Notes: generated by a model not told the origin, from the letters alone. Shown: positions 1-64,000, counted from the stretch's first letter. The stretch is 64,000 nt of DNA from Longimicrobiales bacterium (GCA_965226375.1 CBDDCX010000008.1:2176001-2240000), one strand, 5' to 3'. Translations and numbers: made by a program.

Positions 1-159
1 GCCGACGATGACACCCGGCAGGAAGACATGTTTCCAGTCATGCTGAAGCATGAGCGAAAGATGCGGCTCGACTACGCCGAGCCACAAGCGCAGTGCGCCG
101 TTCCTCCTGAAGCCCCAGGCCTTCCCCTCGACGTCGAGGTGGGTCCGACGGCGGCTTGA
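1..159 (+). CDS. 3' end of an unidentified gene entering the window
   Basis: Frame 1 is open from base 1 to TGA at 157-159 with GC-rich codon usage; no recognisable motif. Confidence 0.35.
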   Translation, partial: ADDDTRQEDMFPVMLKHERKMRLDYAEPQAQCAVPPEAPGLPLDVEVGPTAA

Positions 160-291
160 GGAAATCCGTTTTCGCGGCAATCCCCCCTGCCTCCGCTCTT
201 TCCGAAGGCGGCTGGTAACAGCTAGCTTCATGGTGAACCTGCTGTATCGGACCCGCTCCTGAGGGCTGTTTTCCCACAGGCCGACGCAAGC

Positions 292-1812
292 ATGATCGAC
301 GAAAAAACTTCAGTTCACCGTCCTGTCGATGGCGAGTCCCGGCCAACCGGAACGCGACGCGTCGGCCTCTTCATGCTCGCGTTCGGGTCGGGCTTTGCGA
401 TCCTCACGATCGAGATTGCAGGGGCGCGCGTGATCGCCCCCGCTTTTGGGTTGTCGGCTGTTCCCTGGACCGCCGTTATCGGTGTGATTCTCGCCGCGAT
501 TGCCATGGGGAGTCACATAGGCGGGCGGCTCGCTGACACCGGCACGGTCCCACTCTCGACCGTGCTCACGGCGGCCGCCTTCGCTGCGGGACTTCCGATC
601 CTCGGCGCCGAACTACCGAGCGTGGCCTTCTCGCTTCTGGGTTTCATCGCAGGCTCGGTGGCGAGCGCCGTGGTACTGTTCGCACCGGCCGTATTGTGTC
701 TCGGTGCGGTCGTCCCCTACTTGATCCAGGCCGACACCGACAGCCTCGGCAGTGTGGGCCGCAGAGCGGGAGACGTGGGTGCTGCAGCCACTACGGGCTC
801 GATCGCCGGAGCGTTCGTGACTGGCTTCGTCCTGCTGCCCGTGTTCCCCCTGCCGATGCTACTCGGGATCACAGCCGCCGGACTGCTGGTAATGGCGGCC
901 GCCTCGGGCCGGATTCTCGGGAACCGAACCCGCGCCGGTCCGGCAGCTCTTGGAGCGGTAGCCCTCGTTTCGCTCGGTCTCGCCGCGTCACGGCTCCCGG
1001 ACGAAATGCTTTACCGCAAGCAAACACTCTACGCATCGGTCGAGGTGATCGAGTCCGTACGGGGTGGGCGTTCCGTTCGCCAACTGAGGCAGAACGGTGG
1101 CTCCTCGTCAGCGGAATACACGGACACGTGGGATCCCGCCCACGACTATGTAGACGCGAGCGGTCTCATCTTCGAACCGATCATCGATAGAGTCGAATCG
1201 ATGCTGGTCCTGGGAGGAGCCGCCCTATCCCTTCCGGCGGCCTTCAGTCGATGGCGGCCGAAAATGCAGATCGACGTTGTAGAGATCGACCCCGTAGTCA
1301 CCGAGTTGGCGTCCAAGTATTTCGCCTACGGCAGGAGCGAGTACCCGAACATCTCGGTATGGCACGAGGACGCTCGTCTGTTCTTACGATCCACCGACAC
1401 CCAATACGACCTCGTGTACCTCGACGTGTTCGATCACCTGCTCTCGATTCCGTGGACGGTCGTGACCGTCGAGGCGCTTACCGAGATGGCGAACACGCTC
1501 GAGCCGGAGGGTATCCTGGCGGCCAATCTGCTCGGACCGTTGGACGGCCCGGGAGTCGCCTTTCTGGAGCGGTGCCAGTCCACCGTCGCTAAGGTCTTTC
1601 CCTCCTATGTGGTATATCGAGTACAGCCAGACCGGAATCTCGCGATGGTCCAGAATCTCTTGGTAGTGGCCAGCCGCGACCCCGAGGCCCTGCCTCTCAC
1701 GGATTGGCCCATCGCACAGACGCGTGCGTCAGGACGCCCGCTCACCGACGGCTGGGCGCCGGTCGAGTACCTTCAAGCGAAGGTGTTCCTGCCACAACGG
1801 GGATGGTGGTAG
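292..1812 (+). CDS. Fused membrane (MFS-like)/spermidine synthase-like SAM-dependent protein
   Basis: About 7 N-terminal TM segments (EIAGARVIAP, TTGSIAGAF), then LVLGGAA, VVEIDPVV, EDAR, YDLVYLDVF and PLTDGWAPVE motifs. Confidence 0.85.
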   Translation: MIDEKTSVHRPVDGESRPTGTRRVGLFMLAFGSGFAILTIEIAGARVIAPAFGLSAVPWTAVIGVILAAIAMGSHIGGRLADTGTVPLSTVLTAAAFAAGLPILGAELPSVAFSLLGFIAGSVASAVVLFAPAVLCLGAVVPYLIQADTDSLGSVGRRAGDVGAAATTGSIAGAFVTGFVLLPVFPLPMLLGITAAGLLVMAAASGRILGNRTRAGPAALGAVALVSLGLAASRLPDEMLYRKQTLYASVEVIESVRGGRSVRQLRQNGGSSSAEYTDTWDPAHDYVDASGLIFEPIIDRVESMLVLGGAALSLPAAFSRWRPKMQIDVVEIDPVVTELASKYFAYGRSEYPNISVWHEDARLFLRSTDTQYDLVYLDVFDHLLSIPWTVVTVEALTEMANTLEPEGILAANLLGPLDGPGVAFLERCQSTVAKVFPSYVVYRVQPDRNLAMVQNLLVVASRDPEALPLTDWPIAQTRASGRPLTDGWAPVEYLQAKVFLPQRGWW

Positions 1813-1903
1813 GGTCGAAAAAACGGTTGGCGGGCCATCGGAGCCACTTCGTGCCCGCCCGCCACGCCTCCGCGACCCAACCCGCGTCGGCTCTGAGGAG
1901 TGA

Positions 1904-2917
1904 CTAGCCGTCGCTGCCCCGCGCCCTGAGGTTGGTCAGACGTCGCCTCCCCATGACATGATCAGGATTGCGCTCTAGCCACGCCTCGAACATCCGGATG
2001 GCTTCCTCCCTGTCGCCCCCCAACCGCAAAGCGTCCGCCAGACTTTCGTTCGGGATGTACTCGTCAGGGAACGCCTCCAGATTCTTCCGGAAGAGGGTGA
2101 TGGCCTCGTCTTGCCGATCGCTCCGGTGCAGACCCCAGCCCACTCCGTCGAGCACCCCGGGCGACATCACCGCGGCACTTTCACGGACCTTCATCGCATC
2201 GAACTCCGTCACCACGGCTTCAACGCCACGCTCTTCCAACGCCCGCCATAGACTCAAGGCCACCCATGCTCTGCGAGCGCCCGCGTCCTCGGGGTGGACT
2301 TCGTCGTTGAGGGCCGCGAGGGCCAACGCGTCGTCAAAGGAACCGAGATTCGCGATCCGGTTTGCCACGCTGGATAAGACGTCCACGCGGAAGTCGTATG
2401 CGTCGGCACCGAAATAGCGCTCGCGAAGCGCCCGATACCTCACGAGTACTTCATCGATCCCTCCCTCCTCGTAGGCCGCTACCAAAATGGTCGGAAGGGG
2501 ACGCGGGTCGGTGCGCCCGGCGTGGCAGGTGTAACACGTCACGCGCAATGACGGGACGAACCGGTCGTCGAGCCGGCTCAGATGCTCCTCATTGATGGCC
2601 TCTACCATGGCCATCATCACTCGCGCCTTCTCTTTGGTGGGTTTGGCATCCGACGCGTAGTCCCACTCGTCCCGCTGACGCTCCATGTCTCCGACGTAGC
2701 AGAACAGGCAGCCCTCTCCCTGCCGCCTACGAAGGCCTAGGCCTTGAATGTTTCCGAGCATCACCCGATCCAATGCCTGCTCCGAGATGTCGTGTCCCAG
2801 AACCTGGAGGTTCTCGAATTCGGGCTCCTGATCTTGTGCGGCAATAGGCGGGGACCAGAGTATCAGGCCGAACATCAGCGCAATACCCGGGAGCGTTGTT
2901 CGTATCAGTCCGTACAT
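1904..2917 (-). CDS. Secreted c-type cytochrome domain (reaction-centre cytochrome c-like) with C-terminal TPR repeats
   Basis: Signal peptide; ENLQVL; CLFCY (degenerate) and CYTCH heme motifs; KEKARVMMAMVEAIN; TPR-like tail. Confidence 0.7.
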   Translation of the reverse strand: MYGLIRTTLPGIALMFGLILWSPPIAAQDQEPEFENLQVLGHDISEQALDRVMLGNIQGLGLRRRQGEGCLFCYVGDMERQRDEWDYASDAKPTKEKARVMMAMVEAINEEHLSRLDDRFVPSLRVTCYTCHAGRTDPRPLPTILVAAYEEGGIDEVLVRYRALRERYFGADAYDFRVDVLSSVANRIANLGSFDDALALAALNDEVHPEDAGARRAWVALSLWRALEERGVEAVVTEFDAMKVRESAAVMSPGVLDGVGWGLHRSDRQDEAITLFRKNLEAFPDEYIPNESLADALRLGGDREEAIRMFEAWLERNPDHVMGRRRLTNLRARGSDG

Positions 2918-3150
2918 CGGCAGGTGTCCTCCGTCAGGCGCGATCCGATTATATCTAAAAAGTAGACTTATTCTTCAAGGGTACAACCCCCGAAGTGTGA
3001 AGAGCGGAGGCGCCTGCGTCACTCCGACCCAAAGAACGCTGGGCTACCGACGGGCCGAGTAAGACGAGGTTGCGACCCCTCGACACGGACGATGGGGCGG
3101 AGCAGAGCTTTCGACCCCACACACGGTGACGGGATCGAAGCAGATCTCCT

Positions 3151-4012
3151 TCAGCACGCCACCCGCCGGAGCCGCTGGCCCGGCACCGAAATGCGTCGAA
3201 CGTAGCGGGCGATTTCCCGCATCCCATCGACGCCCAATTGAGCGCCAAGAGTCTGGTTGTAGTTCGTCGTGCCGTTGATGTCGTACGTATAGCGGTGCCC
3301 GTCGGCGTCTTCCACGAACTCGATCCCTGCGATCTCGATTCCCTCCTCGTTGCAGAGTTCGATGTACTGCTTCACCAGCGGATCGTCGGCAGTGATCGGC
3401 GAAGGGCTGAACAGTCCTGACCCATCCACCCGAGGGCTTTCTTGCTCCAGTGGCATCGGGTTGCAGGCGTCCGAGGGGCAGAGCTCGAAGCCCTCGGATG
3501 TAGAGCTACGCATGGCGAACACGAACCGGCCGCCCACGATTTCAACCCTGGTGATGAAGGGCTCGGGAGCGGCGATATACTGCTGTAGGATCACCCGCGC
3601 ACCAGGCCCCGCGTCGAAGCCCGCCCCATCGAGGTGCCTTCCGAGCTCAATCGAGTCCTGGAAGAGTTGGATGCCGAGGCCCTTTCCCCCTGGTCGTGCT
3701 TGGTAATGAAGGGACCGCCGAACGTGCTAGCCGCCTCGAGCAGGTGATCCTTGCCCACAGCGAGCACTGTGCGGGGCGTTCGGATCCCGTGCCGGCGCAG
3801 AGCGAGGTCCTGGCGCAGCTTGCTCATCTCGAGCTCGAAGGCACAGAGCCCGTTGACGACCCGCCGGCCGTGGGACTCCAGCCAGTACAGAAGCTGACGG
3901 GCCAGCTCCACCGAGTGGACGTGGCCACGCGTGTGTGACGACGGGCTGATACGATTCAGCCAGATGCCCTCTGCTGGGGCCGTCGACGGGTCGATACTCC
4001 CTTCGTTGACGT
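3151..4012 (-). pseudogene. ATP-grasp (RimK/glutathione synthase-like) ligase, 5'-truncated and frameshifted
   Basis: NRISPSSHTRGH, VVNG..AFELEMSK, KHDQG|GKGLGI, ILQQYI, GIEFVE, YDINGTTNYN; frameshift in C5 run 3686-3690; no start codon. Confidence 0.75.
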
Positions 4013-4149
4013 CTCAATCTTGAGCGATCTCCGTCCGTGTCGGTGTCCAGATCCAGGATGCACGCAGAGGGAGCCGTAGCGGCCACCACCATTAACGCAC
4101 AGCGGCTGATCCACCGATTGACCCCCATCGGAGCAGAAGCCCCGGACAT
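4013..4149 (-). pseudogene. N-terminal fragment of a putative lipoprotein abutting the ATP-grasp fragment
   Basis: RWISRCALMVVAATAPSAC lipobox-like leader, then the frame runs into unrelated sequence. Confidence 0.3.
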
Positions 4150-4344
4150 CACGCTCTCTCTCATCGTCGTCCCCTTTCACGGCCATTCTCGACCCGGGCC
4201 TTCACGCTCCACCCTATCAACGAATAAGGGAGGCGGATTCTACCAACGTGTCAGTCAGTCGAGAGCGTCCGGATCGAGCGACCACGACGAGGAGCGACGC
4301 CCGGATTCTGTGACAGAGGCATTGTGGAGTTTGACGTCGAGCGT

Positions 4345-5388
4345 CTAGCGCCGGACCAGCGTGGCGTCCCGAATCAACTCACGTACCCTGGCCGTCGCCC
4401 CGGCGCCATCGATCGCCTGCCACAACCGCTCGACAAGTGCCTCGTCAACGAGTCCCGCCGTGCGCGTCGACAGGCCCTCGGCTTCTCTGAACGCGTCGAC
4501 GGCCTCGATCAGGTCGGCCGTATAACCCTGCGATGCGCCGTCACGGGGAATCTCAGTGGCCTCAGAGCGGTAGTATCCGACCGCGTGAAGCATCACTCGC
4601 AGTTGCCAGATGTCGTTGCCCGCGAACCGCCGGAGCTCTCGATAGCCCAGCGTCTGGGAGATGGAGTTCCATACCCTACGAAGCTCGGCAACCGGCGTCG
4701 GGTGTTCGCACACGTTGATGTCGGTGGTCACCTGATCGGGACGTCGCGAGTTGCCAGGACGGGGATCGGCCACCACCACGGCCGCGGACTGCAGGCGTCC
4801 AGATCGGCTGTCACCCCCCAGAGCCTGCCCGGCCGCCAAGGCCTCGATCAAGCGATCTGAAAGGTGCCGTCCAGAGCCCTCCGTAGACTCGAAGCTCAGC
4901 GCGACTGCCTCGACCACCTCGGGACCTACGAGAATGTTGCCTTGCGTCACATAGTTGGGTCCGTCACGGTGGCCCGCCCAATAACTGGGACCGGTCCCAG
5001 TGTGTTGCGCCCGTGACCCGTCCAGGGAGATCACGCCTACCTGTCGACGAGCTGATCCTGTGTCGGCCGCCACCGCCTGCGTCAACGCCGCGTCGGCACT
5101 CATTCCACCGGCGATGAGATCCAGAAGCTCGTTGCCGTAGGCCACTCGGGTACTGGCCTGAGTCGCCACCGCACCCACTCCTGCCCTGACCCAGGGGACG
5201 CCATTCCCGACGCAGGGCACCCGCGTCGTAACCGCCACACCCGACTCGCCCGTCTCCGGATCGATAGCAGCGATCGAGAACGTGGAAAAGTACAGGTCGG
5301 GGCCCCACTCCACGGGCTCCTGCGCGGAAGCGATACTGGACAGAGCGAGTACCGCGACCAAGACGGAGAAGAGCGAACGCTCGAACAC
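4345..5388 (-). CDS. DUF1028 (Ntn-hydrolase-like) secreted protein with peptidoglycan-binding-like tail
   Basis: STFSIAAIDPETGESGVAV, AGVGAVATQA, QGNILVG, GGDSRSGRLQSAA; signal peptide; GTG start inferred. Confidence 0.8.
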   Translation of the reverse strand: MFERSLFSVLVAVLALSSIASAQEPVEWGPDLYFSTFSIAAIDPETGESGVAVTTRVPCVGNGVPWVRAGVGAVATQASTRVAYGNELLDLIAGGMSADAALTQAVAADTGSARRQVGVISLDGSRAQHTGTGPSYWAGHRDGPNYVTQGNILVGPEVVEAVALSFESTEGSGRHLSDRLIEALAAGQALGGDSRSGRLQSAAVVVADPRPGNSRRPDQVTTDINVCEHPTPVAELRRVWNSISQTLGYRELRRFAGNDIWQLRVMLHAVGYYRSEATEIPRDGASQGYTADLIEAVDAFREAEGLSTRTAGLVDEALVERLWQAIDGAGATARVRELIRDATLVRR

Positions 5389-5434
5389 GGCATCCCTAAA
5401 TGGTGAAGAAGGCTCCACTGAACCACCAATGCCG

Positions 5435-6016
5435 CTACATGAGCAGGTGTGCCAAAGCCCCCTTCGCCTGCTCCGTGGCCACGTCGGCATGACCCATCCC
5501 ACCATGGTCGACCGCACCCTGCAACCCGTCGACCGCCATCTTGAGGTGAGGGTCCTCCATCACGTTCAGGGCCGCCTGGGCGTGCGTCAGCGCCAGCGTC
5601 GCATGCTGAACGAGCACCTCCGCGTGTCCCATCTCACCATGACGTACGGCCTCCTGCCCGTGCTGCATTGCCTGAGCCACGTGACCGGCGACTTCAAGGT
5701 GGGTGAGCGCTTCGTTGGTCTTGCCCGTCGCCACTTCCGCATGACCCATGTTGCCGTGCTCCACGGCCTCCTTCAGGCTCGCGACAGCCTTCGTACCGTG
5801 TGGATTCGCCATTCCCTCCAGGGCCGCCTCAGCATGTGTCAACGCCTGTGTCGCATGCTGGACTAGCACCTCGGCGTGGCCCATTCCACCATGATTGGCG
5901 GCCTGTTCGGCATGTTGAGTGGCTTGAGCGAGGTGGTCGCTCTGGGCCCAGGCGGACGGGCTGGAAAGACCCACGGCCACTACTGCGATCAGACCTGCCT
6001 TGATAGTGTGCGTCAT
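5435..6016 (-). CDS. His-rich small metal-binding protein (SmbP-like), tandem two-domain form
   Basis: Signal peptide (SAWAQ), four HG.MGHA[E/D]V repeats with ALTH/ALAH helices; RBS AAGGAG upstream. Confidence 0.7.
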   Translation of the reverse strand: MTHTIKAGLIAVVAVGLSSPSAWAQSDHLAQATQHAEQAANHGGMGHAEVLVQHATQALTHAEAALEGMANPHGTKAVASLKEAVEHGNMGHAEVATGKTNEALTHLEVAGHVAQAMQHGQEAVRHGEMGHAEVLVQHATLALTHAQAALNVMEDPHLKMAVDGLQGAVDHGGMGHADVATEQAKGALAHLLM

Positions 6017-6197
6017 GACTCGCTCCTTGCTCGAGTACACGTGGAAGGGCGTGTAAGCTACGGGTCAGCGCCTCCACTCGCCAGGGAATACCCCTAGATG
6101 CATGTGGGCCCCGCCTCGAACGGTTCAGACGGGACCCGCACACACGAAAACGAAATCCTTGTAGGATCGCGAGTACTGCACTACAATGCTTCTAGCG

Positions 6198-6288
6198 ACG
6201 AAAGCCGCACCCTTCGCCCCGACCCCGGACCTACCTTAGGGGGGTAAGATTCTTGGAATCGGGCCAACGCGAAGGATGCGGCTTTCGT
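6198..6288. terminator. Long inverted repeat downstream of SusD (terminator or structured element)
   Basis: ACGAAAGCCGCACCCTTCGC (6198-6217) pairs 19/20 with 6269-6288. Confidence 0.5.
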
Positions 6289-6302
6289 GTCTCTATTCTC
6301 CC

Positions 6303-7886
6303 CTAGTTAGCCGGACCGGAGTCCTGGTCCGAGACGTCCCACCACACGCGACTATCCCAAGCATTGTCACCACCATTGGAGGAGATCGCAGCTAGAACGT
6401 TGGTCTCGTTGAAGGTCTGCTCACTCCGCGGGTACGGCCAGCGTACCGGCACCAACGCGTTGAACGCGTCGATACCAGGAATGAGATGCGGAACGTTGGT
6501 ACGGCGGTACTTGTTCATCGCCTCGAGGCCTTGATCCCAAAGCTGGAACCAGTACGCCCGGTAGATCAGCGACCGGTTGGACTCGCCACCGATCCCGCCA
6601 CCACCCCACGCCACCATCGGGTGGGCCAGGTAAGCGTCGATCTCAGCCTGGGAGATACCCGCCACAGGAGGCGTCACGAACGCACCGGCGTCCGCCGGCA
6701 GATCCGCCGCATAGACCGCCATCGAGGCCGCGATACCTGCCTCGTAGAAGTCCTGTGCGCTTCCACTGATCCAACCGCGATCAGCCGCCTCGGCCTGCAG
6801 AAGCAAGGTCTCGGCGTACTCCATGAAGAACGCAGGAGCGTCGCGCCTCAGGTGCCAAGCTCCGACCACCGACACGAAGTCGAAGTCACGCTCTCCGTTG
6901 TCGTCGAAGCCGCGGTCGTCGCTAAAGCCGTTGGGCATGCCACGATGCACTCCGCCGTCGGCGGACAGGTCTGCGTGGAACCGTACACGCGGATCTTGCC
7001 GGGCGAGCATCTCATCGATGAAGAACTTACCCGGGCGATAGTCACCCGGACGCTCGACGAACCCTTGCCACATGGGGTTGTGGTCCGGCTGCGCCGCTGA
7101 GTACCACAGCGCCGCCGTGTGCGAGGCGTTTTCCATGACCCCGCCCGCTACTGCCGCCGCTGCCTCTGTCGCCGCCTTACTCGGGTTCACGTCGGAAATT
7201 CGCATGGCCAACCGCAGCCGAAGCGAGTTGCCGAACCGACGCCACTTCTCCATGTCACCGGAGTAGATCTTATCGCCACCGCCGAAGCCGGGCGCGCCAG
7301 TGTTGATCAAGGCGACGGCCGCGGTGAGCTGCACGAACAGATCGTCATAAATGGCGCTCTGCGCATCATACACAGGCCTGATGACGGAATTCTCGGCACC
7401 ACCCTGGGCAGCCTGGAAGTAAGGCACATCACCGTACATGTCGGTGAGGTTATGAGCAGCGTAGGCCCTCAGGATCATGGCCACCGCCGTCTGGTTGGCA
7501 TCACCCAGTGCTACCGCTCCATCCAGCATGTGACTCGCAAGAACGAAATGTCCCTCGGATGGATCCAGGCTGCTATCCAGGTTGTAGAACTCGTCCCAAC
7601 AATCGGTGCAGTAGTCCGTGCCCAGATCGTACCGATCCGTACCCGCGTACTGGATGCGGGCAAAGTGCTGCACGAACAGAGAGGCCGAAGGCAGGTCGAT
7701 GTTGCTCTCACCTACCAGGCCGTTGGCCAGTCCCCGGATCAACGACGGGAGTAGGAACTCCGGCGCCAATGAGGTCGGGGCGTTAGGGTTTTGGTTGATG
7801 TCCGTAAGATTGCTGAACTCGTCGCACCCCGCCGTGCCGATGGCAACGGCCAGGAGGACGGTAAGCGGCTTTATGAAGTTTCGCAT
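6303..7886 (-). CDS. SusD/RagB family outer-membrane nutrient-binding lipoprotein
   Basis: Lipobox TAGC; NQNPNAP; LTDMYGDVPY; PVYDAQ..IY; KWRRFGNSLRLRLAMRIS; RWPYP; RVWWD. Confidence 0.9.
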   Translation of the reverse strand: MRNFIKPLTVLLAVAIGTAGCDEFSNLTDINQNPNAPTSLAPEFLLPSLIRGLANGLVGESNIDLPSASLFVQHFARIQYAGTDRYDLGTDYCTDCWDEFYNLDSSLDPSEGHFVLASHMLDGAVALGDANQTAVAMILRAYAAHNLTDMYGDVPYFQAAQGGAENSVIRPVYDAQSAIYDDLFVQLTAAVALINTGAPGFGGGDKIYSGDMEKWRRFGNSLRLRLAMRISDVNPSKAATEAAAAVAGGVMENASHTAALWYSAAQPDHNPMWQGFVERPGDYRPGKFFIDEMLARQDPRVRFHADLSADGGVHRGMPNGFSDDRGFDDNGERDFDFVSVVGAWHLRRDAPAFFMEYAETLLLQAEAADRGWISGSAQDFYEAGIAASMAVYAADLPADAGAFVTPPVAGISQAEIDAYLAHPMVAWGGGGIGGESNRSLIYRAYWFQLWDQGLEAMNKYRRTNVPHLIPGIDAFNALVPVRWPYPRSEQTFNETNVLAAISSNGGDNAWDSRVWWDVSDQDSGPAN

Positions 7887-7902
7887 CTTGTTCTCCTTTC
7901 CG

Positions 7903-8350
7903 TTATCTGGTCACGGTGAAGTTGATGCCGAACGTGCGATCCGACGGAGCCGACAGGTACTCGACGCCGCGTGCGTGGTTGTCGGCGAACGCAACACCAT
8001 CGGACTCGGGATCCACGTTCTGACATGCCCGCGAGCCACAGAAGATGGCCAGGTTGCGGCCCACCAACGTGATGCGGCCCGTGGAGAACGGCACCTTCTC
8101 AAGCACGTTCGGAGTGAGGTCGAAGCTCAGCTTCATCTCACGCAGCTTACCAAACGTCGCACGCTCTACCCAAGGCGTCTCCTGGTCGTCGTAGTGACCC
8201 CAGAAGTTCTTGGCGTCGGCGTAGATGGTGTTCGGTGCACCGGTTTCCGTCACACCAAGCATGTTCACACCAATCACGTCCGTGCGGCGGTTCGAGAAGT
8301 TGAGCTCATCGTCCACGCTCACGCCGTCGATCCGCCCACCGTAGTAGAGA
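7903..8350 (-). pseudogene. C-terminal fragment of a SusC/RagA TonB-dependent receptor
   Basis: ATFGKLREMKLSF, LVGRNL, NVDPE, PSDRTFGINFTVT terminal beta strand; only ~150 codons remain directly upstream of SusD. Confidence 0.8.
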
Positions 8351-8439
8351 GGGAGGGCAACCCCATCCGAGCCAGGGGCCGAAGTCGGCGATCGAAGGCA
8401 AGGCTCGACGGTCCGAGCGGCGCAAACGGACCGGCACGC

Positions 8440-8470
8440 AAAACGGCCGGGGCAACCGTCCCGGCCGTTT
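8440..8470 (-). terminator. Rho-independent terminator
   Basis: AAACGGCCGGG-8nt-CCCGGCCGTTT hairpin followed by a T run on the minus strand, just after the 8501 stop. Confidence 0.65.
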
Positions 8471-8500
8471 GCCGCTAATGAGCTACAAGGTTTTGCCCCG

Positions 8501-9028
8501 CTAGCGCACCTTGACCTGTCCGTGGGCTAGGTTAAAGAGCGGGAAGAACTCAGCGCGAGCCACATCGCAAGTAACCGTTGGGAGGGTGATCGAGAAACTG
8601 ATCTGATCCGCTAGATCGTTTCCAGACGTGCCGTTATCCACGACCGCGGTAAGTGCCCGCCGACCGGTTAGATCTACTCCCCCCTCTGACGTCCCGCGAA
8701 TGACCAAACCGCCGATGGTGGCTGTGTTACCAATCACGTTGAGGCAGTCAATGGCCACGTGAATCCCCGCACCACCGCCTGTGAAGGTGTCTTGCCACTG
8801 CCCCGTCACACTACCATCAGCTTTCATGTTCGCCGTAAGTGAAAAATTCGCATCGCAACCGGTAGGCCGACCAGTCGCCTCACAGATATCCGCGCCACCC
8901 ACCGATACGTGGTGAGTCACTCCACCACGTGCGAGTTGGGGAGCAAGATCGGGCGTTGTCGCGCTCGGCGCTTCACATGCCAAGGTGAAAATTCCAAGTG
9001 CTGCAACTACGTAGAGGTTCTGCTTCAT
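8501..9028 (-). CDS. Hypothetical lipoprotein
   Basis: MKQNLYVVAALGIFTLAC lipobox; RBS AGGAG upstream; beta-rich body. Confidence 0.7.
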   Translation of the reverse strand: MKQNLYVVAALGIFTLACEAPSATTPDLAPQLARGGVTHHVSVGGADICEATGRPTGCDANFSLTANMKADGSVTGQWQDTFTGGGAGIHVAIDCLNVIGNTATIGGLVIRGTSEGGVDLTGRRALTAVVDNGTSGNDLADQISFSITLPTVTCDVARAEFFPLFNLAHGQVKVR

Positions 9029-9315
9029 GCAGTAACTCCTGGGGGTTTTGCGGTGGTGGGATTCCCGAGAATGGGAATAAGAGTCGCGCAGAATATCAGT
9101 CCTGATCGAAGTCCGCAAACGGCCCTAAAGCGCAGTTTCGGGGCGCCCAACCCCCACGCGATCGGCGAACTCCGAATCGCCCCGTCGACGCTCTGGCGAG
9201 TCGCTCCAGCAGTTGCGCATCACCCGGCCCCAGAATAAGACAGAAGCCGTAGCGAGTAGAGCCAAACCACACCGCCGGATAGCCCCTGGATGAGGTCACA
9301 CTTTCGGGAGAGACC

Positions 9316-10993
9316 ATGAATGGAGGCGAGGCGCTCGTCGCCCTCCTCGAGCAATTGCACGTAGAGGTCGTCTTCGGCCTGTGCGGTGACACCTCGCTCC
9401 CGTGGTACGAAGCCCTGGCCGACGCCAAGGACCAGGTCCCGACACGTCCTGACCCGAGACGAGCGCAGCGCCTCCTACATGGCCGACGCATACGCCCGTC
9501 TCAGCGGACGGGTCGGCGTGTGCGAAGGTCCTAGCGGGGGCGGCGCTACGTACATCCTCCCGGGTGTCGCCGAGACCAACGACTCCTCCGTGCCTCTCGT
9601 GTGTCTTACGTCCGACATCGCGACGATCGACAGGGGCAAGGGCACCCTAACGGAAATGGACCAGCAGGCACTCTTCTCCTCGGTCACGAAACGCACCTTC
9701 GCACCGACCCGTAGCGGGGAGCTCCCCGGGATGATCCGTGACGCGTTCCGCGAAGCCACGACCGGAAGCTTGGGGGCCTGTCAAATCAGCCTGCCCATGG
9801 ACATCCAGGTCGGCTCCGTCGTTTCAAGCGAGGTCCACGCCGATCCCGTCACAGCCCGGTACCCCTCGCAGAGGCTCGCCCCCGACCCCGACGCCGTGAA
9901 GCGGGCGGGTCGGTTCCTGGCCGACAGCCGCAGACCCCTTCTGGTGGCAGGCACCGGGGTGCTCCGTTCGGGTGCCTGGGAAGAGGTCACCGCGCTGGCC
10001 AGGGCCCTCGGTGCCCCGCTCGCCACCTCCATCTGCGGCAAGGGCGCCATCGCCGAGACCGACCCTCTGTCCCTCGGCGTGATCGGCAGCAATGGGGGTC
10101 TTCCGTACCGTCATGACCTGGTCCGGAAGGCCGATGTGATCTTCTATCTCGGGTGCGGACTCGGATCGGTGACCACCGAGAAGTGGACACTTCCGACCCC
10201 GGGACAGGCTACGATCCTGCAGCTCGACACCAATCCCGAAATCGTGGGACGGAGCTATCCGGTGGCCGCCTTCGTCCACTCCGACGCCAAGTCGGGAGTG
10301 GACGCGCTACTCGAGGAGCTCGGCGGGCCGGGCGAAGGCGACCGGGTCGATCCCCGGGAAATCGCGGAAGGGCGCGCCGTGCATCAGGCGCAGGTGGCAG
10401 AGCTGTTCGCTTCGGGGGCCACTCCCGTGCGGCCCGAACGCATGTTCGCCGAGCTCTTCGACGCGCTACCCGAGGATGCCGTCCTGATCGCCGATCCGGG
10501 TACACCGTGCCCTTACTTGTCCGCCTACTGGGAGTTACCGCGCGCCGGTCGCTGGTTCGTGAGCCCGAGGGCGTTCGGTGCGCTTGGCTACGCCCTGCCG
10601 GGAGTGGTCGGGGCCTACTTCGCCAAGCCCGACGCTGGGCGTGTGGTTGGGGTGATGGGGGACGGGAGCTTCGGTATCTCGGCCGGTGAGTTGGAGACGA
10701 TCGTCCGGCTCGACGTCCCGGTAACCCTCATCGTCTGCAACAACGCCGGCTACGGCTGGATCAAGGCCGGACAGAAGAGCCGAGGCTCCACGTTCCACTC
10801 GGTGGATTTCCGCCAGTCGGACCATGCGGCCATCGCCCGTGCCTATGGCATGTCCGCCCTGCGCGTGGAGGATCCGACGGACCTCGGCGGGGCCATGCGT
10901 GAGGCTCTCACGGCGCCGGGACCGTTCCTCTTGGACGTGGTCATGCAGCCTCTGGAAGAAGCCAACGCACCGGTGTCCAAGTGGATCGCATAG
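9316..10993 (+). CDS. Thiamine-pyrophosphate enzyme (acetolactate synthase large subunit-like), +1 frameshift near 9440
   Basis: MNGGEALV..VVFGLCGD; RDERSASYMADAYARLSG; GDGSF...NNAGYGWI TPP motif; extra C in CCC 9438-9440. Confidence 0.85.
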
Positions 10994-12693
10994 AGCCCGA
11001 GGCGACCTTCACTCGCTGGATGGACGCGTTCTTTTCGTCGTACTACAACCGACGCCCGGTCAACGCGACCTTCATTGGGATCCACGACTGGGACCACGCC
11101 CTTCCGGACTACTCCGAGGAGGGTGCCGGGGACACCCAAGCGGACCTCGAAAACCTGTTGGCTCGATCCGTTCGGCTCGACCTGGATGCACTCTCCCCTC
11201 ACGAGCGAATCGACCTCCGGTTGGCCCGCGGCTTTCTCGAAACCCAGATCTGGGAAATGCGATCGTCGCACTTCCATAGGGGGAACCCCAGCCTCTACAG
11301 CGGCGAGGCCGTGTTCTCCATCCTCTCGCTCTTCCTGACGGATTTTGCCCCTGTATCCGAACGGGTCGCGGCGGCTACGGAGCGCATGGAGGCCATCGAG
11401 GGCTTTCTGGATCAGGCGAAGACAAACGTGACGCAAGCGCCGCTGGCCTGGACCGAGAAGGCCGTTGTCGAGTGCGCGGGTGCCCTCGCCTTCCTGACCG
11501 AGGGCGTCGAGGCGTTGTGCGCCATGGGGCCCATCGAGACCCCGAGCTTTGCTGCGGCGGCAGAGAAGGCAGCGAAAGCATTCCGGGAATTCCGATCCCA
11601 TCTCGACACCGAGTTACGTCACAGCGCCATGGACCAGTATGCGTGCGGCGAGGAGGCCCTGGACTTGTATATGCGGGAGGGGCACTTCCTGGACCTCGAT
11701 CCGGACGAGCTCGTCGAGTATGCGGAGTCAGAGATCGTCGGGGCGACGGCCTACCTGGAGGAGCACGCATCAGACTTCGGCGCGACCACGACCGGAGAGG
11801 CACTCGCGCAGCTGAGCGACCTCCACCCCAGCACCGAGCAGTACTACTCGCGCTACCAGGAGGTATGGAATGAAATCCGAGCGCGGGCAGAGAAGCACGC
11901 GCTGGTGACCTGGCCCGAGTTCCCGATCCGTTACGTACCTCGACCGATCTGGTCGCGGGAAGCGGCCCCCCATCTCTACTTTCTTTACTACCGCTCGCCG
12001 GCAGCCTTCAACCGTCCCCTGACTCACGACTACCTCGTGCTCCCCATCGACGAGGCCATGTCTCCCGACGAGCAGGAGCGACGGCTACGGGCGACAAACG
12101 ACAGCGTCATCAAGTCCAACCACGTGATCCACCACGGAAGCATAGGCCACCACGTGCAGAACTGGCACGCATCTCGTGCCGAGTCACGTATCGGCCAGAT
12201 CGCCGCCGTAGATTGCTCGACCCGCATCGCCATGTTCTGTGGCGGCACTATGGCGGAAGGATGGGCGACCTACGCGACCGACCTGATCGCTGAGTTCGGA
12301 GGACTCACTCCGCTCGAGGAGTACGCGCAGCACCAAGGGCGGGCGCGCATGTGTGCCCGTGCAGTGGTCGACATTCGAATGCACCAGGGCCGCATCAGCC
12401 TGGACGAAGGCGCGGAGTACTACGAGCGTCGTGCGCTGATGAGCCCAGCGGGTGCCAGGTCAGAAGCCGTGAAGAACAGCATGTTCCCGGGAGCCGCCAT
12501 CATGTACCTGACGGGTAATGACGCCATCCACGAGCTCAGAAGTGAGATGAGCCGTCGCAAGGGTGGGGCCTTCGACCTTCGGGCCTTTCATGACGAGTTC
12601 CTTTCGTACGGCTCGATCCCCGTCTCCCTGATCAGCGCCGACATGAGGGCGAAGGCCGACAGCGCCGAGCGACTGGAGCAGGAGAAGCCGTGA
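10981..12693 (+). CDS. DUF885 family protein
   Basis: PVNATFIGIHDWD, HHGSIGHHVQ, EGWATYA, RAVVDIRMH, FDLRAFHDEFLSYGSIP. Confidence 0.8.
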   Translation: MDRIEPEATFTRWMDAFFSSYYNRRPVNATFIGIHDWDHALPDYSEEGAGDTQADLENLLARSVRLDLDALSPHERIDLRLARGFLETQIWEMRSSHFHRGNPSLYSGEAVFSILSLFLTDFAPVSERVAAATERMEAIEGFLDQAKTNVTQAPLAWTEKAVVECAGALAFLTEGVEALCAMGPIETPSFAAAAEKAAKAFREFRSHLDTELRHSAMDQYACGEEALDLYMREGHFLDLDPDELVEYAESEIVGATAYLEEHASDFGATTTGEALAQLSDLHPSTEQYYSRYQEVWNEIRARAEKHALVTWPEFPIRYVPRPIWSREAAPHLYFLYYRSPAAFNRPLTHDYLVLPIDEAMSPDEQERRLRATNDSVIKSNHVIHHGSIGHHVQNWHASRAESRIGQIAAVDCSTRIAMFCGGTMAEGWATYATDLIAEFGGLTPLEEYAQHQGRARMCARAVVDIRMHQGRISLDEGAEYYERRALMSPAGARSEAVKNSMFPGAAIMYLTGNDAIHELRSEMSRRKGGAFDLRAFHDEFLSYGSIPVSLISADMRAKADSAERLEQEKP

Positions 12694-12775
12694 GTGACAG
12701 CGTCGGAAGCCACGCTGAGAGTGTAGAAGCCGTGATGAGAGCGTGGGAAACCATCCGTGAGAGTGTGAGAACCCC

Positions 12776-13978
12776 ATGAGTGAAAAGCTGCGTGTCGCCG
12801 TGATCGGCGCCGGCCGGTGGTCGACGATGTCTCACCTTCCGGGGTTCCAACGCTCCCCCCTCTGCGACCTCGTTACGATCTGCGACCTGGACCGAGAGGT
12901 CGCCGAGGCCAGAGCGAAGGAGTTCGAGGCCCAAGACGTCGAGACCGACTACCAAAAGGTTCTGGCCAGAAGCGACATCGACGTCGTCGACATCGTCACC
13001 CGAGGCGACCACGAGGACCTGGTGTTCGAGGTGCTCGAGGCGGGCAAGCACTGCCTGGTGGAGAAACCCGTCTGTCACCGTTACCAGGACGTGTGGAGAG
13101 CGCACGAGATCGCCGAGTCGAAGGGCCTGAAGACCAAAGTCGGGCTGACGTTTCGATTCGCTCCGTCCATGCTCTACATGTTCGACCTCATTCGCGAGGG
13201 GTTCATCGGCCGGCCCTTCATCTTCAACGGATACGAGCAGAACTCGCAGTGGCTGGACCCCGACAATCCCATCGATAAGCGCATCCACAAGACCAAGCCC
13301 GTCGGTGAGCCGCTATCGGGACAAGACCCGACCCGGGAGGGGATCACGGTGTCGTCGCTCGAGGGATACGGTGCTCCGATCATCGACATCGGCCTGGAGT
13401 GTATCGGAAGCGACCTGACCCGCGTGAGCGGGATCCTGTCGAACATGGTCCCTGAACGGCGCCGGACCAACCTCGACACGGAGCGTGAGCGCATCAACGT
13501 CGACGACGCCGATATGTTCATGGCCGAGGCGGAGAACGGCTCTCTCTTCTCGATTCAATCCAGTTACGTGACCGTGGGCAACTACCCGGGGAGCGAGGCC
13601 AGAGTCTACGGATCGGAAGGAGCCATTCACGTGCGTCTCGTAGAGGAGTTCGGGGTGATCGAGACGATTCACACCGCGAAGCCCGACGCGGTGGAGTTCG
13701 TCCAACAGGAGATTCCCGAGCGATACTTCCCCCCCGGCCGACAGGCCGATGACTGGTGGGGGACTGCCTTCTACGGGAACCTGGTCCATAGTTTTCTCGA
13801 GGAGATCGTGGACCCGAGCAAGGAGAACACGGCAAACTTCGCCCAGAGTGCTCGGGTTCAGGAGATCATCAACGCCGTGGAGCTGTCCCATCGCACCCGG
13901 CAATGGGTGGACCTGCCTTTGGAGGGAGCGGCGGCAGCTTCGGCGCAGGATCAGGGGGGACCGGCGCTCAGCGGGTGA
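12776..13978 (+). CDS. Gfo/Idh/MocA family NAD(P) oxidoreductase
   Basis: LRVAVIGAGRW, AGKHCLVEKP. Confidence 0.85.
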   Translation: MSEKLRVAVIGAGRWSTMSHLPGFQRSPLCDLVTICDLDREVAEARAKEFEAQDVETDYQKVLARSDIDVVDIVTRGDHEDLVFEVLEAGKHCLVEKPVCHRYQDVWRAHEIAESKGLKTKVGLTFRFAPSMLYMFDLIREGFIGRPFIFNGYEQNSQWLDPDNPIDKRIHKTKPVGEPLSGQDPTREGITVSSLEGYGAPIIDIGLECIGSDLTRVSGILSNMVPERRRTNLDTERERINVDDADMFMAEAENGSLFSIQSSYVTVGNYPGSEARVYGSEGAIHVRLVEEFGVIETIHTAKPDAVEFVQQEIPERYFPPGRQADDWWGTAFYGNLVHSFLEEIVDPSKENTANFAQSARVQEIINAVELSHRTRQWVDLPLEGAAAASAQDQGGPALSG

Positions 13979-14798
13979 CCTCGAGCGCGGTACCGACAAA
14001 GTCTTGAACGACCTGCATCACCCCATCAGGGTTGTGCCGCAGGACCCCGTGTCCGGCCTCGGGATAAACCTTCAAGATCGAGCCGCCGATTCCCTGGGCA
14101 ATCCTTTCGGCCTGACTCGGCGGGCACTGAAGATCCCTTCCGCCAGCCAGGATCAGCGTCGGGATTCTTATCTCACCGAGTCGTGGGAGCGTGTCGAACT
14201 CCTCCAGTCGACGCATGATCTCGCCGTACGCATAAGGGTTGTGATCCGTGGTTTGGCGGGACTGCTCCCAGGCTCCCGCCGGATCGGGATTACCCTCGAG
14301 GGTCGAGCGGAGCACGAAGTAGTCGCGCAGCGCATCCCACGACGGCCTACTTACGAGCCGGGCAAACTCGGGGCTCGCCCTAGCCGCAGGATAGAGACTC
14401 GTAGGGTCGTCCTTGTAGTGATGGCTCGGAGCCGTAGAGTCGAGGATCAGGGAAGTGAGGGTGTCGGGATATCCCAGGGCGTAGATCAGCCCGACGAACC
14501 CACCCATGGAGGTGCCCCAAAAGGTCCACCGATCAAACCCGAGCCCGGTGCGGACCGCGTCCAGGTCCTCCGCTAGGCGCCAGAACCCGTAGTCCTCGCG
14601 GTCTCGCACCGGCGAGCTTTCCCCGAACCCACGGGGCCATACGACGATGTTCGTGAACCCGGGTATCGCGGGACGATCCACCTTGCGTGTGCCGTAAGGG
14701 TGCGCCGTCGCGATGGGAGGGCCATCGCCGGCTATCCGATACGCGAGCTCACCTCCAACCACCGGAGCCTTACCGCGTCGGGTCGGAATCGTATCGAT
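13968..14798 (-). CDS. Alpha/beta hydrolase; apparent start codon is ATC
   Basis: PRGFGES, GTSMGG nucleophile elbow, GGRD, EAGH; RBS GAGGAG 6 nt before ATC at 14798. Confidence 0.75.
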   Translation of the reverse strand: MDTIPTRRGKAPVVGGELAYRIAGDGPPIATAHPYGTRKVDRPAIPGFTNIVVWPRGFGESSPVRDREDYGFWRLAEDLDAVRTGLGFDRWTFWGTSMGGFVGLIYALGYPDTLTSLILDSTAPSHHYKDDPTSLYPAARASPEFARLVSRPSWDALRDYFVLRSTLEGNPDPAGAWEQSRQTTDHNPYAYGEIMRRLEEFDTLPRLGEIRIPTLILAGGRDLQCPPSQAERIAQGIGGSILKVYPEAGHGVLRHNPDGVMQVVQDFVGTALEVTR

Positions 14799-14812
14799 GT
14801 CGGGCTCCTCAA

Positions 14813-15265
14813 CTAATGCAACAGCAGGTCCCGCGCCTCTTCTTCGGTGAACACGAAGGGCTCCAGGAAAGAGCGCAGATCCTCCGGCAGAGGCTTGGGC
14901 TTCATGGTCGCCCGGTCCGTGGCGCACAACACCTGGTGGCCCGTCGCGGCCAACTGATTCGCGCCAAGATGCAGCACGTCGAAGTTCAGGCGGAGCGAGC
15001 TATTCCCGAACTTGGTCACGTAGGCCGACACCCGAAGTTGATCGTCCAGTCGAGCCGGATACTTGAAGTCGCACTCGAGATGGACACGGGGGAGCCACAC
15101 GTCGAAGCGGTCGAATACCTCCCCGTAGGAGAGGCCCGCGGAGCGAAACATCTCCGTCTCGGCGATCTCGAAGAACCTCACATATGCACCGTAGAAGATG
15201 ATGCCGGCGTGGTCCACGTCGGACCAACGCACGTACTCGTCTACCGTAAAAAGTTTGGTGGTCAT
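14813..15265 (-). CDS. Acyl-CoA thioesterase (YbgC/4-HBT hotdog fold)
   Basis: VRWSDVDHAGIIFYGAYVRFFE, PARLDD. Confidence 0.85.
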   Translation of the reverse strand: MTTKLFTVDEYVRWSDVDHAGIIFYGAYVRFFEIAETEMFRSAGLSYGEVFDRFDVWLPRVHLECDFKYPARLDDQLRVSAYVTKFGNSSLRLNFDVLHLGANQLAATGHQVLCATDRATMKPKPLPEDLRSFLEPFVFTEEEARDLLLH

Positions 15266-15352
15266 GCGGGAACCTAGGGGGCTCCGGCCCATCTGGAAGA
15301 ACCGGCGAATCCCTTGCTAGCCCGGAAGTGCCGACCTACGCTGGCTCTCATC

Positions 15353-16360
15353 ATGCTCGATCCGACTTCCGAAGTCCCCGTTATCGATGTCAGTCCCCTC
15401 CTCGCCCGTGCGGGCGATCAACAGGCCGTGGCCGCCGCCATCGGGCAGGCCTGCAGGGAGAGTGGGTTCTTCTACGCGGTCGAGCACGGCGTCGCGGAAG
15501 GTCTCCAACGGCGACTCGAAGAGATCAGTCACGCGTTCTTCGCCCAGGACCTCGACCGGAAGTTGAAGATCCGCATGGCCCTCGGGGGAAAGGCGTGGCG
15601 GAGGTACTTCCCGGTTGGTGACGAATTGACTTCCGGCAAACCCGACGTAAAAGAGGGGCTGTACTTCGGAGCCGAGCTGAGTGAAAGCGACCCGAGAGTA
15701 AGAGCCGGCGTCCCCCTGCATGGCCCGAACCTCTTCCCCGCCGAGATTCCGGGCTTCGGCGACACCATCCTGGAGTACATGGCGGCCCTTACGGAGCTCG
15801 GCCATGCCCTCATGCGAGGCGTGGCTCTCAGTCTGAACCTGGAGCCGGGTTACTTCCGCGACGGTTACATGGCCGATCCTCTGACGCTCTTCCGCATCTT
15901 CCACTATCCCACCGTCACGGTCGAGCCGGAGGCCGACGAGCAGTGGGGCGTAGGCGAACACACGGACTACGGCGTCCTGACCATTCTCCGGCAGGACGAC
16001 GTGGGTGGGCTCCAGGTCAAGACGGACCGGCGGTGGGTCGACGCACCTCCTGTGCCCGACGCTTTCGTGTGCAATATCGGGGACATGCTGGACCGTCTCA
16101 CCCGCGGGGTATATCGGTCCAACCCCCACCGCGTGCTGAACACTTCCGGGCGAAGCCGGCTATCGTTTCCCTTCTTCTTCGATCCGGGATTCGATGCACA
16201 CGTGGAGCCCGTCGACCTGAGTGGCGTGCCGATTCCGGGTGACGACAGAGATGCACGTTGGGACCGTGCCAGCGTGCACGAGTTCGAAGGCACCTATGGG
16301 GACTACGTGCTGAGCAAGGTGTCGAAGGTGTTCCCGGAGCTTCGGCGGGACGTGATGTAG
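15353..16360 (+). CDS. 2OG-Fe(II) oxygenase, isopenicillin N synthase-like
   Basis: VPVIDVS, GFFY..HGV, GEHTDYG, NIGDML, NPHRV, RLSFPFF. Confidence 0.9.
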   Translation: MLDPTSEVPVIDVSPLLARAGDQQAVAAAIGQACRESGFFYAVEHGVAEGLQRRLEEISHAFFAQDLDRKLKIRMALGGKAWRRYFPVGDELTSGKPDVKEGLYFGAELSESDPRVRAGVPLHGPNLFPAEIPGFGDTILEYMAALTELGHALMRGVALSLNLEPGYFRDGYMADPLTLFRIFHYPTVTVEPEADEQWGVGEHTDYGVLTILRQDDVGGLQVKTDRRWVDAPPVPDAFVCNIGDMLDRLTRGVYRSNPHRVLNTSGRSRLSFPFFFDPGFDAHVEPVDLSGVPIPGDDRDARWDRASVHEFEGTYGDYVLSKVSKVFPELRRDVM

Positions 16361-16361
16361 C

Positions 16362-16386
16362 AAAGGGCCCCGCATTCGCGGGGCCC
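16362..16386. terminator. Hairpin between convergent genes
   Basis: GGGCCCCGC-ATTC-GCGGGGCCC with AAA on the left. Confidence 0.5.
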
Positions 16387-16500
16387 CACGTGAGCCGAGT
16401 GGGCTTCAGCCCCCGCCCACGGAGCTCACCGCCGGGAGCCCAGGGCGGAAGATTCGCGTAATCTTGGGTAGCCCCAGCCCTGGTTAGCCGGTTCCTCCAG

Positions 16501-17667
16501 TTACTTCACGTCGACCCTACCGTCTCGCGCCACCGGCGTGTCCGAGATCGGGATCTCGAAGAGCCGGCACTCGATCGGTCCGTTGTGGATGATGTGGCGC
16601 CTAGCGGGCTTCAGCCCAATGCGCTTTCCCAGCTTCGGCGTAGTGAGGACGAATCCGGTCCAGCCCAGGAAGCGCCGCCTCAGAACGTTGCCGAGTTCTC
16701 CGTAGAGCGGCGCGAGATCGCCCTCGCGCTCCAGGCGCTCACCGTAGGGGGGGTTCGCGATGAACACGCCGGTGTCTTCGGTGGCCGGTGCCGTGTCCGC
16801 CAGGGCGTGCTGGCCCACCTCGACGTCGAGTCCGGCCGCCCGAATGTTGGCCTGGGCTCGGGCGACCACACGACCATCGATGTCTGCCCCGCGCACGGAT
16901 GGAGCCTCGGACGGCGTGCGCGCACGCGCCTCGGCCACGATCCGATTCCAGAGGTCAGAGTCGTGACCCCTCCAGCCCTGAAAGCCCCACCGAGTTCGGC
17001 GTAGGCCCGGAGCTCTGCCGAGCGCCATCGCAGCCGCTTCGGTGAGAAGAGTGCCAGACCCACACATCGGGTCGTAGAGAGGTTCACCCCGGGCGGCCCG
17101 CTCGGGCCAGCGGGCCAACATCAACAGGGCTGCGGCCAAGGTCTCCTTGAGATTCGCTGGGCCACTCTCCACCCGAGTTTCACGGATGTGGAGCGGGGTG
17201 CCACTCAGGTCGATCGACACCGCGGCCTGGTTGTCGGAGAGGTGGACGTTTACCCGAACGTCGGGTGACTTCAGATCGACATCCGGACGGGCACCGGTGG
17301 TATCACGAACGCTGTCGACAATGGCGTCCTTGGTACGAAGCGCCCCGAACTTGCTGTTGCGGATCGAGTCGGAGACCCCGACGAAATCGACCATGAGCGT
17401 GCCGTCGGGGCCGATGTGGTCCGTCCAACGGATCGTGCGCAGCCCCTCGTACAGATCGTCGGCATGTCGGCACTCGAATCGCTCTAAGCGACTCAGGACG
17501 CGGCTAGCGGTCCGCGACCACATGCACGCGCGATATCCGGCCTCCAGCTCCCCCTCGAAGAGAACCGCCCCGGGATCCTGGCGGACTTGGTTCAGGCCGA
17601 GGGAGGTCAGCTCCTCGGCCAGCACGCCCTCGGCCCCGCGAGTGACTGGAGCCACGAATGTGGTCAT
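16501..17667 (-). CDS. rlmL: THUMP-domain 23S rRNA m2G methyltransferase (RlmL-like, without the RlmK half)
   Basis: WSRTASRVL, SIDLSG.PLH, KETLAAALL, DPMCGSGT, NPPYGERL. Confidence 0.8.
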   Translation of the reverse strand: MTTFVAPVTRGAEGVLAEELTSLGLNQVRQDPGAVLFEGELEAGYRACMWSRTASRVLSRLERFECRHADDLYEGLRTIRWTDHIGPDGTLMVDFVGVSDSIRNSKFGALRTKDAIVDSVRDTTGARPDVDLKSPDVRVNVHLSDNQAAVSIDLSGTPLHIRETRVESGPANLKETLAAALLMLARWPERAARGEPLYDPMCGSGTLLTEAAAMALGRAPGLRRTRWGFQGWRGHDSDLWNRIVAEARARTPSEAPSVRGADIDGRVVARAQANIRAAGLDVEVGQHALADTAPATEDTGVFIANPPYGERLEREGDLAPLYGELGNVLRRRFLGWTGFVLTTPKLGKRIGLKPARRHIIHNGPIECRLFEIPISDTPVARDGRVDVK

Positions 17668-17772
17668 GAAAAGGTCTCGGTTGGGGTCCCACCACACCGT
17701 AGCTCACGATACGAGAACGGGAAAGACCTCCATACCGTTACCGCTCTTGATCAGGCCGAAGCTCCTCTATGA

Positions 17773-19710
17773 TCATGATCCAGGCGAGTACCAAATGGGC
17801 GACGTGTAGGCGCGCTCCTGACCGATGAGCTCGGCCCCTTCCGGGAGCTCGGCACCGAGGCGGACACGGTCGTAGACGACCCAGCGGGGGGTCGGAATCT
17901 CAAGCACGCGCACGTAGTAGCAGGAGGACTGATCCGGGTCGAACTCGGGGTCGGTCCAGACCGTTGCGAGCTCCGAATCCCCGATCGTGTTGGTCCAGGT
18001 GGCGGCCTCGAGGTCAACGGTGTTACCCACGGCGGGCAGCTTGCCGTCGGCGCCGGGTTGGCGGTCTCCCGACCACGCGATGTCGTAGACCATTTCGTGG
18101 GTCTCGCCAGCGTCATCCATCCAACCCTTGATGATCTGGACGCGGTCGAGGTTGGCTCCGATGGGGTCCTTCAGCACCGCTACGAGGAACGTGGGCGCCT
18201 GGCCGCTGGGTGCGTTCGACAGCTCACCTCCCATGGGCACACCCTTTTCGTAGCCTCGGAATGCGGGCGCGTGACTGCGGAGGTCATCTTCGGTGAACTC
18301 CCAGCCACCGAAGAAACGCACCAACATTCTCGGCCCGGTGGTGGCATAGGTCTCCTTGCGCATCATCGCGTCGAAGAGCGCCTCTCGCGTGTTCTCTCTC
18401 GCCCACACTCCCTGGTAGCCGGATGCGACGAGCATGTCGCCGTCCCACGTGGCGAGGTCCGATGAGGCAAAGGGGTGCTCCACCCGCGTTGCGGACGGCT
18501 CCGTGCTTGTGGATTTCCCGAAGAAGTTCTCCTCCTCAGCGGTCGCCAGGGACGTATGAGCGTCGGTGGCACCCACCATGCCGAACTTGTACGGGTTCGT
18601 CCCCAGTCGTTCCTCGAGCACCAGGCCCAGTTTCAATGCCTCGCGCGCGTACTCACGCTGCAGCATGTCGGGTGTCATCAGCACCGTGAGATCGAGATTA
18701 CCCTTGTCCCAGGTTTCGTAGTCGGCAAACTCGTCGGTGGGCGACAGGGCCGGGTGCGCCTCGCCGTCACCCTTGATCTGGGTCACCTCGTAGAGCGGCT
18801 CCCACTTCGCGCGCAACAGGACGTAGTTTTCATCGACCGTACCACCCGAATAGGTCCCCTCGGTGGGGAACATCCAGCCGTTGGAAAGATTTCCGTTGTG
18901 CGCCAACGCGAGTGCCCGGCCGCCGGTCTTGGTCTCGTAGTTCTCCAACCACTGATAGAGGTCCAGCGGGTCTGTGCTACCCAGCGGTGCTTGGGTCGTC
19001 ATCGGGATCACCTGGCTCGCGCGATCTCTGCCGTCGCGAAGGATCACGTTGCGGTGCAGGTTGTTGCCCAGGGGAATCGACGTCCATTCGAAGCCGATCA
19101 AGGCCGTGAACACCCCGGGTTCGTTGAAGCTCTCGGCCGTCTTCGTGATGTCATCCCAGACCCGGCTGTAGACGGTCGAGCCGGGGGCGTAGTCCTTCGC
19201 GAGATTCTCGGGGAATATGCCCTGTGTGAAATGAGTGATCAGATCGAACGCGGCTCGGCCCGCAGCGTCGCCACCCGCCTTGAAGCCCTCGTACCATTCT
19301 CGGCCCTTCGGGTCCGCCAGAATGTTTGGTGCACCACCCTGCAGGTCGGTCGCAAAGCCCATCATGTCGGAGTGATCCGTGATCACCAGCCAGTCGAGCG
19401 GTCGGCTCAACTTGGCCGGCAGTCCGGCTGCCGAGGCGACTTGCTCGCCACGGGCGAAGCGGTAGGCCGTCTCGTGGCCGGTCGTGTTGCCGAACAAGCC
19501 GGCATCGAGCGACAAGCCGGTGTGCAGATGCGTGTCTCCCCAGAACACCCGACTGGGGAAGGAACGGTCCGCGTAAGGCGAATAGGCGGCACCGGGATAC
19601 AGCCCTCCAAGAACCTCGGCTGGAGGGTGTCCGGCGTCTTGAGCCAGCACCGTATCCGCCATGACGACTGACGAGGCAATGAGAAGGGCAACGACGACGA
19701 TCCGCTTCAT
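17773..19710 (-). CDS. DUF3604 secreted protein (PHP-like metallohydrolase)
   Basis: [65 protein letters not shown]. Confidence 0.9.
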
Positions 19711-20050
19711 GATGGACTCCCTATACGCCCTGAGTTCGAGCCCGAGTTGTGTGGCTCCGTTTCAGTATGGGAGAGAACGCTCAAGGTCGATATGGGACCA
19801 AGGTCCCATAGCCCCCTTTCCGCCTCCGCCCCCACGAATTCTCCGCCACGAAATCCAGGCCCGCGCTGTCACCCGCGAGCGATTCGGGGCAGTCGCCACC
19901 TCGACGGTGAGGTCATGGTAGACATCCATGGCCATACGACTTTGGTCTAATTGCAGAGTGAGACACACCATCCAAACTTGATTCACACCGAATCTCGGCG
20001 GGCCATCACGCGCCGTCCCCGTGGCAACCGATCGACATGAAGGGTTGATT

Positions 20051-21233
20051 ATGCTTGAGGTACGACAGGTCTTGCTCCTAGCGGCACTCACCCTCCTCGT
20101 TCCGGCTTCCCCAGCATCCTCGCAGGATATCGCGCCCCACCCGGAGTCACCCGCGGATGCGTTCAAGGATATGCGGTCCTACTCCCCGTACGCCGGTCGC
20201 AACTTTCCGACCCGTGTATTTTGGGGCGAGACCCACCTTCACACCGGCATGTCGATGGACGCGGGCGCATTCGGGGCGACGCTGAAGCCGATGGACGCCT
20301 ATAGGTTCGCGACGGGCGAAGAAGTGACCTCGTCGACCGGGCAGCAGGTCAAGCTCAGTCGACCTCTAGACTTCCTAGTCGTCGCCGACCACTCGGACAA
20401 CATGGGATTCTTCCCTCGGCTCGCGGGCGGCGAACCGGCCATGTTGGCGGACCCGACCGGTCGGCGCTGGTACGACATGGTCCAAGAGGGCGGGCAGAGC
20501 GGCATGGCGGCGGCGGTCGAAATTATTCAGTCGATCACCTCGGGCACTTTCCCCGAGGCGCTCGCGGCGCTGCCCGGCACCCCAGCGTATCGGGCGGCCT
20601 GGGACCTGACGATCGAAGCAGCCGAAGCGTACAACGACCCGGGACGATTCACCGCTTTCATCGGCTACGAGTGGACGTCCACCGACGCCGGGGACACCCT
20701 GCACCGGAATATCATCTACCGTGATGGCGCGGCCCGGGCCAGTGTGATGGAACCGTATACGACCCTCCGGCCACTGGGCTCTCCAGACCCTGTAGATCTG
20801 TGGAATTGGATGCAGACCTACGAGGACAAAACGGGCGGGCGGATGCTCGCAATCGCGCACAACGGCAACCTGAGCAACGGGACCATGTTCCCGATGATCG
20901 AGACGAAGTTCGGTCGGCCGGTCGACGGAACGTACGCCGAGCAGCGGATCAAGTGGGAGCCACTCTATGAGATGACCCAGATCAAGGGTGACGGGGACAC
21001 CCATCCGTTCCTGTCGCCAACCGACGAATTCGCCGACTACGAGACCTGGGACCAGGGCAACCTCGATCTCAGTACGCTCAAGACGGACGAGATGCTTGAG
21101 CGGGAATACGCACGCAGCGCGCTGCAGTTGGGGATTCAGCTCGAACAGACTATCGGCGTGAACCCCTACAAATTCGGTATGATCGCTGCCACCGACGCTC
21201 ACACGGGGCTGGCGACCGCGGAGGAAGAGAAGC
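20051..21233 (+). pseudogene. Second DUF3604 protein, 3'-truncated
   Basis: Same motifs as 17773-19710 up to ATDAHTGLATAEEE, where homology stops abruptly (the paralog continues NFFGK for ~250 aa). Confidence 0.85.
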
Positions 21234-21487
21234 GTGGAGAACTTCGACGACAGGCCGATCGTCGTGAAGAACGTTATCAGCAGGGTGTCGCGCAGCTCGA
21301 GCGCGAAGCCGCACTCGAGTCCGAACACGGCGAATAGGCTAGCGAACACGAGCGAGGCGATGAGCCCACCCGACACCGGCTCGGGAATGTTGTACTCCCG
21401 AAGGAATCGAACCCTTCGCGTCAGAGCCTTGCCCAGGAAGAGGACCAGGATCGCGACGATGACGGTCTGGCGGGCGTCGAGCTCCAT
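21234..21487 (-). pseudogene. gltS: N-terminal fragment of a sodium/glutamate symporter
   Basis: FLREYNIPEPVSGGL, LRDTLLITFFTTIGLSS; ends at the junction with the DUF3604 fragment. Confidence 0.75.
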
Positions 21488-21857
21488 GACGGTCGTCAAC
21501 TCGTCACCAGGTCGGGAGACCCTGCCAGGATGAAGTACCTCCTCGCACGGCGATCGTCGCCCGTGTGACTGGGATGTCCTGGGCCTGCGCGGCGGATGCG
21601 GCCGAGAGAATCAACACGCCGCCGGAAGGATTCTGATGACTCTCATGTCGGGACTGACCTCGAAGAGACGACGGAGTCTGAAGCGAAATCATACCGAAGC
21701 ATCTGGGGCATCGGGTATTGGACCTTAGTCCTATTCGCGATGCCGCTCCGAGACGGCATCTCAAAAGACAGGGGGAGAGGCCGAGACCCCTCCCTCATCG
21801 AAGGAGTGTGCACGTTCATGTACACGTTAGCGCCGTTTTGGCAACCAGTGCCTTCCT

Positions 21858-22058
21858 GTATCTGAGCACCACGTCAGCGAAAGACAGGATCGGTTCCTTG
21901 GGGCTGTACGCCTTGGTGGGTTTCTGTACGCTCATTTGGGTGACCCAACCGTGGGCTCCCGTTCCACCCACAGTGCGAGTGCCGTAGCATGGGGAGCGTT
22001 GATGCTCTGGCTATTGCCACCCTGGAGTCATTGGGTCGAGAAGCATCGAGCCCCCGGG
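21858..22058 (+). pseudogene. 3' fragment of a membrane protein, frameshifted, with its end interrupted by the IS481-like element
   Basis: YLSTTSAKDRIGSLGLYALV...PVPPT then WLLPPWSHWVEKHR in a shifted frame. Confidence 0.4.
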
Positions 22059-23367
22059 TGAACAGCGCACCTGATGGTTAACACAAGTGTGCCAGCTGAT
22101 GGTTAACAGATTGGGTTACGTCCTGTGTTACCGTGGGTGTCGAAAATGACGAAGAGTTCTTCGTCAAACCACCCGAGGGTAGTGGGACCGAAGTAGACCT
22201 GCCACAGAGCGGGGCCGATGGGTTCGAGCCCGATGAACTCGTTGCCCAGAGCCGAACTGATGTTGATCCAACGCGAGTGCCAGCGGATGGCTCCGTTTGT
22301 AGAGACCTTACGGACCTCGAAGTGCTCAGGGTACTCGATGGGCGGAAGGACGTCGGGGTAGGCTCTAAGAGCCGATCGGTAGACGGAATGGGGAGTAGCG
22401 TCGTCGAGCGCCTCGTGGGGGCGGATGTGATTGAATGTGTGGCGGAAGTCGTTGAAGTGGCGCTGCTGGGCACTGAGGTTGGCCTTGGGCGGGCGAGTGG
22501 CTTCACGCTTGAGGGTCCTGTGCATGCGTTCGTGTCGGCCGTTCTGCTGCGGCTTACCCGGCTCGATGGTCTCAGGACGGATACCGAGGCGGATCCACCA
22601 GGCACTCAGGCGTGTGAGGCGAGCGAGGCCGATGGAAGCGAAGGGCGTACCATTGTCGGAGCGGATGACGGCGGGCAGACCGAACTCGCGGAAAGTCCTG
22701 ATGAACACAGGCTTGGCGAGCTCGATCGACGTGGAATACAGCCCTGTGCACTCGAGCAGGAACCGGCTGAAGCCGTCCTGGATCGTGAGGGGGTAGCAGT
22801 AGCGACCGTTGCGCATCTTGAACTGCCCTTTGAAGTCGACGGTCCAGACCGCATTGGGCTCATCCATCGCAGTGAGCGGCTTGCCGGGGTGGCCCGGTTT
22901 GCCGGAGCGTCTGCGCTTCTTCGTGATCAGGTCGTGACGCTCGAAGATGCGATCGATCGTCCTGCGAACTGGGGCCGAGCCAAACTTCTCAGCTGTGAGT
23001 TTACGGATCTTGCGTGATCCCCATCCGTAGCGCTGACGCAGGTCGACGACGTGTTCGACGATCGGCTCCTCCACGGCGTGCGGGCAGTGATGGGGTCGGC
23101 GCGATCGCTCTTGCAGTCCCTCGAATCCCTCTGCGCGGAAGCGATTCCACCAGGTGTATCCCGCGGTCCTGCTGATACCGTAGCGCCTACAGGACTCGGC
23201 GAAACTGAACGTCCGTTGTTGCACTTCGAGGATGAAGCGTACTCTTTGCTCGTACATGGTCGACCGGTTCCAGTCCATCGGGCTCTCCTTGTTGCAGAAC
23301 CCTGGTTGATAGGAACCTGTCAACCATCAGTGTAGGCCATTGTGTAAAGGATCAGGGTAGGCTGTAC
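22059..23367 (-). mobile_element. IS481-family element, complete
   Basis: Repeated end motifs TGATGGTTAACA x2 at 22072-22109, with related motifs at 23318-23358; CCGGG (or CCCGGG) direct repeat on both flanks. Confidence 0.8.
22103..23278 (-). CDS. IS481-family transposase
   Basis: N-terminal HTH (RRYGISRTAGYTW), WTVDFKG, IRSDNGTPF, PQQNGRHERMHRTLK, RPHEAL. Confidence 0.9.
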   Translation of the reverse strand: MDWNRSTMYEQRVRFILEVQQRTFSFAESCRRYGISRTAGYTWWNRFRAEGFEGLQERSRRPHHCPHAVEEPIVEHVVDLRQRYGWGSRKIRKLTAEKFGSAPVRRTIDRIFERHDLITKKRRRSGKPGHPGKPLTAMDEPNAVWTVDFKGQFKMRNGRYCYPLTIQDGFSRFLLECTGLYSTSIELAKPVFIRTFREFGLPAVIRSDNGTPFASIGLARLTRLSAWWIRLGIRPETIEPGKPQQNGRHERMHRTLKREATRPPKANLSAQQRHFNDFRHTFNHIRPHEALDDATPHSVYRSALRAYPDVLPPIEYPEHFEVRKVSTNGAIRWHSRWINISSALGNEFIGLEPIGPALWQVYFGPTTLGWFDEELFVIFDTHGNTGRNPIC

Positions 23368-23377
23368 CCGGGGTGCG

Positions 23378-23462
23378 ACCTAACGAGCGATTGCTGCGGT
23401 CGCCGTAGGCATCTAGCTCGCGCGCTTCACTTGCGGTCGGCATCTTGGTCGCACAGCAGAAT
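23378..23462 (+). other. Partial integron attC-like site (R'' and L boxes present, R' missing)
   Basis: ACCTAAC, 5-nt spacer, ATT(G)CTGC ... GCAGAAT pairing with one extrahelical G; no GTT follows. Confidence 0.5.
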
Positions 23463-23488
23463 TGATAGCACCATTTCGAGGAGAGTGA

Positions 23489-24000
23489 GTGCACCCTGGC
23501 GCCAAGCTCCATGACCTACTCCGCCCCGGGCTCGATCTATCTGCGGAACCGCCGCGAGTTCAGTGTCCGCCGAAAGGGGTCAGTACTACGCCGGTCCTGG
23601 GAACCGATTCTGGTCGGTCCTAGAAGAGACGGGCCTTACGCCCTGTCTTCTCCACCCATCCGAGTACCGGAGCTTATTGGAACACGGCATCGGACTCACC
23701 GACGTCGTGAAGGACCAGGCTGGGATGGATATCGAAATAGACTTTCCGGAGCCCGGCGTCAGAGTTGAACATCGACTGAGGCCCCATTCGCCACGTTTTC
23801 TGTGCTTCAACGGGAAGAGGGCCACTTCCGAGGCCCTAGGTCGGCAACGGGTCTCTTACGGAATCCAGTCCAACGTGTTCGGGTCAACTCGCTTGTTCGT
23901 CGCTCCGTCGACCAGCGCAGCCGCCCGGCGATGGTGGGATATTGGATTCTGGCAGCAACTGGCTGACCTCGTTCGGAGCCCAGACCAATCCGGTTGGTAA
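23489..24000 (+). pseudogene. mug: Mismatch-specific uracil-DNA glycosylase, frameshifted near 23540
   Basis: LHDLLRPGLDL|CGTAAS, YYAGPGNRFW, GIGLTDVVK, FNGK, APSTS; RBS GAGGAG before GTG 23489. Confidence 0.75.
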
Positions 24001-24158
24001 GTGTTTGTCCAGCAGGTACGGTGGAGGCCCCAAATCAACCGGCTGGCCCCGGAAGCAGTCGTGTGAGGTCACCCGAGTCCCCTCCCCTACCGCCCAGTTC
24101 GTGCCAGGTAACCGGAGTTCTTGGGCTCCACGTGGGGTCTCGAACACGGCTGACGCGG

Positions 24159-24707
24159 CTACATCGTGCAAACCATCTGACCCGGCACCTGGGATCGCAC
24201 CTCGGCCAGGGGTAGGGCCGGCGCATCACCGTAAGACAACACGCAGCCCTGGGACGGCTCGAGAGCGACGTGAGTGGCCCAAGCCATCCATCCGGTCGGA
24301 GAGGCATACAGGACGATCGAAACGCCGTCGGAGTGGACGAACTCGAGATCCGGGAAGGAGGAGGTGTAAGCGTGATGCTCTGCGTAGTAGATCTCCTCCT
24401 GCGAGGCCAAGTTCTTCAGGTCCGACTTGATGGCCGCAGCGTAGGCGTGCTCTCTGCCACCGGAACAGATGGGCGGCGTCATCACCACAGCGAGAACCAA
24501 CAGGCCAACCGCGCAAAGCGCGGAACGGCGGAGGCTCATTCGCCGGGTGACGTACAGGGCCACGAAGATGAGATCGAAGACGGGAAGCCCGATGGAGTAC
24601 AACGAAACCAACAGAATCGCAGTCACGCATCCGATCGTCAGATCGACCATTTCGCGAAGGAAGTCGCCCATCAAGCGGTGTGCGTCGGATTGGTGGTCGC
24701 CTCTCAT
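24159..24707 (-). CDS. Membrane protein with type IV pilin-like C-terminal domain
   Basis: TM segments then AYAAAIKSDLKNLASQEEIYY..H.Y and a C-terminal Cys pair; start uncertain. Confidence 0.55.
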   Translation of the reverse strand: MRGDHQSDAHRLMGDFLREMVDLTIGCVTAILLVSLYSIGLPVFDLIFVALYVTRRMSLRRSALCAVGLLVLAVVMTPPICSGGREHAYAAAIKSDLKNLASQEEIYYAEHHAYTSSFPDLEFVHSDGVSIVLYASPTGWMAWATHVALEPSQGCVLSYGDAPALPLAEVRSQVPGQMVCTM

Positions 24708-24865
24708 CCCTACTCTCCGTTGTGAAGCCAGCGTGTTGCCGTCGTTACTCAAGAACAGGAAAGGAGCCTTGAAGTGCTCATCCTGATCGACAGTCACTTT
24801 CCTTGCGCGGTGTAGAAGCCTGCAGAACCTTCTAGCCAGACCACCGACTCCTCTCGGGAGGCACC

Positions 24866-25453
24866 GTGCGAGAAGGCGAAGCACCGGACCTGACTCATCA
24901 CCTCTCCAAGGCGAGGGCAGGCGATTCCGAGTCGGCCGCCCTCGTGGGTGATGCGGTCTCCGCCGAATTCCAGCGTCTGGCTCACTCGCATAGGATCCGG
25001 TGGGGCGGAGACTATACGCTCGATACGTCTGCGATCGTCGGAGAGGCGTGGATGAAACTCTTCCCGGGCTCCCCGGGCGGTTGGAACGATCGGGCCCACT
25101 TCTACCGGGTGGCGGCCCGCGCCATGCGCCAGGTTCTCGTCAACTACTCGGAGATGCGAAAAGCCGAGCGCCGTCGCGCCCCGGGCGGCGAACAGGAACT
25201 GGACGAGAACGTGGCGCTCGTCGAGCAAGACGCGTTGGTGCTGGAGCTGCATGAACAGCTCGAGCGATTGGCCCAGGAGCACCCGCGCCATTCTCAGGTT
25301 GCGGAGCTCCGCTACTTCGTCGGCCTCACGATCGAAGAGACCGCTGAGGTCTTGGGCGTATCCCCCATCACCGTGCGGAGGGACTGGAGCTTCACAAAGG
25401 CCTGGCTCAAGGCGAAGCTCGCAGAGACGGAGTCTCATGACGGAGAGGACTGA
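24866..25453 (+). CDS. ECF-type sigma factor of the kinase-associated type
   Basis: TLDTSAIVGEAWMKL, RAHFYRVAARAMRQVLVN, ELRYFVGLTIEETAEVLGVSPITVRRDW. Confidence 0.9.
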   Translation: MREGEAPDLTHHLSKARAGDSESAALVGDAVSAEFQRLAHSHRIRWGGDYTLDTSAIVGEAWMKLFPGSPGGWNDRAHFYRVAARAMRQVLVNYSEMRKAERRRAPGGEQELDENVALVEQDALVLELHEQLERLAQEHPRHSQVAELRYFVGLTIEETAEVLGVSPITVRRDWSFTKAWLKAKLAETESHDGED

Positions 25454-25790
25454 GGATCCGGGGACGAAAGGCGACAGTCCTCTCACCCAGATTTTCCACG
25501 CAGCTCGGGACCTGCCCCCCGAGGAGCGAAGAGCGTACATCGAGCGCGCATGTGCGGAAGACGCTGAGCTTCTGAAGGAGCTCATTCCGCTCATCGAGGC
25601 GCTCGACACCGATGCCGGCCGACCCGACCTCGATACGGGGGCGGTACGCTCTGCCATCGAGGCCGCGACGGCCGAGAGTGGGGTGATCGGACGGCGGATT
25701 GACGACTTCGAGCTGACCCCTCTCTGCCAACGTACGTGAGACACGGAGCACGCAAAGAATTAGAGTAGGGCGAAGGCAGAGAAAACGAAC

Positions 25791-26240
25791 ATGTTGGGAC
25801 TGCGAGAGAGAATGGCAGAGAATGGTAGTGCCCCTGGAACCGGGGAGGCCAAGCGAAGCGCGGCAGCTCCTGCGGACCCGGAGGTAGTAGATAGGCCGCT
25901 ACGGCGGCGGTTCAGTCCGTCGTACAAGCTGCGGATCGTCGAAGAAGCGGACCGGTGCACCGAGCCCGGCGAGGTGGGTCAAGTCCTGCGGCGAGAGGGC
26001 CTGTACTCGTCGCACCTGACGACGTGGCGCAAGGCGGCGCATAGCGGGTCGCTGAAGGCCCTGTCGAAGAAACGCGGCCGCAAGCCGGAGCGAAATCCGC
26101 TGGATGAGAAGGTACGCAAGCTGGAGCGGCGAAACGCACGGCTCGGGAATGAGCTCAGGAAGGCACACCTGATCATCGACGTGCAGGGAAAAGTTGCGGG
26201 GCTGCTGGGGATAAGCCTCGACGACGGGACAAACTCTTGA
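25791..26240 (+). CDS. IS3 transposase OrfA
   Basis: RRRFSPSYKLRIV, LRREGLYSSHLTTWR, coiled-coil. Confidence 0.85.
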   Translation: MLGLRERMAENGSAPGTGEAKRSAAAPADPEVVDRPLRRRFSPSYKLRIVEEADRCTEPGEVGQVLRREGLYSSHLTTWRKAAHSGSLKALSKKRGRKPERNPLDEKVRKLERRNARLGNELRKAHLIIDVQGKVAGLLGISLDDGTNS

Positions 26241-27244
26241 AGGCGGCCGATGAGCTGGCTAAGCACGTCGGTGTAAAACCGGCGTGCGCGGCCCTCGAGG
26301 TCTCCCGATCGACGTTGTACCGTCGTCGAGGCCCATCAACCGGGCAACAGCAGCCCCGCCCGACGCCCGCCCGGGCATTGAGCGAGACGGAACGAGGCGA
26401 GGTCTTCGACACGCTGTGTTCGGAGCGGTTCGTGGACCGCTCACCCGCCGAGGTGGTGGCCACGCTGCTCGACGAAGAGGTCTACCTGTGCAGCGAACGC
26501 ACGATGTATCGTGTTCTGGCCTCCGAGGTGCCGGTTCAGGAACGCCGGGCGCAGCGCACCCATCCCGAGTACAAGAAGCCCGAGTTGATGGCCACGGCGC
26601 CGAACCAGGTGTGGTCCTGGGATATCACGCGGCTGCTCGGGCCGAAGAAGTGGAGCTATTACTACCTCTACGTCATCATGGACATCTACAGCCGCTACGT
26701 CGTGGGCTGGATGGTGGCGGACCGGGAGAACTCGGCCCTGGCCGGCCGGTTGATCCAGCAGAGCTGCCTGAAGCATGGCGTCCAGCCCCGGGTCCTGACC
26801 CTGCACTCGGATCGGGGAGCTCCAATGACGAGCCAATGCACCGCTCAACTTCTCGCTGACCTCGGCGTGACCCGCTCGTTGAGCCGGCCTCAGGTGTCGG
26901 ATGACAACCCGTTTTCCGAGGCTCAGTTCAAAACCTTGAAGTACCATCCCTCGTTTCCCGGACGGTTCGGGGATCAGGGCCAAGCCAAGACGTTCTGTCG
27001 ATCGTTCTTCCGCTGGTACAATGCCGAGCACCGCCATGGCGGCATCTCGATGCTAACCCCCGAGCAGGTCCACTTCGGGAACGCCGATCAGGTCATTGCC
27101 GGCAGGAAATCCGTGCTCCGCGAAGCATGGGCCGCTCATCCCGAACGCTTCGTCAGAGGTGTGCCGAATCCCAAACCGCTCCCGGAGGCCGTCTTCATCA
27201 ATCCTCCCATCCCTTCCCTCACCACACAGGACATTGCTCTCTAA
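26237..27244 (+). CDS. IS3 transposase OrfB (DDE)
   Basis: PNQVWSWDIT, DIYSRYVVGW, LHSDRG, DNPFSEAQFKTLKY; TTG start overlaps the OrfA stop. Confidence 0.9.
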   Translation: MKAADELAKHVGVKPACAALEVSRSTLYRRRGPSTGQQQPRPTPARALSETERGEVFDTLCSERFVDRSPAEVVATLLDEEVYLCSERTMYRVLASEVPVQERRAQRTHPEYKKPELMATAPNQVWSWDITRLLGPKKWSYYYLYVIMDIYSRYVVGWMVADRENSALAGRLIQQSCLKHGVQPRVLTLHSDRGAPMTSQCTAQLLADLGVTRSLSRPQVSDDNPFSEAQFKTLKYHPSFPGRFGDQGQAKTFCRSFFRWYNAEHRHGGISMLTPEQVHFGNADQVIAGRKSVLREAWAAHPERFVRGVPNPKPLPEAVFINPPIPSLTTQDIAL

Positions 27245-28768
27245 TTAATCCCGTAGAGTGTCCCATTGTCGTTGACAGGTTCCGGACCGAGCTGCTCGGT
27301 GTGGGGGGCATGGGAGCCGTCTATCTCGGGGTCCGTGTGGATGGGGGCTTCGAACAACGCGCGGCTGTGAAGCTGCTCCCGATGGGAATGGACACTCCTG
27401 TCGCACGGTGGCGATTCGATGAAGAGCGCCGTCACCTCGCAGCGCTGGCTCATCCTTCCATCGCCCAGATTTACGGAGGGGGGGTCACTGACGACGGGAC
27501 GCCCTATCTGATCATGGAGTTCGTTGACGGCTGGCCCCTCGATCAGTTTTCCGACGACAACCGACTAACCGTCCGTCAGCGGCTCGAGTTGTTCCTGTCG
27601 GTCTGCGCTGCCGTCCAGCACGCCCATGAGCGCCTCGTGGTCCACCGCGATCTGAAGCCGTCAAACGTCTTCATCACGGGTGAGGGGGTACCGAAGCTTC
27701 TGGACTTCGGCATCGCTAGAGGGCTCGACGAGCACAAGCGTGCCCCTCCCGGCGAGGTGACTCGCCAGGGGCCCGCCTACACCAGGGCGTACTCCAGCCC
27801 AGAGCAGATCTTCGGCGAGGAGCTCACCACCGCCGCCGACGTGTTTTCGCTCGGTGTCGTTCTATATGAGCTCCTCGCGGGCGAGCGTCCGTTCGGGGCC
27901 GCGCTGGCACGGGACCATGAGGACGCCATGAGGAGGTTTACGCGGCGGCGCTCTAACGATCACGAGACTGCGGATCGACGCTCGGTATCGCCCAAGGATC
28001 TTCGCCGCACTCTCAAGAGAGACCTCTCCTGGATCGTGGGAAGGGCTATTCGCCACAACCCGGAAGAGAGATATCAGACCGTTGCGGCTCTGGCCCGGGA
28101 CATCCGGCAGTACTTGGAGAGTCGGCCCGTCGACGCCGCCCCACCGAGCTTGGCCTACCGACTCGAACGCCTCGTCGCTCGCAGGCCGACCGAGGTAGCT
28201 CTCGGCGTGCTGATCGTATTCTTCATCGGGTTCTCGCTCGCCCAGACCGTGCAGGCTCGACTCGAGCTGCAACGAGCTCGAGCGTTCAACCAGTTCATCA
28301 GCTCTGCTGTTCTCGGGCTCGGTCCGTCTCAGGATGCCTCGGCGACGACGACTCTCGGGGAGACAGTGGACTCCGCCCTGGCGACCCTCCGGCTGAATCC
28401 CCTGGGCTCGGAGGGGGCGCAGGCAGACGTGCTCGGAGCTTTGGGGGGCGCGTACCTGAGGCTCGGCCGTCCTTCGGATGCCCGGCCTCTACTTCAGGAA
28501 GCAACGGCCCTCCGTCGCAACAGAGCTCGCCCCGACTCGACCCTGGCAGAGCTTCATCGCTACCTGGGTCTCGCGCATCTGGCCCTCGCCTCGTCCGACT
28601 CCGCGGAACACTATCTTAGGAGCGCGCTCGAAGGTTACCCACGCGGGCCTGAGAGTGCGGATATTCGGGCGAACATCGCGACGCTGCTCGACAGTCTCGG
28701 CGCGAGGTCCACGACGCCTGACTAAGTTTTTAGGGCTCCAAACTAGGCGCCCAGTCGGAGTCTTGGAG

Positions 28769-29509
28769 TCAGTGGCTGAGAATCTTGCCGACGAACTCCT
28801 GGCACCGCCGCGTCTGAGGGCTGTCGAAGATCCGGTCTGCGGAGCCTTCCTCGATCACCTTGCCTCGATCCATCATGACGACCTTCGTGGAGATCTCACG
28901 GACCAACGCCATCTCGTGAGAGACGATCAGCATAGTCATCCCGTCAGCGGCCAAGATGCGGATCGCGTCGAGCACGTCACTGACCAACTCAGGGTCGAGC
29001 GCCGACGTCACTTCGTCCAGCAGCAGGATGTCCGGCTTGAGCGCCAGGGCCCGAGCGATCGCCACCCGTTGCTGTTGGCCGCCTGACAGCTCGTCAGGAT
29101 ACGCGTGCAGCTTGTCGCCGAGACCCACCTTCTGGAGAAGAGCGGTAGCTTCCTCCGTGACCTCGCGGGCGTTACGCTTGCGTATCTTGACCGGTGCGAC
29201 GGTCACATTGCGCAGCGCTGACATGTTCTGAAACAGGTTGTATTGCTGAAAGACGATGGCCAGCCGTTCCCGGAGCGCCTTCACGCTCTTCTTGTTCCCG
29301 TAATCGACCTTCTCCCCGTCCAGTATCACCTCGCCGGACTTCGGCACCAGGAGCCCCATGAGGCTCCTCAACAACGAGCTCTTGCCTGAGCCCGAGGGGC
29401 CGATCACGCTGACGATCTCTCCCTTCCCGACTTGAATGCTGACGTCGTCGAGGACCAGTTCCTTCCCGTCGTAGCTCGCGGTGAGGCCGTCGATTTCTAG
29501 GTGGTGCAT
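28769..29509 (-). CDS. Polar amino-acid ABC transporter ATP-binding protein
   Basis: GPSGSGKS, LSGGQQQRVAIARAL, LLDEVTSALDPE, VSHEM. Confidence 0.95.
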   Translation of the reverse strand: MHHLEIDGLTASYDGKELVLDDVSIQVGKGEIVSVIGPSGSGKSSLLRSLMGLLVPKSGEVILDGEKVDYGNKKSVKALRERLAIVFQQYNLFQNMSALRNVTVAPVKIRKRNAREVTEEATALLQKVGLGDKLHAYPDELSGGQQQRVAIARALALKPDILLLDEVTSALDPELVSDVLDAIRILAADGMTMLIVSHEMALVREISTKVVMMDRGKVIEEGSADRIFDSPQTRRCQEFVGKILSH

Positions 29510-30423
29510 GGGTCGGAGATCCGGAACAGCTCTCCGGGATTAGTCGAGTTCATCGTGCGGATCTCCCCTTCACTGAAACCGGCGCTCTCCAAGAGCAACA
29601 TGTACTCCCGAAACGCCTCGACCGGCGGCGGCAGCAAGAAAATACCCGCGTCGCTCGAGACAATGGCCCCTGCGGGGGTCGCGGCCCGAATCCTCGGCGC
29701 CATTTCGTCGATGGTCAGGCCCTTTGCTCGGTGCTTTTCCTTGTCCACGTGGGTCAGACCCACCTGCGTCGCATGCGTCAGGATGAAGAACGAAAACTCG
29801 GCATACGCACCGGCGGCGACGATGGCCTTGATCTCATCTTCGGCGTAGCGTGCCGCATGGGTCCGCAGTCGCTTCAGTCCTCTCCGCTGCCCTTCCTCGA
29901 CCAACGCGACGGCTTCGTGCCCGGCAACATGACCGCAGTCGAAGACCGCATCGGCCTCGGCGACCAGATCCATGATCTCCAGCACCACCTCCGGCACCTT
30001 GCCCGACTTCGGCACCGAGAAGGTCGTCTCGAGAAACCCAGGACTTCGGCCCTCACGCTCGGCGACATGCCGCGTGTGATGGGTTGGCAGCGAGACAAAG
30101 CGAGCGCCCGTTCCTGGTCCGTACCCGTATGCCAGCGCCGTGCGTGCGGCCTCGACCGTGACCCCGCCAGCCATCGGCTGCATGATGATCCCCCCGAACA
30201 CCTCGACGCCCAAGGACCCGAGTTCGGCCTTGGCCAGGGCGGCAAAGCCTGAGCTGTTGCCGAAGTTGTCCATCAGGCCGATGGCACGGATGCCGGCGTC
30301 TGCCGCTTGTCGTGTCGCCTCGAACACGTTGATCGACCGGCCGTTGATGTGCGGGCAGACATGCGTATGGCAGTCGATCGCACCTCGCAGATACTGCATC
30401 CCGGGACTCGTCGATGTCGTCAT
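29497..30423 (-). CDS. Amidohydrolase-superfamily protein (DUF6282-like)
   Basis: GAIDCHTHVCP HxH, CGH, RTH, SSDAG, NPGELF. Confidence 0.65.
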   Translation of the reverse strand: MTTSTSPGMQYLRGAIDCHTHVCPHINGRSINVFEATRQAADAGIRAIGLMDNFGNSSGFAALAKAELGSLGVEVFGGIIMQPMAGGVTVEAARTALAYGYGPGTGARFVSLPTHHTRHVAEREGRSPGFLETTFSVPKSGKVPEVVLEIMDLVAEADAVFDCGHVAGHEAVALVEEGQRRGLKRLRTHAARYAEDEIKAIVAAGAYAEFSFFILTHATQVGLTHVDKEKHRAKGLTIDEMAPRIRAATPAGAIVSSDAGIFLLPPPVEAFREYMLLLESAGFSEGEIRTMNSTNPGELFRISDPCTT

Positions 30424-30454
30424 TTTTCGCGTCGATTGGAGTGGTTAGTTGCTG

Positions 30455-31198
30455 TCAAACCGCACCGGACTCGGCAAGCAGCGGGTGGGGCAGCGGGGGG
30501 GCACCCGACTGCCAGCCCCGGGGCCGCTCCAGCTTCCTCTCGAGCCTTCGTGCGTAGAGGTTGAGCGGGTAGCAGATGATGAAATATAGAACGAGCAGTG
30601 ACCCGAAGCTCAGGATGGGCGAGAACCCCCTCTGGTCCAGGACCTTCGCGGCGTAGGTCAGCTCGAAAACGGAGATTTGCGAGGCGATCGACGTCGCCTT
30701 GATGAGGCCGACCGTGAAGCTCAGTGCCGGCGGCAGAATGACCTTCCAAGACTGTGGCAACGCCCAGAGCTTGAGGCTCATGACGCCGCCCATGTTCATG
30801 GATTCCGCCGCGTCCCACTGACTCTCGGGCAACGCCTCGAGCCCCGCGCGCATGATCTCCGCTGAAAAGGCGGCCGCGGCCAGCGCAACCGTGGTCGCCG
30901 TGACGGTGAACATGGAGACGCTAAGACCGACTACCTCAAAGGCGAAAAAGACCACCATCAGCTTGATCAGAAAGGGAACCCGCCGGAAGGTCTCGCTGAA
31001 CCCGACGGACAGGAGGCGGGCGGGCCACAAGTCAACCACATGGCGGTTACGAATGAAGGCAAGCAGCGAGCCAACGGCGTACCCGACAACGCAGCCGACG
31101 ATCGACAGGCCCACGGTCACGCCAAAGGCCTGGGCCAGAAACGCCATATTGGAATACGACAGGAAGAGTGGCAGCTGCTCCAGGAGGGACCCACCCAT
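30455..31198 (-). CDS. Amino-acid ABC transporter permease
   Basis: FRRVPFLI, AEIMRAG...QWDAA EAA loop, LIKATSIAS. Confidence 0.9.
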   Translation of the reverse strand: MGGSLLEQLPLFLSYSNMAFLAQAFGVTVGLSIVGCVVGYAVGSLLAFIRNRHVVDLWPARLLSVGFSETFRRVPFLIKLMVVFFAFEVVGLSVSMFTVTATTVALAAAAFSAEIMRAGLEALPESQWDAAESMNMGGVMSLKLWALPQSWKVILPPALSFTVGLIKATSIASQISVFELTYAAKVLDQRGFSPILSFGSLLVLYFIICYPLNLYARRLERKLERPRGWQSGAPPLPHPLLAESGAV

Positions 31199-31875
31199 CA
31201 GACGAGCCTCGCCTTGACGCGGAACACATAGCGTCCGATGAGCCACAGCACGGCGCTGGCGATGAAGGTCAACACCACATAGAGGACCGCCGATATCGAG
31301 AAGACCTCGAAGGAGCGGAAGGTCTCGGCGCTGACGTTGTAGGCTCGGCCCGTGAGCTCCTCGAGACCGAAGATCGACGCGATGGAGGTCGTCATCGTCA
31401 GCAGGATGTACTGGTTGCTCAGCGGCGGATAGAGGACTCTGATGATATGGGGCAGAATGACGTACCACGTCATCTGTGTAACGCTCATGCCGAGCGTTTC
31501 CGCCGCCTCGATCTCCGCCTTGCGAACGGACTGGAAGCCGGCGCGCAGGGTTTCCGTCAGGTACCCGCTGACGTTGAGCGTCAATCCCAGCAGCACTGCC
31601 TGGTAGGAAGACAGAAACACACCCATTTCCGGCAGGGCGAAGAACAAGAAGAATATCTGGACCAGGACCGGTGTGTTCATGAAGAAGGCGACGTAGCCGC
31701 TCACCACTGCGCGCAACGCCCGGTTCTTGTTATAGGACAGAACGGTCGCATTGATGGTGGCGATGGTTATCCCACCCACGAAGGCGAGAAACGCCATCTG
31801 GAGCGCGAGCCAAGCTCCCCCGATCAGGTAGCCCGTGAATCCGACGACCTGCCCCCACTGCAGCGTGTAGGCCAC
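31198..31875 (-). CDS. Amino-acid ABC transporter permease
   Basis: NTPVLVQIFFLFF, ETLRAG...EAAETLGMS, TSIAS. Confidence 0.9.
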   Translation of the reverse strand: MAYTLQWGQVVGFTGYLIGGAWLALQMAFLAFVGGITIATINATVLSYNKNRALRAVVSGYVAFFMNTPVLVQIFFLFFALPEMGVFLSSYQAVLLGLTLNVSGYLTETLRAGFQSVRKAEIEAAETLGMSVTQMTWYVILPHIIRVLYPPLSNQYILLTMTTSIASIFGLEELTGRAYNVSAETFRSFEVFSISAVLYVVLTFIASAVLWLIGRYVFRVKARLV

Positions 31876-31946
31876 GTCAGTCCCTGCCGGTCGCCACTAG
31901 TCGGGGGTCCCTCGACGCCACGGTGGCGCGAGCGCGACTACCCCCA

Positions 31947-32807
31947 CTAGAAGAACGGGGTGAACGGTACTGGGGTGGCCATCGGCGCGCCGAACCACTC
32001 CTGCCAGCGAGTCGTGATGAAACCGGACTCGTGCATCTCGTAGACGGCGACGTTTAGCCAGTCTCGGAGCGTGTCGTTACCCTTGGCGACCCCGAACCCG
32101 GAGTAGTCGGGAGGTCGGAAGTCGGGCGTGGCGAACCAATACCAGTCGACATTCGAGAACGCCCGAGAGAGCCGGAACCCCAGCGTGTCGATCCCGTCCA
32201 CCGACGCGTCCGCGCGACCCTGAGCCAGGGCCCGGTCCCGGTCGGTGTAGTTGTCGAGCAACAGGAGATTGGCCTTGGGTAACAGTCGTCTGACGATCTC
32301 GACGGTGACCGTGCCCCGTACCTGAACGAGGGTGATGTTCTCGTCGTCGAGCTGCTGCCACGTGGTGATGCCCGTCTCCTTGCGGGTCAGGACACCATAG
32401 CTCGACGTGTGAATCGGAACGCTGAAGTCGATGACCTTGGCCCGCTTGGAGTCCCGCGTCATCGCTCCCATGACGGCATCCACCTTTCCCAGGGCGACAA
32501 ACGGAATGCGGTCCGGTGAGCCGACGACAACGAGCTCGACCTCGACGCCGAGCATGCGACCGATCTCCGCCGCGACGTCAACCTCGAACCCGACGATCTC
32601 GTTCTGATCATCGTACAGGGCGCGCGGCGGGATCTTGGGATTCAAGCCGATCCTGATAGTACCCGCCTTGAGAATGTCGTCGAGTGTGCGAGCCCCCGTG
32701 CTGTCCGCGGTGCGCTCCGACGCACATCCGCCCGCTCCCACAAGCGCGAGAAGGCCGAGGATGGATCCTCGGCAAATGCCTCGTGAGGCAGAACAGCGCG
32801 TCTTCAT
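31947..32807 (-). CDS. Amino-acid ABC transporter substrate-binding lipoprotein (family 3)
   Basis: Lipobox AGGC; TLDDILKAGTIRIG, GFEVDVA, RAKVIDFS; RBS GGAGG. Confidence 0.9.
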   Translation of the reverse strand: MKTRCSASRGICRGSILGLLALVGAGGCASERTADSTGARTLDDILKAGTIRIGLNPKIPPRALYDDQNEIVGFEVDVAAEIGRMLGVEVELVVVGSPDRIPFVALGKVDAVMGAMTRDSKRAKVIDFSVPIHTSSYGVLTRKETGITTWQQLDDENITLVQVRGTVTVEIVRRLLPKANLLLLDNYTDRDRALAQGRADASVDGIDTLGFRLSRAFSNVDWYWFATPDFRPPDYSGFGVAKGNDTLRDWLNVAVYEMHESGFITTRWQEWFGAPMATPVPFTPFF

Positions 32808-33198
32808 CCTAGGTCCCTCCGGGACTCGAGAAGCAGAGTCACGGCGATGGTCGCAGGGCCCCAACGTGCAGGCGGGGGGGGGAGCGGCGCCGTGGGGCCG
32901 GACCGTAGTGTACCGGTAGGCGCGACACCGGAACAGAGGGGAAAACGCGGGTCGCAAGAGACACAAGAACACGAAGGGATAGCCGAAACAGAAGCTCTGT
33001 TGGCTCGCGCGCTCCGTCCGCGGTTTCCTTCTTTGCCGCCAGCAGATCCGCGGTGCCGTACTGATTTCGAGGGTCGGTTTGCTCCACGCCGAGACCACCG
33101 AACGCAGCGAGGTGCATCGCGATCGATTAAGTACCCTGTCACCGAAGTGGAGCTTCGCCGTCTGAGAACTCACGGAAAGGAAGCTGAATGGCCCGCCT

Positions 33199-33702
33199 GT
33201 TAGGCTGCGGGCCCCTCTCTTGACGGCAGCGACTTCTCCATAAGGCAGGAGAATTCGTCCGAGGCGGAGACGACGTAGCCTAAGCTCTCGTAGAGTCGCG
33301 TCGCCGGGTTACTCTTGAAGACGCGAAGCCGCACGAGGTCGTGGCCTTCGTTCACCGCGATGCTCTCAACGTGTTTCATTACGGCGGTGCCAAGGCCCGA
33401 GCCGCGTGATTCCTGAGTTAGCGGGATCGTCTTGAGATACAGAGCGTCATCCTCGGCACGGACGGCAAAGAACCCGACGCGCTGGCCTTCGCGATAGACC
33501 ATCTGATACGGCTGAGGAGGGGAGGGCTGCTGGAGATGACGCGCTTCGTCCCAACCGACGGTGCCGGACATCTCTTCGAAGAAGTTCGCCTTCTTGCGGT
33601 TCCGGACAAACGCGCCATCGTGCTCGGGATCGCAGGGCCTGAGCTCGAAGGTCGGTTGAGGCACGGGCGGCGCGGGTGGTTGATTGAAGGCAGCAGCCTA
33701 AC
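33199..33702 (-). other. Integron gene-cassette boundaries (R' GTTAGGCTGC at start, R'' GCAGCCTAAC at end)
   Basis: Perfect 10-bp complementary core sites at 33693-33702 and 33199-33208 bracketing one promoterless ORF. Confidence 0.7.
33200..33664 (-). CDS. GNAT family N-acetyltransferase carried as an integron-type cassette
   Basis: RGSGLGT, LRVFKSNPATRLYESLGY; stop TAA lies inside GCAGCCTAAC. Confidence 0.85.
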   Translation of the reverse strand: MPQPTFELRPCDPEHDGAFVRNRKKANFFEEMSGTVGWDEARHLQQPSPPQPYQMVYREGQRVGFFAVRAEDDALYLKTIPLTQESRGSGLGTAVMKHVESIAVNEGHDLVRLRVFKSNPATRLYESLGYVVSASDEFSCLMEKSLPSREGPAA

Positions 33703-33778
33703 ACAACTTGAAAGCACGCCCCCTGTGGGTACCGTGGAGTTGCGAAACGACCATGGACCACAGCAGAGGGCGGCTCTC

Positions 33779-34870
33779 ATGAAGCGGAACACCAAGTATG
33801 TGGGACTCGACGTGCACCAGGCAATGACGGTGGCGACGGTTCGGAGCCAAGGGGGACGAGTGATCGCGCGCAGCGTGATCGAGACGGGGGACGCATCGAT
33901 CACGGAGTTCTTCAGTGCGATGCGCGGGTCGGTGCATGTGGTGTTCGAGGAGAGAACCCAGGCGCAGTGGCTCTACGACCTACTGAGTCCTCGTGTGGAT
34001 CGGGTGGTCGTGTGCGATCGCAGAGGCGAAAAGCGTTCGGGCAACAAGGGGGACCAGGTCGATGCCGACGAGCTGTCGGAGCGGTTGCGGTGTGGCGGGC
34101 TGCGCGCGGTATACCACGGCGCACACGGCCGATCTGATCTCAAGGAGCTGACTCGAGCCTATCGCAACCTCGTCGAAGACGGCACGCGCGTGATGCTGCG
34201 GCTCAAGGCACTCTTCCGTGCGCGGGCGATCCGAACCACGGGCGGCGGAGTCTACCAGCCGAAGCAGCGCGGCGCCTGGCTCGCGCAGCTACCGGAGGGA
34301 GGAGCTCGTCTACGAGCCGAGACCCTGTACGCTCAGCTCGATGTGCTTCGGGCTCAGCGCAAGAAGACCAAGGCGGCCATGGTCGCCGAGGCGAAGCGTG
34401 ATCCGGCCTTCGGGGTGCTCGAGACGATCCCCTACTTTGGGCCCGTGCGTATCGCACTGTTGCTAGCAACCATGGGTACGCCGTGGCGCTTCCGCACGAA
34501 GCGCAACCTGTGGGCCTATGCCGGACTCGCCGTGGTCACGCGCTCGAGCTCCGACTACGAGTTGTTCGATGGGCGTCCTCGCCGGCGGCGGCGCCCTCCG
34601 CTCACTCGAGGGTTGAACCGCAACCACAATCGAGTCCTCAAGAATGTCTTCAAGGGCGCCGCCAACGTAGCCATTGGACGTCCGGGCCCATTCCTGGACT
34701 TCTATAACCGAATGCTCGAGCGCGGGATGCGCGAGGAGCTCGCCCGTGTGACGCTGGCTCGCAAGCTCGCAGCGCTCACCCTTCGTCTACTCAAAACCGG
34801 AGAAGTCTTTGATCCGACGCAGCTGAGTCGACCCCAAACATTGAGGGGGGTTCATCGTCCTAGGGTGTAG
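33779..34870 (+). CDS. IS110-family DEDD recombinase/transposase
   Basis: YVGLDVH, VFEE, KGDQVDA (DEDD); IPYFG, WAYAGLAV.TRSSS C-terminal domain; LARKL. Confidence 0.9.
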   Translation: MKRNTKYVGLDVHQAMTVATVRSQGGRVIARSVIETGDASITEFFSAMRGSVHVVFEERTQAQWLYDLLSPRVDRVVVCDRRGEKRSGNKGDQVDADELSERLRCGGLRAVYHGAHGRSDLKELTRAYRNLVEDGTRVMLRLKALFRARAIRTTGGGVYQPKQRGAWLAQLPEGGARLRAETLYAQLDVLRAQRKKTKAAMVAEAKRDPAFGVLETIPYFGPVRIALLLATMGTPWRFRTKRNLWAYAGLAVVTRSSSDYELFDGRPRRRRRPPLTRGLNRNHNRVLKNVFKGAANVAIGRPGPFLDFYNRMLERGMREELARVTLARKLAALTLRLLKTGEVFDPTQLSRPQTLRGVHRPRV

Positions 34871-35250
34871 GGGTGCAGCGCATGACCTTCGATCCCTTGG
34901 AACGTCGAATCCCTGGACGACGGTGCGGGAGGCAGTCTCAAGCAAATCCGTACGCCCGGCTCGCAGTCATGCCGAGGCACGATCCTAACTCCAGGCCCTT
35001 CCGCAGAACCCGAAGAAGTGTCAGGCCGGCCCCGAGGCTGAGTCTCAGATAGAACCATGGTTCGCGTCGTACGACCTAGGTCCACTCAATCAAGTCCAGA
35101 CGGATCGACCATCCAAGTGAGGATCATCGTGGCCGACACGAAGACTGACTCATCCAGCACACCGCTCCCTGACGATCCGGTCATTCCAGCCAAGCGGAGG
35201 CTGAGTGCCAAGCCCAACACGGCTTCGCAGACAGCCGGGGCGGAGCCCGG
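34871..35250 (+). ncRNA. Candidate bridge/seekRNA in the IS right non-coding end
   Basis: CCTAAC (34984-89) equals the target flank plus core; ATAGAAC (35049-55) equals the IS right end plus core; RNA boundaries unknown. Confidence 0.55.
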
Positions 35251-35274
35251 CCTTGACACTCTCTTTCATAGAAC

Positions 35275-35608
35275 GCCTAGTTGCTAGGCCGCCGTCGTGC
35301 AGCACTTCAGCGGTTCCGTAGGCGAGCGAGATGACATCCAGTCCGTCAAACCCCTCGGTGTAGAATGCCAAGGCAGCGGCCCGCCCTAGGATCGGATCTC
35401 CGCCAGGTGGGAGGAGGATCGCGTCGGGCGCGAAGAACCGAAGGTAGCCCTCAAGACTTTCCGCCGTGGGCCGACCAGGGCCGAACAACGCTTCAATCGA
35501 ATCGAGCTGTGCTTGTAAGATCTGGCGATCCGACGGGATGCCGGCCCTCGTGTCGGGACCGCAGGCGACAATGACAACTAGCAAAGCGAAGGGGCCGTGC
35601 CTGAGCAT
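35275..35608 (-). pseudogene. NTF2-like/DUF4440 lipoprotein, 3'-truncated at the IS110 junction
   Basis: Lipobox IVAC; FFAPDAILLPPGGDPILGRAA; the frame runs into the IS after GGLATRR. Confidence 0.65.
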
Positions 35609-35664
35609 AGAGATGCGTCTCCTGATTCTAACTATCACTGCAGCACCAGCTAACGGAAGGCATG

Positions 35665-35779
35665 TCCTAACGAGCTCACGGACTCACGACGCGAAGCGGC
35701 CGGCCCGTTGCTCACGTTAGAGCTTCGCGTCCCCGAGCGACAGCGAGCCTGAGGGCCGTGCGTGAGTCTGGCGTTATCG
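35665..35779 (-). other. attC-like site
   Basis: Minus strand CGATAAC ... GTTAGGA, 115 bp; nested IRs GACTCACG/CGTGAGTC and ACGCGAAGC/GCTTCGCGT; spacers non-canonical. Confidence 0.5.
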
Positions 35780-35818
35780 GGATGTGGTCCCGGTCGTTCA
35801 AGGCGGCACGCGTCAAAG

Positions 35819-36010
35819 TCAAAGAGCGATCTGCGACCACACGAAGACGTTGGCCCACGTCAGGACCGCGAGAAAAAGGACCGCAGCGGAGCCTTGGACA
35901 GACGTGCGCTTGGCTGTAGCCCCCACCACGAGGACGGCGAGAAGAAGAATGTTGGCGAGTTGGCCGGCGTCCCAGACAGCCCCGTTTAGGCGAAGGTTGG
36001 CGATCATCCA
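35819..36010 (-). pseudogene. 3' fragment of a small membrane protein upstream of the attC-like site
   Basis: Two hydrophobic segments; no convincing start. Confidence 0.35.
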
Positions 36011-36043
36011 AACTAGGTGGTACCCAGCGAACGGGAGCCCATC

Positions 36044-38443
36044 ATGGAGACGCTACTTCAGGACCTCCGATTCACGCTTCGGAGCTTGCTGCGCCGCCCG
36101 ATGCTTTCCCTTACCATCGTGATCACCTTCTCTCTCGGGGTCGGGGCGAACACCGCCATCTTCAGCGTGGTTCGTGGTGTGCTGCTGCGCCCCCTTCCCT
36201 TCCGGGACGTCGACACGCTCGTGCGCCTGGGCGAGTCGGGGCCGACCGGCCGCGAGTTCATCGCCACCTCGATGCCCAACTTTACGGACTGGAACACCGC
36301 ACGGTCGTTCACGGAGATGGCCGGATATTGGGCCGGGCCCGAAATCTGGGTCGGTGGTGAATTTCCCGAGCGCATCGCCATGGCCCGAGTGACCGCAAAC
36401 TACTTCTCACTGGTAGGGCTCAACCCGATTCTCGGCCGCACCTTTCTTCCTCAGGAGTTCACCACCGACGCCCCGGTCGCCATCCTCACGCACCACTTCT
36501 GGGCACGGGCCCTGGGGGCCGACTCGAGCGTCGTGGGAAAGCAGCTCGCCTTGGACGGCGGTTCCCGCACGATCGTGGGTGTGATGGGGCCCGATGTCGG
36601 GCCTTCGGGCACCGCGCCCTTTCACGGGGCACTGCTCACACCGAGGGCCGAGGTGGTGAAACCCGTATGGAGGCGTTCAGCTCGCTTCCTCAATGTCATC
36701 GCCCGCCTCCGCCCGGGGGTCACCTTCGAGGAGGCACGGGCTGAGATGGGTCGTATGGGGGCGGATCTCAATGCCCTCTACCCGGATGCCAATCCGAGAG
36801 CCCAGATCCGTGTGCTTCCGGTGACCGAAGCGTTGATGGGTACGGCGCGAACCTCGATCCTTCTCTTGTGGGCTGCCGTCGGCTCGGTGCTCCTCATCAC
36901 ATGCCTGAACATCGCGAGCCTCCTACTCGTTCGCGCGGCCGGGCGTTCTGAGGAGTTCACGCTGCGTCGTGCCTTGGGCGCCAGCCGCAAACGCCTTCTA
37001 AAGTTGGCCTTCACCGAGACGTTGGTCCTCGCCACCTTGGGTGGGGCCCTCGGGGTGGGCTTTGGATGGCTGATTCAAACCCTTTTCGTGAACCTCGTGC
37101 CCGCCGGTGTACCGCGTATGGACGAGGTCCGGTTGGACGCGATCGTGCTCCTGTTCGCCGCGGCGATCACGCTGGTGTCTGCCGGCCTCTTCGGACTGGC
37201 GCCGGCAGCCAGCGTGTTCCGGACGCGCTCTCACATGCCGTCGAACACCCGCGGCGGGGGTGGGTCCCGCACCTCTTCATTTCTGCGATGGGTCGTGGGC
37301 ACTGAGGTGGCCGTCGCACTCGTCCTCGTCTTCGGCTCTTCGATCTTCCTCGAGACCTTCATCGCGTTGACGAGCGTCGACCCCGGATACGACCCGAGCC
37401 TCAGTGTGACCGGCCGGGTCAGCCTCCCCGCGAGTCGTTTTCGAGAACCGGAAAAGAAGGTGCAGTTCTACCGGCAGATCGAAGAACGGGTCAGTGCGCT
37501 GCCCGGTGTCGAGGCCGTTTCGACCGCCGTACTCGCGGTCCCGACCAGGAGCGGTTTTGGAGTGGGGATCGGCGTGGATGGCGCCCTCGACCAGACCCGC
37601 GGGGACGTGTTCAGGGTCGGACCCGGCTTCTTCGAGGTCCATCGGATCACGCTGACCTCCGGGCGCCTCTTCGACACGAACGATGGCGTCCATGCTCCCC
37701 GCGTGGCCATCGTGAGCGAATCGACCGCACGGTCCCTGTTCGGCGACGAGTCCGCCCTGGGGCGGAGCGTCCGCTTGACCACACATCTCAGCCTCGCCGA
37801 TGAACCGCGTCACATCGTTGGCGTGGTCCAGGACGCGAGGCTCTACGGTCCGGAGAGCCCGGTTCCCACGACGGTGTATATGCCGCTCGACCAGTGGGCG
37901 AGCGGGGGCGTCTATATCACGGCGCGAGTCGTGAGCGACCCCGCGTCGTTCGTGGGGCCCCTGAGGGAAGCGATCCACGCGGTCGACCCACTCCTCCCCG
38001 TGGGTAACCTGGGGACGCTGGAGCAAACCCTGAGCACGCGCTATGCCTCCCCGCGATTCTACACGGTCCTGTTGAGCTCCTTCGCAGCCGTTGCGCTCCT
38101 CCTGATGGCGGCAGGGGTGTTCGGCGTGCTCTCCACCACGATCGAGCAACGGCTCAGAGAGGTCGGCGTACGCATTGCGTTGGGGGCGAGTCGCGTCGAC
38201 GTCGTGGGCTGGGCCATCAGGATCGGGATGATCCCTTCGTTGGTCGGGATCGCGCTGGGCCTGGCGGGGTCAATCGGTTTGAAGAGGATCCTGAATAGCC
38301 GCGTCGCAGAGCTCGAGGTCGCGGACCCGGCGATGTTCTCGCTCGGATCGGTGATCGTGATCGGGGTGACCCTCTGCGCTTGCCTTCTCGCGGCCAGACG
38401 CGTAGCGGTGCTCGAGCCGGTCTCGGTTCTGCGAGCGGAGTAG
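36044..38443 (+). CDS. ADOP-type duplicated ABC permease (MacB/FtsX domains)
   Basis: METLLQDLRFTLRSL, GANTAIFSVV.GVLLRPLP, LLITCLNIASLLL.R, REVGVRIALGA, VLRAE. Confidence 0.9.
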   Translation: METLLQDLRFTLRSLLRRPMLSLTIVITFSLGVGANTAIFSVVRGVLLRPLPFRDVDTLVRLGESGPTGREFIATSMPNFTDWNTARSFTEMAGYWAGPEIWVGGEFPERIAMARVTANYFSLVGLNPILGRTFLPQEFTTDAPVAILTHHFWARALGADSSVVGKQLALDGGSRTIVGVMGPDVGPSGTAPFHGALLTPRAEVVKPVWRRSARFLNVIARLRPGVTFEEARAEMGRMGADLNALYPDANPRAQIRVLPVTEALMGTARTSILLLWAAVGSVLLITCLNIASLLLVRAAGRSEEFTLRRALGASRKRLLKLAFTETLVLATLGGALGVGFGWLIQTLFVNLVPAGVPRMDEVRLDAIVLLFAAAITLVSAGLFGLAPAASVFRTRSHMPSNTRGGGGSRTSSFLRWVVGTEVAVALVLVFGSSIFLETFIALTSVDPGYDPSLSVTGRVSLPASRFREPEKKVQFYRQIEERVSALPGVEAVSTAVLAVPTRSGFGVGIGVDGALDQTRGDVFRVGPGFFEVHRITLTSGRLFDTNDGVHAPRVAIVSESTARSLFGDESALGRSVRLTTHLSLADEPRHIVGVVQDARLYGPESPVPTTVYMPLDQWASGGVYITARVVSDPASFVGPLREAIHAVDPLLPVGNLGTLEQTLSTRYASPRFYTVLLSSFAAVALLLMAAGVFGVLSTTIEQRLREVGVRIALGASRVDVVGWAIRIGMIPSLVGIALGLAGSIGLKRILNSRVAELEVADPAMFSLGSVIVIGVTLCACLLAARRVAVLEPVSVLRAE

Positions 38444-38509
38444 GACGGGAACGCCGCACCCCGCACCCCCCCCCAACCATGATCCAACCTTTCGCCCCTA
38501 CTGCACGTC

Positions 38510-38536
38510 CTATAGTATAGCGTTGCTATACTATAG
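38510..38536. promoter_or_regulatory. Palindromic operator upstream of padR
   Basis: CTATAGTATAGC-GTT-GCTATACTATAG perfect 12-bp IR, AT-rich in a GC-rich background. Confidence 0.65.
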
Positions 38537-38580
38537 CATCGCTAACCACTGGGACCGGCCTGGCCCCGAGGAGAGAACCG

Positions 38581-38907
38581 ATGGGACGCACATCGCTGGG
38601 CGAGTTCGAGCAACAGGTCTTGCTCGTGATCATGCGGCTCGGCAGCGAGGCGTATTCGGTACCGATAGTGGCCGAGCTGGGAGAACGCACAGGACGTGAA
38701 GCCGCGACCTCGGCTGTGTACATCGCCCTTCGCCGCCTCGAGAAGAAGGGATTCTTGACCTCCCGGCTCGAGTCTCCGGAGCAGAGCGGCGGGCCATACC
38801 CTCGGCGGTACTTCGCCCTCACGGAGGCGGCCCTGGAGCCACTCAAGGCGGCTCGGCAATCCCTACTGAGCCTGTGGGACGGACTCGAACCGGCACTAGA
38901 CGACTGA
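38581..38907 (+). CDS. padR: PadR-family transcriptional regulator
   Basis: LGEFEQQVLL, AVYIALRRLEKKG, RRYFALT. Confidence 0.9.
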   Translation: MGRTSLGEFEQQVLLVIMRLGSEAYSVPIVAELGERTGREAATSAVYIALRRLEKKGFLTSRLESPEQSGGPYPRRYFALTEAALEPLKAARQSLLSLWDGLEPALDD

Positions 38908-38908
38908 C

Positions 38909-41623
38909 ATGACGAACGGGACGGGAGGTGGGTCTCCGCGCCAAGCCGGGGGAGCTGGGGCTCCCCCAAAGGCCCGCGGAGCTGAAGCTCCGCGGTTAGC
39001 ACGCGGCGTGTTGCGCTGGTTGGTGCCGGATCAGGAGGTCGAGATCGCCGACGGCAAGCTCCTCGAGGGCTTCGCGCGACAGACGGAACGAAACGGCGAG
39101 GTGTCGGCCCGATGGTGGTACCGGCGCCAAGTGTGGGGATTCGCGGTGCGGGCTTTCAAGGTCCGTGGCTCGACGGAAACGGGGGAGACAATGGGTTGGA
39201 TGGACGATGTGACGGGAGACGTTCGCTGGGCGTTACGGAGCCTGAAGAGGCGCCCGACCTTCACGGCCGTCGCGGTTGCGCCTCTGGCGCTGGGAATCGG
39301 GGCGAACTCGGCGATCTTCACGCTGGTGAGCGCCCACTTCCTGGCTCCCCTGCCCTACGGCCACCCCGACGATCTGGTGCTCCTGTGGGAGACCCGCCGG
39401 AACGAGCTGGAGGTCACCACCGTGGCTCCCGGCAACTATTGGACCTGGCGGGAAGAGGCCTCGTCCTTTGTGGACATTGCAGCGTACAACGTGGACCGGG
39501 CCACTCTGTCCGGAGAGGGGGACGGGGTTGCGGAGGCGGTGACCGCAAGCGTCGTTTCGCCCCACTTCTTCGACGTGCTAGGGGTCGCCCCGGCGCTGGG
39601 TAGCGGCTTCACGGCCGAGGCGGCGCGGGCCGCCAATGAACAACTCGTGATTCTGGGCCACTCTCTCTGGACCCGCCGGTACGCCGCGGACCCGGGGATC
39701 GTGGGACGCGACATACGGGTGGACGGCCGGCCCCACACGGTGGTCGGGATCATGTCGCCCTCGTTCCGTCAGCCCGAGCGGTCCTTGAGCTGGCAGACCG
39801 CCGAACTTTGGCGGCCGATGCTTCTCGATGATCAGCACGACGATCACGGGTCACGCTACCTGCGGACCATCGCGCGCCGGCAGCCCGGAGTCACCGTCGA
39901 ACAGGCACGCCAGGAAATGACGCTGATGGCCCGCCGGCTCGCCGAAGCGTTCCCGGAGACCAACAAGGGACGGACGGTTCTGGTCCGAACCTTGGACGAA
40001 TATCTCATGGGGACCTCCCAGGCGACGCTCATCATGCTGCTGTTCGCCGGCGCCGCGGTCCTACTCATCGTCTGCGCGAACGTGGCCAACCTGACCTTGG
40101 CGCGAGGCGAAGAGCGCAGACGGGAGTTCGCGGTGCGTGCAGCCCTTGGTTCCGGCAGCAGACGCCTTATCAGGCAAGTGGCCGTCGAGGGCATCGTTCT
40201 GGCTCTGGCGGGCGCGGTGATGGGTACCCTGTTCGTGTTCGGAGGCCGTGATCTTCTTCAGTCGATCCAGGCCGAGTACTTCTCGGGCCTTGTAGACGTG
40301 GCCGTGGACTGGCGGATCATCGGGTTCACTGCGGCGGTCGCCGTCGCTTCGGGGGTCCTCTTCGCACTCCCCCTGGCCCGCCGGGCGTCGAAGCCGGAGC
40401 TCCGTGCCGCCCTCATCGAGGGTGGTGGGCGCACAGGCGGAAGGCGCGGCTCCCAGACGACGCGCACTCTGCTCATCGTCGGCCAGGTCGGGATCGCCAC
40501 GACGCTCCTGGTGGTGGCGACGTTGCTGTCTCGCTCCTTCAACCAGCTGATCAATGTTCCCCCGGGATTCGATCCGAGCGGAGTCATCTCCTTCTCGGTG
40601 TTCCCGCCTCGGACCACCTATCCGGATATCGAAGACGCCCTTCTTTATCACCAAGAGATCATCGGCCCAATAGAAGGAATCCCCGGCGTGACGGAGGTCG
40701 GGATGGTGTCCGACATGCCCTTCACCACTGAAAACCGCCGGACCACCTTCCGTGTGGCGGGACTCGAGCACGATCCTGTGGACCCTCCTGGTTCTGAATT
40801 CCACTTGGTCGTTCCCGAGTACTTCGATGTCATGGGAATTCCACTCCGGACCGGGACCATGCCCGAGATGCGCGAAGGCGACGGCGAGATCCCGGCGCTC
40901 ATCAACGAACGGTTCGCCGAGATGTACTGGGCCGACGGGGAGCCGGTGGGAGCCACCTTCGACCTCGAGTGGCAGGACACAATAACACTCCGGGTCGCGG
41001 GCGTGGTGGGCAACATCTTGGATGACGGATTCGATGCCGCCCCCGATCCCGTGTTCTACATGCCGTACCGACGCCGGCCGAACCGCGGTATGGCGTTCGT
41101 GGTGGGCACGGCAGCGGACCCGGCTCCCCTGGTCACCAGGATCCGCGACGCCGTCGCCCGGGTCGATCCAGATATCCCCGCCGCGAACCTGATGCTCCTG
41201 GAGGACATGATGGCCGAGACGGTCACGCGCCCCAAGGCCGCTTCGCTCATCGGAATGACCTTCGCGTTCATCGCGCTGCTCGTTTCGGCCGCAGGGATAT
41301 ACGGGGTACTCAGCTACGCCGTGCAGGCCCGGACCCGAGAGATCGGAATCAGGGCGGCGCTCGGAGCCGACGGACGGCAGCTCGTCTCGATGGTGATGGG
41401 TCAGTCGACGCGGCTCGTCGCGCTGGGCCTTCTCGCTGGGCTCCTGGGAGCCCTGGCCGCCGAGTCCGCGCTGTCGAGCCTGCTGTTCGGTGTCCGGTCG
41501 TGGGCTCCGTCGAGTCTGGCGTTGGCGACGGTGGTTCTCGGTGCCGTGGGCACGGTCGCCGCATGGATCCCCGCCAGACGAGCCGTGAGGATCGATCCCA
41601 AGGAGGCGCTTCGGGCCGAGTAG
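38909..41623 (+). CDS. ADOP-type duplicated ABC permease with N-terminal extension
   Basis: ARWWYRRQV leader, DVRWALRSL, IGANSAIF, LLIVCANVANL, TREIGIRAALGA, ALRAE. Confidence 0.9.
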   Translation: MTNGTGGGSPRQAGGAGAPPKARGAEAPRLARGVLRWLVPDQEVEIADGKLLEGFARQTERNGEVSARWWYRRQVWGFAVRAFKVRGSTETGETMGWMDDVTGDVRWALRSLKRRPTFTAVAVAPLALGIGANSAIFTLVSAHFLAPLPYGHPDDLVLLWETRRNELEVTTVAPGNYWTWREEASSFVDIAAYNVDRATLSGEGDGVAEAVTASVVSPHFFDVLGVAPALGSGFTAEAARAANEQLVILGHSLWTRRYAADPGIVGRDIRVDGRPHTVVGIMSPSFRQPERSLSWQTAELWRPMLLDDQHDDHGSRYLRTIARRQPGVTVEQARQEMTLMARRLAEAFPETNKGRTVLVRTLDEYLMGTSQATLIMLLFAGAAVLLIVCANVANLTLARGEERRREFAVRAALGSGSRRLIRQVAVEGIVLALAGAVMGTLFVFGGRDLLQSIQAEYFSGLVDVAVDWRIIGFTAAVAVASGVLFALPLARRASKPELRAALIEGGGRTGGRRGSQTTRTLLIVGQVGIATTLLVVATLLSRSFNQLINVPPGFDPSGVISFSVFPPRTTYPDIEDALLYHQEIIGPIEGIPGVTEVGMVSDMPFTTENRRTTFRVAGLEHDPVDPPGSEFHLVVPEYFDVMGIPLRTGTMPEMREGDGEIPALINERFAEMYWADGEPVGATFDLEWQDTITLRVAGVVGNILDDGFDAAPDPVFYMPYRRRPNRGMAFVVGTAADPAPLVTRIRDAVARVDPDIPAANLMLLEDMMAETVTRPKAASLIGMTFAFIALLVSAAGIYGVLSYAVQARTREIGIRAALGADGRQLVSMVMGQSTRLVALGLLAGLLGALAAESALSSLLFGVRSWAPSSLALATVVLGAVGTVAAWIPARRAVRIDPKEALRAE

Positions 41624-41688
41624 CGGCCTCGGGGGCGCCGCCGGCCATCCACGACCCTATGTGGTTGTGTTCACATTCCATTATACCT

Positions 41689-41709
41689 ACATTGTGCGTA
41701 TCACAATGT
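41689..41709. promoter_or_regulatory. Inverted repeat upstream of the TolB-like gene
   Basis: ACATTGTG-5nt-CACAATGT adjacent to RBS AGGAGG. Confidence 0.4.
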
Positions 41710-41724
41710 GAGGAGGGGAATGGG

Positions 41725-42615
41725 ATGAGAGGGATCCAACAAGTCTGGCTCGCCGGTGCCTTGCTGGTGGGGCTGACACCCACCGTGCAGGGCCAAGACA
41801 CGCGCAACATGAACCCCGTATGGTCGCCCGACGGGAAGTTGATCGCTTTTGTGAGCAACCGTGACGGGGGCCCCGACATCTACCTGATGGACTCCTCCGG
41901 GGGATCGGTCGAGAACCTGACCGCGGACGAAGGCTTCGATCTAGGCCCGTCGTGGTCGCATGACGGTCGCCGGATCGCTTGCGTCTCGAATCGGGGCGGT
42001 GACAACGATCTCTATGTGCTGACGCTCGACGGCAGCGAGGTCACGCAGGTGACTCGCCGGGGAGACGTCCTGATGTCGCCGACGTCCTGGTCACCGGACG
42101 ACGAGTGGCTAGCCTTCTCCATCGGCACGCACCAGGATGCCAACGTCCACATGGTTCGCCTCGACGGATCCGAGACAATCGGACTGACGGAGGCACCCGG
42201 CCTCGACGCGGCACCCTCCTGGTCACCCGACGGATCGACCATCGCCTTCGTGTCGAACCGCTTTGGGCCTCTCGACATCTACACCGTGGATGTGGCGAGC
42301 CGCCGAGTCGAGAAGCTCACGGGCGGCTCCAGCGAGGAAGGCCAGCCGAGCTGGTCTCCCGACGGCCAGAGCCTCGCGTTCTTCAGCCGTCGAGACGGCA
42401 ACTCGGAGATCTACGTTGTCCGAGCGGACGGAACCGGCGAACGGAACGTCACCGGCGACCCGGCGAGTGACTCCGGCCCGTATTGGGGATCGGACAGCAC
42501 ACGACTTCTCTTCGTTTCCGACCGTGGTAGCGGCAGCCAGGATGTCTACGTCCTTGACTTGGCCAGTTCCGAGGTGGTTCGTCTTACCGCCGGGTCTCAG
42601 GGCGTAGAGAACTAG
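41725..42615 (+). CDS. Secreted TolB-like PD40 beta-propeller protein
   Basis: Six P.WSPDG..IAFVS.R.G..DIY repeats; signal peptide. Confidence 0.9.
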   Translation: MRGIQQVWLAGALLVGLTPTVQGQDTRNMNPVWSPDGKLIAFVSNRDGGPDIYLMDSSGGSVENLTADEGFDLGPSWSHDGRRIACVSNRGGDNDLYVLTLDGSEVTQVTRRGDVLMSPTSWSPDDEWLAFSIGTHQDANVHMVRLDGSETIGLTEAPGLDAAPSWSPDGSTIAFVSNRFGPLDIYTVDVASRRVEKLTGGSSEEGQPSWSPDGQSLAFFSRRDGNSEIYVVRADGTGERNVTGDPASDSGPYWGSDSTRLLFVSDRGSGSQDVYVLDLASSEVVRLTAGSQGVEN

Positions 42616-42686
42616 GCTGTCAGCAACCCGACCGGGGCCCCGTGCGGGACCTACGGCCAGCCACGATCCGACGAGGAACCACAGCT

Positions 42687-44234
42687 ATGACAGGCAAACT
42701 CATGTATTCGTCTCACGTCTTGTGCTGGCTGGGGCTCGCTTTGGTGGCGACACCGTATTCGTCTCACGTCTTGTGCTGGCTGGGGCTCGCTTTGGTGGCG
42801 ACACCGGCGCTCGTCCGCGGCCAGGCCGGGGAGCGCCCGCCGGTGTGGTCGTCCGCCGAGACCTTCGGGGCCACGGAGTTATCGGGCGACCTGGAGGTCG
42901 CTCGAAAGGCCCTGGTTGAGGCGCACGCCGGCTTCAACCGGTACTCGAGCGCCGCCGAGACCGAGGCGGCGTTTCAACGAGCGGAGCAGTCCCTCCGTGA
43001 CGGCATGACCGAGTTGGAGTTCCTGGGACTGATACGGGACGCCGTGGCAGTCTCGAGGGATGGTCACACGAGGGTCTCTCCCTCACGGGAGCTCGCCTCG
43101 CTTGTGAGCGAGTCTTCGTACGTGCTTCCGTTGGATCTGGAGATGCGCGAAGACGGCGCGTACGTGAAGAAGTCGTACGCCGGCGCAGGTGGTCCACCTC
43201 CTGGAGCTCGGGTGCTGAGCATCAACGATGACGGCATGCAGGACATCCTGACCCGATTGCTTGCCGCCCACCCCGGGGACGGGTCCATCCAGACCGGGAA
43301 GCTGCATCGACTCGGTCGACCGCTCACGTTCTCGGACTACTATATGTCCCAGTTGGAGCCGACCGAACGATACGACGTCCGATTTCAGGCCCTGGACGGC
43401 GGCCCCGAACAGCGAGTCGCCTTGGAGGGGATGACCCCGGCCGAGTTTCGCATGCGATCCGGGGCGGGACGTCATGGAGCGCCGCAGGCGACTCCCCCGA
43501 TCGAGTTCACTTCACGGGATGGTATCGGGGTACTCACGGTGCGCAGCTTCGGCGCACCGATCTACGAGACCGCAGGCCTCGACTTTCCGGAATTCCTTCA
43601 GCGGACCTTCGAACAGCTCCGCAACACTGATGCAAAAGGGCTCGTCATCGACGTGCGTGGCAACGGAGGGGGTACGGACCGATACGGCCTCCTGCTCGCC
43701 AGCTACCTGCTCAGCGAGCGCTTTCAGTACTACGAGCGGCTCGAGGTGAAGACGGCGTCCTTCCCCTTCCTGACGTCCCTCGGCACGGGCGTTCCGGACA
43801 TCCCGATGGACCAAGTCCGTTCGAACGACCGGGGAAATTATGACTATCTCGATCACTCGAACCTCGGATCGCACGAACCGCAGGGCATGAGGTTCGGCGG
43901 CCCGGTCGTCGTCCTTCAAGATGGCGGGAGCTTTTCGGCGACGAGTGAGTTTCTCTCGGTCGTGCGCCACGCGGATCGGGCCGTCTTCGTCGGAGAAGAG
44001 AGCGGGGGAGGCTACTACGGCAATACGTCCGGCCTCGGCGCTACCGTCACCCTTCCGGCGACCGGCGTGCGGGTCCAGATCCCGATCGTGGGCTACTGGA
44101 TGGCCGTGCCCGGCCAAGAACCTCGGGACCGTGGGCTCATCCCGGACCACCGGGTCGATTCCTCGATCGAGGAGCTACTCATGGGTACGGATCGGCCCCT
44201 GGAGTTCGCCCGCAACCTGCTGTCACAGGGTTGA
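42687..44234 (+). CDS. S41 family peptidase
   Basis: DGHT, LVIDVRGNGGG, SFSATSEF, VGEESGG, RGLIPD. Confidence 0.85.
   Translation: MTGKLMYSSHVLCWLGLALVATPYSSHVLCWLGLALVATPALVRGQAGERPPVWSSAETFGATELSGDLEVARKALVEAHAGFNRYSSAAETEAAFQRAEQSLRDGMTELEFLGLIRDAVAVSRDGHTRVSPSRELASLVSESSYVLPLDLEMREDGAYVKKSYAGAGGPPPGARVLSINDDGMQDILTRLLAAHPGDGSIQTGKLHRLGRPLTFSDYYMSQLEPTERYDVRFQALDGGPEQRVALEGMTPAEFRMRSGAGRHGAPQATPPIEFTSRDGIGVLTVRSFGAPIYETAGLDFPEFLQRTFEQLRNTDAKGLVIDVRGNGGGTDRYGLLLASYLLSERFQYYERLEVKTASFPFLTSLGTGVPDIPMDQVRSNDRGNYDYLDHSNLGSHEPQGMRFGGPVVVLQDGGSFSATSEFLSVVRHADRAVFVGEESGGGYYGNTSGLGATVTLPATGVRVQIPIVGYWMAVPGQEPRDRGLIPDHRVDSSIEELLMGTDRPLEFARNLLSQG
42704..42805 (+). repeat. Perfect 51-bp tandem duplication in the signal-peptide region
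   Basis: GTATTCGTCTCACG...GGCGACACC x2 (YSSHVLCWLGLALVATP x2). Confidence 0.95.
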
Positions 44235-44289
44235 GGCGCGGATCCATTACGGGCACGGGAAGCTCGCTGCGATACGCGTGATCGCCGGC

Positions 44290-44982
44290 CTACTCCAGTA
44301 TCGTCGCAAGCTCGTCGAGCGGCTTCTTGATCTTGGCGATGGCCGGGACCGTGGCGTTCTCCCCAGGGTGGCCGACCGCGAGGATCATCACCGGTTTCTC
44401 GGAATCGGGGCGGTCGCAGAGCTCGTTTAGAAAGCTCATAGGGCTGGGCGTATGGGTCAGCGTGACCAGACCAGCGTGGTGCAGCGCGGCGATCAGGAAG
44501 CCGGTGGCGATGCCTACGCTTTCCGAGACGTAGTAGTTCTTGTACTGCTGACCGTCCTCGAAGCGTCCGTATCGCTGCGCGAAGATCACGATGATCCAGG
44601 ACGCGAGATCGAGATGCGGCTTGCTGTCGTCGGTGCCCACAGGCTCGAGCGCCTTCAGCCACTCGTCGCCCGCCCCCCCGGAGTAGAACTTCTTCTCCTC
44701 CTCCTCGGCCGCCAGCCGAATCCGGTGCTTGTGCTCGGCATTGGAGATGGCCACGAAATGCCAGGGCTGATGGTTGGCCCCACTCGGAGCGGTTCCAGCC
44801 GCAAGCATGCAACTCTCGACCACCTCGCGTGCCACAGGCCGTGTTGAATAGTCTCGAACCGAATGTCTCCGCTTCATGAAGCCGTAGAAGTTCTGAGCGG
44901 CGTCGAGCATCTGCTCGTCGGACATATCGTGCCGATCCGGGAGCGGAAGGGGTTCGAAGGAAAGCCTCTCCTGCGTGAACAT
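44290..44982 (-). CDS. Nitroreductase-fold flavoprotein, iodotyrosine deiodinase-like
   Basis: RRHSVRDYS, APSGANHQPWHF, AEEEEKKFY, GT..SKPHL, YYVSESVGIA, LTHTPSPM. Confidence 0.8.
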   Translation of the reverse strand: MFTQERLSFEPLPLPDRHDMSDEQMLDAAQNFYGFMKRRHSVRDYSTRPVAREVVESCMLAAGTAPSGANHQPWHFVAISNAEHKHRIRLAAEEEEKKFYSGGAGDEWLKALEPVGTDDSKPHLDLASWIIVIFAQRYGRFEDGQQYKNYYVSESVGIATGFLIAALHHAGLVTLTHTPSPMSFLNELCDRPDSEKPVMILAVGHPGENATVPAIAKIKKPLDELATILE

Positions 44983-45086
44983 CGACGTACTCCTCAAGCG
45001 ATCTGTGAACGTGCGGTCGGGTGCTTCTATACACCCACCCAGCGATGCCACGCAACCTGTCCATCGAGACCAGGTGAACGATGCGC

Positions 45087-47129
45087 CTACCCCGGCAGCT
45101 TGAGCGCCACCAGACGACCGGGCCTGCCGACCTGCACCACGATGTGCTGCCTCCCCTCGTGAATGTAGGTCATCATGCCGTACTGACCCGGCGCCGGAAG
45201 CTCGACCTCCCCTACCGCCTCACCGGTACGCTTGTCGTAGGCGTTGAGCACCGGCGGTCCATTGGATCCCTCGGTCGCGTACAAGAGGTCACCCGCGACC
45301 ATCTGGATCGAGTTGCCGCCGCCACCGGTCCTGGAGAGATCCACACCCTGTAGAGCCGGATGGTTCTTGACCGCGTCCGGAGTGTCACCGATGGGAATCC
45401 ACCAGAGGCGCTCTCCGGTGTTCATGTCGTACGCGGAGAGACGGTTGTAGGGCGGCTTCCAGAGAGGGAGCCCCTGGACCGGAGGCATCCCACCTCCGGG
45501 GCCTGCGACCCATTCTGAGATCGTCGTGCCGGTGGTCCTGGGGTTGTCCGGCTCATCCGCTTGATGCCCCGGAATCACCATGCCGCCGCCGCAGCGGCGG
45601 GACGACGGTACGTACATGATCCCCGTCGTCGGATCCATGGTCGCGGGATTGGTGATGTTCAGGCCGCCGTAGCAGCGGATGTTGTCCTCGAAGCCGGTGT
45701 TGTGATCGACCTGGAGCCGAGGCAGGAACGGGCCACCGACCCGGTATTCACTGATGATCTCCCGCGCCTCTGCCCTGAGCTCCGGCGTGAAATCAATCAG
45801 ATCCTCCTCCGGAAGCCCGAGGGGCTCGGACGGTTCCGGCCAGGTGGGGATGGGCTGGGTCGGAGAGGTCCAGTTCCCGGGAACCTCCGTCTGCAGAACG
45901 GGCTTCTCTTCGATCGGCCAGATGGGATCGCCCGTCTCCCGATTGAAGGCATAGATGATCCCCGTCTTGGTCGTCTGGACCACCGCTGGAACGGACCGTC
46001 CGTCCACCTGTAGATCCGCGATCATGGGAACGTTCGGAAGATCATAGTTCCACTGGTCGCTGTGGACCGTCTGGAAATGCCAGACCCGCTCGCCGGTCTG
46101 GACGTCCAGTGCGATCACGCTGGTTCCGAACAGATTGTCTCCCGGACTGAAGCCAGCGAAGTAGTCGATGGTCGGAGGATTGGTCGGAATGTAGACGATG
46201 CCGCGCTCACGGTCGGCGGACATTGGGGCCCAAGACGAGACATCGCCCGTCCGCTGCCATGCGTCGTTGAGCCAGGTCTCGTGGCCGACTTCACCCGGAC
46301 GCGGAATGACGTGGAACTTCCACTTGAAGTCGCCGCTCTTGGCGTCGAAGGCCAGGATGTCGCCCGGCACGTTCTCGATGCGCGTCTGGTTGTAGCCCTG
46401 CTCCGCGGAATTCCCCACGATCACGACGTCGTCCACCACGATCGGGGGCGACGAGGTGGTGATGAACCCCAACTCTCGTGGGATCCCGTAATCCGGATCG
46501 TAGGCCTGGTCCCAGTCCTGCCACGGGCCCCAGTCTTCCAAGAGGTCGGGGAGCATGTCCACGATTCCGGTTTGGGCGAAGCCCGACAGCGGTACAGGGG
46601 TCCCGAAGCCCTCGATCGGACGGCCGGTCTTGGCGTCCAGCGCATGCAGGAAGAAGCCGGGTGACGTGTAGTAGATCACGCCGCGTCCGTCGACTTCGGC
46701 GTAGGCGACACCCTTGCCGTAATTCTGCCGCATCGAGCGCTCCCACCGGGTGGTGTGAGGCTCGCGGTAGGTCCAGAGCGTCTCGCCCGTCGCGGGGTCG
46801 ATCGCGGCTACCGCACGGCGCTGCCCGGCCACCGTGTAGAGAACGCCGTCCACGTAGGTCGGCGTGGACTTCATCTGATAGTCCACTTCGGGACCGAAGT
46901 TGTCGGTTCTCCAGATCCACGCCACCTCGAGGTCCGCAACGTTGGAGCCGTTGATCTGGTTGGCCGCGGAGTACCGAGTACCCCAGGCGTCCCCACTCTG
47001 GTAGCGCCACTCCCCGTCCGGGTTGTCACGATCCTGTGCTGATCCGACCACAGGGGCAGCCAGGAGCCAAGCGAGGATGAGGGCTGAGATTAACGAGAGC
47101 CGGGAGATCGTACGGGATGACGAAGACAT
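45087..47129 (-). CDS. PQQ-binding quinoprotein (glucose dehydrogenase-like)
   Basis: EWRY..GD..GTRYS..QIN, STP.YVDG, TSSPP, VWHFQTVH.DQWNYD, KPPY; signal peptide. Confidence 0.9.
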   Translation of the reverse strand: MSSSSRTISRLSLISALILAWLLAAPVVGSAQDRDNPDGEWRYQSGDAWGTRYSAANQINGSNVADLEVAWIWRTDNFGPEVDYQMKSTPTYVDGVLYTVAGQRRAVAAIDPATGETLWTYREPHTTRWERSMRQNYGKGVAYAEVDGRGVIYYTSPGFFLHALDAKTGRPIEGFGTPVPLSGFAQTGIVDMLPDLLEDWGPWQDWDQAYDPDYGIPRELGFITTSSPPIVVDDVVIVGNSAEQGYNQTRIENVPGDILAFDAKSGDFKWKFHVIPRPGEVGHETWLNDAWQRTGDVSSWAPMSADRERGIVYIPTNPPTIDYFAGFSPGDNLFGTSVIALDVQTGERVWHFQTVHSDQWNYDLPNVPMIADLQVDGRSVPAVVQTTKTGIIYAFNRETGDPIWPIEEKPVLQTEVPGNWTSPTQPIPTWPEPSEPLGLPEEDLIDFTPELRAEAREIISEYRVGGPFLPRLQVDHNTGFEDNIRCYGGLNITNPATMDPTTGIMYVPSSRRCGGGMVIPGHQADEPDNPRTTGTTISEWVAGPGGGMPPVQGLPLWKPPYNRLSAYDMNTGERLWWIPIGDTPDAVKNHPALQGVDLSRTGGGGNSIQMVAGDLLYATEGSNGPPVLNAYDKRTGEAVGEVELPAPGQYGMMTYIHEGRQHIVVQVGRPGRLVALKLPG

Positions 47130-47409
47130 GGTTCTCCTCACCGGAAAAGCCGGTACCACAAAGCGGCCCTCAGAAGCACCCTAGACGTCGTTGGCTGCCC
47201 CCAGGCGGGCCGTCAAATCCGAGCAGGCATGGGTAGTACACACTCTGGAACTCAGCCAGTGAGACGAGGGTCCGGTCACGGACTCCCCTCGCTCCGACCG
47301 CCCCTGCCCCATGCCTCCCCCCGGCGTAAGTTGCCCGAAGACTCGGCGCCTGCAGGATCAGGGAACGGGGACGAGCGTCCGAACTCATGCGCAACGGCGG
47401 AGGACCGGA

Positions 47410-48546
47410 ATGAGGCAGTTACATCGCTCGCACAGGCGAGTCCATCGAACAGCGGGAGCCGCATCGATCCTGGCCCTGGGGTGTGCGTCGACCCTGGCCT
47501 TGGGCGCGGAGCTGCACGCCCAGTCCGCCACCACCAACCCGTACCGCGTCACCTTCGGCTGGGAGAAACTCCCCCAAGGAAGAACACTGGGAATCGTGAG
47601 CGGAGTCATCCCCGACCCGGACGGACGGCACCTCTGGATCCTGGACCGGTGTGGCGCGAATCAATGTGCCGGAAGCGACCTGGACCCGATCCTGAAATTC
47701 GACCTCGACGGCGACCTGGTGGATAGTTTCGGGGCGGGTCTCTTTGCCTTCCCGCACGGTTTCGCACTCGATCATGAGGGATTCCTTTGGGTCACCGACG
47801 GCGGATCCCATGGAGACGCTCGCGCGACGTTGGGTGAGAGCATGGGCATGGGTCACCAGGTCCTCAAACTCACGCGGGAGGGCGAAGTGGTGATGCGGCT
47901 GGGCGAAGCCGCAGTGTGGGGGGACGACGAGACGCACTTCAATGGGCCCTCCGGCGTCGCGGTCGCACCGAACGGCGACATTTGGGTCGCAGACGGGCAC
48001 CGGGGCGGGAACAACCGCATCGTCCGGCTCACCCGTGAGGGGGTGTTCGTCCGCGCGGTCGGTGGAGGTGTCGGTTCGGAGAGCCGAGAGCCCTCTCGAT
48101 TCAGCGACCCGCACGATCTCAAAATCGACTCCCGGGGGCGGGTGCTCGTCGCGGACCGCGGCAACAGCCGAATCCAGGTCTTCGACCCAGAGGGTGACCT
48201 TCTCTACATCTGGACCCACTACGGCAAGCCGAGCGGGCTGTTCATCGACCGCAACGACATCCTCTACGCGAGCGATGGCCTGTCCGGGGACCTTCGCACC
48301 GGCCCCCCCGACCCGTGGCGGAGCAATTTCGGCTGGGAGAAAGGCATCCGCATCGGAGATCTGAAGACCGAGCAGGCCTGGGTGGTGCACTTCATTCCAC
48401 AACACGACGAGAACATCGGACCGGAAATCGAGTTCCTGGGGGTGGATCTCGAAGGCAACATCTACGCGGGGACGATCAACCGGATGCGCCTGGTGAGGTA
48501 CGTGCCGTTCCGGCCACCCACGGTCGGGGGACGACAGATCCGGTAG
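47410..48546 (+). CDS. NHL-repeat protein (peptidyl-alpha-hydroxyglycine lyase-like)
   Basis: FAFPHG, FNGPSGVAV, WVADG, FSDPH, VADRGNSRIQVFD. Confidence 0.85.
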   Translation: MRQLHRSHRRVHRTAGAASILALGCASTLALGAELHAQSATTNPYRVTFGWEKLPQGRTLGIVSGVIPDPDGRHLWILDRCGANQCAGSDLDPILKFDLDGDLVDSFGAGLFAFPHGFALDHEGFLWVTDGGSHGDARATLGESMGMGHQVLKLTREGEVVMRLGEAAVWGDDETHFNGPSGVAVAPNGDIWVADGHRGGNNRIVRLTREGVFVRAVGGGVGSESREPSRFSDPHDLKIDSRGRVLVADRGNSRIQVFDPEGDLLYIWTHYGKPSGLFIDRNDILYASDGLSGDLRTGPPDPWRSNFGWEKGIRIGDLKTEQAWVVHFIPQHDENIGPEIEFLGVDLEGNIYAGTINRMRLVRYVPFRPPTVGGRQIR

Positions 48547-48580
48547 GGCCCGGGTATGCTTCATCTTCATTTACTCGTGA

Positions 48581-49645
48581 TGGGGTATTGCCTTAAGTCC
48601 ACCGCCCACTACATGTTGTGGTCATGGCGGTTCCGGCTTCTCAGCTCCGTGGCGGCGTGGACTATCCCCGTACGCGGCTGGAGTTGGACGAGTTCTTCCC
48701 CGACGATGCGGCATGCCTGGAGTACGTGGAGGGTCTGCGCTGGCCGGAAGGGTTTGTGTGCGTGGGCTGTGGCGGGTTGGGAGAGGTCTGGCGAGCATCG
48801 CGGGGGCGTCTCGTCTGCCCACACTGTCGAAGGCAGACCTCGGTGCTGGCGGGAACCGTGTTCCACCGCACGCGCTCGCCCCTGCGTCTGTGGTTTCTCG
48901 CTGCCTGGGAGCTCACGAGCCAGAAATACGGAGCCAATGCTCTCGGGCTCCAGCGCGTGCTCGGACTGGGAAGCTACAAGACAGCGTGGGTCTGGCTCCA
49001 CAAGCTCCGCCGGGCCATGGTCCGACCGGATCGCGACCAGCTGAGCGGCGTTGTGCAAGTGGACGAGAGCTATGTCGGGGGCGTGGAGGCTGGAGTGCGG
49101 GGCCGCGAGACGATCAAGAAGGCCATCGTCGCGATCGCCGCCGAGGTCGACGGACGCAAGATCGGGAGAATACGGCTGCGTTGGGTGCCCGACCTCTCCG
49201 CTCCGGTTCTGCGAGGCTTCGTCAAGGATAGCATCGCACCGGCAAGCACGGTGCATACCGACGGATGGCCAAGCTATCAGGGACTCGCCAAACTGGGCTT
49301 TCGCCACACGGTCACGAACCTCTCGACCTCCGGCGATCCCGCTCACGTGCTCATGTCGGCCGTACATCGGGTGGCGTCTCTCCTCAAGCGCTGGGTCCTC
49401 GGAACCCTCCAAGGAGGGATCGCCCGCGAACACCTCCCCTACTATCTGGACGAGTTCACCTTTCGCTTCAACCGACGCACATCCCGGGCTCGCGGCCTGT
49501 TGTTCTACCGCTTGCTTGAGCAGGCTGTTCAGTGTGCTCCCACGCCAGCTTCGGCCCTTTACCTCGGCACCGGACGTGGGAAACGGCCCGCAGAGCCCCG
49601 GTAACCACTATATCTTGGGGTCGGTGGACTTAAGGGAATACCCCC
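48581..49645 (+). mobile_element. IS1595-family element, copy 1 (1065 bp)
   Basis: IR GGGGTATT(G/C)CCTTAAGTCCACCG; 10-bp direct repeat TTACTCGTGA at 48571-80 and 49646-55. Confidence 0.9.
48618..49604 (+). CDS. IS1595 transposase
   Basis: RWPEGFVCVGC..CPHC Zn finger, SYKTAW..LHKLR, VDESY, HTDG, YLDEFTFRFNRR. Confidence 0.95.
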   Translation: MVMAVPASQLRGGVDYPRTRLELDEFFPDDAACLEYVEGLRWPEGFVCVGCGGLGEVWRASRGRLVCPHCRRQTSVLAGTVFHRTRSPLRLWFLAAWELTSQKYGANALGLQRVLGLGSYKTAWVWLHKLRRAMVRPDRDQLSGVVQVDESYVGGVEAGVRGRETIKKAIVAIAAEVDGRKIGRIRLRWVPDLSAPVLRGFVKDSIAPASTVHTDGWPSYQGLAKLGFRHTVTNLSTSGDPAHVLMSAVHRVASLLKRWVLGTLQGGIAREHLPYYLDEFTFRFNRRTSRARGLLFYRLLEQAVQCAPTPASALYLGTGRGKRPAEPR

Positions 49646-50169
49646 TTACTCGTGAATTCCACCGCCTGGAACTGAAAGCACTGCCGCCCAGACCCATGGG
49701 CCCATAGGTTGCGGAGTTGGCCGTGCGCAACAACCCGCTCGCCCACCCGGCTCGGCGTGACCAAGCCCAGGCGATGGCAAGGCTGGCAGCCCTCCTGAAT
49801 GAGCGTAGGGACCTGGGGTCCGCCCCCGGCGTCCTCGTCGGAATCTCGCTCAAAGTGCGCACATAACTCATAGCGGATGCTGTCCAGCGGTTGGTAGCCG
49901 TAGATCTCCGAGGTTACGGGGTCAGCGATGCTGATCCTCACGCCGGCCTCGGCAGCCAGGTCGTCAAGGGACCCCGGCAACCGGGAGTGCCGAGTCCAGT
50001 AGAGATCGGTGGCAACCGCGATGCCATGCAGGTCCGCCACCCGTCGATTGTCGAGCCGACGCGCGCGTTCCTCGCTCGGGGACCCCATGATAAAGAGTCC
50101 GGTCACGACCGCCCCGATAACCGCTGTCACCGAAGCTCCAAACAGCACCGATTCGGTGGAGAGCTTCAT
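49630..50169 (-). CDS. Hypothetical membrane-anchored protein; last codon replaced by the IS1595 insertion
   Basis: N-terminal TM, SPSEERARRLD.RRVADL, DPVT..YGY, YELCA.F; the pre-insertion frame ended FTSK-stop at 48568. Confidence 0.65.
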   Translation of the reverse strand: MKLSTESVLFGASVTAVIGAVVTGLFIMGSPSEERARRLDNRRVADLHGIAVATDLYWTRHSRLPGSLDDLAAEAGVRISIADPVTSEIYGYQPLDSIRYELCAHFERDSDEDAGGGPQVPTLIQEGCQPCHRLGLVTPSRVGERVVAHGQLRNLWAHGSGRQCFQFQAVEFTSKGVFP

Positions 50170-50807
50170 TCCGCGACCTCCCTACCGATATCCCGGAGGA
50201 AGTAGCCGAACACCGTGCCGGTGATTGACCCGACCGTGAGAACCTTCAAAACGAAACGGGTCGTCATCTCTCCGCCGAGTAGGTTGTAGACGATGCTCGT
50301 AGCGACGCCGATCAAGATGCCTGCCCCCACGAAGAGGGTCAGGTAGGTCAGCCACCGCCGCACCTTGGAGAGCCGTCGGCTCGGATCGAGCCGGACCGCC
50401 CGATCGTTGGTCCACGAGATGAAGGCGAAGACCGGAAACGCCACGACCAGGAATGAGATCGACCAGCGCATCGTCTCTCGACTCCTCGCCAAAGCCCACA
50501 ACGGATCGACGGCGGGGTCCGGGAACGCCCGGTGGATGAATTCGAACAGAAGGCTGCCCAGGCTGAACGCGCTCACGTAGAGCGTGCTGAACAGCACGAG
50601 GTACACGAAGGCCTCGCGGGCAGACAGATACGGCTTCGGCCGGGGGACGGGGATCGGAAAGGTCACGTCGGCGAACGCTCCCAGGGCGCCTCGCACCTGG
50701 TCGGTCGGCCACCCCGTCTCGAGGAGAACTCCCTCGAGTTGCTCACGTGGCAAGCCCCGCTCGAGACCCTCCTTCAGGAATCCGGAAAGTTCTTCGTTGA
50801 TGGCCAT
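50166..50807 (-). CDS. DUF5671-like membrane protein
   Basis: PIPVPRP..SAREAFVYLVLF, SKVRRWLTYLTLF, LGGE.T.RF.LK. Confidence 0.7.
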   Translation of the reverse strand: MAINEELSGFLKEGLERGLPREQLEGVLLETGWPTDQVRGALGAFADVTFPIPVPRPKPYLSAREAFVYLVLFSTLYVSAFSLGSLLFEFIHRAFPDPAVDPLWALARSRETMRWSISFLVVAFPVFAFISWTNDRAVRLDPSRRLSKVRRWLTYLTLFVGAGILIGVATSIVYNLLGGEMTTRFVLKVLTVGSITGTVFGYFLRDIGREVAE

Positions 50808-50873
50808 CGGTGCTCCTCCTTGGATGTCGAACTCAGTGAGACCGCGGTAGCCCCGTCCGGGCCGATCCCGGTG

Positions 50874-50914
50874 TTGACGTTGTCAATATATACCCAAGAG
50901 TTGACGCTGTCAAC
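50874..50914. promoter_or_regulatory. Two palindromic TetR-type operators in a divergent promoter
   Basis: TTGAC-GTT-GTCAA (50874-86) and GTTGAC-GCT-GTCAAC (50900-14). Confidence 0.7.
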
Positions 50915-50935
50915 ATCTTCATCCATGTTTGGCGC

Positions 50936-51544
50936 ATGACCGACCAAGCCAGCGCATACCATCACGGAGATCTCCGGGCGGCACTGCTCGCGGAAGCCGC
51001 CACCATGATCACAGAGGGAGGGGCTGCGGGGGTAACGATGCGAGAGATCGGCCGACGCCTGGGCGTGTCGCGGTCTGCACCCTATCGTCACTTTGCGGAC
51101 AAGTCTGCACTCTTGGTGGCGGTCGCCGCGGCAGGATTCAACCGTCTGAGGGGTCGCCTGGAAGCGATTGAAGCGGGCGCCCCGCGAACCAGCGTGGAGC
51201 GGCTACGTCGCCTTGGTGGGGAGTACGTGCGCTTCGCTCTCGAGAACCCCGCGCACTACCGACTGATGTACGGGAGGGAGGCGCTCACTCGCGAAGAGCT
51301 GCCCGAGTTGAAGGAGGCGGCAAACGCCTTGTTCGAAGAGTTGGTTGGCGTGTTTCGGTCTTACCAACGCAGCGGCACGGTCAAGCGGCAGGATCCTAGA
51401 GCGCAGGCCTACGTGGCTTGGAGCGCCATGCACGGGCTGGCCTCACTGATGATCGAGGGACAGATCCTGGCTACCGTCGACATTGATGCGCTTGTCCGGC
51501 AGACGACCTCGACCCTGTTGGACGGGATGCGCGTTCGCCGCTAA
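50936..51544 (+). CDS. TetR/AcrR regulator (WHG-type C-terminus)
   Basis: YHHGDLR, REIGRRLGVSRSAPYRHFADK, WSAMHG. Confidence 0.95.
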   Translation: MTDQASAYHHGDLRAALLAEAATMITEGGAAGVTMREIGRRLGVSRSAPYRHFADKSALLVAVAAAGFNRLRGRLEAIEAGAPRTSVERLRRLGGEYVRFALENPAHYRLMYGREALTREELPELKEAANALFEELVGVFRSYQRSGTVKRQDPRAQAYVAWSAMHGLASLMIEGQILATVDIDALVRQTTSTLLDGMRVRR

Positions 51545-51668
51545 CCGAACGGCGTGGCCGGGATCGGCCTCCAGTATCATCGACGCCTCATGCGTGCCCC
51601 CGCGATGCTTGCCGCAGTCTGCATCACCTCGGCACTTTGCTGGGCGTCACACCCACCCGGAGGCCCAC

Positions 51669-52853
51669 GTGTCCGACATTCCCGCCTACGAGCGCGACCC
51701 ACTCCTGACGCGACTCGACACCGAGGTCGTGGGCGCCGGCAAGCACGAGGGTCGGCCCTTCGTCGTCCTCGCCGACACGGTCCTCTACCCCGAGGGCGGG
51801 GGCCAGCCGTCCGACCGGGGGACTGTGGGCGGGATTCCCGTCCTCGACGTCCGGAATTCGCGCGGTGAGATCCGGCACGTCCTCGCCGGCCCCGCTCCGT
51901 CGGGGCGCTTGACCGTCGAGCTCGATTGGCAACGGCGATTCGACCACATGCAACAGCACACGGCGCAGCACCTGCTCACGGCTATCGCCGACCAGCTGTT
52001 CGGGTGGGCAACCGTCGCATTCCACCTGGGGGATCGGATCTCGGACATCGAGCTAGACTCCCTGGGCCCCGCCGCGGGCGAGCTGACCGAGCTGGAAGAG
52101 GCCGTCGCCGCCGAGATCCGGAGGGCCCGACCCGTGACCACGCGACGGGTGAGCCAGGAGGAGTTCGCTGGACTGCCCATCCGCACTCGGGGGCTCCCCG
52201 AAGGACATACCGGAAGCATCCGGCTGGTCGAGATCGAGGGAGTCGATCTCAACACGTGCGGTGGGACCCACTGCAGCTCCACGGCCGAACTGGAGGCCCT
52301 CAAGCTTCTGGGGACCGAGTCCACCCGAGGTGGGGTGCGCCTCTTCTATGCGGCGGGCGCGCGGCTGCGCCGGCTTCATGGGGCGCATCATGATCGCAAT
52401 GCCGAACTGCGTTCCTTGCTCGGAGCGTCCGATGACGATCTGGTGGGCAGCCTGACCGCGAGGCTCGCGCAGTTGAAGGACGCGGAGCGCGCGGTCCGGA
52501 ACACGGAGGAGGAACTCGCCGTGTCCGCCGCCGCGGCACTCGTAACCGGTCCCGACCGCGTCTTGTCGGGCCACTGGGATCAACGCGATCTAGCCTTCCT
52601 TCAGAGTGTGGCAAGGGAGGTCGGCCGCCTGGACCCCGATCGTGTCGTACTCCTGACCGGGGGCGAAGGGGAGGACGGCGCGTTCGTCATCGGCGCCGGG
52701 GAGCGGACCGGCACGGACCTTAAGGCGGTCGGCCCGCGGGTGGCAGACCTGTTCGGCGGCAGAGGCGGCGGCTCCGGCGGCATCTTCCAGGGCAAGGCCA
52801 CAAGGCTGTCTCAGCGGGGAGTTGCAGCCGATCTGCTGCGCAGCCTGGAGTAG
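51669..52853 (+). CDS. AlaX-like alanyl-tRNA editing protein with DHHA1 domain
   Basis: YPEGGGQPSD, HMQQHTAQH, CGGTHC, GGRGGG. Confidence 0.9.
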   Translation: MSDIPAYERDPLLTRLDTEVVGAGKHEGRPFVVLADTVLYPEGGGQPSDRGTVGGIPVLDVRNSRGEIRHVLAGPAPSGRLTVELDWQRRFDHMQQHTAQHLLTAIADQLFGWATVAFHLGDRISDIELDSLGPAAGELTELEEAVAAEIRRARPVTTRRVSQEEFAGLPIRTRGLPEGHTGSIRLVEIEGVDLNTCGGTHCSSTAELEALKLLGTESTRGGVRLFYAAGARLRRLHGAHHDRNAELRSLLGASDDDLVGSLTARLAQLKDAERAVRNTEEELAVSAAAALVTGPDRVLSGHWDQRDLAFLQSVAREVGRLDPDRVVLLTGGEGEDGAFVIGAGERTGTDLKAVGPRVADLFGGRGGGSGGIFQGKATRLSQRGVAADLLRSLE

Positions 52854-52918
52854 CCGGATTCATCCCCAGTACTCGATGCGGATTCGGCCATCACAGCCAA
52901 CACCGGAAGGAAAAGCGC

Positions 52919-54112
52919 ATGGCATTCGGAGTCAGTAGCGGAAAAGCACCCGAAGCGGGCAAGACGCAGAAGGAAATCGTCAAAGCGATTACCGGGGAGA
53001 CGATCGCGGCCCTGGTGATCGTGGGATGTCTATTCGGAGCCTTCGCGTGGAAAATGGGGCTGGCGCACACGCTCAAGACCACGATGGCGACCGCCCACGA
53101 TCTGATTCTGAACACCGTCTTCTTCCTGATGGGCGTCATCATCATCGCGGGTGCTTTCACCTCAGTGATCTCGGAGTTCGGCATCGTGAGTATCGCCAAC
53201 CGGATTCTGTCTCCGCTTATGAAACCGCTCTTTGGGCTACCCGGCGCGTCTTCGGTCGGCGCGGTCGCCACCTATCTCTCGGACAACCCCGCCATCATGC
53301 CCTTGAGCGCCGACAAAGCGTTCCTGAAGTACTTCAGGAGATGGCAGGTCACGACGCTGGTGAACCTGGGAACGGTCTTCGGCATGGGGCTCATCGTTAC
53401 AACCTTCATGTTGGCTCTGTCATCGGAGACCGAATCATTGGGCAGAGCGATCCTGCTGGGTAACGTGGGCGCCATTCTCGGCGGTATCGTCAGCGTCAGG
53501 CTGATGGGGTACTTCGGCAAGAAAAAGTACGGCGAAGAGGAGGGCGTGGTCTCAGAAACGGAGGAGGGCTACGACATATTGCACTATCGGGAAGTACGTC
53601 CGGGTAACGTTGCGCAGCGGGTGCTGCAGGCCATGCTGGACGGCGGCGCCCATGGTGTCAAAACCGGTTTCGACATCATGCCCGGAGTCATCATCATCAC
53701 CACCATCGTCATGATGCTCGCATACGGACCAAGCGATGGTGTGTATACCGGAGGGGCCTACGAGGGAATCGCTTTCTTTCCCTGGATCGGAGCGAAGCTG
53801 TCGTTCATCATAGAACCGTTGTTTGGATTCTCCAATCCGGAGGCCATCGCGTTTCCGGTTACCTCACTGGGTTCGGTCGGCGCCGCGATTGCCATGGTTC
53901 CGCAGTTCCTCGAGAGCGGCATCATCGATGCCAAAACAATCTGTGTTTTCACCGCCATCGGCATCTGCAACGCGGGCTTCCTGAGTACTCACGTGGGCAT
54001 GATGGACGGCATAAAGGAGCGGAGCCTTACCAACGTGGCCATCGCCACCCACTTCTTCGGCGGTCTCTGTGCCGGAGTGCTGGGACACATGCTCTTCCTC
54101 TTGCTTGGATGA
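52919..54112 (+). CDS. Multi-pass membrane protein (CD0519/CD1768-like, gate domains)
   Basis: LMKPLFGLPG, TYLSDNPAI, NLGTVFGMG, FPVTSLGSVGAA, STHVGMMD. Confidence 0.6.
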   Translation: MAFGVSSGKAPEAGKTQKEIVKAITGETIAALVIVGCLFGAFAWKMGLAHTLKTTMATAHDLILNTVFFLMGVIIIAGAFTSVISEFGIVSIANRILSPLMKPLFGLPGASSVGAVATYLSDNPAIMPLSADKAFLKYFRRWQVTTLVNLGTVFGMGLIVTTFMLALSSETESLGRAILLGNVGAILGGIVSVRLMGYFGKKKYGEEEGVVSETEEGYDILHYREVRPGNVAQRVLQAMLDGGAHGVKTGFDIMPGVIIITTIVMMLAYGPSDGVYTGGAYEGIAFFPWIGAKLSFIIEPLFGFSNPEAIAFPVTSLGSVGAAIAMVPQFLESGIIDAKTICVFTAIGICNAGFLSTHVGMMDGIKERSLTNVAIATHFFGGLCAGVLGHMLFLLLG

Positions 54113-54149
54113 ATCTCCGGTCCGAAGGGCCTGCTATTTCGCTGGTAAC

Positions 54150-54280
54150 TTAGGCAGAGTCCATCCGGTCTCCCAAGGACTCGCTACCTCGAGGGGCGGA
54201 CACCGCAAGGCGATTACGGCCCTCGCGTTTGGCGTTGTAAAGCTCGGCGTCGGCACGTCGCAGGACCTCGTTGGGAGCCT
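54150..54280 (-). pseudogene. C-terminal fragment of a GGDEF diguanylate cyclase
   Basis: EVLRRADAELYNAKREGRNR; cut at the IS481 end. Confidence 0.7.
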
Positions 54281-54410
54281 TGAGCCCGAACCCTGATGGG
54301 TAACAAAAACTGAACCTTGATGGGTTACAGTTTTGGGTTACGAGAAGAGGAGCCATCGTGGTCTAGGATGGCTCCTCTTTTTAAGGGTAGTGTCGCGATA
54401 TTTGTGTAAA

Positions 54411-55475
54411 GGGGGTATTCCCTTAAGTCCACCGACCCCAAGATATAGTGGTTACCGGGGCTCTGCGGGCCGTTTCCCACGTCCGGTGCCGAGGTAAAGG
54501 GCCGAAGCTGGCGTGGGAGCACACTGAACAGCCTGCTCAAGCAAGCGGTAGAACAACAGGCCGCGAGCCCGGGATGTGCGTCGGTTGAAGCGAAAGGTGA
54601 ACTCGTCCAGATAGTAGGGGAGGTGTTCGCGGGCGATCCCTCCTTGGAGGGTTCCGAGGACCCAGCGCTTGAGGAGAGACGCCACCCGATGTACGGCCGA
54701 CATGAGCACGTGAGCGGGATCGCCGGAGGTCGAGAGGTTCGTGACCGTGTGGCGAAAGCCCAGTTTGGCGAGTCCCTGATAGCTTGGCCATCCGTCGGTA
54801 TGCACCGTGCTTGCCGGTGCGATGCTATCCTTGACGAAGCCTCGCAGAACCGGAGCGGAGAGGTCGGGCACCCAACGCAGCCGTATTCTCCCGATCTTGC
54901 GTCCGTCGACCTCGGCGGCGATCGCGACGATGGCCTTCTTGATCGTCTCGCGGCCCCGCACTCCAGCCTCCACGCCCCCGACATAGCTCTCGTCCACTTG
55001 CACAACGCCGCTCAGCTGGTCGCGATCCGGTCGGACCATGGCCCGGCGGAGCTTGTGGAGCCAGACCCACGCTGTCTTGTAGCTTCCCAGTCCGAGCACG
55101 CGCTGGAGCCCGAGAGCATTGGCTCCGTATTTCTGGCTCGTGAGCTCCCAGGCAGCGAGAAACCACAGACGCAGGGGCGAGCGCGTGCGGTGGAACACGG
55201 TTCCCGCCAGCACCGAGGTCTGCCTTCGACAGTGTGGGCAGACGAGACGCCCCCGCGATGCTCGCCAGACCTCTCCCAACCCGCCACAGCCCACGCACAC
55301 AAACCCTTCCGGCCAGCGCAGACCCTCCACGTACTCCAGGCATGCCGCATCGTCGGGGAAGAACTCGTCCAGCTCCAGCCGCGTACGGGGATAGTCCACG
55401 CCGCCACGGAGCTGAGAAGCCGGAACCGCCATGACCACAACATGTAGTGGGCGGTGGACTTAAGGCAATACCCCC
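54411..55475 (-). mobile_element. IS1595-family element, copy 2 (1065 bp)
   Basis: Near-identical reverse complement of 48581-49645; 10-bp TSD TTTGTGTAAA at 54401-10 and 55476-85. Confidence 0.95.
54452..55438 (-). CDS. IS1595 transposase (identical protein to copy 1)
   Basis: ORF track gives the same 328-aa sequence. Confidence 0.95.
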   Translation of the reverse strand: MVMAVPASQLRGGVDYPRTRLELDEFFPDDAACLEYVEGLRWPEGFVCVGCGGLGEVWRASRGRLVCPHCRRQTSVLAGTVFHRTRSPLRLWFLAAWELTSQKYGANALGLQRVLGLGSYKTAWVWLHKLRRAMVRPDRDQLSGVVQVDESYVGGVEAGVRGRETIKKAIVAIAAEVDGRKIGRIRLRWVPDLSAPVLRGFVKDSIAPASTVHTDGWPSYQGLAKLGFRHTVTNLSTSGDPAHVLMSAVHRVASLLKRWVLGTLQGGIAREHLPYYLDEFTFRFNRRTSRARGLLFYRLLEQAVQCAPTPASALYLGTGRGKRPAEPR

Positions 55476-55619
55476 TTTGTGTAAAAGGGGGTGAGGGGTC
55501 CGGGGAGGGTGGACAGCCCGGGAAAAAGAGAGGAAGCTCCTTGTGAATGTTCATCATGACACGAACCCGGGGAGTCCGGGCCTGCGCCAGCAGGTCCGGA
55601 ACCGGAAAGGAGCTTCCTC

Positions 55620-56801
55620 ATGGAAAAGATGGTTGAAGTTGAGCGGGCCACGCAAGAAGAGTTACGGCAGGATTTGAAGTCGTTGTTTCAGGGCGCGATT
55701 CGTGTTACGCTCGAGATGGTGCTGGAGGAGGAGTTGAAAGCGATGGTCGGAGCGCGTCGTTTCGAGCGGGTCGGCAGCCGGAAGGACCACAGGAACGGCA
55801 CGTACCTCAGGCGCCTGCTCACGAGCTTGGGTCAGATCGACGTGATGGTGCCGCGCAGCCGGGAAGGCGGCTCGCCCGCCGACGTGATGGGCCGCTACCG
55901 GCGCAGGAGTGAAGAAGTGGACGAGATGATGGTGGAGGCCTACGTGAGCGGTGTGTCGCAGCGCAAGATGGGCGACGTGACTGAAGCACTGCTGGGTGAG
56001 CGCGTGGGACGCTCGACGGTAAGCCGGGTCGCGAAGCGGCTCGATGGGGCTGTAGAAGCGCTGCGGAGCGCACCCATCGAGGGGCCTCACCCCTATCTGT
56101 ATCTGGACGCGACGTTCCTCGATGCGCGCTGGGCCAGGAAGGTCGAGAACGTGAGCGCGCTCGTGGCCTACGCGGTGGATCCGGACGGTCACCGCCGGCT
56201 CCTGGCCATCACGCTAGGCCCTGAGGAGTCAGAGGACAGTTGGTCGGAGCTCCTCGAGCAGCTCCTGGAGCGAGGTCTCAGCGGCGTCGAACTGGTGATC
56301 GCCGACAAGCACGCGGGCCTGGCAGCTGCGGTGCGCCGCTTCCTGCCTGAGGTGCGCCGTCAGCGCTGCACCGTGCACCTGCAACGCAACGTGCTGGCCA
56401 AGGTCCCGCATCGCCTGCGCAAGCGTGTGGCGCGCGAGGTTGCCGCCGTCTTCCGGGCCCCCGGGCTCGCTGAGGCGAAGAAGCGCCTGGCCGAGATCAC
56501 GACGCGCTGGCAAGAGGAGCTCCCCGAGGCAATGAAGGTGCTCGAGCGGGGCTTCACGGCCGCCACCCAGTTCTACGCGTTCCCCGAGCCCCACTGGGCC
56601 AGGCTACGCACCACGAACAGCCTCGAGCGCCTGCACACCGAGATCAAGCGTCGGATCCGGAGCGCCGGCGCCTTCCCCGACCGAGCCAGTGCGCTCCGCC
56701 TCATCACCGCGGTTGCTCTGAAGACTACTGCGGTCTGGAGCGAACGCCGCTACCTCGATCTCACGCTTCTCGAACCCAAGGAGGTCGCCAAGGCAGCCTA
56801 A
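55620..56801 (+). CDS. IS256 (Mutator-like) transposase
   Basis: RNG.Y.R, VPRSR, GVSQR, YLYLDA, VIADKH.GL, QRCTVH..RN, RTTNSLERLH.EIKRR. Confidence 0.95.
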   Translation: MEKMVEVERATQEELRQDLKSLFQGAIRVTLEMVLEEELKAMVGARRFERVGSRKDHRNGTYLRRLLTSLGQIDVMVPRSREGGSPADVMGRYRRRSEEVDEMMVEAYVSGVSQRKMGDVTEALLGERVGRSTVSRVAKRLDGAVEALRSAPIEGPHPYLYLDATFLDARWARKVENVSALVAYAVDPDGHRRLLAITLGPEESEDSWSELLEQLLERGLSGVELVIADKHAGLAAAVRRFLPEVRRQRCTVHLQRNVLAKVPHRLRKRVAREVAAVFRAPGLAEAKKRLAEITTRWQEELPEAMKVLERGFTAATQFYAFPEPHWARLRTTNSLERLHTEIKRRIRSAGAFPDRASALRLITAVALKTTAVWSERRYLDLTLLEPKEVAKAA

Positions 56802-56854
56802 CCGAAGCATCGAGGAGCTTCCTCTCACTTTTACACACAACTCGGGACTTGACC

Positions 56855-57861
56855 TTTTTAAGTGCATCCAACCGAGAGAGACAGGGCCAAAGTAGACGGC
56901 CCAGACGTCGTGGTCGATCTCTTCGAGGCCGATGTAATCTCCGCCGAGCAGGTGAGAGACGTTGATCCAGCGTGAGTGCCATCGGATTCCTCCGTTCGTT
57001 GAGACTTTGCGGACTTCGAAGTGAGCAGGGTAGTCGGGTGTGGTCAGCTTCGAGGGAAAGGACCGGGTCGAAGGTTGATAAGCAGAGACAGGTGGCTTTT
57101 GAGCGAGCGCTTCGTGGGGCCGGATCTCGTTGAAGTCGGTAAGGAAGGCGTTGAAGCGTTTCTGCTGGGCGGAGCGGTTTCCGGCCGGCGGGATGGTGGC
57201 TTCGGCCTTGAGGTCTTTATGCATGCGTTCGTGACGGCCATTCTGCTGGGGTGAAGCCGGCTCGATGAGGTCGGGCAGGATACCGAGCTTGATCCACCAG
57301 ACCGAGAGACGAGAGAGTCGGCCGAGGGCGATGGAAGCGAAGGGGGTGCCGTTGTCGGTGCGGATGCGAGCGGGGAGCCCGTACTTGCGGAAAAGGCGAG
57401 TAAAGACGCGACGGGAAGCAGAGTAGGTAGTGCCCTCGAGCCCCTGGCAGGCGAGTAGATAACGACTGAAGCCATCCTGGACGGTGAGTGGGTAGCAGTA
57501 GCGACCGTCGAGGGTCTTAAACTGACCCTTGAAGTCAGCCGACCAGATGGCGTTGGGTGCGTCGAAGGGAGCTGTGGGCCTGCCGGGATGCGGACGCCTA
57601 CGACTCCTGCGCGGCTTCTTCACGAGTCCCTCACGGAGGAAGTATTTGTGGCTCAGTGGTGTGTGGATGCGCCCGGACACGATGCGGGCGATCTCCGAGG
57701 CCATCAGGTCCTTCGGATTCGTAGCGCTCGATCCACTTGTAGCCGGTCTTACGGCTGACGCCGTGGCGCAGGCAGAGCTCGGTGTGCGAGAATAGGCCAC
57801 CCGTGGCCTCGAGAATGAATCGCTTACATTCGTTCATGGGATCGGTCTCCAACCATGGCAT
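56855..57861 (-). pseudogene. IS481 transposase with internal deletion/frameshift near 57640 and 3' end displaced by IS256
   Basis: MPWLETDPM..HTH; WSADFKG, RTDNGTPF, QNGRHERMH; continues LKRGAILDHDGSSSRNPKL* at 54385-54325. Confidence 0.9.
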
Positions 57862-57949
57862 AGCACCTCCTTGTGGAGGGCCATGTTAGGATCTGAGACG
57901 GTCACCCATCATGGTTCAGTAAACTGTTACCTATCATGGGTCAGCGTAC

Positions 57950-59252
57950 CAGTCCCCGAACTAACAGGAGGTTGGCCGCATTGAGTGCGGCGATAGCCAG
58001 CAGGGGCGAAGCGGCGCCCAGGAAGATGGTGAGGGCTCGCCCCGCAGTACCTACGGTCTCGTCGTGGAGCGAGTTGACCCCATATCCGAAGTGGTCCTTC
58101 CCGTTGGGATAGACGTTCCCCTCCGGGAACTCCCGGGCAAGCTCCCTGCCGATCTCCTCGACCTCGGTGCGAGCGGACTCGACCGAGGATCCGTCGGACA
58201 GGCGTCCCACCAGCGTGAGCGAACGAGTGCCTCGGAGCTCGTACCGGGAATGCTCCAACTCCAGCGGTATCCAGAGTTCGATCTCGCCTGAGCCATGTGC
58301 GACACCGCTCAGCGGTTCGGGGGGCTTGTAACCCCCACCGAGAACTCCGACCACCGTGCGAGCCTGAGTCGAGCCCTCTGGGATCGACTTGCCCAGGATG
58401 TCCGGGTCCGAACCGTAGCGGGACCACCGTGCGAGCCTGAGTCGACTGGGATCGACTTGCCCAGGATGTCCGGGTCCGAACCGTAGCGGGAAGTCCACGA
58501 GGCGTGGCTGAGCAGCACCCGAGAGCCCCCAGCGTACTCGTCAGGCAGAAATAGCCGACCCAGCTCGAGAGGGGCGCCCAGGATGGCGAAATAGTCCTCG
58601 GTCACGCCGCCCATCCCGATGATCTCAGGTCCTCGGCCCTCGTCCGAAAGGAGGGCGCTCAGCTTGTGGAAGCCCCCAGGCCGTCGAAGGAGCGGGCCCT
58701 CTCACGCAGGTCCCTGAAGTTGGGAAGGCTCACACCGGCCAGGTGTTGGAGCTGGGGCACATCCTCACTCCACTCGCGCCCAGGGAAGGTGACCCCGACA
58801 GCGACGATCTGGTCGGGATCTTGGTATGCGAGAGGCCGAAGCATGACCGAGTCCACGACGGTGACGATCGCCGTCGTGACTCCGATTCCGAGGGCAAGAG
58901 TGGCCACGGTCAGCACCGTGAACCCGGGTCGCCTTCTCAAACCGCGCATCCCCTGCCGTACATTCGTCACCCAGTCACCCATGCCGCTTCCTCCCTTTCC
59001 CCTCCACGTCCGCATCGGGTCATAGGACCCGTCTCGCTCATTTCTCGCGCGCAGTCTGAGAGCGCCCGGCATCCACCAACGCAGCAGGGATACAAGAACG
59101 TCCTCGAGGTAGGCGATTTCCGCCGCCGTCCGAGAGGCGTCGCCCTCGAGGCGAGCACGGTAATCCTCGATCAGATCTCCCCTCACGAACTCGGCACCCG
59201 TGCCGCGGATCAGCGCAGCGATGGGTCGTGCCAACGGAAGGGCCGTTCTCAC
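57950..59252 (-). pseudogene. ADOP-type ABC permease, frameshifted and truncated by IS481
   Basis: FVRGDL.EDY, LRRRPGFT, LALGIG.TTAI, LNAANLLLVRG; frameshifts at ~58675 and 58349-58489. Confidence 0.85.
58349..58489 (+). repeat. Tandem duplication (73 bp plus a 68-bp copy lacking GCCCT)
   Basis: GACCACCGTGCGAGCCTGAGTCGA...CCGAACCGTAGCGG twice. Confidence 0.9.
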
Positions 59253-59254
59253 AG

Positions 59255-59611
59255 CTAGACCTCGGCTCCGGTCGTCTCTTCGAGCCGCTCATCCAGACGG
59301 CCCAGAAGACCGTGCGACATGGACCGGAATATCCGAACGGCCTCGCCCAGAGCTTCCAGTCCCAAAGGCTCGAGTCGATAGAGACGCTTGCGACGCCCCC
59401 CTCGCTCCGCGGTCGGATCACCCACCCACGAGTGCACCAGCCCCTGGTCACGGAGGCGATCGAGAACGGTGTAGACCGCCCCGGACGAGACGGTGCGTCC
59501 CGTCCGTTCCTCGATCGCGTGGCGAATCGAGACACCGTAGGCCTCCTCACTCTCCAACTGGAGGAGGGCAAAGAGGACGGACTGCTCGAATTCCCCTAGG
59601 GTCTTGGGCAT
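59255..59611 (-). CDS. padR: PadR-family transcriptional regulator
   Basis: LGEFEQSVL, AYGVSI, GAVYTVLDRL, RGGRRKRLY. Confidence 0.9.
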   Translation of the reverse strand: MPKTLGEFEQSVLFALLQLESEEAYGVSIRHAIEERTGRTVSSGAVYTVLDRLRDQGLVHSWVGDPTAERGGRRKRLYRLEPLGLEALGEAVRIFRSMSHGLLGRLDERLEETTGAEV

Positions 59612-59630
59612 GATATCGCCGGGCTAAGAA

Positions 59631-59675
59631 CTACAGTGTAACATAAATCGGAGAACCATTAGTACTACAGCGTAG
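59631..59675. promoter_or_regulatory. Two near-palindromic boxes upstream of the second padR
   Basis: CTACAGTGTAA (59631-41) and CTACAGCGTAG (59665-75). Confidence 0.5.
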
Positions 59676-59769
59676 GGGATGTGTCAACGGACCGCAGCGA
59701 TACGCTGCGAGCATACCCCTCCGGCGATGCCCGTCGCTACTACAGCCCCCCCCCCCCCCGACAGCTCGG

Positions 59770-61050
59770 CTACCGACCGTACCGATCGTAGGGGACCAAC
59801 CGCCCTTCTGCCCGCAACCGCGCCGCGGTCTCCTCCATGCCGTGCATGGCTCGGAGCAGGTTCAACCCGGCAATCTTCTTGAGCTCGCCCTCGGTGTACC
59901 CCCGGCTAAGTAGCTCGGCAAAGAGGTTCGGGTACGTGGTCAGGTCCTCCAAGCCGACGGACATCGCGTCGGGCGCGTCGGTGTAGTAGTCCGATCCGAT
60001 CCCGATGTGATCGATGCCGGCCACGTCGCGGATGTTGTCGATGTGGTTGGCCACGTCGGCCACCGTGCCCCTGGGCTTCGGATTCCGCTGGTCCCAGGCC
60101 GCCAGCCGGCGGTCGATCTCGGCCACGTCGTTCAGTTCCGCCCGCAGGCGTTCGGCCTCGGCCAGGCGAGCCTCCACCCAGGCGGGGCCGTCGGGGGCGA
60201 TGAAGTCGGCGATGAAGTTGACCATCACCACACCGCCGTTGGCGGGCATCAACGCGAGGACGTCGTCAGGCACGTTCCTCGGATGTGGATTGAGGGCCCG
60301 AGAGCTCGAGTGTGAGAAGATGACCGGGGCTTCGGTCACCCGGAGCGCATCCTTCATCGCCTCGGCGCTCACGTGCGATATGTCCACGAACATACCGATC
60401 CGGTTCATCTCCCTCACGATCCGTTCACCGAGCTCACTGAGTCCGTTGTGGATCGGGTAGTCCGTTGTGGCGTCCGCCCAGTCGTTGGTCGCGCTGTGGG
60501 TGAGCGTCATGTAACGCACGCCCAACTGGTGGAACATGCGAAGGGCCGACAGGGAGTTCTGGATCGCGTGGCCGCCCTCGAACCCAATCAGTGAGGCGAT
60601 GCGCAGCCCCTCGCGATGGATGCGCTCGATATCGTCCGCAGTGGTCGCGAACTCCAGATCGTCCGGATAACGCTCCACGATTCGGTAGACCATGTCGATG
60701 GAACGCAGGGCGTGTCTCAGCGACGCCCCTGTTCGCATCGAGTCGACGGCCACATAAGCGGACCAGAACTGGGCCCCCACCTGTCCCTGCCGCAGACGCG
60801 GAATATCCGCAGAAAGACGCGGTGCGGTCTCATTGAGATCGACTCGGCCGGCATCCCCGGCGAGCACCTCCTGGATGCTGTAGACCAGGTCGTTGTGCGT
60901 ATCGATGAGAGGGACCTCAGCGAGGATCGCCCTGGCCTGAGCGAGCAGCGCGGCATCGGGAGGATCCCAGCGCTCCTGGGCCTCGACCTCGGACCGAAGC
61001 GGACCGGCCACGGCAAGCACGAACAGAACGAACAGGATCTGACGAAACAT
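59770..61050 (-). CDS. Membrane dipeptidase (peptidase M19)
   Basis: IDTHND, GAQFWSAY, EGGH, RYMTLTH, VDISHVS, FSHSS, HIGIGSD. Confidence 0.95.
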   Translation of the reverse strand: MFRQILFVLFVLAVAGPLRSEVEAQERWDPPDAALLAQARAILAEVPLIDTHNDLVYSIQEVLAGDAGRVDLNETAPRLSADIPRLRQGQVGAQFWSAYVAVDSMRTGASLRHALRSIDMVYRIVERYPDDLEFATTADDIERIHREGLRIASLIGFEGGHAIQNSLSALRMFHQLGVRYMTLTHSATNDWADATTDYPIHNGLSELGERIVREMNRIGMFVDISHVSAEAMKDALRVTEAPVIFSHSSSRALNPHPRNVPDDVLALMPANGGVVMVNFIADFIAPDGPAWVEARLAEAERLRAELNDVAEIDRRLAAWDQRNPKPRGTVADVANHIDNIRDVAGIDHIGIGSDYYTDAPDAMSVGLEDLTTYPNLFAELLSRGYTEGELKKIAGLNLLRAMHGMEETAARLRAEGRLVPYDRYGR

Positions 61051-61144
61051 GACGTACCTCCACCTTGGAGTTCGGCGTACCCACAACCGCTGGCGCGCCG
61101 AGTGATTCTAGGGTGCGACCCGCCCCTGTGCACCGGCCTGGGAG

Positions 61145-61798
61145 TTGCTTCTATTGAATCCACGCTTGTCTCTTCATTGTCCCAGGATTCACGAAGACCG
61201 AGGGCGGCCCACGATCACAACCCCGACGAACCCTGCTGACAGAGGACCTCTGAGCGCCGAGGAACACGACACGCTCCGGATGGCCAACGAGGGTCTGAAC
61301 AAGCGGATCCTCGGCGCGGCGAAGCTTGCGACCGTCAACGGGTGGAGCCTTGCCGTCTTCGGAGGCCTGTCCGTAATGGTCGGGCTCATCAGCCTCACGA
61401 GTCTGGTGATCGGCGCGGGGCTGCTCGCCTTCGCCTGGAACGAGTTCCGGGGCCGAGCTCTTCTCCGGAAGCTCGATCTCGACGGGCCCAGGATCTTGGC
61501 GTGGAACCAGATCGGCCTGGCCGGCGGCGTGTTCGTATATTGCGCCTGGAGCTCCTATCGGGTGTGGGGGAGTCAAGGGGAAGAACTCGCGCTGCTCGAG
61601 GTCGCCCTGGGTGTCTCTCCGGAAGATGTGGCGCTCCTGACAGTCTTGGTCTACACCATCGTGTTCGTGGTGACGGGGCTCGTGCTGGCCGTCACCGCAC
61701 GCTACCACTTCGTTCGCTTGAGGCGTCTTGAACAGTACCTCGGGGAGACGCCGGAGTGGGTCGTCGACATCCAGCGGTCTATGGCGCGGCCCGGCTAG
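61145..61798 (+). CDS. Hypothetical membrane protein
   Basis: Four hydrophobic segments; start uncertain. Confidence 0.6.
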   Translation: MLLLNPRLSLHCPRIHEDRGRPTITTPTNPADRGPLSAEEHDTLRMANEGLNKRILGAAKLATVNGWSLAVFGGLSVMVGLISLTSLVIGAGLLAFAWNEFRGRALLRKLDLDGPRILAWNQIGLAGGVFVYCAWSSYRVWGSQGEELALLEVALGVSPEDVALLTVLVYTIVFVVTGLVLAVTARYHFVRLRRLEQYLGETPEWVVDIQRSMARPG

Positions 61799-61852
61799 GG
61801 GGGCCGGGACCCGCCAGCTAGCGCTCGAGGTTGGCGTCACGCATTGTGGCGC

Positions 61853-62902
61853 ATGAACCCCGCCGACCCGCGAATCCTCTCGTTGGCTACCGCCTACCCA
61901 CCGCACGTCCTCGATCAGCGTGAGGTGGCCCAGGCCGCAGGGGGGCTCTTTTCCGACGACTTCTCAGACTTCAGTCGTCTGGTGCCCATCTTCGAACACG
62001 CCGGCATCGAGACCCGCCACTCCTGTGTACCGATGGAGTGGTACCTCGAACCGCACGATTTCACCGAGCGGAACCGCATCTATTTGGAGAACGCTGTGGA
62101 TCTCCTGGAGCGGACCGCCGTGGACTGCCTGCAGGAGGCGGGACTGTCCGCCGAGGACATCGACATGATCGTGACGGTCTCCAGCTCGGGCATCGCCACG
62201 CCCAGCCTGGACGCGCTCCTCATGGCCAGGATGCCCTTGCGCAGTGACGTGGGCCGTCTGCCGATCTTCGGGCTAGGGTGCGCGGGCGGCGTCTTGGGGC
62301 TGTCCCGGGCGGCGGCCCTCTGCCAGGCCCATCCCGGCTCCAGGATCCTGTTCCTCGTGGTGGAACTGTGTGGCCTCACGTTCCGCCATGGTGATCGCTC
62401 GATGAGCAACGTCGTAGCGACCGCCCTCTTCGGTGATGGAGCGGGCGGCGCCATCCTCTCCAGTGAGGGTGAGGGTCCCGCCGTTACCGGTTGGGGCGAG
62501 CATTGTTTTCCGGACTCTCTCGGGGTGATGGGTTGGGATGTACGGAACGACGGGCTGGCGGTCCTTTTCTCACGTCACATTCCGACCATCGTTCGAGATG
62601 AAATGGGACCCGTGGCACGCGAGTTCCTGAAGAAGCACGGTTTGGGGCTGGAGGACGTGTCGAGGTTCGTCTGTCACCCGGGCGGCGCCAAGGTGATCGA
62701 CGCCCTGGAGGAGATCTTCGAAGTGGGAGAGGGGGGATTGGCGGACAGCCGGGCGGTGCTTCGCGAGCACGGCAACATGTCGGCCGTTACGGTCATGTTC
62801 GTGCTCGAGCACGCTCTGAACGATGGGGCCCAGGGGCACCTTCTGCTGTCCTCTTTGGGACCGGGTTTTACGGCCGCCTTCGCGCTCGTCGATGTCCCAT
62901 GA
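61853..62902 (+). CDS. Type III polyketide synthase
   Basis: Catalytic triad GLGCAGG, CHPGG, GNMS; LFGDGA; GPGF. Confidence 0.95.
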   Translation: MNPADPRILSLATAYPPHVLDQREVAQAAGGLFSDDFSDFSRLVPIFEHAGIETRHSCVPMEWYLEPHDFTERNRIYLENAVDLLERTAVDCLQEAGLSAEDIDMIVTVSSSGIATPSLDALLMARMPLRSDVGRLPIFGLGCAGGVLGLSRAAALCQAHPGSRILFLVVELCGLTFRHGDRSMSNVVATALFGDGAGGAILSSEGEGPAVTGWGEHCFPDSLGVMGWDVRNDGLAVLFSRHIPTIVRDEMGPVAREFLKKHGLGLEDVSRFVCHPGGAKVIDALEEIFEVGEGGLADSRAVLREHGNMSAVTVMFVLEHALNDGAQGHLLLSSLGPGFTAAFALVDVP

Positions 62903-63426
62903 CGCTGGGCGTTGTCGAGTGGGTGGTGGCGCTCGTGGCGCTCCAACGCCTGGTCGAGCTGGGCTGGTCGCGGCGTAACGAGAAGGGGCTGCTCGCGCGG
63001 GGCGGGAGGGAGGTCGGCGCGCGGCACTACCCCCTTCTGGTCCTTCTCCACGCAGGCTGGCTGGTGAGCCTGTTGGTCTTCGCACCGCGCGGCGCCGTGA
63101 GCCCCATACTGCTCGGCGCGTTCGTCGCTCTACAGGCCGGACGTCTCTGGGTTATCACCACCCTGGGGCCATACTGGACGACCCGGGTCATCACGGTGGC
63201 CGACGCTCCGCTGATCCGCACCGGGCCTTACCGCTGGCTCAGACATCCCAACTACTGGATTGTGGTGGGAGAGATCGCGCTGCTTCCGGCGGCCTTCGGT
63301 GCCTATGCTGTGGCGGTGGTGTTTTCGATCCTGAACGCCGTCCTGTTGCTGTATCGCGTCCGGGTGGAGGAGGGCGCCCTGACAGAACGTCGACAAACGC
63401 CATCGGGGACGACAGACGACTCGTAG
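62899..63426 (+). CDS. Isoprenylcysteine carboxyl methyltransferase family (SrsB/BpsB-like)
   Basis: QRLVEL..SRRN, HY, LG.YWTTRV, GPYRWLRHPNY, RVRVEE; overlaps the PKS stop. Confidence 0.9.
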   Translation: MTLGVVEWVVALVALQRLVELGWSRRNEKGLLARGGREVGARHYPLLVLLHAGWLVSLLVFAPRGAVSPILLGAFVALQAGRLWVITTLGPYWTTRVITVADAPLIRTGPYRWLRHPNYWIVVGEIALLPAAFGAYAVAVVFSILNAVLLLYRVRVEEGALTERRQTPSGTTDDS

Positions 63427-63444
63427 TGACCCGCCGACCGTGGT

Positions 63445-63978
63445 TCAACAAGAATTCCGTGCGTAGCGAAGCGAGAACGCAGGTTCGGGCGACTCCACAT
63501 CACCATAGACGTGTGCGATGAGGGAGTCCGGTGACGCGTGTAAATACTCGATCGCTTGTGGGAAGTCGTGCTGCGGATTCTCGAATCGAAGGAGTGTTGC
63601 CGAAACCTCAGTCGCCCGGAAGTCTGCCGGGCTCTGTCCAGACGGATAAGCCGAAAACGTGAGGTCGCCGTCCTTTTGATGCAGTACCACCAACTCGTAC
63701 CCTCGGGCCACGCCGCCGCGGACACTGCGCGACATCCCCACCATCATTCCACCCTCCGGTGCCATCCAGATCTCATCCGTGCGGGACTGACCGGACGTGG
63801 CCACCCAGCACCCCGCGAGCCAAGCAGCGGTGTCCACAGCATCCTGGGCTCGGGCCCCGATTGGCGTAAGAGCAAGCAGCAGGAGAGCCCACACGGGGTG
63901 CAGCACCGATCCAAAGGTGGGCGTCCGCAGCTCCAGGTTTCTCGGCAGTAGGTCCATGAATCCACGATAGACTCGCAC
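63445..63978 (-). CDS. DUF6265-like secreted protein
   Basis: WLAGCW, E.WMAP.GG.M.GMSR, PSGQ, FENPQHDFPQ.I.Y. Confidence 0.75.
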   Translation of the reverse strand: MRVYRGFMDLLPRNLELRTPTFGSVLHPVWALLLLALTPIGARAQDAVDTAAWLAGCWVATSGQSRTDEIWMAPEGGMMVGMSRSVRGGVARGYELVVLHQKDGDLTFSAYPSGQSPADFRATEVSATLLRFENPQHDFPQAIEYLHASPDSLIAHVYGDVESPEPAFSLRYARNSC

Positions 63979-64000
63979 ATGGCCCCCGCAACAGGAGCTG

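What the first reader, a model, noticed from the sequence alone, without database searches (positions are those of the whole stretch)
33693..35284. IS1111-type recombinase with a candidate bridge/seekRNA whose guide matches the integron attC core
Seen: the IS sits between GCAGCCT-AAC (left) and ...CATAG-AAC-GCCTAG (right), so AAC, the complement of the integron GTT crossover triplet, is present at both junctions. The transposase is opposite to the cassette genes. The 400-bp right non-coding end contains TCCTAAC at 34983-89, which matches the target flank CCTAAC and also the attC-like cores at 35665 (TCCTAAC) and 23379 (CCTAAC). About 65 nt later it contains ATAGAAC at 35049-55, matching the IS's own right tip (35268-74). 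Established: IS110/IS1111 recombinases use a non-coding RNA with target-binding then donor-binding loops whose left guides end at the shared core, and some IS1111 elements target attC sites. Inference: this is a natural RNA-guided recombinase programmed to the conserved attC R box with an AAC core. The matches are only 6-7 nt, and I could not assign right-hand guides with confidence (AGGC and TCAAGT are weak candidates).
Basis: partly seen in the sequence, partly recalled or inferred. Interest (0 to 1): 0.88.

Follow-up and report, generated by a model that had tools for sequence, protein, structure and literature searches.

The report
RNA-guided insertion sequence at integron crossover
This is a jumping gene whose small built-in guide RNA appears to steer it into the exact crossover point of integron gene-cassette sites; RNA-guided targeting of such sites is already known, but this is a distant lineage that hits the opposite end of the site.

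Summary
Confirmed and extended. This is a 1,572-bp IS110-superfamily element (DEDD+S transposase, 3' non-coding region) with 9 copies in its genome. The duplicated core is AC, not AAC. The missed right-target guide lies upstream (GCAAATCCGT, 34942-51). Across 39 clusters of relatives it tracks the right flank (5.76 of 7 matches versus 3.35 permuted; 0 of 100,000). In one relative's genome, 9 of 10 occupied attC arms match its guide exactly, against 0 of 10 empty ones. Most relatives insert antisense at the attC R' crossover; an Acidobacteria subclade has other guides and other targets. The window copy is atypical: its left flank is a real cassette start, but its right flank lies inside a truncated gene and fits the guide poorly. 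RNA-guided attC targeting is published (ISKpn4, ISPst6), and this scan reported similar elements on other DNA. What differs: about 20% transposase identity to ISPa21, no SG motif, short sub-terminal repeats, and insertion at R' rather than L'', leaving GTT intact. RNA expression and activity were not shown. Verdict: new variant of a known kind.

The parts
33199..33702 (-). GNAT acetyltransferase gene cassette (gene 33664-33200), opened by R' core GTTAGGC at the IS left junction and closed by a complementary R'' core overlapping its stop codon; the rest of its attC is degenerate
   Evidence: start/end complementarity score 11 (10 contiguous bases), reached by 0.8% of 3,000 background YYYAAC sites
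33696..33700 (+). left target half (GCCTA)
   Evidence: 4 of 5 match to the left-target guide
33701..33702 (+). AC core, left copy; spans the bond at which IntI recombines attC
   Evidence: crossover between A and C of RYYYAAC per PMC7439510
33709..33714 (+). left sub-terminal inverted repeat TGAAAG
   Evidence: pairs with 35263-68; the TGAAAG, TGAGAG and TAAA(A)GG variants always match between the two ends in 66 elements
33779..34870 (+). IS110-superfamily transposase, 363 aa; D11, E57, D92, D95, S257
   Evidence: each of the five residues is invariant in 40 of 40 family proteins; this copy has G59R, shared with 1 of 6 other own copies checked and absent from 39 relatives
34921..35065 (+). 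predicted bridge/seek RNA core: target-binding hairpin then donor-binding hairpin, each with a large internal loop (transcript ends unknown)
   Evidence: 25 pairs, 98.3% of cells paired, 10 pairs with changes on both sides, 0 of 500 shuffles reach this
34983..34989 (+). left-target guide TCCTAAC
   Evidence: 4.44 of 5 cognate versus 2.95 permuted, 38 clusters
35018..35021 (+). candidate right-donor guide GTGT (complement of core plus first two IS bases); weakly supported
   Evidence: matches the own left end in 23 of 34 clusters and fails in 11
35049..35055 (+). left-donor guide ATAGAAC
   Evidence: invariant in all 12 rows of alignment A1, matching the nearly invariant right tip: conservation, not covariation
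35253..35258 (+). -35 hexamer TTGACA; on circularisation it would lie 17 nt from a weak -10 (CAACTT) in the left end
   Evidence: same spacing in 7 of 7 elements shown; no complete promoter in the linear element; activity inferred
35263..35274 (+). right sub-terminal repeat CTTTCA (35263-68), right tip, and AC core right copy (35273-74)
35275..35611 (-). SnoaL/DUF4440-like ORF cut off at the IS right junction after about 112 codons; the right flank is not an attC arm
   Evidence: (feature score 0.90, relatives mostly 150-170 aa; lead only, no Pfam or NCBIfam hit)
35665..35779 (.). attC-like imperfect palindrome upstream of the truncated ORF; register ambiguous, not occupied by the IS

Best explanation
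A bridge/seekRNA-guided IS110-superfamily element. Inferred from IS621 and ISEc11: it excises as a circle, the joined ends form a promoter, and the 3' non-coding region gives an RNA bound by the transposase. Shown here by comparison: that RNA has two internal loops with guides in the order right-target, left-target, right-donor, left-donor. The target loop reads about YCTA-AC-N7-9, which in Gemmatimonadota and related hosts is the bottom strand of attC at the R' crossover plus the L'-R' spacer. Recombination at a shared AC core places the IS antisense between an attC and the next cassette. The right guide is tuned to particular attC spacer variants; imperfect sites, inside or outside attC, are also used. 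The window copy joins a true cassette start to an off-target or rearranged right flank.
For: Ends and core. An unbiased scan of the non-coding region peaks at the right guide (0.82 versus mean 0.39, sd 0.05) and the left guide (0.89 versus 0.43). Permutation: right 5.76/7 versus 3.35 (72 insertions, 39 clusters, 34 guides), left 4.44/5 versus 2.95 (69 insertions, 38 clusters), each 0 of 100,000; the right test also holds within each of three clades. Structure. Natural experiment in G225: exact guide match at 9 of 10 occupied and 0 of 10 empty attC arms, Fisher p = 1.2e-4; one empty arm there is the exact target of the window element's guide. In run X4 a 152-nt contig over all four guides differs from the window at 3 letters, all in the right guide; the same three changes appear in X9 and X10. 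attC identity: hairpin from the junction in 8 of 20 (clade A) and 11 of 30 (clade B) versus 6.2% background and 1 of 15 (clade C); cassette-end complementarity in 3 of 8, 2 of 17, 10 of 30 versus 1.6% background and 0 of 12; IntI over cut-off in the own genome and in 3 of 4 host genomes tested, in G225 about 3 kb from occupied sites.
Against: No RNA or activity is shown: only 5 low-depth contigs in one RNA run, 4 of them in the non-coding region. The window copy's right flank matches the guide at 3 of 7 positions, as does one other own copy, and 0 of 6 own right flanks pass the hairpin threshold. No perfect target exists in the own genome (best 2 mismatches). The left-guide test is not significant within clade A (fraction 0.21; 3 guides). 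The right-donor guide fails in 11 of 34 clusters. The single-sequence fold is no more stable than shuffles (z = -0.51). Relatives are not independent, so permutation values overstate. No IS-free allele of this locus was found.
Confidence: 0.88

Rival explanations
1. The guide is not 'for' attC as such. It encodes a short linear motif, and attC sites are hit only because they are the commonest carriers of it; hairpin structure and integron biology play no part in recognition.
For: Copies sit at non-attC sites that match the guide (own G2 7 of 7 and G4 6 of 7). In one Gemmatimonadales genome several copies sit in simple repeats with no attC features. Clade C uses the same scaffold on unrelated targets.
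Against: YCTA-AC left guides persist across transposases of 53-100% identity while right guides change in step with attC spacers, which points to selection for this site. This rival concerns why the site is used and is compatible with the guide mechanism.
Confidence: 0.45
2. For this copy only: the two flanks come from different insertions. One copy sat at the GNAT cassette start, another at an off-target site in the SnoaL-like gene, and recombination between them deleted the DNA in between.
For: The left flank is a true cassette start but the attC arm expected on the right is missing; the ORF is cut at the junction; right-guide match is 3 of 7. Split and truncated copies exist in the genome.
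Against: An alternative fits equally well: IntI first placed the GNAT cassette at a secondary GTT in the gene and the IS then entered that junction. Both junctions are also present in an independent run (X4), so it is not an assembly artefact, but contigs do not bridge the element.
Confidence: 0.5
3. The matches are chance or by-products of shared ancestry, and targeting is protein-directed.
For: Motifs are short; kin share both guides and hosts.
Against: Guides differ among elements at 87-93% protein identity and each follows its own flank; single-element retargetings match (L043, L049, L050, L045, L048, L053); within one genome occupancy follows the guide.
Confidence: 0.03

Closest known systems
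IS1111-attC elements ISKpn4, ISPst6, ISPa25, ISPa21 and their seekRNAs (PMC11187229; Tetu and Holmes 2008 and Post and Hall 2009 seen only as citations)
   Same: DEDD transposase, 3' non-coding region with guides, top-strand match 5' of bottom-strand match, attC target, antisense to cassettes.
   Different: The element named ISPa21 in PMC7232449, read here in NZ_CP041734.1, inserts at the start of L'', just inside R'' at the 5' end of attC, and has 13-bp repeats (PMC3001079 also says 'near the 5'-end'). This element inserts at the R' crossover at the 3' end, has 6-bp repeats, and is 22% identical over 193 aa. ISKpn4 and ISPst6 insertion points were not seen directly (figures not held).
IS621 bridge RNA system (PMC11208160, PMC13626964)
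   Same: Two internal loops (target then donor), 2-nt shared core, junction promoter layout, DEDD plus catalytic serine.
   Different: IS621 has its RNA in the left end, a CT core and REP targets; its left-before-right guide order is recalled, not checked in a call. Here the RNA is in the right end, the core is AC and right guides come first. Protein similarity is marginal (E = 0.03).
Group IIC-attC introns (PMC3001079)
   Same: Selfish elements that home to the attC bottom strand, antisense to cassettes.
   Different: Retroelements with a different chemistry; they separate the gene from its attC, whereas this IS sits at R'.

Membership tests
IS110 superfamily (bridge recombinases) | RuvC-like DEDD domain plus C-terminal domain with catalytic serine | tested here: met
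   PF01548 and PF02371 over cut-off; D11, E57, D92, D95, S257 invariant in 40 of 40; NF033542 116.8 bits, below its cut-off of 140
IS110 superfamily (bridge recombinases) | Short shared core at both junctions, no true target duplication | tested here: met
   AC at both ends; empty paralogous attC sites carry one AAC; the empty allele of this locus was not found
IS110 superfamily (bridge recombinases) | Non-coding-end RNA with internal loops whose guides covary with the target | tested here: met
IS110 superfamily (bridge recombinases) | Donor-binding guides | tested here: inconclusive
   left-donor guide invariant with an invariant tip; right-donor guide matches in 23 of 34 clusters
IS110 superfamily (bridge recombinases) | RNA is made, binds the transposase and is required for movement; circular intermediate | not testable with these tools
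   weak hint only: 4 of 5 RNA-run contigs fall in the non-coding region; no exact circle joint seen
IS1111 family | Long non-coding region downstream of tnp | tested here: met
   about 400 nt right versus about 78 nt left
IS1111 family | Top-strand guide 5' of bottom-strand guide | tested here: met
   34942-51 before 34983-89; order per PMC11187229 section 9
IS1111 family | Terminal extensions of 7 bp left and 3 bp right outside the sub-terminal repeats | tested here: met
   exact in clade C; same register in this element with one outer mismatch
IS1111 family | Sub-terminal inverted repeats of 11-13 bp (7-17 bp per PMC11208160) | tested here: not met
   6 bp here, 6-10 bp in relatives
IS1111 family | GL-P----S(t)G motif | tested here: not met
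   P is replaced by V/I/L/E and the G after the serine by A/S/D in 40 of 40
IS1111 family | Transposase groups with IS1111 relatives | tested here: inconclusive
   quick tree: ISPa21 and an IS4321-like protein join (98) apart from this family (98), but branches are long, only 5 outgroups were used and the careful search did not finish
IS1111-attC group | Inserts antisense into attC | tested here: met
   for clades own/A/B; not clade C
IS1111-attC group | Same insertion point near the 5' end of attC | tested here: not met
   R' crossover here versus start of L'' for ISPa21
IS1111-attC group | Monophyletic transposases related to ISPa21/ISPst6 | tested here: not met
   19.8% in alignment, 22% local, against ISPa21 only

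The most novel reading that the evidence does not exclude
An independently evolved bridge-recombinase lineage has converged on the very dinucleotide at which integron integrase recombines. Because its right tip rebuilds GTT, the occupied attC may stay recombinogenic; the IS would then become the head of the next cassette and be moved and shuffled by IntI instead of freezing the array. Its right guide turns over to follow host attC spacer variants, a readable guide-versus-target chase, while a second IS110 lineage competes for the L' box of the same sites.
Probability: 0.3. Interest if true: 0.7.

Novelty: new variant of a known kind. Interest (0 to 1): 0.46.

Why it matters
It adds a divergent bridge/seekRNA recombinase with a natural AC core and a fully mapped target loop. 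About 34 natural right-guide settings with their observed insertion sites give a ready rule set for mismatch and bulge tolerance. It shows a second, convergent way for RNA-guided IS elements to exploit integrons. If occupied attC sites remain active, the usual view that such insertions immobilise cassettes (raised in PMC11616780 as untested) would not hold for this lineage. The principle itself is already published, which caps the interest.

Tried and rejected
Rfam: 0 matches in the window at gathering threshold. AAC as a 3-nt core: rejected. AGGC and TCAAGT as right guides: rejected; AGGC is one strand of conserved helices and the reverse-complement scan of right flanks peaks only at 34948-50. 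A first attC heuristic requiring GTTRR was too strict and noisy and was replaced. The L' motif added was written after seeing the flanks, so those totals (5 of 9, 15 of 22, 18 of 36, 1 of 16) are descriptive; the two prior tests alone give 3 of 9, 8 of 22, 17 of 36, 1 of 16. A plain 'ORF starts near the junction' test was uninformative (background 52%). Search for an IS-free allele or a full-length SnoaL-like gene: nothing useful in 61 and 201 related genomes, JGI metagenomes or 4 runs. Search for cassette hitchhiking (same left flank with different right flanks): none among the loci; one pair had the same right flank with different left flanks (L003, L012), which independent insertion or recombination between copies explains. 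No close named relative: plasmid hits are all under 30%, and four family motifs were absent from the ISfinder-derived protein file of PMC11187229. Rows dropped: L033 (non-coding region replaced) and L041 (duplicate of L040) from guide tests; loci lacking an end or enough flank were left out of each count. The 12 rows of alignment A1 were chosen by me out of 54 distinct non-coding regions.

Full report
OBSERVATION. The gene at 33779-34870 encodes a 363-aa IS110-superfamily transposase. D11, E57, D92, D95 and S257 are invariant in 40 of 40 family proteins. The genome holds 9 copies at about 99% identity (5 full, 4 partial) and one degenerate relative. All 8 left and all 6 right junctions fall at the same bases, so the element is 1,572 bp plus one copy of the core. 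The core is AC, not AAC: the base before it belongs to the target (A in 65 of 66 flanks of clades own/A/B, G in 12 of 12 in clade C), whereas 72 of 74 right tips read ATAGA|AC. Sub-terminal repeats are only 6 bp here but change together at both ends in relatives.

GUIDES. I collected 78 related loci (46-93% protein identity), defined their ends and aligned 54 distinct non-coding regions. Sliding each element's own flanks along its own non-coding region, with no assumption about position, gave one peak for the complement of the right flank at 34948-50 and one for the left flank at 34986-88. Own guide-flank pairs beat permuted ones for both sides (0 of 100,000 each). The right test holds within each clade (fractions 0.00012, 0.00000, 0.00006); the left test holds in clades B and C but not A (0.21). 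Kin are not independent, so the strongest evidence comes from close relatives: among elements at 87-93% identity the guide takes six forms and the flanks follow. Public runs show the same: a 152-nt contig spanning all four guides differs from the window at three letters, all in the right guide. A consensus fold of 12 chosen sequences gives two hairpins with large internal loops that leave all four guide regions unpaired; 10 of 25 pairs change on both sides, and sliding or shuffling controls fall far short. The left-donor guide is invariant, like the tip it matches; the right-donor guide is short and fails in 11 of 34 clusters.

TARGET. In clades A and B the right flank often folds into an attC-like hairpin beginning at the junction (8 of 20 and 11 of 30, background 6.2%; left-flank controls 1 of 19 and 2 of 27). 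The left flank is often the start of a cassette whose end is complementary to it. The 5-nt spacer and extra base lie on the strand opposite to the IS (read, using attC anatomy that I recall), so the IS sits antisense at R'. IntI recombines between the A and C of RYYYAAC (PMC7439510), which is the IS core. IntI passes its cut-off in the own genome, where no array was seen beside it, and in 3 of 4 host genomes tested; the miss is the clade C host. In G225, intI lies about 3 kb from occupied sites. Of 20 attC arms found there with two patterns, 9 of 10 occupied and 0 of 10 empty arms match that element's guide exactly (p = 1.2e-4); one empty arm is the exact target of the window element's guide. 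Clade C (Acidobacteria) keeps the scaffold but has other guides and shows almost no attC signal (1 of 15, 0 of 12). Targeting is not exclusive: many copies sit at guide-like sites without attC features.

THIS COPY. The left flank is the start of a GNAT cassette (complementary cores). The right flank lies inside a SnoaL/DUF4440-like ORF that is cut at the junction and matches the guide at 3 of 7 positions. Both junctions are also in an independent run (X4). Either two copies recombined and deleted the attC between them, or IntI had put the cassette at a secondary GTT before the IS arrived; no empty allele was found to decide. In this genome no site matches the guide with fewer than 2 mismatches; the common attC spacer is one base shorter and those sites are empty, while two attC sites with a same-length spacer are occupied.

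MECHANISM. Shown by comparison: ends, core, target guides, loop structure, site preference. Inferred from IS621 and ISEc11 (PMC11208160, PMC13626964, PMC11187229): circle formation, junction promoter (a -35 hexamer 17 nt from a weak -10), RNA binding, strand exchange at the core. Not shown: expression, apart from 4 of 5 low-depth RNA-run contigs in the non-coding region, which may be DNA.

COMPARISON. It works like the seekRNA-guided IS1111-attC elements, but fails membership. ISPa21, read directly, inserts at the start of L'' with 13-bp repeats and is about 20% identical. The family lacks the P and G of the GL-P----S(t)G motif. It has the IS1111 layout with an IS110-type, divergent protein; PMC11187229 notes that some non-IS1111 elements have 3' non-coding regions. 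I found no description of an IS110 element at the R' crossover in searches; the two founding papers are not held, figures were not visible, and large supplementary catalogues were not searched, so it may be catalogued. Earlier notes of this scan describe attC-targeting elements with readable guides in other genomes, one in Gemmatimonadota; I did not check whether they are this lineage.

PAPERS SEEN. PMC11187229: abstract, passages, sections 6, 8, 9, supplement passages (file 5 unreadable). PMC11208160: passages, section 12. 10.1101/2024.04.26.591405, PMC3001079, PMC11089894, PMC11616780, PMC7232449, PMC5034289, PMC7439510, PMC13626964: passages. Tetu and Holmes 2008 and Post and Hall 2009: citations only.

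VERDICT. A real and unusually well-supported example. The principle is known; the lineage, the crossover-site target and the guide-spacer tracking are the new parts. New variant of a known kind, interest 0.46.

Noticed in passing
L021:4000-5132, L001, L046:3990-5114, L039; own genome C7 near 102,300: Other IS110-family elements (345 and 342 aa, 24-25% identical to this one) sit about 13-16 nt further into the same attC arms, at or near the L' box: at least one more lineage targets these sites.
   Followed up: partly
G000:C8:1779380-1781190: A degenerate relative keeps part of the guide region; its right guide is one base shorter and matches the commonest attC spacer of this genome exactly.
   Followed up: partly
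run X9, joint 35275 to 33697: One low-depth contig joins the IS right end to a left end through a few target-like bases: tandem copies or an aberrant circle (table 5c).
   Followed up: no
G000:C7:611377-611929 and 675376-674308: Two partial copies overlap by about 40 nt and face opposite ways 63 kb apart; possibly one copy split by an inversion.
   Followed up: no
G000:C4:70278-71219: The integron integrase stands apart from any array seen; attC-like sites are scattered in small clusters on C6, C7 and C8.
   Followed up: partly
L028, L029, L032, L036: In one Gemmatimonadales genome several copies sit in CGTCTCA-type simple repeats that resemble the guide target.
   Followed up: no
window 22103-23460 and 26237-27244: An IS481-like transposase ends next to the degenerate attC at 23379, and another integrase-core (rve) gene lies at 26237.
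   Followed up: no
window 33953: This copy encodes R59 next to the catalytic E57; 39 relatives and 5 of 6 other own copies have G. It may reduce activity.
   Followed up: partly
G225:C1:2204724-2227598: intI appears to point towards its cassette array rather than away from it.
   Followed up: no
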